The notes under the pieces: model-generated
Told to the model about the DNA's origin: nothing
Seen by the model: only the letters and a program-made list of their open reading frames with translations
The model's database searches: none
Translations under genes and position numbers: made by a program
Shown here: positions 1 to 37,748 of the stretch, piece by piece
Layout of the letters: every line of letters starts with the position of its first letter
Position numbering within the stretch: the stretch's first letter is position 1
Virus record (IMG/VR): IMGVR_UViG_3300048856_000112
Coordinates: 1-37,748 of that record
Origin: a virus
Lineage: Duplodnaviria; Caudoviricetes
Reading direction: 5' to 3' (one strand)
DNA: 37,748 nucleotides

Positions 1-1098
1 TCACGCCCGCCGTCTGCTGGCAAGCCCCTGCATTCCCCATGCCTTCCGAACTGCACCTGCCATGCCGTCGTGGGGCAGCTTGGCGTAACGCTCCACAAGG
101 GTCACGCTGGACCAGTCGCCGTCGTCCCGCAGCTTCATCAGGTCGCGGTGCAGGGCGTAGTGCCAGGTAGCCCAGGTATGCCGCAGGATATGCGGGGTCA
201 CATCGGCGCCCAGGCCGGCCCGCAGCCGGGCAGATCGCCACGCGCTCTTGACCTGGCCGCCGCCGTGCACCCGGTCGGCATATGCCACGCCATGGTCTGT
301 GCGGAACACCGAACCTTCGCGCTCGGCCACCTGCTCATGTCGGGGGCGACGCTCGCCCGGCTCCAGCGGCAGGGCCCGGCGATAGGTCATGGCGGACAGC
401 GTGGCGACGGCGGCCGGCGGCAGGGCGGCCAGCCGATCCCGCCCGTTCTTCGTCTCCCGCAGCAGTGCCGTGCCGCGCTCAAGGTCCACGTCCGACCAGT
501 CGAGGGACAACGCCTCGCCCAGCCGGGCCCCGGTGCAGACCAGGAACACCGCCAGCGGCCGCAAGTGGTCCGGCATCGCCGAGCGGAGAGCGTCGTATTC
601 CGCCGGGGTCAGCCAGCGGGTGCGCTTGATGCCGCCGGCGCCCTTCGGCGTCTCGAAGGCCGGCGGCTTGCACCAGCCGCGCCGGGCCGCATGGTTCAGC
701 ACGGCCTTCAGCGGGACCAGTACATTGCGTTGCTTCGTGGCGGGCGAGGCGTCCGGCTTGCATAGGATGCGGATGGCCTGGTCTACCGCCGATTGGCCAA
801 TGTCCTTCAGCAGCTTCTTGTCGAAGGCCCGGTTCAGCCGCTCCAGCAAGGCCAGGGTTCCCGGGCTGGCCTCGTTGACCTCCAGATAGGAGGCCATGGC
901 CTCGCCCCAGGTTACGACCGCCTCGGGGCCAAAAACGGAAGCACGGTGCTGTGCCTCGGTTTCTTGGGCGAGGACCACCTCTGCCTGGCGGCGGTCAGTG
1001 CGGCCTGTGCTTTTGCGGATCCGCCGTCCATCGACAGTTCCGGTGATCCACCAGAATGCCGAGCCTTCGCGGCGGGAGAGCTTGAGGCTGATGGGCAT
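1..1098 (-). CDS. int: Phage integrase, tyrosine recombinase
   Basis: Catalytic motifs TGARLGEAL (R), ETKNG (K), HILRHTWAT (HxxR) and VERYAK (Y); N-terminal arm-binding-like region (WWITGTVDGRRIRKSTG); sits at the prophage end. Confidence 0.96.
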   Translation of the reverse strand: MPISLKLSRREGSAFWWITGTVDGRRIRKSTGRTDRRQAEVVLAQETEAQHRASVFGPEAVVTWGEAMASYLEVNEASPGTLALLERLNRAFDKKLLKDIGQSAVDQAIRILCKPDASPATKQRNVLVPLKAVLNHAARRGWCKPPAFETPKGAGGIKRTRWLTPAEYDALRSAMPDHLRPLAVFLVCTGARLGEALSLDWSDVDLERGTALLRETKNGRDRLAALPPAAVATLSAMTYRRALPLEPGERRPRHEQVAEREGSVFRTDHGVAYADRVHGGGQVKSAWRSARLRAGLGADVTPHILRHTWATWHYALHRDLMKLRDDGDWSSVTLVERYAKLPHDGMAGAVRKAWGMQGLASRRRA

Positions 1099-1262
1099 CG
1101 GAGGGCTTCCGTCAGGGCCTGAAAGGCCAGGGTATCGTATCGAACAAGGCGGCCGGCGCGCAGCACCGGCACATGATGGCGGGCTTCCAGGGTCTGGACG
1201 TGCCGCACGGAGATGCCCAGGCGATCGGCCACCTGCTGGCGGGTGAGGGCGGCCTCAGCCAT
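912..1262 (-). CDS. xis: Excisionase-like HTH protein (HTH_17/AlpA type)
   Basis: MAEAALTRQQVADRLGISVRHVQTL...VLRAGRLVRYD is a winged-HTH excisionase pattern. The ATG at 1262 overlaps the upstream TGA (ATGGCTGA). The 3' end overlaps int by 187 bp. Confidence 0.75.
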   Translation of the reverse strand: MAEAALTRQQVADRLGISVRHVQTLEARHHVPVLRAGRLVRYDTLAFQALTEALRCPSASSSPAAKARHSGGSPELSMDGGSAKAQAALTAARQRWSSPKKPRHSTVLPFLAPRRS

Positions 1263-1443
1263 GGCGCGGCTCCTCCTGATCGGGATGCTGCCCGCGCTGC
1301 GCCGCCAGGACATAGGGTCGCCGCCGCCAAGCGGGCGCCCGGCTCCATGCCGGCATCGGCCACCCCGGCGCTTCGGCGCGCAACTGCTCGCAGTTTCGGT
1401 TCCAATGCTGCCGGGCGAGGGCGGCCGTTTGCTGGCTAACCAT
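1255..1443 (-). CDS. Small hypothetical protein (MVSQQTAALARQHW...); the frame is open upstream to an ATG at 1833
   Basis: Stop is coupled to the xis start and AAAGG lies upstream of ATG 1443. The true start is ambiguous (1443 or 1833). Confidence 0.5.
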   Translation of the reverse strand: MVSQQTAALARQHWNRNCEQLRAEAPGWPMPAWSRAPAWRRRPYVLAAQRGQHPDQEEPRHG

Positions 1444-1504
1444 GGGCACGGCCTTTGATGCCCTGAAGCCTTCTGCTACAAGTACGGCAAAAGCAGGAGG
1501 CAAA

Positions 1505-1798
1505 ATGCGCGTTATAAGTTTTATGGGTGCCGTCGCCATGGCGCTCATCAATTTGGTTGCTGCGGCGGCTGCCATAGCGCTTGCGGCTCCGGGGCGGAGC
1601 TTCGGCCAGTACAATCCTGATTGGAATCCTGCGCTCGTTGCTGTTGCACTTACCTGTGTCAGCGCTGCGGTTATCCTCGTTGGCCTCGCCGCGCATTTGC
1701 GTGAGCTTGCCCGGCAGACTGATGCCGCTGAAGCCTCTGCCTCTCGGCTGGCGGACGTTCGCGACCATCTGAAAGGTGTGTCGCCTCGGACTTGGTAG
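1505..1798 (+). CDS. Counter-oriented two-TM membrane protein (moron-like)
   Basis: AGGAGG at 1495-1500 before ATG 1505; two hydrophobic helices (VISFMGAVAMALINLVAAAAAIALAA and ALVAVALTCVSAAVILVGLAA); visibly more AT-rich than the flanks. Confidence 0.7.
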   Translation: MRVISFMGAVAMALINLVAAAAAIALAAPGRSFGQYNPDWNPALVAVALTCVSAAVILVGLAAHLRELARQTDAAEASASRLADVRDHLKGVSPRTW

Positions 1799-1825
1799 CC
1801 TGTGCGGTGTTCCCGCCCTTCGCCG

Positions 1826-2032
1826 TCAGCCATCTTCCTTCCCCCCTTTCTCCATCTGCTTGACGTACAGGCTGTATCGAATGACGCGCTCGGCCATGCC
1901 GTAGCATTCGAGAAGCCGTTCCACGCAGATCCAGGCGAACATGGCTGCGGCCGTGATGCCGCCGACGATCAAGGCGCCGTACCCGATGCAGTAGGCCAGG
2001 GCATTGAGGACAGCATGGATCGAGCCCATCAC
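1826..2032 (-). CDS. Small membrane protein
   Basis: Hydrophobic stretch ALAYCIGYGALIVGGITAAAMFAWICV; overlapping start/stop with neighbouring ORFs. Confidence 0.65.
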   Translation of the reverse strand: MMGSIHAVLNALAYCIGYGALIVGGITAAAMFAWICVERLLECYGMAERVIRYSLYVKQMEKGGKEDG

Positions 2033-2220
2033 CGCCGCTCCTTTCCAGTGCTGAGAGCGGCGAAAGCTGCCGCATATGCCGCACGCTTCCCTTCAGGCCA
2101 TGACGCGATATCCGCCTTGGCCGCGGCGATGGCCTCTCGCTCTTCGTATGCCGAACGCCGCATCGCCCCCTGCCAGCAGGTGCTGGCGCAGGAGCAATCG
2201 GGATAAAGGCTGCAGGTCAC
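2029..2220 (-). CDS. Small Cys-rich hypothetical protein (CSLYPDCSCASTC)
   Basis: 4-bp overlaps with both neighbours; four Cys at the N-terminus suggest possible metal binding. Confidence 0.55.
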   Translation of the reverse strand: MTCSLYPDCSCASTCWQGAMRRSAYEEREAIAAAKADIASWPEGKRAAYAAAFAALSTGKERR

Positions 2221-2738
2221 TGGCGCCCCCGTGCCACAGCGAGGCCGGCGGCCCCGATCAGGAACAGCGCCAGGCTCCAGGGCTCCGGCACCGGCTGGGG
2301 TGGCTGGTCAAAGCCAGCGGACGGCTGGCCGGGCGTAAGGCCCGGTGAAGGGGACCAGCCGGAACCGGGCTTCATGCTTTCCGCCTCCGTCGCAAAGATC
2401 GAGGGCGGGTTGTCGAGGATATCCGCGCGCAGTGCCGACATCAGAGCACGGAGGGGAGCCCCATGGTCGGCCGTCGCGTCGAAAGGGCCGGCGGGCGATA
2501 CCACCTCCTGTGCCGCCGTCTCGCTACCGAGGCCCCATGCCGGCGCATAGACCGGCAGCCAAACCAGCGAGGCGACACAGACCAGGGCGCCAGCAGCGCC
2601 GGCCGTCTTCATGACGATGGCCGGCACAAAGCCTGTCAGGACCTTGGGCACCGCGACAGTGGCGACGGCGCCGCCGCCGGATGTTGCCGCGGACTTTCGG
2701 GGTGCTAGGCGGAAGCACCTCATGATGGTGCGGATCAT
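2217..2738 (-). CDS. PEP-CTERM sorting-domain protein
   Basis: C-terminus VPEPWSLALFLIGAAGLAVARGRQ = VPEP motif + TM helix + basic tail; Pro/Ser/Gly-rich linker; N-proximal hydrophobic segment ending APAWG. Confidence 0.85.
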   Translation of the reverse strand: MIRTIMRCFRLAPRKSAATSGGGAVATVAVPKVLTGFVPAIVMKTAGAAGALVCVASLVWLPVYAPAWGLGSETAAQEVVSPAGPFDATADHGAPLRALMSALRADILDNPPSIFATEAESMKPGSGWSPSPGLTPGQPSAGFDQPPQPVPEPWSLALFLIGAAGLAVARGRQ

Positions 2739-3118
2739 GCCGGGATCTCCCCAACGCTGAAGACGGGTGCGGTGAAGATCTCCACCAGGCGCGATGCGCA
2801 GGTGACCGCGCGCCGCGAGTGCAGCACTGCATCGGCGTCGCGGCCGTGGTGGTTGAGGGCGAAGAGCCCTGCCAGCGCGCAGGCGCGGGTCAGCTCCTCG
2901 GCGACCCGTGCCCGGTGGCTCTCGTCCTCGGCGGCGATCAGCACGACCATAGAGGCGGGGCCGCGCGGCAGAGTGCGGCGCACGGGGTGCGGCCAGCCGC
3001 CGCGCGCCAGGGCGACGCGCAGCAGTCCTTCCGGCCGGATGCGGTGGCCTTGGCTGGTGGTGACCTGATCACGGTGGCAGGCGAAGGCCACCTGCAGAGC
3101 CGGTGTGGCTTTCAGCAT
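2735..3118 (-). CDS. Hypothetical protein
   Basis: GAGGA upstream; sits tightly between parB and the PEP-CTERM gene (ATGA overlap). Confidence 0.65.
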   Translation of the reverse strand: MLKATPALQVAFACHRDQVTTSQGHRIRPEGLLRVALARGGWPHPVRRTLPRGPASMVVLIAAEDESHRARVAEELTRACALAGLFALNHHGRDADAVLHSRRAVTCASRLVEIFTAPVFSVGEIPA

Positions 3119-3120
3119 GC

Positions 3121-4809
3121 TCAGTCCTCCTCGGTCTGGGGGAAGGGAAGGGCCTGCGGGCCGCCTTCCCTCCAGGCGGCTTCGGGCAGCGCCATGAAGG
3201 GCGAGGAGCCGGCGAGCTGGTCACGGATAGCCTTGGCACTGCCAGTGCTGGGGAGGCCTCGCCGGAAGGCGGCCTGCCGCAGTGCCTCGTGCGACAGCGT
3301 GGCCAGGAAGTCCTGGGTATCCAGGCGGGGCATCTCGTCTTGCGGATCGAGCCGGCGGCCGATCCAGTCGGCGGCAATGCCGCTGCTGGTCCCGCTCTTC
3401 ACCGGCCCTACCACCACGATGCGCGCGATGGCTTCGGCCGCGAGGCGGCGCAGCAGGCCCTTCTCCAACTCCCGCTGCGCGCCGGCTTCATCCAGGAGGG
3501 CAGAAGCCAGATCCTCGAAGTCGGTGCTGAGGCGGTAGCCGTGGGGCGAGCGGCTCTCGCCCGTGACCTGCACGTTGTTGCCACACAGCGCCAGCAGCAG
3601 CAGCTCCAGCAGCTCGGACTCCGGCATCTCCTCGGCGCGATTGCGCAGCGCGCTGCGGATGGCCTGGGTCTTGAACTCCGCCAGCATCTCCAGGCCCTTC
3701 TGGGTGACCGGGCCACGCGAGCTGCTGGGCTGGGTGTCCTCCTGGGCGGGCGCGCTGCCTGCCGCGCCACTCGGCGCGGCGTTCTTCGCTTCGGGCTTCG
3801 GCTTCGGCGCTGCCTGGCGCTGCCGCACGGCTCCGATGTCGTAGCCGCTGGGGACGATTGCCTTGAAGGTGACCAGCCCCTTCGGCTTCGGGCCGAAACT
3901 GTACGGCTCCCACCCCTTCGGGATGGCTGGCTGGTTCTGGCCCGGCGACCAGTCCGCTACCTGCACCTTGCCCTTCGAGGCGGCGGCCTCGGCGGCGAGC
4001 GCCGCCTCCTGCGCCTTCATGAAGCCTTTGGCATCGGTGGTGGTGAACTGATCGTCGCTGCCCGGCTCGGCGAAGAGATCTTCCTCAAAGGTGACGCCAT
4101 GATCGGCGGGCTTGAAGATGGCGCGGCTGAGGGGAATGCGCTGGCGCTCGCAAGCCAGCACCAGGTCATGCCAGGACAGCTCCGCCGCCTTGCCCTTGCC
4201 TCGCCAGCAAGCCTTCGCTTTCAGCGCCGCCGCCTGCACCTTGGCTGGCGCGCGAGCGACGGCGGCAAGCTGGTAGTCCGATGGCCTGCCGTGGATGCGG
4301 ATCTGCTCCAGGATGTCCGGGTGCAGCTGGCCCAACAGGCTCAGCCGCCGCGCCTTCCGCTCCTCCAGGCCCAGCATGTGCGCCGCGTCGGCAAGGCTGT
4401 AGCCGCGCTCCTGGAGTGCCCGGATGGCTTCCCATTGATCAACGGGCGCCAGGGGCGCCCTGACGATGTTGGTGGCCGCCTGTGCCGCCATTTGCTCGGC
4501 GTCACTGGCCGCCCGGACGATCACGGGCACATGGGTCAGGCCCAGCTCTATGGCGAACGCGCGTCGGCGGTGGCCGTCCATCACCTCCCAGCCGACGCCG
4601 GACGGCAGCGGGCGCACGAGGAGCGGCTGATAGAACCCGGACGTAGCGATGCTCTCCCGCATGCTGCGGTCAGCCTCCGCGCCGGCAGGGGTGCGGCGCA
4701 GGTTGTCCGGAGAGGCATGCACCTGGCTCAGCGGAGCCAGCAGGCCGCGCGGGGCGGCCATGTCGGATTCCAGGTCCACCTGGCGGGGACTGCTGATCGT
4801 GTCGGCCAT
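3121..4809 (-). CDS. parB: ParB/RepB/Spo0J family protein
   Basis: N-terminal ParB domain (PDNLRR, SIATSGFYQPLLVRP, VMDGHRRR, ATNIVRAPL) followed by an HTH (GYSLADAAHMLGL) and a long C-terminal region. Confidence 0.9.
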   Translation of the reverse strand: MADTISSPRQVDLESDMAAPRGLLAPLSQVHASPDNLRRTPAGAEADRSMRESIATSGFYQPLLVRPLPSGVGWEVMDGHRRRAFAIELGLTHVPVIVRAASDAEQMAAQAATNIVRAPLAPVDQWEAIRALQERGYSLADAAHMLGLEERKARRLSLLGQLHPDILEQIRIHGRPSDYQLAAVARAPAKVQAAALKAKACWRGKGKAAELSWHDLVLACERQRIPLSRAIFKPADHGVTFEEDLFAEPGSDDQFTTTDAKGFMKAQEAALAAEAAASKGKVQVADWSPGQNQPAIPKGWEPYSFGPKPKGLVTFKAIVPSGYDIGAVRQRQAAPKPKPEAKNAAPSGAAGSAPAQEDTQPSSSRGPVTQKGLEMLAEFKTQAIRSALRNRAEEMPESELLELLLLALCGNNVQVTGESRSPHGYRLSTDFEDLASALLDEAGAQRELEKGLLRRLAAEAIARIVVVGPVKSGTSSGIAADWIGRRLDPQDEMPRLDTQDFLATLSHEALRQAAFRRGLPSTGSAKAIRDQLAGSSPFMALPEAAWREGGPQALPFPQTEED

Positions 4810-5567
4810 TAGGCCCGCCCCCCGGCGCCACGGGCGGCTTTCGCCTCCTCTGCCATCCGGACAAGCTGAGATTTCGGCAGGCCGGTCTCCTCAGCGACCG
4901 AGACGACCGACATGCCGGCGGCCAGCAGGTTGCGGGCCTCTTCCAGGTTGTCGGCCGGGGTGATCGGGGCGCGCTGGCCAGGGCCAGCGGGCTTCGCTGT
5001 GGCGACGGCCGGCGGCGGCGCCTTGCCGCCCTGGGTCGCGCTGCTGGCGCCGCGATACTCGCGCGGCACTGGCAAGCCGTGGACCTGTGCCCAGCTGTAG
5101 AGCAGGGCGCAGCCCCGGATCGGCGGCCCCTCCAGCTGGCGGAGCTGGTCATAGATCTCCTGAATGGACAGCTCGGCATTCGGCCAGAGCTTCTTCAGCA
5201 GCTCGATGCGCTCCGGGGTCGCCGTGACGCGCGCGGGCGGCGTCGGAGCCGCCTCAATGGGGTGGCTCTCCTCAGCGCGCGTCACCACCACAGGCGGGCG
5301 GTAGTTCGGAGGCGGGAAGGCTGTTGCCGGCGCGGGATCGGGGGTCTGTTCCGGCGGGGCGGACACAGGCGCGGGCTGCTCCGCGATCTGTGCCGTGCGT
5401 GTCAGTGCCTGGTTCTTCCAGTGCTCGCGATCCAGCGCCATGAGCAGCAGATCGCGAGTGGTCAGCACCACCGCATCGGGCACGTGGACGCACTCGCGGA
5501 TGACGGCGGCCAGTTGGGCGTAGTTGACCCAAAGCCGATCGGCGTTGGCCCTGTCTTCGGGCTGCAT
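4809..5567 (-). CDS. DNA-binding protein with a GcrA-like HTH and a C-terminal HTH
   Basis: TPERIELLKKLWPNAELSIQEI...HGL resembles the GcrA N-terminus (WTDERVELLKKLW.EGLSASQIA...HRLGL); C-terminal ARNLLAAGMSVVSVAEETGL is HTH-like. Confidence 0.6.
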   Translation of the reverse strand: MQPEDRANADRLWVNYAQLAAVIRECVHVPDAVVLTTRDLLLMALDREHWKNQALTRTAQIAEQPAPVSAPPEQTPDPAPATAFPPPNYRPPVVVTRAEESHPIEAAPTPPARVTATPERIELLKKLWPNAELSIQEIYDQLRQLEGPPIRGCALLYSWAQVHGLPVPREYRGASSATQGGKAPPPAVATAKPAGPGQRAPITPADNLEEARNLLAAGMSVVSVAEETGLPKSQLVRMAEEAKAARGAGGRA

Positions 5568-5591
5568 GGAAGTCCTCCCGGGGATGAGGAA

Positions 5592-5681
5592 TCAGGGAAG
5601 CCAGCCGCAGGCCCACATCCCCAGGGGAAGGCCGATGGCGATGGTGATGACGACTAGGGTGTCGAGGAGGAGGCCGCGCAT
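5592..5681 (-). CDS. 29-aa single-TM microprotein (MRGLLLDTLVVITIAIGLPLGMWACGWLP)
   Basis: Read by hand, below the ORF-track cutoff; fills the operon gap, G-rich RBS-like sequence upstream, fully hydrophobic core. Confidence 0.5.
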   Translation of the reverse strand: MRGLLLDTLVVITIAIGLPLGMWACGWLP

Positions 5682-5718
5682 CAGCAGTGCCCCCACCCGG
5701 ACTGCGGCGCAGTCGTGG

Positions 5719-5913
5719 CTAGAAGGCGAGCCAATAGGAGACCGCGATCACGGTGCTCATGAGCAGCACAGCGAGGGAGATCCCGCGCGCCGCAGACAGC
5801 GGATCGTCCGCCATCTCGTCGTGCAGCGCGCGGATCTCGGCGGCGCTGGGCGCCACCCCGATGGTGGTCTGGCGCTCCAGGATCAAGCCGCCAGCGTTCT
5901 GAATGGTGCGCAT
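5719..5913 (-). CDS. Small protein with C-terminal TM helix
   Basis: GAGGA upstream; DDPLSAARGISLAVLLMSTVIAVSYWLAF tail anchor. Confidence 0.65.
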   Translation of the reverse strand: MRTIQNAGGLILERQTTIGVAPSAAEIRALHDEMADDPLSAARGISLAVLLMSTVIAVSYWLAF

Positions 5914-5964
5914 TGGTGCGTGTCCTCATCTGCAAGTTTGGCGATGTATCGGAGCCGGAGCGCG

Positions 5965-6066
5965 TCAGCTGACGCCGACCCAGTAGATCCAGCTGCTGAC
6001 AGACGCGGCGAAGGCCGCCACGAAGAGCGCGCCTTCCAGGAAGGCCGAGGTGCGGGCGGCGTTCAT
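5965..6066 (-). CDS. 33-aa single-TM microprotein (MNAARTSAFLEGALFVAAFAASVSSWIYWVGVS)
   Basis: Read by hand; ATGA overlap with the MarR stop and GGAG upstream; hydrophobic. Confidence 0.55.
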   Translation of the reverse strand: MNAARTSAFLEGALFVAAFAASVSSWIYWVGVS

Positions 6067-6470
6067 GCGGCGCGCTCCATGCTGCAGGCGCCATAGGCGA
6101 CCGCGAGCAGGGCGACGCCTGCGGGGGTTGCCTCGGCCAGCACCGAACGGCCGTCTGTCGGGTGTGGCAGACGCTGGGCCAGCCCTTCCGCCGCGAGACG
6201 GTCCAGCGCGCGGGTGATCACTGGTTTCTGCAGCCGGAGTTCGGCGGCCAGGCCCTTCACCGTGTGCGGAGCGGGGCGCTCGCGCAGGGTGAGCAGCACG
6301 GCCAGTTGCCGCACCGACAGGTCGCGACCGTCTGCGGCGATCAGGGCCAGCAGGCTCGGGCGCAACTGGTCGGCGCCGACTGGTGGCGGCTTGGGCGCAG
6401 CGGAAGGCGCTGAGGGTGCCTCGCGGCGCAGGGTCTGGTGCGCGGTGCTAAGTGATGTGAGCTGTTGCAT
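6063..6470 (-). CDS. MarR-family winged-helix regulator
   Basis: DLSVRQLAVLLTL...HTVKGLAAELRLQKPVITRALDRL...DGRSVL; GGAGG RBS before ATG 6470; first gene of the leftward operon. Confidence 0.88.
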   Translation of the reverse strand: MQQLTSLSTAHQTLRREAPSAPSAAPKPPPVGADQLRPSLLALIAADGRDLSVRQLAVLLTLRERPAPHTVKGLAAELRLQKPVITRALDRLAAEGLAQRLPHPTDGRSVLAEATPAGVALLAVAYGACSMERAA

Positions 6471-6551
6471 GTTGCCTCCGAAGGGTCTGGAGGCGCTAAG
6501 TAACACTTAGCATGGCAGGCAGATCAAGAGATTTGTTCAGTGTTGCTTAGC
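6447..6551. promoter_or_regulatory. Leftward operators (OL-like) and candidate pL
   Basis: GCTAAGTAACACTTAGC (6495-6511, palindromic), GTTCAGTGTTGCTTAGC (6535-6551) and GCTAAGTGATGTGAGC (6447-6462); minus-strand TTGATC -35-like hexamer near 6523-6528. Confidence 0.75.
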
Positions 6552-6643
6552 ATGCTGGCGCGCGCGATCGCCGCGCGCGGGCAAGCCCCGCCGCCCGAGA
6601 TCGCCAAAAAGGGGATCTCGCGCAACGAAATTTAGCGCTTGAT

Positions 6644-6658
6644 GTTCACATTCTGTTC
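6644..6658 (+). promoter_or_regulatory. Alphaproteobacterial LexA (SOS) box overlapping a rightward promoter
   Basis: GTTC-ACATTCT-GTTC is an exact GTTC-N7-GTTC. It overlaps TTGATG (-35-like, 6639-6644), and a degenerate GAAC-N7-GAGG box lies at 6671-6685. Confidence 0.8.
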
Positions 6659-6690
6659 TGTTCTAGATGAGAACGTAACAGGAGGGCGGG

Positions 6691-6966
6691 ATGAGTGACA
6701 GGCGGAAGCTATATGAGTTCCCGCGCCGGCTCAGGATCGTCCCCATCACCTTCAGCGCCGAGGCCTGCGCTGCGCAGCATTTTCAGCATGAAGCGCCGTT
6801 CGGTCGGCTGGAGCCGCCGCCACAGGGTCAAAAGCGCAATCTCGTCAGGATCTTCGACTATCTGGCCGTAGTAGGGCGACCCCGGCGCCAGGAACGACTG
6901 GGCGCTGATGCCGAACACGGCGCAGATATCGATCAGCCGGGCCAGCGAGGGGCGTGTGGTCTTTAG
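6691..6966 (+). CDS. SOS-box-controlled ORF nested antisense in the repressor gene (candidate antirepressor or antisense transcript)
   Basis: AGGAGG (6680-6685) 5 nt before the ATG; LexA box directly upstream; 258 of its 276 bp overlap cI on the opposite strand. Confidence 0.5.
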   Translation: MSDRRKLYEFPRRLRIVPITFSAEACAAQHFQHEAPFGRLEPPPQGQKRNLVRIFDYLAVVGRPRRQERLGADAEHGADIDQPGQRGACGL

Positions 6967-7074
6967 TTCCCACTGGGCAATCGCGCTCCCTGAGATCCCC
7001 AGCGCCTTCGCCAGGGCGCGTTGGGACCACCCTCGCTTCGTGCGTTCGGTACGGATCAGGTCGCCAATTTCCAT
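6709..7074 (-). CDS. cI: XRE-family CI-like prophage repressor without an S24 peptidase domain
   Basis: IGDLIRTERTKRGWSQRALAKALGISGSAIAQWE...PSLARL is an HTH_3 pattern; short C-terminal DEIALLTLWRRLQPTERRFML domain; divergent from cro. Confidence 0.88.
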   Translation of the reverse strand: MEIGDLIRTERTKRGWSQRALAKALGISGSAIAQWELKTTRPSLARLIDICAVFGISAQSFLAPGSPYYGQIVEDPDEIALLTLWRRLQPTERRFMLKMLRSAGLGAEGDGDDPEPARELI

Positions 7075-7076
7075 GC

Positions 7077-7157
7077 GCTTAGCGTGACTGATCAGAAGGT
7101 TAGCAGCACTTAGCATTTCACTTGCCGCTTTCTGCTAAGTGATGCTAAGCACTTAGC
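7077..7157. promoter_or_regulatory. Rightward operators (OR-like) and pR/pRM region
   Basis: GCTTAGCGTGACTGATC (7077-7093), GGTTAGCAGCACTTAGC (7098-7114), GCTAAGTGATGCTAAGC (7134-7150) and an overlapping GCTAAGCACTTAGC palindrome (7144-7157); TTGCCG -35-like hexamer at 7122. Confidence 0.78.
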
Positions 7158-7158
7158 C

Positions 7159-7371
7159 ATGGAAGGCATGGAACTCATCCGCTCCCAGCGTGGCCTGATG
7201 GCCAGTATCGCCAGGGGCCTCGGGATCACCCGGGCTGCGGTTGCGACCTGGAAGCGGGTCCCGGCGGAGCGAGTGGCTGAGGTGTCGCGCCTCACCGGCC
7301 TGCCGATGGGCGCGCTGCGGCCGGACATGTTCGGGCCGCCGGCAGTGCCAGGCGAGCGGGAGGCAGCATGA
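7159..7371 (+). CDS. cro: Cro/YdaS-like HTH regulator
   Basis: IARGLGITRAAVATWKRVPAERVAEVSRLTGLPMGALRPDMF carries the YdaS/Cro 'LRPD' signature; divergent from cI. Confidence 0.9.
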   Translation: MEGMELIRSQRGLMASIARGLGITRAAVATWKRVPAERVAEVSRLTGLPMGALRPDMFGPPAVPGEREAA

Positions 7372-7616
7372 TGCTGCTCTCCATTCCTTCCAGCATCGTC
7401 ATGGCAGCCCTCCTTCCTCCCGCTGCCATGATGCGCGGGCGGCAGCGCCCCTCTGCTGCCGCCCGCCTGATGCCTGCCGACTTGATGGATGTGTGTCTTC
7501 GTCATGCCTCTACGCTGACATGGAGATCTGCCGCGATGCTGGCACGGTGCGCCGCGTGTCTGGCTGATTGCGCCGCGATCTTGGCACGCTGTGCCAAGGC
7601 CGGCCGCGATGAATGA
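7368..7616 (+). CDS. Hypothetical protein
   Basis: ATGA overlap with cro and GGGAGG RBS; stop overlaps the next start. The sequence itself is not recognisable. Confidence 0.4.
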   Translation: MMLLSIPSSIVMAALLPPAAMMRGRQRPSAAARLMPADLMDVCLRHASTLTWRSAAMLARCAACLADCAAILARCAKAGRDE

Positions 7617-7989
7617 CATCCTAATGGGCGAGATGCGCGGCTACATCAGCGCCATCATCGAGCCCCACCGGCCGCGCGGAATGAAATCCGCCTGGTCCAT
7701 TGCGGCGCGCATGATCGGGGTCACGCCCCGCCGCGTGCGCGCCATCCTCAACGGCGAGGCGCTGCGCATCAGCGCCGCCGAGTTCATCCGCGCACAACAG
7801 GTACACGCCGAACAGCTCCAGCAGCGCGCTGCCGTGCTTCGGGCGGAGCTGGAGAGGATCGAGCGGAAGCAAGGGAAAATCCATGCCGTGGTTGTGGCGA
7901 CTGATGCTGGGCACGGTGCTGATCTGGATCGGCACCCCTATTTTCCAGCTCGGAGAGAAGATCGTCAGCATCGGCCGGCGGCTGATTGA
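7609..7989 (+). CDS. CII-position HTH protein with coiled coil
   Basis: WSIAARMIGVTPRRVRAILNGEA HTH followed by a coiled coil; position downstream of cro. Confidence 0.7.
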   Translation: MNDILMGEMRGYISAIIEPHRPRGMKSAWSIAARMIGVTPRRVRAILNGEALRISAAEFIRAQQVHAEQLQQRAAVLRAELERIERKQGKIHAVVVATDAGHGADLDRHPYFPARREDRQHRPAAD

Positions 7990-8026
7990 CCAGGCGTCGA
8001 ATCTGCTGGGAGGCGAGGGGCGGTGA
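7883..8026 (+). CDS. 47-aa membrane microprotein (MPWLWRLMLGTVLIWIGTPIFQLGEKIVSIGRRLIDQASNLLGGEGR)
   Basis: Read by hand; AAGGGA upstream of the ATG; hydrophobic N-terminus followed by an amphipathic helix; overlaps the 3' end of the CII-like gene in another frame. Confidence 0.5.
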   Translation: MPWLWRLMLGTVLIWIGTPIFQLGEKIVSIGRRLIDQASNLLGGEGR

Positions 8027-8044
8027 CGCCTCCGTCCTGCGTGC

Positions 8045-8722
8045 ATGATCGATGATCCCGCGAAGCTCTTCCGGCGTGCGCAGCGGCTCATGCCGCCTGA
8101 AGCCTGGGCCATGCTCTTCGGGCGTGGCCAGTGGCTCTTTCGTGACGCATTCGGGATGCTGCCGGTCGCCAAGGCTGGCGACGGCTATTGGCAGCCGCGC
8201 GATTGGCGCAGCGCCAAGCCGGCAGACTTTCGCCTCGTGATGGCGATCCGCTGCGGCGATGCATTTGAGGGTGAGGCGGCGCCCGCCTGGGTGGAGCGCG
8301 ACCCGGACACGTGGCAGCTCACCGAGACAAGCCGCCTGCAGCTGCTCGGCATGCGCGCGCTCAAAGGACCGGACATCATTGATTTGGTCTGCTGGCCCGA
8401 TCGGGCGTTGCAGCGGACGCCGCTGCGCCTGACTGGCATGGCTCGTGCCATTGGCGGGGCCATTGATGACATCGCCTGGAGTGACCGCGCCGAAGAGGAG
8501 GTGCTGGTTGTGCGCGATTTCCACCGCTGGGTGGCTCGCTGTCTGGAAGGCGCCTGCCTGCCGCTGGGCTCGCCTGAGGAGCAGGCTGCCCTGCTCCGCT
8601 CCTTTCGTGGCGGCATCCGGACTGAGGATGTCGCCCATGGCGTCGCGCTGGACAAGCTGATGCGCCGTCCGGTGCCAGAGACGCCTCGGATCAACGTTGA
8701 AGTCCCCGGGGAGGCCGCGTGA
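8045..8722 (+). CDS. Replication-module hypothetical protein (possibly primase-associated)
   Basis: Coding-like composition (IIDLVCWP, VLVVRDFHRWV); GTGA overlap with the P-loop NTPase gene. Confidence 0.75.
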   Translation: MIDDPAKLFRRAQRLMPPEAWAMLFGRGQWLFRDAFGMLPVAKAGDGYWQPRDWRSAKPADFRLVMAIRCGDAFEGEAAPAWVERDPDTWQLTETSRLQLLGMRALKGPDIIDLVCWPDRALQRTPLRLTGMARAIGGAIDDIAWSDRAEEEVLVVRDFHRWVARCLEGACLPLGSPEEQAALLRSFRGGIRTEDVAHGVALDKLMRRPVPETPRINVEVPGEAA

Positions 8723-10473
8723 TGGGCCAGCCGAACGTGGTTTCGCTGAGTGATGCCGTGCGCGACGAGAAGCGCAAGCGTCGTGGCGATGGTGGTGGTG
8801 GCTCCTATCCTCCGGATGAGCCGCCGCCGGAGCAATTCGGCGACGATTCCTGCCCGATCACGCCGCTGGGCATGTTGGCCGGGCATTACTGGTTCTTTGA
8901 CAAGAATGGTGAATTGCGCAGCTTCAACGCGCAGCAGATCAGCCAGGCGCCGCAGATCGTCAGCCTGTTCGGCGGGGACACCCGCTGGCCAACGGGGCGC
9001 TTCCCGCAGCTGGACCGCGAAGGCAATCCGACCAACTGGTTCAGCGCCCGCCTGGTGGGGCGCTGGCTGGTGGAGCAGTCCAGCCGGGCCGGCTTGTTCC
9101 AATCCGACATGCCGCGCCGTGGCATCGGCGTGTGGGCTGCCGAGGGGCAGGTGGCGCTGCACATGGGCGACTATGTTCGCTGGCTCTCGGACCCGCAGCA
9201 TGATCAGCGTGCCGGCTTTGCGGCGCATGGCGCCTTGTGGCCTCGCGCACCCCGCACGCCTCGCCCGGGCGAGCCCGCGTCGGCCGAGGAGGCGCAGTCG
9301 CTGGAGGCGGCGTTCCAGCGCTGGAACTGGGAACGGCCGGGCGAGGCGGGCGTGTTCCTGGGCCTATGGGCCGCTGGGCTACTCGGCGCCGCCATCCGCT
9401 GGCGCCCGCATGGCCTGGTGGTTGGCGGGCCGGGCACCGGCAAGACAACCCTGCTGGAGCTGTATGCCTCCGTCTCGCCGCTCGCCTTCTCATCCAATGA
9501 CTTCACCGAGGCCGGCATCCGGCAGACCATCAGCGGCCGGGCTGCGCCGCTGATCCTGGATGAAGCTGAGGGCGACATCGAGGGCATGGCGAAGATGCAG
9601 CGCGTCATCGAGCTGCTGCGCCGCGCCTCCGGCGGCGAGGGCGCCCGCACCGCGCGTGGCAGTGCCGGCGGCCAGGCGCAGCAGTTCCTGGTGATGTCGC
9701 CGGCCATCCTGGGCGCGGTGTTGCCGCCGGCGCTGCTGCCTGCGGACGCCAGCCGCATCACCCGTGTGGATCTGCGCGTGAAGCCGGAGAATGGCCCCGG
9801 CCTGCCAGATGAGGCCGAGCTGGCCCGTCTGCGCGCTCTGGCGCCGCAGCTTTGGTCCCGCGCCCTGAACGGGCTGCCCCGTTTCCGCGCCAATCTGACG
9901 GCGCTGCGGGCCGAGTTGCTGGGCAGGGGATGCGTGCCCCGCCTGGCCGACCAGGTGGGCACCATCCTGGCGGCGCGGGAGATGATGCTCAGCGATGAGG
10001 CGCTGTCGGATGGTGCTGCGCACGACCTGGCGGATGACTTCCGCTGGCTGGTCCAGACGGAGGAGGAGCAGCGCGAGGATGGCGGGCCGCAAGCCGCGCT
10101 CAACCACATCCTGCAAAGCACCGCGGACATCACCTGGGGCGGCGAGCATCCGACCTTCGGCCGACTGATCCGGCAGGCCTTGGCCGACACCGAAACCAGC
10201 AGACAGGCCAATGAAGCATTGCAGGAGCATGGGCTGATGGTGGCCAAGTACCCGAAGCGTGGCGACGGCCCGCTGCGGCTCTACGTCGCCGACAAGCATC
10301 CGCGTCTGGCCAAGGTCTTCGTCGGCACCCAGTGGGCGGGCGGGCGATGGAAGGACGACCTGCGGCGATTGCCCGGCGCCGAGCAGCCGCCAGACCCTCA
10401 ATGGATCGGGCCTGCCAAACCGCGTTGCGTCGTGCTGCCGAACGAGCTACTGCCGCAGGAGCCAAAGCCATGA
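8719..10473 (+). CDS. Phage replication P-loop NTPase (primase/helicase-like, DUF927/SF3 type)
   Basis: Walker A GGPGTGKTT, Walker B LILDEAE, downstream ADASR arginine-finger-like motif; immediately followed by iteron repeats. Confidence 0.82.
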   Translation: MMGQPNVVSLSDAVRDEKRKRRGDGGGGSYPPDEPPPEQFGDDSCPITPLGMLAGHYWFFDKNGELRSFNAQQISQAPQIVSLFGGDTRWPTGRFPQLDREGNPTNWFSARLVGRWLVEQSSRAGLFQSDMPRRGIGVWAAEGQVALHMGDYVRWLSDPQHDQRAGFAAHGALWPRAPRTPRPGEPASAEEAQSLEAAFQRWNWERPGEAGVFLGLWAAGLLGAAIRWRPHGLVVGGPGTGKTTLLELYASVSPLAFSSNDFTEAGIRQTISGRAAPLILDEAEGDIEGMAKMQRVIELLRRASGGEGARTARGSAGGQAQQFLVMSPAILGAVLPPALLPADASRITRVDLRVKPENGPGLPDEAELARLRALAPQLWSRALNGLPRFRANLTALRAELLGRGCVPRLADQVGTILAAREMMLSDEALSDGAAHDLADDFRWLVQTEEEQREDGGPQAALNHILQSTADITWGGEHPTFGRLIRQALADTETSRQANEALQEHGLMVAKYPKRGDGPLRLYVADKHPRLAKVFVGTQWAGGRWKDDLRRLPGAEQPPDPQWIGPAKPRCVVLPNELLPQEPKP

Positions 10474-10492
10474 CGGCCCCGTGGCCCCATCC

Positions 10493-10714
10493 GGGACAGC
10501 ATTCGTCCCGTTTGTCCCATGGGTTGTCCCGTCCTAACCCATTGAAAAACAAGCAATGGGACAAATGGGACAAATGGGACAGCCAAACACAGCAATACAT
10601 GTGTGTGTGTGCGCGCGACGCATGTGGCGTCTTTGCGTGTCCCATTTGTCCCATTGTCCCATTCCTTTCTTTTCAGAGGGTTAAGACGGGACAACTCGCG
10701 GGACAAACGGGACA
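10493..10714. repeat. Long imperfect inverted repeat built from GGGACA/TGTCCC iterons; candidate replication origin
   Basis: 12 GGGACA/TGTCCC copies. Arm 10505-10581 is nearly the reverse complement of arm 10638-10713, and the spacer contains an alternating purine-pyrimidine tract. Confidence 0.85.
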
Positions 10715-10729
10715 TCTGGAGGCCGGCGC

Positions 10730-11311
10730 ATGGCACTGAACCTGCTGATCAACGGTCGTGTCCTGGTGCAACAGGCCAACCAGCTCGGCCCCTTCTCGAC
10801 GCCTGACAATGTGGCGGCAGCTTTGGGGGCGCGTAGCCGCGCCGAGCGGGATACAGCCCGGGCAGGCCAGCCGGGGAGGCCGGCTCGGCTGCTGGGCCGC
10901 GATGTGGTGCTGGACCTGTTCGAGGACGGCAAGCTGGGTGCGGCACAGGCGCGGGCAGGGCTGGAGGCCCGCCTGGTGTATGAGGCGGTCACCAGCGCGG
11001 TGGCGGCCCGTATCACCCGCTATGGCGCAACCGGGTGCGATGGCCTCTCCAATGCGGACTGGCCGCCCTCGCTGAAGGCCGCAGCAGAGCGTTACTCGGC
11101 CTGGGCGGACTGGGCGAAGACCTGCGCTATCACCCCGCGCTTTACGCTGGTGGAGCTGGTGCAGGATGTGGCGATTGATGGGCTCGGCATGTCGCAGGTC
11201 ACGGCTCGGCGCGGCATCCACCATGTCACCGCGCTCCGCTGGGTGCAGAAAGGCCTCTACCGGTATGCCGTCATGGCCGGCTGGATCGAGGGCCTGGAGA
11301 ATGTCGCTTGA
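10730..11311 (+). CDS. Late-gene activator/antiterminator candidate (DUF6456/GafA-like)
   Basis: VLDLFEDGKLGAAQARAGLEARLVYE and a C-terminal HTH (DVAIDGLGMSQVTARRGI...LRWVQKGLYRYA); occupies the Q position between replication and packaging genes. Confidence 0.65.
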   Translation: MALNLLINGRVLVQQANQLGPFSTPDNVAAALGARSRAERDTARAGQPGRPARLLGRDVVLDLFEDGKLGAAQARAGLEARLVYEAVTSAVAARITRYGATGCDGLSNADWPPSLKAAAERYSAWADWAKTCAITPRFTLVELVQDVAIDGLGMSQVTARRGIHHVTALRWVQKGLYRYAVMAGWIEGLENVA

Positions 11312-11355
11312 CCCCTGTGCGGTTTGACGCATAGAAATCACCATTCTCGCGAAAT

Positions 11356-11394
11356 GCGCCCGGACGGCTCCGCCGATCCGGGCGCTTTGCGTTT
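11356..11394 (+). terminator. Intrinsic terminator in the late leader (tR'-like)
   Basis: Stem GCGCCCGGA-CGGC..GCCG-A-TCCGGGCGC then TTTGCGTTT; TTGACC (11308) and TTGACG (11324) -35-like hexamers upstream. Confidence 0.6.
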
Positions 11395-11407
11395 CAGGAG
11401 TCCGCTC

Positions 11408-11749
11408 ATGCCACGGGACGTGCCGACACATCGGCCCTCATGGCTGCCGAAGCGGTCCTCGGCTCAGGAGTACGACAGGGCGCGCGGCTCCGCCCGGCAG
11501 CGTGGTTACGATGCCGAGTGGGAAAAGCTGCGGCGGCAGGTGCTGGCGGAGCGGCCGGTGTGCGAAGCGCCGGGCTGCGGGTCAACGGACCGGCTGAACG
11601 TCGATCACATCCAGTCGCTGCGTGAGGCGCCTCACCGCCGGTTGGACCGGAGCAACCTCCGCGTCCTCTGCCACCCCTGCCACTCCGCCCGGACCGCCCG
11701 CGACCAGGGATTCGGCCGGGCGAAGCGGCACCCCCGAGGGGGGGTCTGA
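11408..11749 (+). CDS. HNH endonuclease (HK97 gp74-like terminase cofactor)
   Basis: RGSARQRGYDAEW, CEAPGC, VDHI...SNLRVLCHPCHS; AGGAG RBS; directly upstream of terS. Confidence 0.93.
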   Translation: MPRDVPTHRPSWLPKRSSAQEYDRARGSARQRGYDAEWEKLRRQVLAERPVCEAPGCGSTDRLNVDHIQSLREAPHRRLDRSNLRVLCHPCHSARTARDQGFGRAKRHPRGGV

Positions 11750-11830
11750 TCTCTGGCCGGGTCCGGGGTCCGGACCGTGTTGGGGGCACGCGTGCAATCC
11801 CGCGATATTCCCAGAACTTTTTTTGGTGGA
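11730..11830. other. Probable cos/packaging region
   Basis: Positional inference from HNH-cos-TerS organisation in HK97-like phages; G/C runs, short palindromes (GGTCCGGACC, GCACGCGTGC) and a T-tract. The exact cut site cannot be determined. Confidence 0.45.
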
Positions 11831-11855
11831 GGCAGGGCTAAGGCCCTGGAAACAC

Positions 11856-12416
11856 ATGGGCCGCCGTCCCGATCCCGCCGCCCTGCAGGAAGCGAAGGGC
11901 AATCCCGGCAAGCGCCGGAAATCGCCCGAGCTGCCGAACCTGCCGGCCGGCTCGATCCCGGCTCCCTCGCGGCTGAACTCTGACGGGCTGAGGGTGTGGG
12001 AGCAGATCGCGCCTGAGCTGCAGCGCATGAACTTCCTACGCGGCACCGACGCCAATGCTTTCGCGCGCTACTGCGACGCGGTGGTGCGGTTCTGGCGGAT
12101 CACGGAGAAGCTGCGCGACGAGGGCGAAACCTACACATCCAAGTCGGCACACGGTGAGCTGCAGCGCATCAACCCGTTGTTCGTGATCGAGGAGCGGCTG
12201 GCGAAGCGGCTGGAGAGCCTGGAGGATCGCTTCGGGCTCAACCCCGCCGCCCGCCAGCAGATCATGCTGCGCCTCGCCCAGCACCAGCCGCAGTTGCCCT
12301 TTGGCCCGGCCAAGAGTGCGGAGGGCGAGGCGGAGACACCCTCTCAACCCCCAGGCGCGGACCCGTTATCGGCCTCGCCCATCGGCCTGTTGAATCCGCC
12401 CGCTCGGCTGAACTGA
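11856..12416 (+). CDS. terS: Terminase small subunit, P27 family
   Basis: MGRRPDPAAL..KGNPGKR, WEQIAPEL, FARYC, INPL, RFGLNPAAR motifs. Confidence 0.93.
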   Translation: MGRRPDPAALQEAKGNPGKRRKSPELPNLPAGSIPAPSRLNSDGLRVWEQIAPELQRMNFLRGTDANAFARYCDAVVRFWRITEKLRDEGETYTSKSAHGELQRINPLFVIEERLAKRLESLEDRFGLNPAARQQIMLRLAQHQPQLPFGPAKSAEGEAETPSQPPGADPLSASPIGLLNPPARLN

Positions 12417-12423
12417 GGAACCC

Positions 12424-14052
12424 ATGACTGAAGCGCTCCCCGTGCCGCCGATGCCGCGCGGCGGGGAGCAGTTCGGCGCATGGTGGGACGAGGCGGCGGC
12501 CCAGGCGGCCTGTGACGCCTTTCCAGCGCTGATGCGCCACACGGAAGCTGAGTGGGCCGGACGGCCTTTCCACCTGCAGCCTTGGCAGCGGGACCGCATC
12601 GTGCGGCCGATCTTCGGCTGGAAGCGGGCGGATGGCTCCAGGCTGATCCGCAAGGTGTGGATCGAGGTTCCGCGCAAGAACGGCAAGACGGAGCTGGCGG
12701 CGGGCCTTTCGATCCTGATGCTGCTGGGTGACGCCGAGTTTGGCGGCCAGGTCTACTCCATGGCCGTTGACAAGGCGCAGGCCAAGATCGTCTTCGAGAA
12801 AGCCGGCGTCATGGTCAGCTTCTCGGAGGTTCTGCGGAAGAACATTGAGGTGCTGAAGACCTCGCTGTTCTGCCCCGAGCTGAACGCTAGCTTCAAGCCG
12901 CTGGCCGGCGGCGGCTCCGGCTCCAAGCATGGTTTCAGCCCGTCCGGGGCCATCGGGGACGAGGTCCACGAATGGATCAGCGGCGAGGTTGCTGACGTGG
13001 TCCACAAGGGCACCGCTGCCCGCCGCCAGCCGCTGGAGGTGTATATCACGACGGCCGGGGTGGCGGGTGAGGGCTATGCCTGGGAAGAGCACGAGCTGGC
13101 CATCGCCATCGAGAAGGGCGAGGTGATCGATCCGACCCAACTGGTGGTGATCTTCGCCGCGCCGGAAGACGCCGACTGGAAATCGGAGGACACCTGGCGC
13201 TCCGCCAACCCGAATTACGGGATCTCGGTGAAGCCGGATTACATGCGCGGCGAGGCCTTGAAGGCCGCGCGAAGCCCGCGCGCCGAGAACGACTTCAAGC
13301 GCTTCCACCTGAATATGTGGACGGAGCAGGCCACACGCTGGCTGCCCATGGACAGCTGGAAGCGTTGCACGGCCGAGCCCGGCAACCCGGATCTCTGGCG
13401 CTACCTCTTCGAGCGGATGCGCGGCAAGCGCTGCTACGGTGGGCTGGATCTGTCCATCAGTCGCGACCTGACGGCGCTGAGCTGGGTCTTCCCGCCGCAG
13501 TCGGGGGTGGAGCGCTGGACCTTCCTGTGGCGCTTCTGGCTGCCGCGCGACACGGTGAAGGACCAGCCGCTGCGACGGCGGGCGCGCTACGAGGCCTTTG
13601 AGGCAGAGGGCGCGCTGACGCTGACCAGCGGCAACGTGGTGGATTACGCCTTCATCGAGAAGGCCGTGAAGCAGGACGCCGAAGCCTTCCAGGTCGAGTG
13701 GCTTGGCTTCGATCGATACAACGCCACGCAGCTGTCAATCGATCTGCGCGACAAGCACGGCGTGAATGTCGAGAAGTTCGGCCAGGGCTTCGCCTCCATG
13801 AACGCACCCAGCCGGGAGTTCGAGCGCCTGGTGGTGGGTGAGCTGATGGAGCACGGCAACCACCCGGTGGCGCACTGGATGGCGCAGAACGTCGCGATCG
13901 AGGGGCCGGACGCCGCCGGCAACATCAAGCCGACGAAGAAGGGCAGGGGCGACGCGGCGCCGAAAATTGACGGCATCGTGGCCGCCATCATGGGCGTCGG
14001 CGGCTCCATGAGCGCCGAGGTCGCGCAAGAGTTCGAATATACGGGGATGTGA
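12424..14052 (+). CDS. terL: Terminase large subunit (Terminase_1)
   Basis: LQPWQ, Walker A VPRKNGKT, Walker B IGDEVHE, ITTAG, nuclease GGLDLS..RDLTA and KIDGIVA. Confidence 0.97.
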   Translation: MTEALPVPPMPRGGEQFGAWWDEAAAQAACDAFPALMRHTEAEWAGRPFHLQPWQRDRIVRPIFGWKRADGSRLIRKVWIEVPRKNGKTELAAGLSILMLLGDAEFGGQVYSMAVDKAQAKIVFEKAGVMVSFSEVLRKNIEVLKTSLFCPELNASFKPLAGGGSGSKHGFSPSGAIGDEVHEWISGEVADVVHKGTAARRQPLEVYITTAGVAGEGYAWEEHELAIAIEKGEVIDPTQLVVIFAAPEDADWKSEDTWRSANPNYGISVKPDYMRGEALKAARSPRAENDFKRFHLNMWTEQATRWLPMDSWKRCTAEPGNPDLWRYLFERMRGKRCYGGLDLSISRDLTALSWVFPPQSGVERWTFLWRFWLPRDTVKDQPLRRRARYEAFEAEGALTLTSGNVVDYAFIEKAVKQDAEAFQVEWLGFDRYNATQLSIDLRDKHGVNVEKFGQGFASMNAPSREFERLVVGELMEHGNHPVAHWMAQNVAIEGPDAAGNIKPTKKGRGDAAPKIDGIVAAIMGVGGSMSAEVAQEFEYTGM

Positions 14053-14053
14053 G

Positions 14054-15376
14054 ATGGGCCTTCTGCAGCGTCTGGCGGCGCCGTTCAGCGGCGGCGCGTC
14101 CGCGCCTGCGCCCGCGCGGGCGGAGCCCACGCTGGCCCCACGTCCCTCCAGTCCGGCACCGGCCGAGGCGGCGGCCAAGGAAAGCGGGGTTCATCACCCG
14201 GAACAGTGGCTGCTCGGCTCCTACGGCCGCGCCTCCAGCGCCGGTCGCCGCGTCTCCGAAAACGATGTGCTGACCCTGCCAGCCGTGCTGCAGGCCTTGC
14301 GTGTGCTCTGCGGCGTCTTCGCCATGACGCCGTTGCATTACTACCGCGAGACGGAGAACGGGCGGGAGCGGGCCAAGGATGATCCGCTCTACGGCCTCTT
14401 CGCCAGCAACCCGAACCAGGCGCAGACCGCCTTCGGCTTCAAGGAACTCCTGTTGGGCGATGTGCTGCTGGCCGGCCGCTTCGCCGCCTGGACATCGCGC
14501 GATCGCCTGCAGACGCCCACGGCGCTGACCCGGCTAGATCCACAGCAGGTGCAGCCGGCGGAGTTCTTCAGCCGGGAAGAGGGCGTGTCGCTGTTCTTCG
14601 ACGCGACGCTGCCAGATGGCACCCGCGAGCGCTTCGCTCCACGTGATGTCTGGCACGTCGCGGGCATGGGGCGCGGTCTGACTGGCCTCAATCCCGTCTC
14701 CTACATGCGGGACGCGCTGGGCTCAGCAATCGCCACGGGCGAGTATACCGGCCGCTTCTGGGCCAATGATGCCAAGCCAAACGTGGTGCTGACTTCGGAG
14801 CAGAAGATCCCGCGCGAGAGCAAGCATGAGATCCGGCGGGACTGGAATGATCTGCATCGCGGCGCCGGCAAGGCGCACAGCACGGCGGTGCTCGACCAGG
14901 GCCTGGCGCCCAAGTTCCTCAGCCACGACAACCAGGCCAGTCAGTTCCTCGAAACCCGCACCTTCCAGGTGCTGGAGGTGGCGCGGATCTGGGGTGTGCC
15001 GCCGCATCTGCTGTTTGAGTTGAGCCGGGCGACCTTCGGCAACATCGAGCAGCAGAGCCTGGAGTTCGTCATCTACCACCTGGGGCCGCATTACGAGCGA
15101 GTGGCCCAGGCGGCCACCAAGTCCTTCGCCCGGCCCGGCCACTACTATGAGTTCCTGCCGGACGCGCTGGTGAAGGGCGACCTGAAGAGCCGCATGGAGG
15201 CCTACTGGCTGCAGCGCCAGATGGGCCTGGCCAATGCCGACGAGCTGCGCGATCGCGAGAACCAGAACCGCGTCGGTGGTCGTGCCGGCCAGGAATACTG
15301 GCGGCCCGCCAACATGCACATCAGCGGGACCGATCCGGTGGTGTCCAACGCGCCGCGCCCCAACCCGGAGAACTGA
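14054..15376 (+). CDS. HK97-family portal protein
   Basis: PNQAQTAFGF, GLNPV, QFLETRTFQVLEVARIWGVPPHLL, ATFGNIEQQ. Confidence 0.96.
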   Translation: MGLLQRLAAPFSGGASAPAPARAEPTLAPRPSSPAPAEAAAKESGVHHPEQWLLGSYGRASSAGRRVSENDVLTLPAVLQALRVLCGVFAMTPLHYYRETENGRERAKDDPLYGLFASNPNQAQTAFGFKELLLGDVLLAGRFAAWTSRDRLQTPTALTRLDPQQVQPAEFFSREEGVSLFFDATLPDGTRERFAPRDVWHVAGMGRGLTGLNPVSYMRDALGSAIATGEYTGRFWANDAKPNVVLTSEQKIPRESKHEIRRDWNDLHRGAGKAHSTAVLDQGLAPKFLSHDNQASQFLETRTFQVLEVARIWGVPPHLLFELSRATFGNIEQQSLEFVIYHLGPHYERVAQAATKSFARPGHYYEFLPDALVKGDLKSRMEAYWLQRQMGLANADELRDRENQNRVGGRAGQEYWRPANMHISGTDPVVSNAPRPNPEN

Positions 15377-15379
15377 CCC

Positions 15380-16315
15380 ATGCCAAACCGCATTCTGGCG
15401 GCCGTCCGGGCGCAGCCCTGGGCGATCCTGCCGGAGTACCTGGAGGCCATCGAGGCGGTCGCCATCCGCTTCATGCAGGCGCCGTCGCTGGAGGCCTTGC
15501 GGGTGGATGGCCACGCCGAGCGCCATGAAGCCAACCTGCAGGCGATCGCCGCCATGGGCAGCCGCCTGGAAGGCACCCGCGATGGCATGATCCGCAACGG
15601 CGTGGCGGCGCTGCCGATCTTCGGCCCGATCTTCCCCCGTGCCGCCAGCATGTCACTCTCCTCCGGCGGCACCAGCCTGGACCGCCTTGCGGCCGATTTC
15701 CGAGCCGCCCAGGCCAATGAGGGCGTGCAGCACATCCTCCTGGTCCTGGACACGCCGGGCGGCGTGGTGAGCAGCGAGCTGAGCGGCATGGCCCGGCTGA
15801 TCGCCACCTCCTCCAAGCCCGTCACGGTCTACGTCTCCGGTGCTGCCGCCTCGGCGGGCTACTGGCTGGCCTGCCAGGCGGGCGAGATCGTCATGGATGA
15901 GCTGTCGGTGGTGGGCTCGATCGGCGTCATCTCCAGCCTGTCGCGGCAGGAAGGGCTCGATGCCGGCGGGCGGCGCGGGCACGAGATCGTCAGCGCCAAC
16001 GCGCCGCACAAGCGCCCCGACCCGTCTACTCCGGAGGGTCGGGCCACCATCCAGGCGCTGGTGGACAGCCTGGAAGACGAGTTCATCAGCACTGTCGCCG
16101 CCGGCCGCAAGGTAAGCCGCGAGAAGGTGCTGGCCGACTTCGGAAAGGGCGGCCTGAAGGCCGGCCGAGACGCGATCCGAGCCGGGATGGCCGATCGCCT
16201 CGACACCCTGGAAGCAACCCTATCCCGCCTGGGCCGGCCTGTGCCGGCAGGTGGCAACCGCGCGCTGGCTCAGCGCGACCATGACCTGCGGCAGCGCCGC
16301 GCGAGGAGCAACTGA
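15380..16315 (+). CDS. S49-family (SppA/ClpP-like) prohead maturation protease
   Basis: PWAILPEYL, LDTPGG, AASAGYWLA, VGSIGV, GMADRL. Confidence 0.93.
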   Translation: MPNRILAAVRAQPWAILPEYLEAIEAVAIRFMQAPSLEALRVDGHAERHEANLQAIAAMGSRLEGTRDGMIRNGVAALPIFGPIFPRAASMSLSSGGTSLDRLAADFRAAQANEGVQHILLVLDTPGGVVSSELSGMARLIATSSKPVTVYVSGAAASAGYWLACQAGEIVMDELSVVGSIGVISSLSRQEGLDAGGRRGHEIVSANAPHKRPDPSTPEGRATIQALVDSLEDEFISTVAAGRKVSREKVLADFGKGGLKAGRDAIRAGMADRLDTLEATLSRLGRPVPAGGNRALAQRDHDLRQRRARSN

Positions 16316-16316
16316 C

Positions 16317-17654
16317 ATGGACCGTATCACCGCGCTGCGGCAGCAGCAGGCGCAGAACCTGGATGCGATGGAGGCCATCCTGGCCGCCGCGCATACCGAT
16401 AACGGGCGGGATCTGACCGCCGAGGAGCAGACGCAATATGACGCCCTGCAGGCGCTGGACGATCGCCTGACGGCGCAGATCGGCCGCGAGGTGGAGCAGG
16501 AGCGCCGCCGGGCCGCTGCCGCCCGCCCGCTGCCCGGTCTGCCCGGTGGCCCGCGCCTCGGCGCCGGCGGCACCGTGCCGGCCGAAGCCGCGCAGCAGCT
16601 GCAGCCCGGCATCGCTTTCGCCCGCATCACGCAGGCGCTGGTGGTCGGCGACATGGACCAGCGCCGCGCGGCGGCGGTGGCCGAAGAGCGCTGGGGCTCC
16701 GACTTCGGCAACATCGTCGGCAACATGGAGCAGTCCACGGCGGTAAAGGGCGGCTTCCTGGTGGATGAGCGCTATGCCGCGGACTTTATCGACCTGCTGC
16801 GCCCGACCGTCGCGGTGCGTCGTCTGGGCGCCCGCCAGATCCCGCTGCCCGGCGGCAACCTGACCACCCGCAAGAAGACCGCCGGCAGCTCCGCCGCCTA
16901 CGTCGGCGAGCGGCAGCCCATCCCGACCACGGATGTGAAGGTCGGCAACATGAAGCTGTCGGCCAAGAAGCTGGCTGCCATCGTGCCGATCACCAACGAA
17001 TTGCTGGTCCGTTCCTCCCGTCAGGTGGACGAGATGATCCGCGAGGATCTGCGCGAGAGCGTGGCGGTGACCGAGGATCAGCAGTTCATCCGTGGCGTCG
17101 GTTCCGACACGGCGCCGACCGGCCTGCTCTATTTTGCACTGGCGGCCAACAAGATCGTGGCCAGCGCCATCGCCGCCAATGCCACGCCGCAGGAGCGGAT
17201 CTCCGCCATTCTGGCGGACCTGTCGCGGCTGAAGTTGAAGCTGCTGCAGAACAACATCCCCATGACCAGCGTGGGCTTCATCTTCTCCTGGCGCACGCAG
17301 GTGTTCCTGGAGAACATCGTGGACGCGGCGGGCAACAAGGCCTTCCCGGAAGTGCAGCAGGGCCGCCTGGGCGCCTTCCCGTATGTCGCCACCAACTCGG
17401 TGCCGGACAACCTGGGGACGGGCACCAACGAGTCCGAGATCTACTTCGCGGACTTCGCGCAGGTGATCATCGGCGACGAAGACCGGCTGACCATCGCCGC
17501 TTCGGACACCGCTTCCTACGTGGACTCCGATGGTCAGACCCGCTCGGCCTTCCAGAACGACGAGACGCTGATCCGCGTCATCGAGCATCACGACACGGGC
17601 GTGCGCTACGACAACGCCATCGCGGTGCTGACCGGGGTGAAGTGGGGCTCCTGA
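16317..17654 (+). CDS. Major capsid protein, HK97 fold
   Basis: N-terminal coiled-coil delta domain (RDLTAEE), GGFLV, YVGE, KKLAAIVPITNELL, SAFQND..LIRV; GAGGAG RBS. Confidence 0.96.
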   Translation: MDRITALRQQQAQNLDAMEAILAAAHTDNGRDLTAEEQTQYDALQALDDRLTAQIGREVEQERRRAAAARPLPGLPGGPRLGAGGTVPAEAAQQLQPGIAFARITQALVVGDMDQRRAAAVAEERWGSDFGNIVGNMEQSTAVKGGFLVDERYAADFIDLLRPTVAVRRLGARQIPLPGGNLTTRKKTAGSSAAYVGERQPIPTTDVKVGNMKLSAKKLAAIVPITNELLVRSSRQVDEMIREDLRESVAVTEDQQFIRGVGSDTAPTGLLYFALAANKIVASAIAANATPQERISAILADLSRLKLKLLQNNIPMTSVGFIFSWRTQVFLENIVDAAGNKAFPEVQQGRLGAFPYVATNSVPDNLGTGTNESEIYFADFAQVIIGDEDRLTIAASDTASYVDSDGQTRSAFQNDETLIRVIEHHDTGVRYDNAIAVLTGVKWGS

Positions 17655-17704
17655 GCCCCTGCATTCACTCGCCTGACTGTGCAACCTGCTGAGGAGCAGC
17701 AACC

Positions 17705-18085
17705 GTGACGAAGACCTTGACCTTCCTGGCGGCGACGCGTGCCGGCACCCTCTACAACCGGGGGGATGTCGCCGGCTTCGATGACGATGTGGCCAATCGC
17801 CTGGTGGCGCAGGGCCTCGCGCGCGAAGGCGTGCATGAGGATCTGCAGCCGAAGTCCCGCGAGCCCGATCCGGTGACCACCCTTGCTGGGGCGATCGCCG
17901 TGGTGGACCCCGGCAATACCCCGGTGGTGCCTGCGCTGGTGGCCAAGCCGGCCGGTGCCGAGGTGGACCCGGACACCGGCGCCGTGACGACCGCCACGGC
18001 CACGCCGACCGCTGATGCCGCTACGGCGGCCACCGAGGGCGAGCCTTCCTTCACGCCTGCCCGTCCGGCGCGCAATCGGGGCTGA
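17705..18085 (+). CDS. Small head-associated hypothetical protein
   Basis: GAGGAG RBS with GTG start; YNRGDVAGFDDDVANRLVAQGLA motif typical of post-capsid ORFs; Ala/Thr/Pro-rich tail. Confidence 0.75.
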   Translation: MTKTLTFLAATRAGTLYNRGDVAGFDDDVANRLVAQGLAREGVHEDLQPKSREPDPVTTLAGAIAVVDPGNTPVVPALVAKPAGAEVDPDTGAVTTATATPTADAATAATEGEPSFTPARPARNRG

Positions 18086-18087
18086 TC

Positions 18088-18699
18088 ATGCTGCGCATCC
18101 TCACGCCCCCGTCTGGCTATCATCTGACGACGGTAAGCCGGGTGCGGGAGGAACTCCGCCTCGGCGATGAGCCGCAGGACGCGGTGATCAAAGACTGGAT
18201 CGGTGATGCCTCGCGCAGCATCAGCGACTACTGCGAGCGGGTCTTCGGCCGGCAGCTGGTCGAGGAGCGCATGGACCTGCGGGACCACGGCGAGAGCGTC
18301 ATTCGACTGCGGATGATGCCGGCCGTGGTGGAGCAGGTCACCTTCGCCGGCCAGGCGCTGTCGGATACGGATTGGTACTACAACGATGAGGGCGGCCTGT
18401 GCCGCTTGGTGGATGGGGAGCCCGTGCCCTGGCCCTGGCGCTATCTCACGGTGCGGTATCGCAGCGGCTGGCGCCTGCCGGGCGAAGCAGAGCGGGACTT
18501 GCCGGAGAACGTCGAGGCCGCCTGCCTGCAGCTGGTGGCCTCGCGCTACCACGGCGGCGGGCGAGATCCGCGCCTGCGCAGCGAGACCGTCGAAGGGGTA
18601 GGCTCCACATCCTGGACCGATTACCGCGCCGGTGCCGGCGGCATGCCGCAGAACATCGCCGAGAAGCTGGCGCGCTACGTCCGCTACACGGTGGCATAG
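18088..18699 (+). CDS. Head-tail connector/adaptor (gp6-like)
   Basis: LTTVSRVREELRL, ISDYCERVF, VRYRSGW, LPENVEAACLQLV; position after the capsid gene. Confidence 0.85.
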   Translation: MLRILTPPSGYHLTTVSRVREELRLGDEPQDAVIKDWIGDASRSISDYCERVFGRQLVEERMDLRDHGESVIRLRMMPAVVEQVTFAGQALSDTDWYYNDEGGLCRLVDGEPVPWPWRYLTVRYRSGWRLPGEAERDLPENVEAACLQLVASRYHGGGRDPRLRSETVEGVGSTSWTDYRAGAGGMPQNIAEKLARYVRYTVA

Positions 18700-18701
18700 C
18701 C

Positions 18702-19031
18702 ATGTCGCACCTTCTGGAAGCGCGCCGCCGCATGATCCAGCAGCGCGGCCGGATGATGCTCCTGCGCCGTGAGGGCAGCGCGCCGCTGAGCGTGGATCTG
18801 CTGGGCTTTCCGCGCGCCTACCAGCCGGGCGAGCTGACCGGCGGCGTGCAACAGGGGGATGAACGGGTGGAAATCCTCAACGATGAGCTGGCCAAAGCCG
18901 GCTGGCCTTCTCCGCCGCGCCGGCCCGATCGTCTGGAGAAAGACGGCGGCGTTGGCACCTTGCAGGGCGCCAGGCCCATCTATGATGGCGCCTTGCTGAT
19001 CGGCTGGAGCCTCTGGGTGCGCGGCACATGA
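18702..19031 (+). CDS. Head-closure protein
   Basis: Position in the neck module; GGVQQGD..V.I, PRRPDRL, terminal LWVRG. Confidence 0.7.
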   Translation: MSHLLEARRRMIQQRGRMMLLRREGSAPLSVDLLGFPRAYQPGELTGGVQQGDERVEILNDELAKAGWPSPPRRPDRLEKDGGVGTLQGARPIYDGALLIGWSLWVRGT

Positions 19032-19441
19032 GCCCGGATGTCTGGGCAGACGCCATGATGCTGATCCGCGACGGCGTGGCGCAGCTGCCGACACCGGTGC
19101 CGATCGCCTGGCCCAATGAGGTGTTCGAGCCGCCGCACCCGCTTGGTCCCTTCATCGCCGTGGAAGGCATGGGAGACGGCGCCGAGCCCCTGGAGTTGGG
19201 CGGCGGCGTCTGGGTCGAGGACGGCGCGGTGGTGCTGCACATCACGGTGCCGACCGGGCGCGGCATCGCGGAGGGGCTGGCGCTGCGCAAGACGGCCGCT
19301 GGCTGGTTCCGGGGGCTGCCGGCCCGACCCGTTCTCTACGAGCGGTTCGTGATGGACCCCGGCGGCGCGGACGAGGACGGCAGCTGGTACCGCCTCGGGC
19401 TGCGCATCCTCTACCGCTACCAGGACATCAGCATCCCATAG
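19028..19441 (+). CDS. Tail terminator protein (DUF4128-like)
   Basis: IAWPNEVFEPP, GAVVLHITVPTGRG, GSWY; position upstream of the tube gene. Confidence 0.8.
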   Translation: MSPDVWADAMMLIRDGVAQLPTPVPIAWPNEVFEPPHPLGPFIAVEGMGDGAEPLELGGGVWVEDGAVVLHITVPTGRGIAEGLALRKTAAGWFRGLPARPVLYERFVMDPGGADEDGSWYRLGLRILYRYQDISIP

Positions 19442-19450
19442 GAGGGCCGC

Positions 19451-19660
19451 ATGGCTGAGCGCAAATTCAAGATCCTCAACGCCAAGGGCGAGGAAGTCGG
19501 TGAACAGACGCTGGATGAGCGCTTCACCCCCATCCTGCAGCCCGGCCAGCGGGCCGAGCTGGTCCTGACCAAGGAAGAGGCGAAGGCCGTGGCCGCCGCT
19601 GAGAAGGCGGCGGCCAAGGAAGGCTCCGCTGCCGAGAAGGCTGGCGGCCCGGCCGGCTGA
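19451..19660 (+). CDS. Small Ala/Lys/Glu-rich hypothetical protein
   Basis: AGGAGG RBS; strongly coding-like codon usage. Confidence 0.75.
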   Translation: MAERKFKILNAKGEEVGEQTLDERFTPILQPGQRAELVLTKEEAKAVAAAEKAAAKEGSAAEKAGGPAG

Positions 19661-19697
19661 TCCCCTGGGGCCGCCAGGCCTTCCCCTGAAGCACAGT

Positions 19698-19722
19698 AGG
19701 CCGCCTCCGGGCGGCCTTTTTT
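19698..19722 (+). terminator. Intrinsic terminator hairpin before the tail tube gene
   Basis: AGGCCGCC-TCCG-GGCGGCCT followed by a T-run. Confidence 0.8.
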
Positions 19723-19738
19723 ATTGGAGGATAGGCCG

Positions 19739-20701
19739 ATGGTGGCCACGACTTCCTACCAGGCTGGCGTCGAAGCCAACCTTGTCCAGCTGGCCTATGC
19801 CCAGGAAAACGCCTGGGGCGTCCCGCCCGCCACGAAGCTGAAGCAGCTCCGCTACACGGGCGAAAGCCTGCGCGGGCAGAAGGCGCGGCAGCGCCCGAAC
19901 GAAATCAACCCGAACCGCGTGGCATCGGCGGCGGGCACCACCGAGGAAAGCGCCTCGGGCGGGATCGATTTCAACCTCTCCTTCGGCACCTATGACGATC
20001 TGTTGTCAGGCCTGCTCGGCGGCGACTGGAGCGCCGACACCGGCGAAGCCACGCTGACCAACGGGCTGATGTTCAAGAGCTTCACCTTCGAGAAGCGGCT
20101 CGGCTCGAACCTGTTCCTGCAGTATCCCGGCAGCTTCATTTCCGGCGCGACGCTGAACATCGCGCGCGGCCAGTTCCTGTCCGGCTCCTTCAACGTGCTG
20201 GCGAAGTCGCAACTAAAGGCCACCACCTCCCTCTCCACCGGCGGAACCTACACGCCGGCCCCATCGGGCCGTGTCGTGGACCCTGTGGGCGGGGTGCGCG
20301 ATGTGCAGCTGGATGGCGCGGCCGTCCAAGCCGTCTGCAACAGCATCACGCTGAACCTCACGAATGAGGGCGCCGCAGCCGACTTCGGCCTGGGTTCTGC
20401 CGAAGCGCAGGGCATGCGCATGGGCAACTTCCTGCCCGCCGGCTCGACGGAGTTCTACTTCCGCGATTTCAGCCTCTATGACCGCTACAAGGACGAGTTG
20501 TTCGGCAACTTCTCGTGGCGCACGCTCGATGCCGGCGGCAATTCCTACAAGTGGGAACTGCTGGCGGGCGCGATGATGAACCCGACCATCACGGCCGGTG
20601 GCCCCGGCCAGCCGGTGATGGCGCGCTTCGACCTGGAGGGCAATCCGGACGCCAACGGCGCCGCCCTCCGCATCACCCGCACCCCCGCCGCCGGCCCCTG
20701 A
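19739..20701 (+). CDS. Major tail tube protein
   Basis: LAYAQENAWGVPP, LRYTGESL, KSFTFEKR, SITLNLTN; GGAGG RBS; precedes the chaperone and TMP genes. Confidence 0.9.
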   Translation: MVATTSYQAGVEANLVQLAYAQENAWGVPPATKLKQLRYTGESLRGQKARQRPNEINPNRVASAAGTTEESASGGIDFNLSFGTYDDLLSGLLGGDWSADTGEATLTNGLMFKSFTFEKRLGSNLFLQYPGSFISGATLNIARGQFLSGSFNVLAKSQLKATTSLSTGGTYTPAPSGRVVDPVGGVRDVQLDGAAVQAVCNSITLNLTNEGAAADFGLGSAEAQGMRMGNFLPAGSTEFYFRDFSLYDRYKDELFGNFSWRTLDAGGNSYKWELLAGAMMNPTITAGGPGQPVMARFDLEGNPDANGAALRITRTPAAGP

Positions 20702-20702
20702 T

Positions 20703-20798
20703 CGCTTGTCGGCGTCGCGACGCCGACAAGCGTAGGGGCCGGCCGCTGCTGCGGGGCATGGCCGGCCCCGTTTTCCCCGCACCCCGCACCTTCCCGCA
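20703..20798 (+). other. Structured intergenic element: perfect 30-bp palindrome plus hairpin/pseudoknot candidate
   Basis: CGCTTGTCGGCGTCG|CGACGCCGACAAGCG (20703-20732); stem GGGGCCGGCC/GGCCGGCCCC (20735-20769) whose loop TGCGGGG is complementary to downstream CCCCGCA repeats. Confidence 0.6.
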
Positions 20799-20811
20799 AA
20801 GGATCTAAGAC

Positions 20812-21267
20812 ATGGCCAAACTGTCTGTCGTGACCGCTGTTGAGATCGCGCCCGAGGGCGACTGGATCGCACCCGGCGGCGACATGGATGATATCGAGTT
20901 CCTGACGGTGGGCTTCACCGATCGCTACATCGATGCCCAGGCCGTCGCGCATCGCCGCTTGGCCCGTGCCTATGGCGATGACATCGGCCGTGTGCCCGTC
21001 GCGGCCCTGCGCAAGGTCAATCTGGAATGCCTGCTGAAGCACGCTGTCTTCGGCATCCGGAACCTGAAGGACGAGAACGACCAGGAAGTCACCTGGGAGC
21101 AGGCGAAGAAGATGGTCTTCGAGGCCCGCTTCAAGCCGCTGGGTGATGGCATGTTCGCTGCCGCGCGCCTCGCTGGGTCGCGCCGCGCCGTTGATCTGGA
21201 AGACGCGGAGGGAAACTCCGGGAAGTCCTCCGGTACCAGCTCGAATGGGGACAGTACCACGAGCTGA
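20812..21267 (+). CDS. Tail assembly chaperone (gpG-like)
   Basis: Position between tube and TMP genes; ends ..EDAEGNSGKSS with slippery G-GGA-AAC. Confidence 0.85.
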   Translation: MAKLSVVTAVEIAPEGDWIAPGGDMDDIEFLTVGFTDRYIDAQAVAHRRLARAYGDDIGRVPVAALRKVNLECLLKHAVFGIRNLKDENDQEVTWEQAKKMVFEARFKPLGDGMFAAARLAGSRRAVDLEDAEGNSGKSSGTSSNGDSTTS

Positions 21268-21566
21268 TCGAGGAAGAGCCGGAGGAGGGTCGGCCCCACA
21301 AGCCGGCCCTTGAGCGCTGGCTGGAGCGGCCGCTCCGGGCCTGGGAACAGCTCCGGGATGAACGCAGCCACACCGTCTTCGGCATCGCCCAGCCACTCGG
21401 CGCCATGGTGCTGAAGTCGCGGCCGGGCCGCATCCCGTGGTCCGCCATCGATCGATGGTGCCAGCGCCATGGCCTGTCTGAGGGCGAGGCGCTGTTCGTG
21501 GAGCGGTGCGTCCGCATCCTGGACGATGTCTATCTGACCTGGTGGGCCGAGAAGGAGGGGAAATGA
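21210..21566 (+). CDS. -1 frameshift extension of the tail chaperone (gpGT-like)
   Basis: GGGAAAC at 21210-21216. The -1 frame reads KLREVLRYQLEW...RAWEQLRDER...RIPWSAIDRWC...LDDVYLTW and ends at TGA 21566, overlapping the next ATG. Confidence 0.85.
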   Translation, partial: GKLREVLRYQLEWGQYHELIEEEPEEGRPHKPALERWLERPLRAWEQLRDERSHTVFGIAQPLGAMVLKSRPGRIPWSAIDRWCQRHGLSEGEALFVERCVRILDDVYLTWWAEKEGK

Positions 21567-22231
21567 GCGGCAGTCGCGCCTTCCGCCGGTCGGTGCAGGT
21601 CTTCGTCGCGCAGAACCTGTCACCAGAAGCACAGTCGCGGGCGCTGGCGGCAGCGGCGCGGGCTGGCCGCGATGATCTGATCCGCTCCGGCCGCGCCGCG
21701 CCAACCTACGCCACCTTCGTGGACGGGCAGCAGGGCGCCAGCGAGGACCGGGTGCGGCCTGGCGGGGCCATCATCTACAGATTCCAGGTCCTAGGCGAGG
21801 CGGCGGTCTTCGCCATGGCGTTCCTGCGCGAGCGCTCACCGGTGAAGAGCGGGACCTACCGCGATTCCTTCCAGTATGCCGTCAGCTCCGGCGGTGACGG
21901 CACCGCCAATCGCTACCTCGGCGCGCGGATCATCCGGCCTGGCAGCTTCGACCCCGAGCAGGTCGGCACTGACGTGGATGAGGTGATCCTGTTCAACCGC
22001 GCCCCCTACAGCCGCAAGGTGGACGTGCAGCTGGTGGGCAGCCGCCGGCTCCGGTTCAGCGTGCCGCCGGACTTGTTTGACGATGCCGCCCAGGCAGTGC
22101 GCAGGCGCTTCCCAACCCTGGCGGCGCGGCGCGTCTACAGCATGAACTTCCCGGGGCAGTGGACCCTGAAAGATGGCCCTCGGGCCGGCAAGCCGGTGGA
22201 GAGCCCGGCCCTTGTGATCGGAAGGAGATAG
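21563..22231 (+). CDS. HK97 gp10-like tail/neck protein
   Basis: SPVKSGTYRDS and NRAPYSRKV motifs; ATGA overlap with the gpGT stop; GGAGGG RBS. Confidence 0.7.
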   Translation: MSGSRAFRRSVQVFVAQNLSPEAQSRALAAAARAGRDDLIRSGRAAPTYATFVDGQQGASEDRVRPGGAIIYRFQVLGEAAVFAMAFLRERSPVKSGTYRDSFQYAVSSGGDGTANRYLGARIIRPGSFDPEQVGTDVDEVILFNRAPYSRKVDVQLVGSRRLRFSVPPDLFDDAAQAVRRRFPTLAARRVYSMNFPGQWTLKDGPRAGKPVESPALVIGRR

Positions 22232-22233
22232 CC

Positions 22234-25200
22234 ATGGCCAGCGTCAGCCAGGTGACCGAAGCCGTCTTTACCAGCCGCTTCGAAGACCAGACCACGGCTG
22301 GCGCGACCGCCGCTGCGCGCTCCTTGGACAGCCTGGGCAACGCCGTGGAGGCGGTGGATGAGCGCCTGACGCGCACCACCAAGACGGCAGCCACCTGGGT
22401 GCGGCAGAACGATCTGGTCACCCAGGCGGCTGACCGGCTGGCCAGGGCGGAGCGCGATGCCGAGCGGGCGCAGAAGGCGCTGGCGGAGGAGTTCCTGGCT
22501 GGCGGCGCGCGCGCAGAAGCCGCCGCGCGCGCCATGGAAGGGCTGAACGCGAAGGTGGAGACTGCGAAGTCTCGCGTCGAAGCGTTGCGCCAAGCCCATG
22601 CCGATAGCCGGAAGGACATGGACGGCGTCAGCGAGGCGGCCGGGCTGTTGTCGCAGCGAATGGATGCTCTGGCGACGGCCAGCCAGAGGGCGTCAGCGGC
22701 GCAGGCCAGCTACAACCAGATGCTGGGTGTGCGCGTGTCCGATGCGGATGCCTATGCCCGCCGTGCGGCTGACATCGCGGCCTATGGCACCGAGCTGGAC
22801 CGCCTCCGGGCCAAGTTCAATCCGCTCTATGCCGCCAGCAAGCAGTATGAGGCCGTGCTGGAGGAGATCGCGCAGGCTGAGCGCATGGGCGCGATCACGT
22901 CGCGCGAGGCGCAGCTGGCCCATGAGCGTGCCACCGCTGCCTTCGCGGCAGCCAATGCGCCGCTGCGTGGCGTTGCCACCGCCTCTGGCACGGCTCGCGA
23001 TGCGGTCAAGCTGCAAGCGCATGAATGGACCAACCTCAGCTACCAGCTGCAGGATTTCGTGGTGCAGGTGGGCTCCGGCCAGGGTGTGTTCCGGCCGCTG
23101 CTGCAGCAGGCCCCGCAGGCTACCGGCGCCGTTGGCGGTGTCAGCCGGGCGGTGCAGCTGGTGACGCAGTTCTTCACGCCGTTCCGCCTCGCCATGGTCG
23201 CCGCCACGGCTGCCAGCGCCACGGTGGCGCTGTCCTACAACAGCCAGGAAGCCGCGTTGGCGACCATGCAGACCCGGCTGCGCGGCGTGACCGCGGACTA
23301 TGAGGCCATGGGTCGGCGTGCGGAGGCGGCGGCCAAGGCGGCTGTTCTGGTCACGCCCGGACTGTCCATCGAAACCGCGCGATCGGCGCAGATCGCCTTC
23401 GCGCGCGCGGCGCCGCGCGGCAGCGGTCTCGACTTTGGCGCCCTGACCGCCCAGGCCGCCGACTTCGCGGCCACCATGGGCACCGATGTATCCGCTGCCG
23501 TGGATCGCTTCGCTGCGGCCATGCGCGACCCTGTCGCGCTGGTGGATGACCTGCGGAGCCAGGGCTTCCCCGGCATGAACGAGCAGCTGCGCCTCACCAC
23601 CCAGCGGATGGTGGAAGGTGGCCAGCGCGGGGACGCCTTTGCCCTGGTGATCGGCCGGATCTCGGAGCAGACCAAGGGCGCCGCAGAGGCCGGGCTGTCT
23701 CCCTTTGGCGGCGCCATGGATGCGCTGTCGCGCCGCCTGAAGTCGCTGGGCCAGGAAATCGGTGACTTCCTGGCGGAGCCGGGCCGGCAGTTTGCGGAGT
23801 GGCTGACCAAGCGGCTCGGCAAGACCAGCGAGGGTGGGGTGTTCGATCCCTCGCTCGGGAGCACCACCGGCATTGGTCGCCTGACCGGCTGGGAGCCCTG
23901 GGGCGGCAGCCGTCCACCGGGGTACAGCGCGGCCAACGAGATGGTCCGCGAGGAGCCCATCCGCAACGCGATCTCCGCCGCTTCTGCGGCGACGGGCGTG
24001 GACGCGGAGATCCTGGCGCGCATCTACTCGCTGGGCGAGCGGAGCCGGCCGAATGCGGATGGCAGCTGGCCTGTCAGCCCCAAGGGCGCCCAAGGTCCGT
24101 TCCAGTTCCTGCCGGGCACCTTCGCGGAGGTTGCGCAGCGATACGGTATCCAGGGCACGCCGACTGACCCCAACGCGGCGGCGCTGGCGGCGGCATACTA
24201 CTTCCGCGAGAACTACCAGAAGTTCGGCGATGTTGACCTGACACTGGGCGCCTACAATGCCGGCCCACGCCGCATGGAGCAGGTGCTGGCTGGCCAGGCG
24301 GCGCTGCCAAATGAGACCGCCCAGTACATCCGCCGGGCGGGCGCAGGTTACAACGGCACGCCGCTCGGCGCTCCGGCGCAGGCTTCCCCCTCGCAGCCGG
24401 TGCCCGTGGTCCTGGTCAACCGTCCAAACGGCTTCGATGCTTCGGGCGCCGATGCCTCCTCGATGGCGCGGCGCGACCAATCCGCACAGACGGTGGATCG
24501 GGCGCTGTCGATGGCGCGTGGCGCCGCGCCAGTGCCGGGCCAGGATGGCACCCTGGCCGTCCAGCGCGCAGGCCTGGAAGAGGCGATCGCGCTGGCCGAG
24601 AGGGCAAAGCAGGCGACTGCGGGCAATGCCGAGGTGCAGGACCGCCTGACGGCCGCGCAGGAAAGGTGGCGCGCAACCCTCGACGGTCTGAAGGGGCCGC
24701 AGGAGGAAGTGCTGCGGGGCCTGTCGCGGGCCGCGCAGAGCGCCAATGAGTACGACCCTGCGCAGCGTGCGGTGAATGAAGCGATCCGTGAGTATGAGGA
24801 TCGCATGCGCGCGGCTGGCCAGATCCCGACCGATGAAGGGCGCTCGCAGGTCCGGGCGCAGAAGCTGAAGGAGTTGGGCGCAGCCTATGTCGGCGCCAGC
24901 CGCGACGCGCAGCGCTCCATCCAGGGCCAGGATCGGCTGGCCGAGGCCTGGGGACAGGGCCGCGAGGCGGTGCAGCGCCTGGCGGCCGAGGAGAAGGCCC
25001 GCGAGGTGGTGCGCGCCTCCGGCATCCAGGGAGATGAGGCGCAGCGGGCCAAGGTGCGGGAGTTGGCCGACGAGTATGAGCGGCTGACCGAAAAGCAGGC
25101 CGACAATGCGCTGCGCGCCTCCAACGACACGGCGCAGCGCAATCTCGATTACCTGGAGAAGGAGCGGGAGCTGGTTGGCGCAACGGCGGATGAGCGGGAA

Positions 25201-27612
25201 CGGGAGCTGGCCGCCTACCGGGCGCGTCAGAATGCCACCGCATCCGGCGCCAAGGATGAGGGGGAGATCGCCAAGGCCGAACAGCTGGCGCGGCAGACGG
25301 TGGATACGAACCGCCAGATCACGCAGATGCGCAACTCGTGGGACGAGGTGGCCCGCGTCGGTGAGCAAGCCTTCGACAGGATCGGCGGGGCGATTACCGA
25401 GGCCTTCGCCAACGGCTCCCTGAAGGCAGTGGACTTCAAGAACGTTGCCAAGGCTGCTCTGAGTGAGGTGCTGCAGGCAGCGCTGCGCCTGTCCGTCATC
25501 AACCCCGTGCTCAACGGCCTATTCGGCGGCACCCGTGGCACGCTGGGTGGCATCGGCGCCGTCATGTCGGGCGGCGGCGGTGACCTCGCCATCACCAACG
25601 ACAGTGGCGGCATCGTTGGCTACGTCCAGCAGGGCGCGCAGGCCTATTCTGCCTACAGCAAGCTGAGCGGCATCAACCCGACCAGCTACATCAATGCCAG
25701 CACGCCCATCAACACGGGCTTCAGCTGGCTCGACGGCGCACTGAATACGCCGGTGGGCGGGGCCTATAGTGGCATCAATGCCGGCGGAGCGGTCACCAAC
25801 TCGGCGGGCTACGGCTCGATGGCGCAGAATGCCATTGATGCTGGCGGCAGCCCCGTCGCTGCGGGCGCTGGATGGGGCACGTATGGCGGCTATGCCATGG
25901 GCGTGGCAGGTATCGCTGGCGGCCTCTACAGCGCCTACACCGGGGTGCAGCGCGGCGGCGTGGGCGGCTACACCCAGGCTGCCGGCGGCGCAGCCACCGC
26001 CGGCCTGTCGGCGGCGGCGATGTATGGCATGTCGGTGCCTGTCTACGGCTGGATCGCGGCCGCAGCGTTGCTCGTCTTGGGCGCCCTGCTGCCGGGTCAG
26101 AAGCCGTCCGACCGTACCGGCACCGCGACCTACTACACCAACGACCCAAGCAACCCCGTGGTCGGCGGCCTGAATGGCGATCGCTTCTCTCAGGAAAACC
26201 GCGACCAGGCGCTGGCTATCGGAGGCCAGTTGCTGGCGGTTGCCCAGAAGGTTGCGGATGTTACCTCGGTGCCAAACAACCGCGTCGAGACGGCTTACCG
26301 GGTGGCGGTTGGCGCGAGGGACGGATTGAATGTCTATTTTGGCGAGGACAAGCTGCATGGCTCGATGGACGAAGAGGGGGTGACCGCGGTCACCCGTGCC
26401 TTCGTCCAGCGCATCCTGCTGCAAGCGGCCGAGCAGACCACCGACCCCAATATCCGGTCGGTGATCAACCGCTCGGGGGTTGATGATTCCGACAAGACCT
26501 TGGCCAACTTGTCTTGGTACAACAACGACTACAAGAACATGATTGCCGCGAGCCAGACCCCGGTTCCGGCCTTCGTGCAGCAGATCAATGCTCTGGTCGC
26601 GCCGATCGAAGAGGCGAAGACCAAAGCGCGCGAGCTGGGGATCGCCGAGGACGATCTCAACGCGGTGAGGGCTACGGCGGTGCAGACGCTGATTGACCAG
26701 CGGAGTGCGACGCTCGCCGCCATCACTGCCAGCGACACGCAGCGCCAGGCTGCGGCCTCCGGCGTGTCCGAGATCGTGTTGCGGCTCCAGAACTTCAACA
26801 CCGCCGCGCAGGCTGAGGTGCGGGCGCTGGATGACCAGTTGCGTGACCTCGACATCCAGCCGGAGGCACGGGGCACCTTCACTGCCGACCGCTGGCGCAC
26901 CCTGGACGCCGAGTATCAGGCCCTGACGCGGCAGCGCGACATGGCTGTGACGGCCAACTCGAACAGCCTGTGGGACCGTTTCCAAGCCGCCAGTGGCAAT
27001 GGCGAGACTCTGGAGGGCGCGTTGTGGGATTACGACCGCCACGCGCTGGCCGAATGGACCCAAGCTGCGGCAGACGGCATCACCGATCTGACACTGCTGC
27101 AGCGGGTGCAGACGGAAGAGCGGCTGGCGATCGAGCGGCGCTTCGCCCAGGAAGCTACGGCTCTCGACGCGCAGCGCCGGGAGCAGGCTGAGCAGAGTGT
27201 GGTGAGTACGCTGGGCGGGATCACACAGTTCGTCCAGAGCCTGCAATTCGGCGATGCATCCAGCCTGTCACCGGATGCGCAACTGCGGCTGGCCAATAGC
27301 CAGTTCGATATCCTGTCCACGCGGGCGCTGTCCGGGGACTACGACGCCGTTACCCAGATTACCGGCGCGGCTGGGAACCTGCTGAACGCGGGCCGCGATG
27401 TCTACGCCAGCAGCCCGGGATATGCCGATCTGGAGCGGAGGGTTGTGGGCGTGTTGGAAGGCATTGCGAACATCTCGACGGACACCCTGACCAACAGCTC
27501 CATGGCCAGCATTGCCCAGAATCTTGGGGACCGGCTCTTGAGCGCGAACAACGATCTGAAGTCGGAAATTCGCCTGATGCGGAAGGCGATTGAAGGAATA
27601 CTTCCGCCATGA
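22234..27612 (+). CDS. Tape measure protein with internal lytic transglycosylase (SLT) domain
   Basis: Ala-rich helical 1792-aa ORF; TMP_2-like NLSYQLQDFVVQVGSGQ; SLT motifs GVDAEILARI..GERS, SPKGAQGPFQFLPGT, LGAYNAGP, ETAQYI; Gly-rich hydrophobic segment. Confidence 0.95.
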   Translation: MASVSQVTEAVFTSRFEDQTTAGATAAARSLDSLGNAVEAVDERLTRTTKTAATWVRQNDLVTQAADRLARAERDAERAQKALAEEFLAGGARAEAAARAMEGLNAKVETAKSRVEALRQAHADSRKDMDGVSEAAGLLSQRMDALATASQRASAAQASYNQMLGVRVSDADAYARRAADIAAYGTELDRLRAKFNPLYAASKQYEAVLEEIAQAERMGAITSREAQLAHERATAAFAAANAPLRGVATASGTARDAVKLQAHEWTNLSYQLQDFVVQVGSGQGVFRPLLQQAPQATGAVGGVSRAVQLVTQFFTPFRLAMVAATAASATVALSYNSQEAALATMQTRLRGVTADYEAMGRRAEAAAKAAVLVTPGLSIETARSAQIAFARAAPRGSGLDFGALTAQAADFAATMGTDVSAAVDRFAAAMRDPVALVDDLRSQGFPGMNEQLRLTTQRMVEGGQRGDAFALVIGRISEQTKGAAEAGLSPFGGAMDALSRRLKSLGQEIGDFLAEPGRQFAEWLTKRLGKTSEGGVFDPSLGSTTGIGRLTGWEPWGGSRPPGYSAANEMVREEPIRNAISAASAATGVDAEILARIYSLGERSRPNADGSWPVSPKGAQGPFQFLPGTFAEVAQRYGIQGTPTDPNAAALAAAYYFRENYQKFGDVDLTLGAYNAGPRRMEQVLAGQAALPNETAQYIRRAGAGYNGTPLGAPAQASPSQPVPVVLVNRPNGFDASGADASSMARRDQSAQTVDRALSMARGAAPVPGQDGTLAVQRAGLEEAIALAERAKQATAGNAEVQDRLTAAQERWRATLDGLKGPQEEVLRGLSRAAQSANEYDPAQRAVNEAIREYEDRMRAAGQIPTDEGRSQVRAQKLKELGAAYVGASRDAQRSIQGQDRLAEAWGQGREAVQRLAAEEKAREVVRASGIQGDEAQRAKVRELADEYERLTEKQADNALRASNDTAQRNLDYLEKERELVGATADERERELAAYRARQNATASGAKDEGEIAKAEQLARQTVDTNRQITQMRNSWDEVARVGEQAFDRIGGAITEAFANGSLKAVDFKNVAKAALSEVLQAALRLSVINPVLNGLFGGTRGTLGGIGAVMSGGGGDLAITNDSGGIVGYVQQGAQAYSAYSKLSGINPTSYINASTPINTGFSWLDGALNTPVGGAYSGINAGGAVTNSAGYGSMAQNAIDAGGSPVAAGAGWGTYGGYAMGVAGIAGGLYSAYTGVQRGGVGGYTQAAGGAATAGLSAAAMYGMSVPVYGWIAAAALLVLGALLPGQKPSDRTGTATYYTNDPSNPVVGGLNGDRFSQENRDQALAIGGQLLAVAQKVADVTSVPNNRVETAYRVAVGARDGLNVYFGEDKLHGSMDEEGVTAVTRAFVQRILLQAAEQTTDPNIRSVINRSGVDDSDKTLANLSWYNNDYKNMIAASQTPVPAFVQQINALVAPIEEAKTKARELGIAEDDLNAVRATAVQTLIDQRSATLAAITASDTQRQAAASGVSEIVLRLQNFNTAAQAEVRALDDQLRDLDIQPEARGTFTADRWRTLDAEYQALTRQRDMAVTANSNSLWDRFQAASGNGETLEGALWDYDRHALAEWTQAAADGITDLTLLQRVQTEERLAIERRFAQEATALDAQRREQAEQSVVSTLGGITQFVQSLQFGDASSLSPDAQLRLANSQFDILSTRALSGDYDAVTQITGAAGNLLNAGRDVYASSPGYADLERRVVGVLEGIANISTDTLTNSSMASIAQNLGDRLLSANNDLKSEIRLMRKAIEGILPP

Positions 27613-29288
27613 CCGGGTTCCTGATCCCCGGCGCGACAGCGCCCGGCACCGCGCCAGGCGGGGCGGATTACTACCCCAGCGAGTTCGCGGTGTGGGACTT
27701 GCCGGATCTGCCGGACGAATGGCTGATCGAGCTGGGCACGGCGCCGGTGCCGTCCAGCGTGCAGGCTCCGTCTCCGGCAACGCCCGGAGCCTGGGCCATG
27801 GGTGCGGCGCCGGACAGTGCCGCCACCACGGGTGAGATCGCGGGGACGGTGCTGCGGCTCAGCCTGCGTGGCTGGATCGGGGAGCCATCGGACGATCAGA
27901 TGGCCAACGTGGCCTATCCCAATCGCCTGGTGGAGCCGCCTACGCTGGTCCGCTCCATCCGCGTGCTGCCGGAGGACAGTGCCCGTCTGACATTCCAAAG
28001 CGGGGAACTGTCCCTCGACAATGCGGATGGTGGCCTGGACATGCTGGGCGGCGACTGGAGCATGGCTGGTCGCCCGGCGGTGTTGCGCCGTGGGCCGCAC
28101 CGAACGCCGATCCGGGCCCGCTTCGGTGAGTTCGGCCGGGTCGCGGATCTGCGCATCACCTCGGCGGCGCTGACCAGTGGCGACCGGCTGACGCTGGGAC
28201 TGCGTGAGGCTGCCACCGATCTCTCGGTGCCGGTGTGCCAGACATACGCCGGTAGCGGCGGCCTGGAGGGCGACGCGAGCCTGCGCGGCCAACAGCGCCC
28301 CCTCCTGCTGGGGATCAAGCGCCAGATCCAGCTGCAGCTGCTGCTGTCATCCTCGCTGGTCTGGCAGGTGGCGGCCGGCCCGTTGTTGGAGGTGTTTGGG
28401 GTGCGCGATCAGGGTGCCGACCTCACCTTGGCCGGCGATCATCCGAATCTGGCGGCGCTGCTCGGCGCGACCGTCCCGCCGGGCAGCTACGCAACCTGCT
28501 TGGCACTCGGGCTGGTGCGCACGGGGCGCAAGCCGTTCGGCATGCTGACCGCCGATGCCCAGGCGGCCGGAGATGGCTCGCACAATGGCGTCGGCCTCTC
28601 GTTGCTGCGCGGCCCCGGTGGGCTGCCCGAGGACCGCATCGTGGCCTCCAGCTTCGCCTCGCTGCCCGGTGGGCTGGCGGGGTGGATCTGGACCGGTGGC
28701 ACCGTGGCCGCTGCGCTCGATGAGGTGCTGCGATCCTGCGGCGGTTGGTGGGGATCGGATCGGCTGGGCCGCATTGTCGCGGGTCGGTTGGCGAGGCCGG
28801 ACCTGATGGCACCCCGCATCACGCTGGAGCGGTGGATGCTAACCGCAGAGCCTAGCGAGGAGCGGGGGGCGGTGCCGCGCTACCGTCAGCGGGTCGCCTA
28901 CCGGCGGTTGGCGACGGTGCAGAGCGCCACGGACCTGGTTGCCATTGCCGCCGACAACCCGGCGCTGGTGGCAGCCTATGGGACGGCAGAGCGGGTGGCA
29001 TCGGCCTACAGCGCCGCCACCTATGACGGCTACCCATCCGCGACAGACCCTGACCCGCTGCCCTCCGGCTACGACGCTGAAGGGGACGCGCAGACCCTGG
29101 CGGACGAATTGCTGGCACTGCACGGCGTGCGGCGGCGGCGCTGGCGTGTGCAGGTCGGCAAATGGGGTCACCTGGTCGAATTGGGCGATGTGGTGGCGGT
29201 CGATCACCCACGTCTGGCGGGGCGAAGCTGGGTGGCGGTTGCCTCGGATGAAGTGGGCGATGCCAAGACGCTGACGCTGTGGGGATGA
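27609..29288 (+). CDS. Tail tip/hub-like structural protein
   Basis: ATGA overlap with TMP; GELSLDNADGGLD, YAGSGGLEG...RPLLLG, VRDQG and ELGDVV motifs seen in siphovirus tail-tip proteins. Confidence 0.75.
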   Translation: MTGFLIPGATAPGTAPGGADYYPSEFAVWDLPDLPDEWLIELGTAPVPSSVQAPSPATPGAWAMGAAPDSAATTGEIAGTVLRLSLRGWIGEPSDDQMANVAYPNRLVEPPTLVRSIRVLPEDSARLTFQSGELSLDNADGGLDMLGGDWSMAGRPAVLRRGPHRTPIRARFGEFGRVADLRITSAALTSGDRLTLGLREAATDLSVPVCQTYAGSGGLEGDASLRGQQRPLLLGIKRQIQLQLLLSSSLVWQVAAGPLLEVFGVRDQGADLTLAGDHPNLAALLGATVPPGSYATCLALGLVRTGRKPFGMLTADAQAAGDGSHNGVGLSLLRGPGGLPEDRIVASSFASLPGGLAGWIWTGGTVAAALDEVLRSCGGWWGSDRLGRIVAGRLARPDLMAPRITLERWMLTAEPSEERGAVPRYRQRVAYRRLATVQSATDLVAIAADNPALVAAYGTAERVASAYSAATYDGYPSATDPDPLPSGYDAEGDAQTLADELLALHGVRRRRWRVQVGKWGHLVELGDVVAVDHPRLAGRSWVAVASDEVGDAKTLTLWG

Positions 29289-29314
29289 CATTGGAACAGC
29301 AGGAGGGCCGCTAG

Positions 29315-30100
29315 ATGGCCGAACAGGTCTATTTGCTCGACCGCGTGAGGGTGGCCACGACGACCGGCGGGACGGGTGCGCTGGTTGTGGGGGCCTCGCC
29401 ACAAGGATGGCTTTCTCCTGCGGCCGGAGGCGCCGTCTCCGGGCGCTCCTACACCTGGATTTGCGAGAGCGAAGACGGCGCGAACTGGGAAGAGTTCGAG
29501 GGCGTCTATACCGCAGGCTCCCCCGCCACGATCAGCCGGGATCTGATCTTCCGAAACGCCGCCGGCACACAGGGGGCGGTCAATTGGGCGGCAGGCGTCA
29601 CCAAGCGGATCACCTGCGTCGCGGTATCGCCACGGCTGCCCTACCTCGGCAAAGACGGCTTGCTGCCGAACGCCATGATGTCGCAGGCGCTGATCTGCCA
29701 ATTGGCTTCGACCGTGGCACGCTCCATTCCCAACGCCACTTCGACCACCTTCAACTTCGATACATTGGGCGCCAACTCGTTGGGCGGCGCTTCTGGCCCT
29801 TCTGGTTCATACAACGGCGTCGTTCTGCCGATCGGCGGTGCCTACTCAGTTGAGGCCAACGTGCTCTTCGCCAGCAACGGGGTCGGCGTGCGGTCCTTGT
29901 CCTTGGTCATCAACAACACGCTCGCTCTCGCAGTGGATCAGAAGGTCGCCGCTGGGCTCGGCCAGGTGCCATTGCGAGGTTCCTGGCGGGGCGGGTTAAA
30001 TCCTGGCGACACGCTGACCATGCAGGTGGGGCAGGACAGTGGGGCCGCGCTCGTGGCCGGCGGCACTCTCGCGACGAACCTGACGGTGGTGAGGCTCTGA
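29315..30100 (+). CDS. Short tail fibre/receptor-binding protein with C1q/TNF-like C-terminus
   Basis: N-terminal DRVRVATTTGGTG attachment motif and WEEFEGVY; beta-rich C-terminus (FNFDT...GGAYSVEANV...LNPGDTLTMQV). Confidence 0.7.
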   Translation: MAEQVYLLDRVRVATTTGGTGALVVGASPQGWLSPAAGGAVSGRSYTWICESEDGANWEEFEGVYTAGSPATISRDLIFRNAAGTQGAVNWAAGVTKRITCVAVSPRLPYLGKDGLLPNAMMSQALICQLASTVARSIPNATSTTFNFDTLGANSLGGASGPSGSYNGVVLPIGGAYSVEANVLFASNGVGVRSLSLVINNTLALAVDQKVAAGLGQVPLRGSWRGGLNPGDTLTMQVGQDSGAALVAGGTLATNLTVVRL

Positions 30101-30360
30101 TGGCGTGGATCGAAGTGCCCCCTGAAGCGGACCTGGTCCGCATCGCCACCATGGCTGGCGCACCTGAGTCGGAGCGGCGCCGCTATGAGGACGGCCGGCT
30201 CTATGTCGAGGGCGTCGAACAGGAGGCCCTGAGCGCGGCCCTGCGGGCTGTAGGCACCGCCCCGCTTGTGGCGCCGGCTGAACCGAGCTTGGAGGATCTG
30301 CGGGCGCAGCTCTCTGCGTTGCAGGCCAAGATCGAGGCCCGTCTGTCCGGGGAGGGCTGA
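30100..30360 (+). CDS. Small fibre-associated chaperone-like protein
   Basis: TGATG overlap with the fibre gene; C-terminal PSLEDLRAQLSALQAKI coil. Confidence 0.65.
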   Translation: MAWIEVPPEADLVRIATMAGAPESERRRYEDGRLYVEGVEQEALSAALRAVGTAPLVAPAEPSLEDLRAQLSALQAKIEARLSGEG

Positions 30361-30362
30361 CA

Positions 30363-31178
30363 ATGCCAGCCCTGATCTCGGCGCTGAACCTGGCGGAATC
30401 GCCCGGCGTCTCCATCGCCACAGACTCGGAAGTTGCTGGACTGGGCGTGCGGGCGCTCCTGACCCCCATACTGGGCGAGGTGTGGCGTACCGGATCGGCC
30501 CCGGTGCGCAGGCTCTGGATCGATCTCGGCGCCCAGCAATGGGTCAGGACCATCGCCTTGTTTGCGCCACGCAACGGCATCCTTCCGGAGGATGGCGCCA
30601 AGATTGACCTCTCCATCTCGGCCATCGCACGGGACGGGGACGAGCTGGGCAAGGCTGGTGACTTGCTGGTGGTGGATCACATGGGGCGGATCACGACCAC
30701 CGGACAGGGCGCGGATTTTGTCGTGCGCGGCGAAGTGCTGTTCCGTCTGCCGAGGGGGCTTTGGTGTTGGGTCCTGGATGAGCCGACACAGCTGCGATAC
30801 ATCCAGGTCGTCATCACCTCTGCCCAGCCCTACCTGCAGTTCAGCCGGCTCTGGGTTGGGCCGGCCGTATTGCCGGCCTTCAGCGCGTCGCCGGATGGCT
30901 ACACCCCTTCCAGCACCGAGGACACGTCGCAAATGCCCCGGCGCGGAATCCGCTTCCGGCTGGCGTCGCTGAGCGAGGATGAGGCTGACGCGCTGGAAAC
31001 GATCGGCCTGGATGCCGGACTGCATCGCCAGGTGTTCGTGGTTCCCCGCACCGAGCGCGCGGACCGAACCGGTTTCTTCGGCCGATTTACCACCATTCCG
31101 AGCCCGACTCCCCTGCAGGCCTTCAACGGTCGCGGGCGCATCTACGCCGCCGACATTGCCGCACAGGAGGATCGCTGA
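30363..31178 (+). CDS. Tail structural protein (distal-tail-like)
   Basis: WRT, LWIDLG, LRYIQV.I, YLQFSRLWVG and QVFVVP motifs; operon context. Confidence 0.7.
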   Translation: MPALISALNLAESPGVSIATDSEVAGLGVRALLTPILGEVWRTGSAPVRRLWIDLGAQQWVRTIALFAPRNGILPEDGAKIDLSISAIARDGDELGKAGDLLVVDHMGRITTTGQGADFVVRGEVLFRLPRGLWCWVLDEPTQLRYIQVVITSAQPYLQFSRLWVGPAVLPAFSASPDGYTPSSTEDTSQMPRRGIRFRLASLSEDEADALETIGLDAGLHRQVFVVPRTERADRTGFFGRFTTIPSPTPLQAFNGRGRIYAADIAAQEDR

Positions 31179-31621
31179 TGAGCGCGACGCTCCCTGTTGA
31201 GATCACCGCTGGTGTCACGGTTGGCCGCCGGAAAGTCGGATCTCTCAAGCGGATCTATGCCGGCACCAGCCTGCGTGTGATCGCGACATTCCGCGACAGC
31301 GAGACCGGGCAGCCGGTCGATGTGTCGTCGTTGTCCTTCCTGGTGCGAGACCCGACCGGTGATGAGATCGTTGTGCAATCCGACGCCATCGCAAACCTCG
31401 GCCTGGGTGTCTTCGCCATCGCCTTGGCGCTGGAAGTTGCCGGGACCTGGACTGTGGTAGCGCGCTGTTCTCTTCCCTCGCATGCCGTGGCGGTCACATC
31501 CTTCGATGTCACGGCCCTGCCTGCGGGAAGTCCCCCGTCTGCTGTCGAGTACATGACCACGGCCGATGGCCGTTTTGTGTACATGACCGCGGACGGCTCC
31601 CTGATCGTCAAGCCGGCCTAA
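31178..31621 (+). CDS. Ig-like/BppU-like tail adaptor hypothetical protein
   Basis: TGATG overlap; beta-rich (FRDSETGQPVD, AGTWTV); C-terminal YMT(T)ADG duplication. Confidence 0.6.
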   Translation: MSATLPVEITAGVTVGRRKVGSLKRIYAGTSLRVIATFRDSETGQPVDVSSLSFLVRDPTGDEIVVQSDAIANLGLGVFAIALALEVAGTWTVVARCSLPSHAVAVTSFDVTALPAGSPPSAVEYMTTADGRFVYMTADGSLIVKPA

Positions 31622-31699
31622 CAGCCTCTCAGCACCGCTGAGCCTTCCCATCGTGCGGCAGCAATGCCGGGCGCGATCCCCTATGCACGGAGCCATCAC

Positions 31700-34600
31700 A
31701 TGAGCGGTAGCACCCGCGTTGTACTGAATGACGCTGTTTTCCGCGCGGCCATTCCCGAGACCGCAGCGAAGCTGGACTCGGTAGGCCAGAACGCAAATCG
31801 TGCCGAGGCGGCGGCGGATCGGGCGGAGCAAGCGGCCAACAACGCGGGCGGCTCGGGGCCGGTTGACCCTGCTGCTATCATCACGGCGGGCAAGGAGCAG
31901 ATCCGCCAGATCGTGCGGGAGTACCTGGTAGAACTGGGCCTTATCCAGGACGGTGGCACGCCTGGGGTCACCCTGCCGGCACTGACCATCACCCCGGCCA
32001 CCGGCGTTGCGGCGGATGCGCCGGCCGGCACGCTGCTGGGCACGGTCAACGTGGCCACGCCCTCTGGCGCCACACGCGCGCTGATCCTCGGCGGACCTGG
32101 TGCCATCATGGACCCCAACGACGCGACGGGGCGCCGCATCATCCGCAGCAGCAGCGGCACCGTCACGGCCGGCACGTTGAACCTGAGCGTGCGCGACACG
32201 CACCCGAATGCGACCAACAGCCCGCAGACGGCATCCGCTGGGGTCACCATCGCAGCGGCGGGCGGCGGCACGCCCACGATCACAAAGCCGACCTTCAACC
32301 CGGCCTCCGGCACCTTCCCGCTGGATGCGGCGGCAAGCCTCAAGCTGGCAGACATCCTGCCCGCGACCCCGGCAGCTGGCATCACGCGCACCGCCTCCGG
32401 CACGCTGACCACAGACAACGGGAAGGCGCAGGTGTTGCGCGGCCTGACCAGCGCCACCGAAGGCCAGTCCCTCACGCTGACTGTGCGCGACGCGCTGACC
32501 AGCAACCCGGCGATCTACGAGGAAACCACCTTCACGGCCACCGCGCAGCAGGCCTATGTGCCGCCGGCTGGGGCCTTCGAGTATACCGCCCTTGCCAAGC
32601 CCACTGTGGGCAGCGAGGCCGGCGTTACCTATGTGCCGCAGATGCAGGTTCGCAGCGCGGCGGGCGAACTCCAGGGCTTTGCCTTCAATGCGGGTTCCTC
32701 CGCGCTGGCGGCGCGCTATGGCTGCTTCGCGCTGACCCTGGAGCGCGGGCTCCTGCTGCCCACCGAATACGTCGAGTATGTCCGCGAGGACAACGGCACG
32801 GTGGTGCCGGCGCAGATGGCGGTGCTGCGGAAGTGGCCCGATGGCTCCGCGAAGCATGTCCGCCTAGCCTGTATGCATCCGGCACTGACGGCCGGGCAGA
32901 CGATCCGGGCCATGCTGCGCAAGGCCAGCGTCGCGCCCAGTGGTGCGGTGGTGACGCACGCCGGCCTCTCCAGCAGCCCCTTTACCGGCTCCATCCAGGT
33001 CAAGGGCCACTATGCCGCCAACAGCAACACGCTGGTGGCCATGTCCGGCACCTATGACATCGGCGTCTCGACCATCGTCGCCAATGCCACGGCCGGCTCG
33101 TATTGGATGCAGGGGCCGATCTGCACCGAGCGGCGTTACATCCTCGACATGCCGGAGGCGCTGCGCCTCATCGTCGATATCCGCGTCTATGCGGACGGTT
33201 CGCATGAGGTGGACTACCAGCCGGCGGCCGATAAGCAGCGGTGGGCCAACGCGGGCGGCTGGTGCTCCTGGCAACTCGGCATCACCATTGCGCAGGGCGG
33301 AACCAACGTCCTGAACCTGCCGACGCAGCGCATCGGCATCGCGCAGGTCGGGCGCAAGCTGGTGGCTTCCGCGCTGTCGGCGGCCACGAATGCGCTCAAT
33401 GATCCGCCGGTGCATAACGTGCAGGTGGACGCGCCGCTCTACACGCAGATGGGCGTCTTCCCGATCTACAACTACGGGCTCGGCGTCAAAGGCACCATGG
33501 CGGCGGATGTCGCAGCGCGGATGACTGGCTATTCCGGCTGGCGCTCCATGCTGAACAACAACGGCGTGCGCAAGGATATGGGCGCCGTGGCGGCGCGTAT
33601 GGATATCGGCATCGTCCCGGGCTGGCACGCGGAATGGTGCATGACGCAGGCGGAGCCCTGCCGCCGCTCCATGATCGCAACGGGCGAGGTGGCCGGCGCC
33701 ACGAAGATCAATGCCTGGGACATCACCAGCAATACCCGGCTGAATATCTTCAGCGACAAGGGCGGCTACCCGGGGATGTGGTTCGACTACCGGGGCAATG
33801 ATGACGGCTCCAACCCGTCGAACATCACCACGCCCGATAGCTGGGACGGCTGGGAATACGACACTGGCCACACGCCGATGCTGCCTTACCTGCCCTATGT
33901 CGCGACAGGTGACCGCTTCTTCTATGACCGCTTTGAAGCGCTCGTCATGGCGACGCTGCTTTACACCTATCCGCCAGGCCGCCGCGCCTACATCGAGGGC
34001 GGCTTGGATTGGTGCGTGATGCAGAACAACCAGCCCCGCGAGGCGGGGTGGAACGCGCGCGATCTCGGCTATGGAGCGATGATGCTGCCGGACGTGTCGC
34101 CCTTCCAGGCGCGTATCCTGGAGGTGGTGGACTACACGTTCCAGGTTCTGCTGGACCGCTCGGCGGCGTGGGCAGCGGCGCAGGGCCAGTGCAAGGGCTG
34201 GCTGCCCAACACCAACCCTTACGACTCCTCGGTGCTCAAGCACTGGATGCAGGACCACGTGGCCGCCGGCACGGCCATCTGTTTCCAGGGCGGTTCCTTG
34301 AAGGCCGCCGCGTTCATGGATTGGGCGCGCAACTACATGGTCGGCCGGTTCATGCAAGACGCCAACGGCATGAGCCACAAGAAGGCGTGCTGGTTCCTGG
34401 CGGCCATCGGCAACAGCCATGACATCCTGGCCACTCCGCCCACCGTGACGACCTGGGCGCAGATGGATGCGGCATCGCACACCGATAGCGACGCTGCGCC
34501 GGTGAACGGCTTTGACGGCGGCGGCAACTACAACCAGTTGGGCCTGCGCACGCTGGCCTATTACGCCATGCTGCGCGGCGACGATCAGGCCAGGGCCATG

Positions 34601-35929
34601 ATCGATACTTACGTCTCGGAGGGCGCGCGGTTCACAGACCCCTCCAGCTACCGTGCCGACCCCACCGACAACATGCGGCCCCTGACGATCACCGGTCAGG
34701 TGGGCGGCGAGGAGCCCGAGGAGCCCGAGGAGCCGGGTGAGCCGGTGGCCGCCGTCGTGATCCCGGCCGGCCAGACCATCACCAACCCGGCCAATGCGCC
34801 CCTGAATACCGTGCTCGGGCGGGTTGTCATGACCGGCGGGACTCCGGTCTCTGTGACCATCTCCGACCCCCGGTTCGCCATCGAGTTGGACGGCGATGTG
34901 CTGCTTAAGCAGACCATTTCCGACACTTCGGTTGACCGGACCTTCAAGGCCAATGTGACGGCCACGAACAGCGCTGGCGCCGCCACGACGCAAGAAGTGA
35001 CATTTGCCTTCACTGCGGTTGCGGCGGGCGGCGGCGCTGGCCCGGGCTATCCCGCGCTGCCGGTCACGTACCACGCGCGGCTGGCCATGCGCCGGACGAA
35101 GACCGACTATGCCTCGTCTATCGTGACCCTGGAGACGACGGTTGCGCCGATCGTGTCGCAAGCCTTCGGCCTCAACAGCTCGGGCGTTATTGACCGGGCG
35201 GCCGTCACCTCCTGGCTCTCCAGCCGGGCGGCCAATGCGCGCGGCACTTATGCGACCTGGCACAACCAGGACGCGCCGGGCACGCCGTTTGCCGCGCCCA
35301 GCGCGGGCTTCCGACCGCGCTTCACCAAGGACGATGGCTCGTTCTACTACATGACCGGCGGCCCGCAGGATGTCCCCTGCATCCGCATTCTGGGCGGCAC
35401 CCAGGGCCTCAAGGCTTTGCTGTCCGGTATGCCTGCTGGCGGCAAGAAAATCGGCGCTGTCATCGCCTTCCAGCAGGTCGGGGCCAACGCGCAGTTCCAC
35501 CGCGTGCTGGCATTCACCGGCACGGGCCAGGCGAACGACTACGACAACCCGGCCTCTATCGCCCTAATCGACCAGAACGACGGCGGCGAGTACCAGACCG
35601 AGACGAACAGCGAGAACGTCAACCTCTTCACGGGCGGGGCCGGCGTCGCAGCGGCGGTGGCCGTGGTGGTGGATGCGACGTTGAGCGCCCGCGCGATGCG
35701 CCACAAGGTCAATGATGATGTCATCATGGGCACCGAGGGCGGGTTCGCCCCCGGTATGGCGCTGCCCTCTTCCGGCACGCTGCGCATCGGGTTCTTCGAC
35801 GACGCGGGCACGGTGGCGGGGCCGGAACTGCTGGTGTCGGAGGTGGCGTTCTTCAGCTTCGACGCTCTGACCGATGTGCAGATTGAGACGCTGCAAGCGG
35901 CCGTCTACTCGCACACGATCCTGCCGTAA
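31700..35929 (+). CDS. Large multidomain tail protein; putative polysaccharide lyase/depolymerase with Ig/cadherin-like and ConA-like domains
   Basis: GGAG RBS; N-terminal coil and Thr/Ala-rich beta domains; WPDGSAKH (PcRGLX/PL26 N-domain-like); helical-toroid-like DTGHTPMLPYLPYVATGDRFFYD, NQPREAGW and HWMQDH; EEP linker; C-terminal lectin-like domain. Confidence 0.75.
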   Translation: MSGSTRVVLNDAVFRAAIPETAAKLDSVGQNANRAEAAADRAEQAANNAGGSGPVDPAAIITAGKEQIRQIVREYLVELGLIQDGGTPGVTLPALTITPATGVAADAPAGTLLGTVNVATPSGATRALILGGPGAIMDPNDATGRRIIRSSSGTVTAGTLNLSVRDTHPNATNSPQTASAGVTIAAAGGGTPTITKPTFNPASGTFPLDAAASLKLADILPATPAAGITRTASGTLTTDNGKAQVLRGLTSATEGQSLTLTVRDALTSNPAIYEETTFTATAQQAYVPPAGAFEYTALAKPTVGSEAGVTYVPQMQVRSAAGELQGFAFNAGSSALAARYGCFALTLERGLLLPTEYVEYVREDNGTVVPAQMAVLRKWPDGSAKHVRLACMHPALTAGQTIRAMLRKASVAPSGAVVTHAGLSSSPFTGSIQVKGHYAANSNTLVAMSGTYDIGVSTIVANATAGSYWMQGPICTERRYILDMPEALRLIVDIRVYADGSHEVDYQPAADKQRWANAGGWCSWQLGITIAQGGTNVLNLPTQRIGIAQVGRKLVASALSAATNALNDPPVHNVQVDAPLYTQMGVFPIYNYGLGVKGTMAADVAARMTGYSGWRSMLNNNGVRKDMGAVAARMDIGIVPGWHAEWCMTQAEPCRRSMIATGEVAGATKINAWDITSNTRLNIFSDKGGYPGMWFDYRGNDDGSNPSNITTPDSWDGWEYDTGHTPMLPYLPYVATGDRFFYDRFEALVMATLLYTYPPGRRAYIEGGLDWCVMQNNQPREAGWNARDLGYGAMMLPDVSPFQARILEVVDYTFQVLLDRSAAWAAAQGQCKGWLPNTNPYDSSVLKHWMQDHVAAGTAICFQGGSLKAAAFMDWARNYMVGRFMQDANGMSHKKACWFLAAIGNSHDILATPPTVTTWAQMDAASHTDSDAAPVNGFDGGGNYNQLGLRTLAYYAMLRGDDQARAMIDTYVSEGARFTDPSSYRADPTDNMRPLTITGQVGGEEPEEPEEPGEPVAAVVIPAGQTITNPANAPLNTVLGRVVMTGGTPVSVTISDPRFAIELDGDVLLKQTISDTSVDRTFKANVTATNSAGAATTQEVTFAFTAVAAGGGAGPGYPALPVTYHARLAMRRTKTDYASSIVTLETTVAPIVSQAFGLNSSGVIDRAAVTSWLSSRAANARGTYATWHNQDAPGTPFAAPSAGFRPRFTKDDGSFYYMTGGPQDVPCIRILGGTQGLKALLSGMPAGGKKIGAVIAFQQVGANAQFHRVLAFTGTGQANDYDNPASIALIDQNDGGEYQTETNSENVNLFTGGAGVAAAVAVVVDATLSARAMRHKVNDDVIMGTEGGFAPGMALPSSGTLRIGFFDDAGTVAGPELLVSEVAFFSFDALTDVQIETLQAAVYSHTILP

Positions 35930-35943
35930 CTGAGGAGGACAGG

Positions 35944-36600
35944 ATGCCCACGCGTGGCAGCGGACAAAACGGCGGCAGCAGCGGTGGAGAAAAGCTCTTC
36001 ACCGCTGCCGAAGTGGAAGCGCGCGTCGAGGCGGCACGCGCGCAGCAGGCGGCCCACGATGTGAAGGGCAACCAGCAAGTACGCATGTCGGCGGAGTATC
36101 TGGCGAAGGACGTTGCGGCCATTCTGTCGGCGCACAAGACGGCGGACACCCCTGGCTGGCTCCGCGTCGGAGGGCCTGCTGTGGCCATGGGCGTGGGTAT
36201 CCTCACGATTGTTGCCTTCGTCGGCAACATGGCGCTTGGCCCGCTGATGACACGCACGGCGGCCCTGGAAACCAAGGCCGTGGATATCTCGTCTGCGCTC
36301 GCCTCCCACGGCCAACGCATTCAGGTTCTCGAAACCCGCATTGCCACCACGGCCACCGTTCGAGACCAGCAGCTCGAGGGCCTGCGGGATCGCGTCACGA
36401 ATATGGAGCGCGCGGACCAAGCCCAGATGGAGCGGGCCACGCAACTGGCCAACACGCTGGCGGGCGTGCTGCCCCGTTTGGAAGAAATCCTGCGGCGGCA
36501 GGAGCGGTTGGAGAACCGGCTGGGCTCATCCATAGGGCCGCGCCCGAACAGCGATCCAGACGGCGCCGTTGACTGGCGCGTGCCTGATCGCGCCATCTGA
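35944..36600 (+). CDS. Lysis-module membrane protein (TM + coiled coil)
   Basis: GAGGAGG RBS; TM VGGPAVAMGVGILTIVAFVGNMAL followed by a long heptad region. Confidence 0.75.
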   Translation: MPTRGSGQNGGSSGGEKLFTAAEVEARVEAARAQQAAHDVKGNQQVRMSAEYLAKDVAAILSAHKTADTPGWLRVGGPAVAMGVGILTIVAFVGNMALGPLMTRTAALETKAVDISSALASHGQRIQVLETRIATTATVRDQQLEGLRDRVTNMERADQAQMERATQLANTLAGVLPRLEEILRRQERLENRLGSSIGPRPNSDPDGAVDWRVPDRAI

Positions 36601-36648
36601 TCCGACGCCGGGCGGCATCCCGGCAACCCTGACAATCTGGAGCAAGCG

Positions 36649-37002
36649 ATGAACATCGCTCAGACAATCGCGCTCAATTGGCGCGCGATCACGGCTTTCG
36701 TCATGGCCTGTGTGCAGCTCGCCACGGCCGTGGGGTGGCTGCCGGTGGGCAGCGAGGAAATGGCCAACACGCTGATCGCCACCTCTGGCGGCGTAATCGG
36801 CATCATCGCCGGCGGCAGCTATATCCAGAACATCGCCACCACCAAGGCCATCACGGCCTCTGCCGGTGCGGTGCAGGAGAGCGCCCGGACGGTTCAAGCT
36901 GTGGCGGCTGTGGATGCCAACGCCGCGATCACGACCGGGGCATCTGTGGCGCGATCTGCCGCCGAACGCATGGCCGACCTGGCCGGGAAGCCGCGGCAAT
37001 GA
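36649..37002 (+). CDS. Putative holin (2 TM)
   Basis: WRAITAFVMACVQLATAVGWL and LIATSGGVIGIIAGGSYI; upstream of the endolysin; GGAG RBS. Confidence 0.6.
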   Translation: MNIAQTIALNWRAITAFVMACVQLATAVGWLPVGSEEMANTLIATSGGVIGIIAGGSYIQNIATTKAITASAGAVQESARTVQAVAAVDANAAITTGASVARSAAERMADLAGKPRQ

Positions 37003-37181
37003 GCCTCCTTGCTCGCCTGCTCACCTTCCTGGGTCTGGCGCGGGAGGCTGACGCCGCTGGCACCGCGCCAGCGCCCGCCTCTCCGGTGCCCGTGCCTGGA
37101 GTCTATCGCTCCGCACAAGGCGTGCCGGTCTATGCGGTGGGGGAGGCTCCTCCCCCGCCAGCCAATTCTTCAAACCTGTAG
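36999..37181 (+). CDS. Small Pro-rich protein with hydrophobic N-terminus
   Basis: ATGA overlap with the holin stop; its own stop is embedded in the endolysin RBS (TAGGAGG). Confidence 0.55.
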   Translation: MSLLARLLTFLGLAREADAAGTAPAPASPVPVPGVYRSAQGVPVYAVGEAPPPPANSSNL

Positions 37182-37190
37182 GAGGCGCTT

Positions 37191-37748
37191 GTGGCGACCA
37201 CCGACCGCTTTACGAGCCTGATGGAAGGCGTGCTCGGCCGCGAAGGCGGCTATTCGAACAACCCGGCCGACCGTGGCGGGGAGACGATGTTCGGCGTGAC
37301 CATCGCCCGCGCCCGTGCCGTTGGATACACCGGCCCCATGCGGGACATGACCCGCGACCAGGCGGTGGAGATCTACCGCCTCTACTACTGGCGGCAGCCG
37401 GGCTTCGATCGCATTGACGAATTAGACCATGGCCTGGGCGAGCGGCTGTTCGATGCCGGGATCAACTGCGGCACCAGCCGTGCCGGCCAGTGGCTCCAGC
37501 GGGCGCTGAACGTCATGAACGGGCAGGGCACCCTCTATTCCGACATCACTGTCGACGGCCAGTGCGGCGCCATGACCCGGGCTGCGCTCGGCTCTTTCAT
37601 CCAGCGGCGCGGCGCAGAAGGGCGGGCAGTCCTGCTGGAGGCGGTGAGGGCCTTCCAGGCCGGGCATTACCTGGGCCTGGCTGAGGATAACCCCAGCCAG
37701 GAAGCCTTCATCTACGGGTGGATGAGAACCCGGATCTTGGGGGTCTAG
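37191..37748 (+). CDS. Endolysin, glycoside hydrolase family 108 with PG_binding_3 domain
   Basis: REGGYSNNPADRGGETMFGVT, IYRLYYW, LFDAGINCG, WLQRALN, VDGQCG, FIYGW..R; AGGAGG RBS with GTG start. Confidence 0.96.
   Translation: MATTDRFTSLMEGVLGREGGYSNNPADRGGETMFGVTIARARAVGYTGPMRDMTRDQAVEIYRLYYWRQPGFDRIDELDHGLGERLFDAGINCGTSRAGQWLQRALNVMNGQGTLYSDITVDGQCGAMTRAALGSFIQRRGAEGRAVLLEAVRAFQAGHYLGLAEDNPSQEAFIYGWMRTRILGV

Follow-up and report, generated by a model that had tools for sequence, protein, structure and literature searches.

Phages 186 and N15 have non-cleavable repressors, and their induction proceeds through the LexA-controlled units Tum and AntC, respectively. The promoter of the lambda OOP antisense RNA is also under LexA control. 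In Bacillus subtilis, SinR combines an HTH with a short helical oligomerisation domain that can be displaced by the small protein SinI (1b0n; mechanism after bioRxiv 10.1101/2025.11.23.689978); the pair is a chromosomal biofilm switch encoded by separate genes, and we know of no LexA link to it. Non-cleavable repressors and induction via a LexA-controlled unit are also found in the Gifsy pairs GfoR/GfoA, GtgR/GftA, and GfhR/GfhA, for which the accessible part of the source places the antirepressor module apart from the immunity region (PMC3121763). The OOP transcript of lambda converges into the 3' end of a lysogeny gene and is described, in the available portion of the report, as non-coding, directed at cII, and of little importance after SOS induction (PMC2327240). 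An immunity region with overlapping cistrons has been reported in an alphaproteobacterial phage, both of them with repressor function according to the title of the paper. The closest described system is AimX-AimC of phage phi106. According to the accessible text of the preprint (bioRxiv 10.1101/2025.11.23.689978), a LexA site precedes the 29-aa AimX ORF, which has a 30-bp antisense overlap with the 3' end of a non-cleavable repressor. The AimX protein, and not its RNA, relieves repression by forming a heterodimer that blocks repressor oligomerisation. Other AimX proteins are 29-80 aa long and "sometimes overlapping" (same preprint, same part).

The DNA analyzed here, hereafter the window, is a whole 37.7-kb provirus record (37,748 nt), rated 49% complete. 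Its cI gene is overlapped on the opposite strand by a 91-aa ORF that follows a LexA box. As far as the available preprint text goes, the locus resembles AimX-AimC in having a short HTH repressor of the kind not responsive to RecA, a divergent cro-like gene, a LexA site beyond the repressor 3' end, and a short overlapping ORF on the opposite strand; Foldseek also indicates a similar repressor architecture. It differs from AimX-AimC in its alphaproteobacterial host with a different LexA box and in an antisense protein that belongs to no PHROG or Pfam family. An earlier reading of the sequence alone had described the ORF as lying almost wholly antisense within cI, which holds for 258 of its 276 nt (93%), and had offered the arrangement as a candidate new induction switch. 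AimX is an earlier case of a LexA-gated short ORF antisense over a repressor 3' end, and the switch logic is thus not new. What appears to be novel, on sequence grounds, is the depth of the overlap and the presence of selected residues encoded by the strand complementary to repressor codons. In contrast with the Gifsy modules, the unit lies inside the repressor gene, and in contrast with OOP, it carries a selected protein frame whose target would be cI. The literature within reach, which left out most subscription papers and the AimX preprint supplements that may list longer overlaps, contained no description of this family or of an antirepressor gene lying antisense within its repressor gene over nearly its whole length.

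Many prophages have repressors unable to self-cleave and no annotated inducer. Such an inducer can hide opposite cI, on a strand where gene callers mostly miss genes. The locus would also represent a rare antisense overlap in bacteria or phages with selection visible in both frames, the products being probably a regulator and an inhibitor.

The cI/cro region

Pfam and PHROG scans of the provirus recognized an integrase, early genes, genes for head and tail, and a cI/cro switch. A Roseomonas-like host is probable, since the nearest named cI is that of Pseudoroseomonas aestuarii (76% identity), followed by those of two Roseomonas species. Operator-like repeats of one family occur both in the cI-cro intergenic region and in front of the left operon, and the antisense element is flanked by the left operators and the 3' end of cI (Table 1). 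An operator half-site at 6447 falls inside the start of the MarR-type gene. The two GC-rich hairpins could possibly serve as an insulator or as the cI terminator. No arbitrium genes (aimR/aimP) were recognized among the 40 window ORFs scanned, and the neighbor of the element is the MarR-type gene behind its operators; the locus is not an arbitrium module.

Table 1. Coordinates of the features of the cI/cro region in the window.
Feature	Position	Strand	Description
MarR-type winged-helix gene	6063..6470	-	First gene of the left operon
Left operator-like repeats	6495-6512, 6534-6551 (6495..6551)	-	Flank leftward -35-like TTGATC 6527-6522; putative function
Two GC-rich hairpins	6554..6623		Between left operators and LexA box; z -1.85, weak
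Candidate promoter facing cI	6639..6667	+	TTGATG 6639-6644, weak -10, box in spacer; putative
LexA box, exact alphaproteobacterial GTTC-N7-GTTC	6644..6658	+	GTTC-ACATTCT-GTTC
Inverted form GTTC-N7-GAAC (alleged second box)	6660..6674		Unsupported
AGGAGG ribosome-binding site	6680..6685	+	5 nt ahead of ATG 6691
Antisense ORF, candidate antirepressor	6691..6966	+	91 aa, codon-in-register with cI
Conserved N-terminal motif	6709..6750	+	Residues 7-20, LxxFPRRLR, then hydrophobic residues and T; over CI stop codon and tail codons 109-121
Middle hydrophobic segment	6838..6873	+	Residues 50-61; aligns with the helix strongly selected in the second group
TAG stop of antisense ORF	6964..6966	+	From rare Leu codon CTA at CI codon 37
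cI	6709..7074 (7074->6709)	-	121 aa; HTH ~1-60, two-helix C-terminal domain 76-102, disordered tail 108-121; no peptidase domain
cI-cro intergenic operator-like repeats	7078..7157		Repeat family common to the left-operon operators
cro-like gene	7159..7371	+	YdaS/P22 Cro families; same strand as antisense transcript

CI had been read as a 121-aa HTH protein without an S24 domain, and HTH_3 is indeed its sole Pfam domain; Peptidase_S24 was not found in the six frames of the record. Neither were the Bro-N, ANT, or Rha families found in the record, a 49% complete provirus, in keeping with the earlier remark that no other antirepressor is recognizable. In the AlphaFold model of CI, the last 13 codons are disordered. 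The top Foldseek match of this model is SinR/SinI (1b0n, E 2e-4), and the phi106 repressor with AimX (9sf2) ranks 17th with an E-value of 1.5e-3, both modest values that are owed largely to the HTH. Three CI homologues (P0025, P0051, and P0052) have tails of their own with short hydrophobic-basic motifs like the antisense N-terminal motif. The cI gene may be leaderless, since its ATG at 7074 is not preceded by an SD-like sequence. An in-frame ATG at 7116 would add 14 aa, and many homologues have been called with similar extensions; these cross the operator repeats and could represent artefacts or else a longer variant like that of Gifsy-3.

The LexA box described in the earlier reading is exact and is the sole exact box in the window. 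It agrees with the Caulobacter LexA consensus, GTTC-N7-GTTC, as given in the accessible part of the published report (PMC12700426). In shuffled sequence, a mean of 0.47 exact boxes per window is expected, and at least one occurred in 40 of 100 shuffles. The TTGATG hexamer, the AGGAGG, and the ATG of the ORF, which falls outside cI, are all present as that reading had them. A scan for E. coli-type promoters found none in 6000-7700, and the best -10 is weak (TTGATG-N17-TCTAGA). With a promoter score based on our own weights, the window reaches 10.0 in the direction of cI and 9.5 away from it, a small margin. Read leftwards, the box has the orientation of the boxes at host recA and lexA. An AGGAGG followed by an ATG occurs 10 times in the window. 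The second, degenerate box had to be given up: the sequence GTTC-TAGATGA-GAAC is an inverted form with two mismatches from the consensus, and it carries no weight because of these mismatches and because two more such forms lie inside terL.

The antisense frame is codon-in-register with cI and can therefore stop only at TTA, CTA, or TCA codons of cI. With the codon usage of the window, the probability of 85 open codons is 0.83, and the frame is open over at least 85 codons in 16 of 25 distant XRE genes from Acetobacteraceae-family genomes. Open-frame length was for both reasons rejected as evidence. Given the chance frequency of boxes and of open frames, the evidence from this single locus is weak. 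A second ORF behind the same SD, in the +1 frame (6695-6871), was rejected because the relatives favor the in-register frame.

The antisense ORF product belongs to no Pfam or PHROG family, and a single-chain model gave no predicted fold (pLDDT 49), with an unstructured N-terminus. Homologue searches with the antisense ORF alone gave no standalone match; atlas matches remained below 0.9 with low recognition, and an atlas search with a relative gave no usable feature match. The ORF of the window is absent from a 15-billion-entry sequence collection. The frame was called as a gene, without product names, in the records of four relatives, and these calls are not independent, since at least three of them are identical or near-identical to loci that built the query. 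No sequence mimicry of CI by the antisense product, of the kind that might be sought after SinR/SinI, was detectable (hhalign probability 0.1), and Rfam gave chance-level matches only.

Conservation in related loci

The comparison of related prophages for a conserved box, start, and open antisense frame, which the sequence-only reading had proposed as a check, came out in its favor. Loci were gathered from viral, genome, and metagenome collections and from genome searches at the family, order, and genus levels. Those with less than 120 nt beyond the cI stop, repeats more than 90% identical, and frames longer than 160 aa were dropped. The 122 loci kept comprise 21 close ones (profile score of at least 95, the window included) and 101 distant XRE loci. 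An exact LexA box (GTTC-N7-GTTC or GAAC-N7-GAAC) was present in 13 of the 21 close loci, 30-78 nt beyond the cI stop, and absent from eight, while only two of the 101 distant loci had one within 120 nt of the stop (p 2e-10). Many distant loci are not alphaproteobacterial, and a fairer control is therefore the set of 25 distant XRE loci from Acetobacteraceae-family genomes, none of which has an exact box. One close locus, L270, has a one-mismatch box with the TTGAT prefix of the window. In four genomes with relatives, one exact box lies near each host lexA and recA (8/8).

The best promoter over the box points into cI in 12 of 14 loci (one points away and one is a tie), and the score picked the right side at all eight host controls. 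In L038, L001, L165, and L270, no left-operator half-site occurs within 400 nt and the box still stands beside cI. Across these loci, sequence comparison indicates that the LexA box is conserved with cI and stays when the left neighborhood changes.

Starts behave in a frame-specific manner. In 19 of the 21 close loci, the first 66 nt after the cI stop contain a start in the antisense frame, against eight and four in the other frames. The corresponding counts are 11 against one and three for ATG starts, and eight against one and zero for starts with an SD match of at least 4 nt. The distant loci show an even distribution (37, 42, and 45 of 101). Start positions vary among the relatives, and many SD matches are poor, above all in the second group described below. 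The antisense frame ends after 41-44 codons in L003 and L082, with the motif kept.

Four close loci without the alphaproteobacterial box (L003, L087, L090, and L272) have a strong SD and an in-frame start. In L003, a palindrome (ATCAC-N6-GTGAT) is found about 80-95 nt past the cI stop in place of the box, which suggests that this hidden gene may be controlled there by a different host regulator. L163, a close cI of low GC content, lacks the box, and five stop-making codons interrupt its antisense frame, an apparent loss. A scan of viral contigs for the box together with the motif returned one match, L191. In the annotated phage collection, the best cI match had 35% identity across 84% of the query and none was close, so that the family could not be tied to the mitomycin-inducible phages of PMC8566455. 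None of four RNA runs, out of 24 listed for the relative L195, covers its cI. Relatives are carried by cultured, named strains of Roseomonas and Pseudoroseomonas, among them L039 in Roseomonas populi CN29, L040 in R. indoligenes SG15, and L038 in Pseudoroseomonas aestuarii. The combination of box, in-register start, stop-codon asymmetry, and synonymous constraint offers a screen for such genes.

Selection on the antisense frame

Selection was assessed by synonymous shuffling of cI. Over CI codons 109-121, antisense identity was 0.56 as compared with 0.29 after shuffling (z 10.1, 9 sequences, under a null that ignores the relatedness of the sequences), and outside these codons no other segment of this alignment exceeded z 2.7. 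Within the last 13 codons of CI, the antisense frame is better conserved than CI itself (0.57 vs 0.37, 8 sequences). Substitutions in the tail alter CI but are silent in the antisense frame: Glu or Lys lies under Phe, Glu or Gln under Leu, Ala, Ser, or Pro under Arg, and Gly, Ser, or Arg under Thr. Tails fully compatible with the motif were found in seven of 23 other CI proteins, mostly without DNA, as compared with four of 1930 background windows; the tails of more distant CI proteins are not motif-compatible. The CI tail looks kept as coding space for the antisense motif.

A second group of six relatives, L004 and L086 among them, has a CI without a tail, and the N-terminal motif is mostly absent. 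Here z reached 7.7 and 4.4 over CI codons 53-86 as compared with 1.0 over codons 2-36 (n=6). The selected segment is helix-like (FVxxFDxLTxxWG), and Pro62 and Pro67 of CI are encoded by CCA in all six relatives, giving Trp in the antisense frame. The ORF of the window keeps a related middle segment without the Trp. In its own group, z was 3.7 over codons 38-108 as compared with 2.1 over the non-overlapped codons 2-36 (7 sequences), an equivocal contrast. The division into two groups is only descriptive, because the null ignores relatedness and because the CI tree is poorly resolved, with a star on one of its 18 inner branches, and does not allow the events to be ordered.

The placement of stops is also asymmetric. 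Codons that make an antisense stop account for 42 of 221 Leu and Ser codons in CI 1-55 and for nine of 223 beyond (p 5e-7); the same count in controls was 13 of 416 and 40 of 648, respectively. CI codon 37, from which the ORF stop arises, is CTA or TTA in five of the seven Roseomonas-type relatives with Leu there, against a background of nine of 590 Leu codons in nine window genes. Taken as sequence evidence, these patterns indicate that the antisense frame is a protein-coding gene under amino-acid-level selection on parts of its length.

Proposed mechanism and alternatives

The reading that we consider moderately probable is that of a LexA-gated antirepressor overprinted on cI and binding the C-terminal domain of CI. 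Host LexA would repress the promoter facing cI, and DNA damage would free it through RecA-triggered LexA cleavage. The 91-aa product would then bind the two-helix C-terminal domain and break up CI oligomers in the manner of AimX and SinI. The left and right operators would open, and cro and the lytic genes would fire. As a helper effect, the same transcript may hamper cI transcription or run on into cro. An antirepressor acting on the C-terminal domain is taken as most likely because neither a peptidase nor a known antirepressor family was found in the record. Counting against it are the lack of a predicted fold, of a standalone homologue, and of detectable mimicry, the truncated frames in two relatives, the eight close loci without an exact box, the small promoter margin of the window, and the equivocal selection over the CI core in its own group. 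The strongly selected segment differs between the two groups, which one binding mode explains poorly.

The sequence-only reading had placed silencing by antisense RNA or transcriptional collision beside an antirepressor protein. Selection at the amino-acid level in the frame favors the protein over antisense RNA alone. A switch at the RNA level is nevertheless an alternative with some chance of being correct, albeit an unlikely one. The SOS promoter would silence cI by collision or antisense pairing, or read through the right operators into cro, while translation would shield the transcript from Rho and the protein would be a by-product. The transcript runs in the direction of cro, and a search of 6000-7700 revealed no intrinsic terminator; a stop-free distal frame with stops clustered near CI codons 37-55 fits a need for translation as such, and selection is weak over most of the window ORF, which has no predicted fold. 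Particular residues would be immaterial to such coupling, yet F-P-R-x-L-R-x4-T persists while its codons change synonymously, and in the second group two Trp are invariant. Moreover, when a stop was placed at the start of aimX in phi106 and phiW23, the response was lost although the antisense RNA was still made (bioRxiv 10.1101/2025.11.23.689978, accessible part).

Action of the ORF product through the host protease ClpXP is improbable. The motif, P-R-x-L-R followed by two hydrophobic residues, sits in the unstructured N-terminus and resembles the XB peptide of E. coli SspB (RGGRPALRVVK) and presumably also the N-terminal degron of lambda O. The XB peptide binds the ClpX N-domain, as stated in the accessible part of the source (PMC3983244), but it is C-terminal and gammaproteobacterial, the resemblance to it was judged by eye, and the motif is mostly missing from the second group. 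A more elaborate form, to which still slightly less credit is given, is an SOS-induced destroyer overprinted on cI, in which a helix read from the complement of the linker and C-terminal-domain codons would grip CI and the N-terminal tether, read from a tail that CI would retain solely as coding space, would hook ClpX. If true, repressor self-cleavage would have been replaced by an overprinted protease adaptor inseparable from its target by recombination. It is very unlikely that the gene is real and SOS-controlled but directed at another host or phage protein, for example in division, repair, or exclusion, with induction by another route. The link to CI is indirect, another inducer could lie outside a 49% complete record, and the four box-less relatives keep SD and start; against this, the unit travels with cI when the left neighborhood changes, and no other antirepressor family or peptidase was found in the record. 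The least credible alternative, with hardly any probability, is that LexA co-represses a leftward promoter of the early left operon, as in CTXphi, and that the antisense frame arose fortuitously from the codons of cI. In this register an open frame needs no special explanation, and the leftward orientation of the window box and the small promoter margin would fit. The frame-specific starts, the selection on the antisense frame, the promoter facing cI in most loci, and the retention of the box where left operators are absent speak against it.

Other genes of the provirus

Several further genes of the provirus deserve mention. A 173-aa early-operon protein (2217-2738, minus strand) has a hydrophobic segment at its N-terminus and a C-terminal PEP-CTERM-like sorting signal (Pfam E 0.0035, below the cut-off), an odd cargo for a phage left operon. 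A small hydrophobic gene (1495-1798, plus strand), which has its own AGGAGG, is opposed to the left operon and adjoins an excisionase-like gene, is moron-like. In the tail region, a 1421-aa protein (31664-35929, plus strand) has no Pfam or PHROG match, and the tape-measure protein (22159-27612, plus strand) carries an SLT domain.
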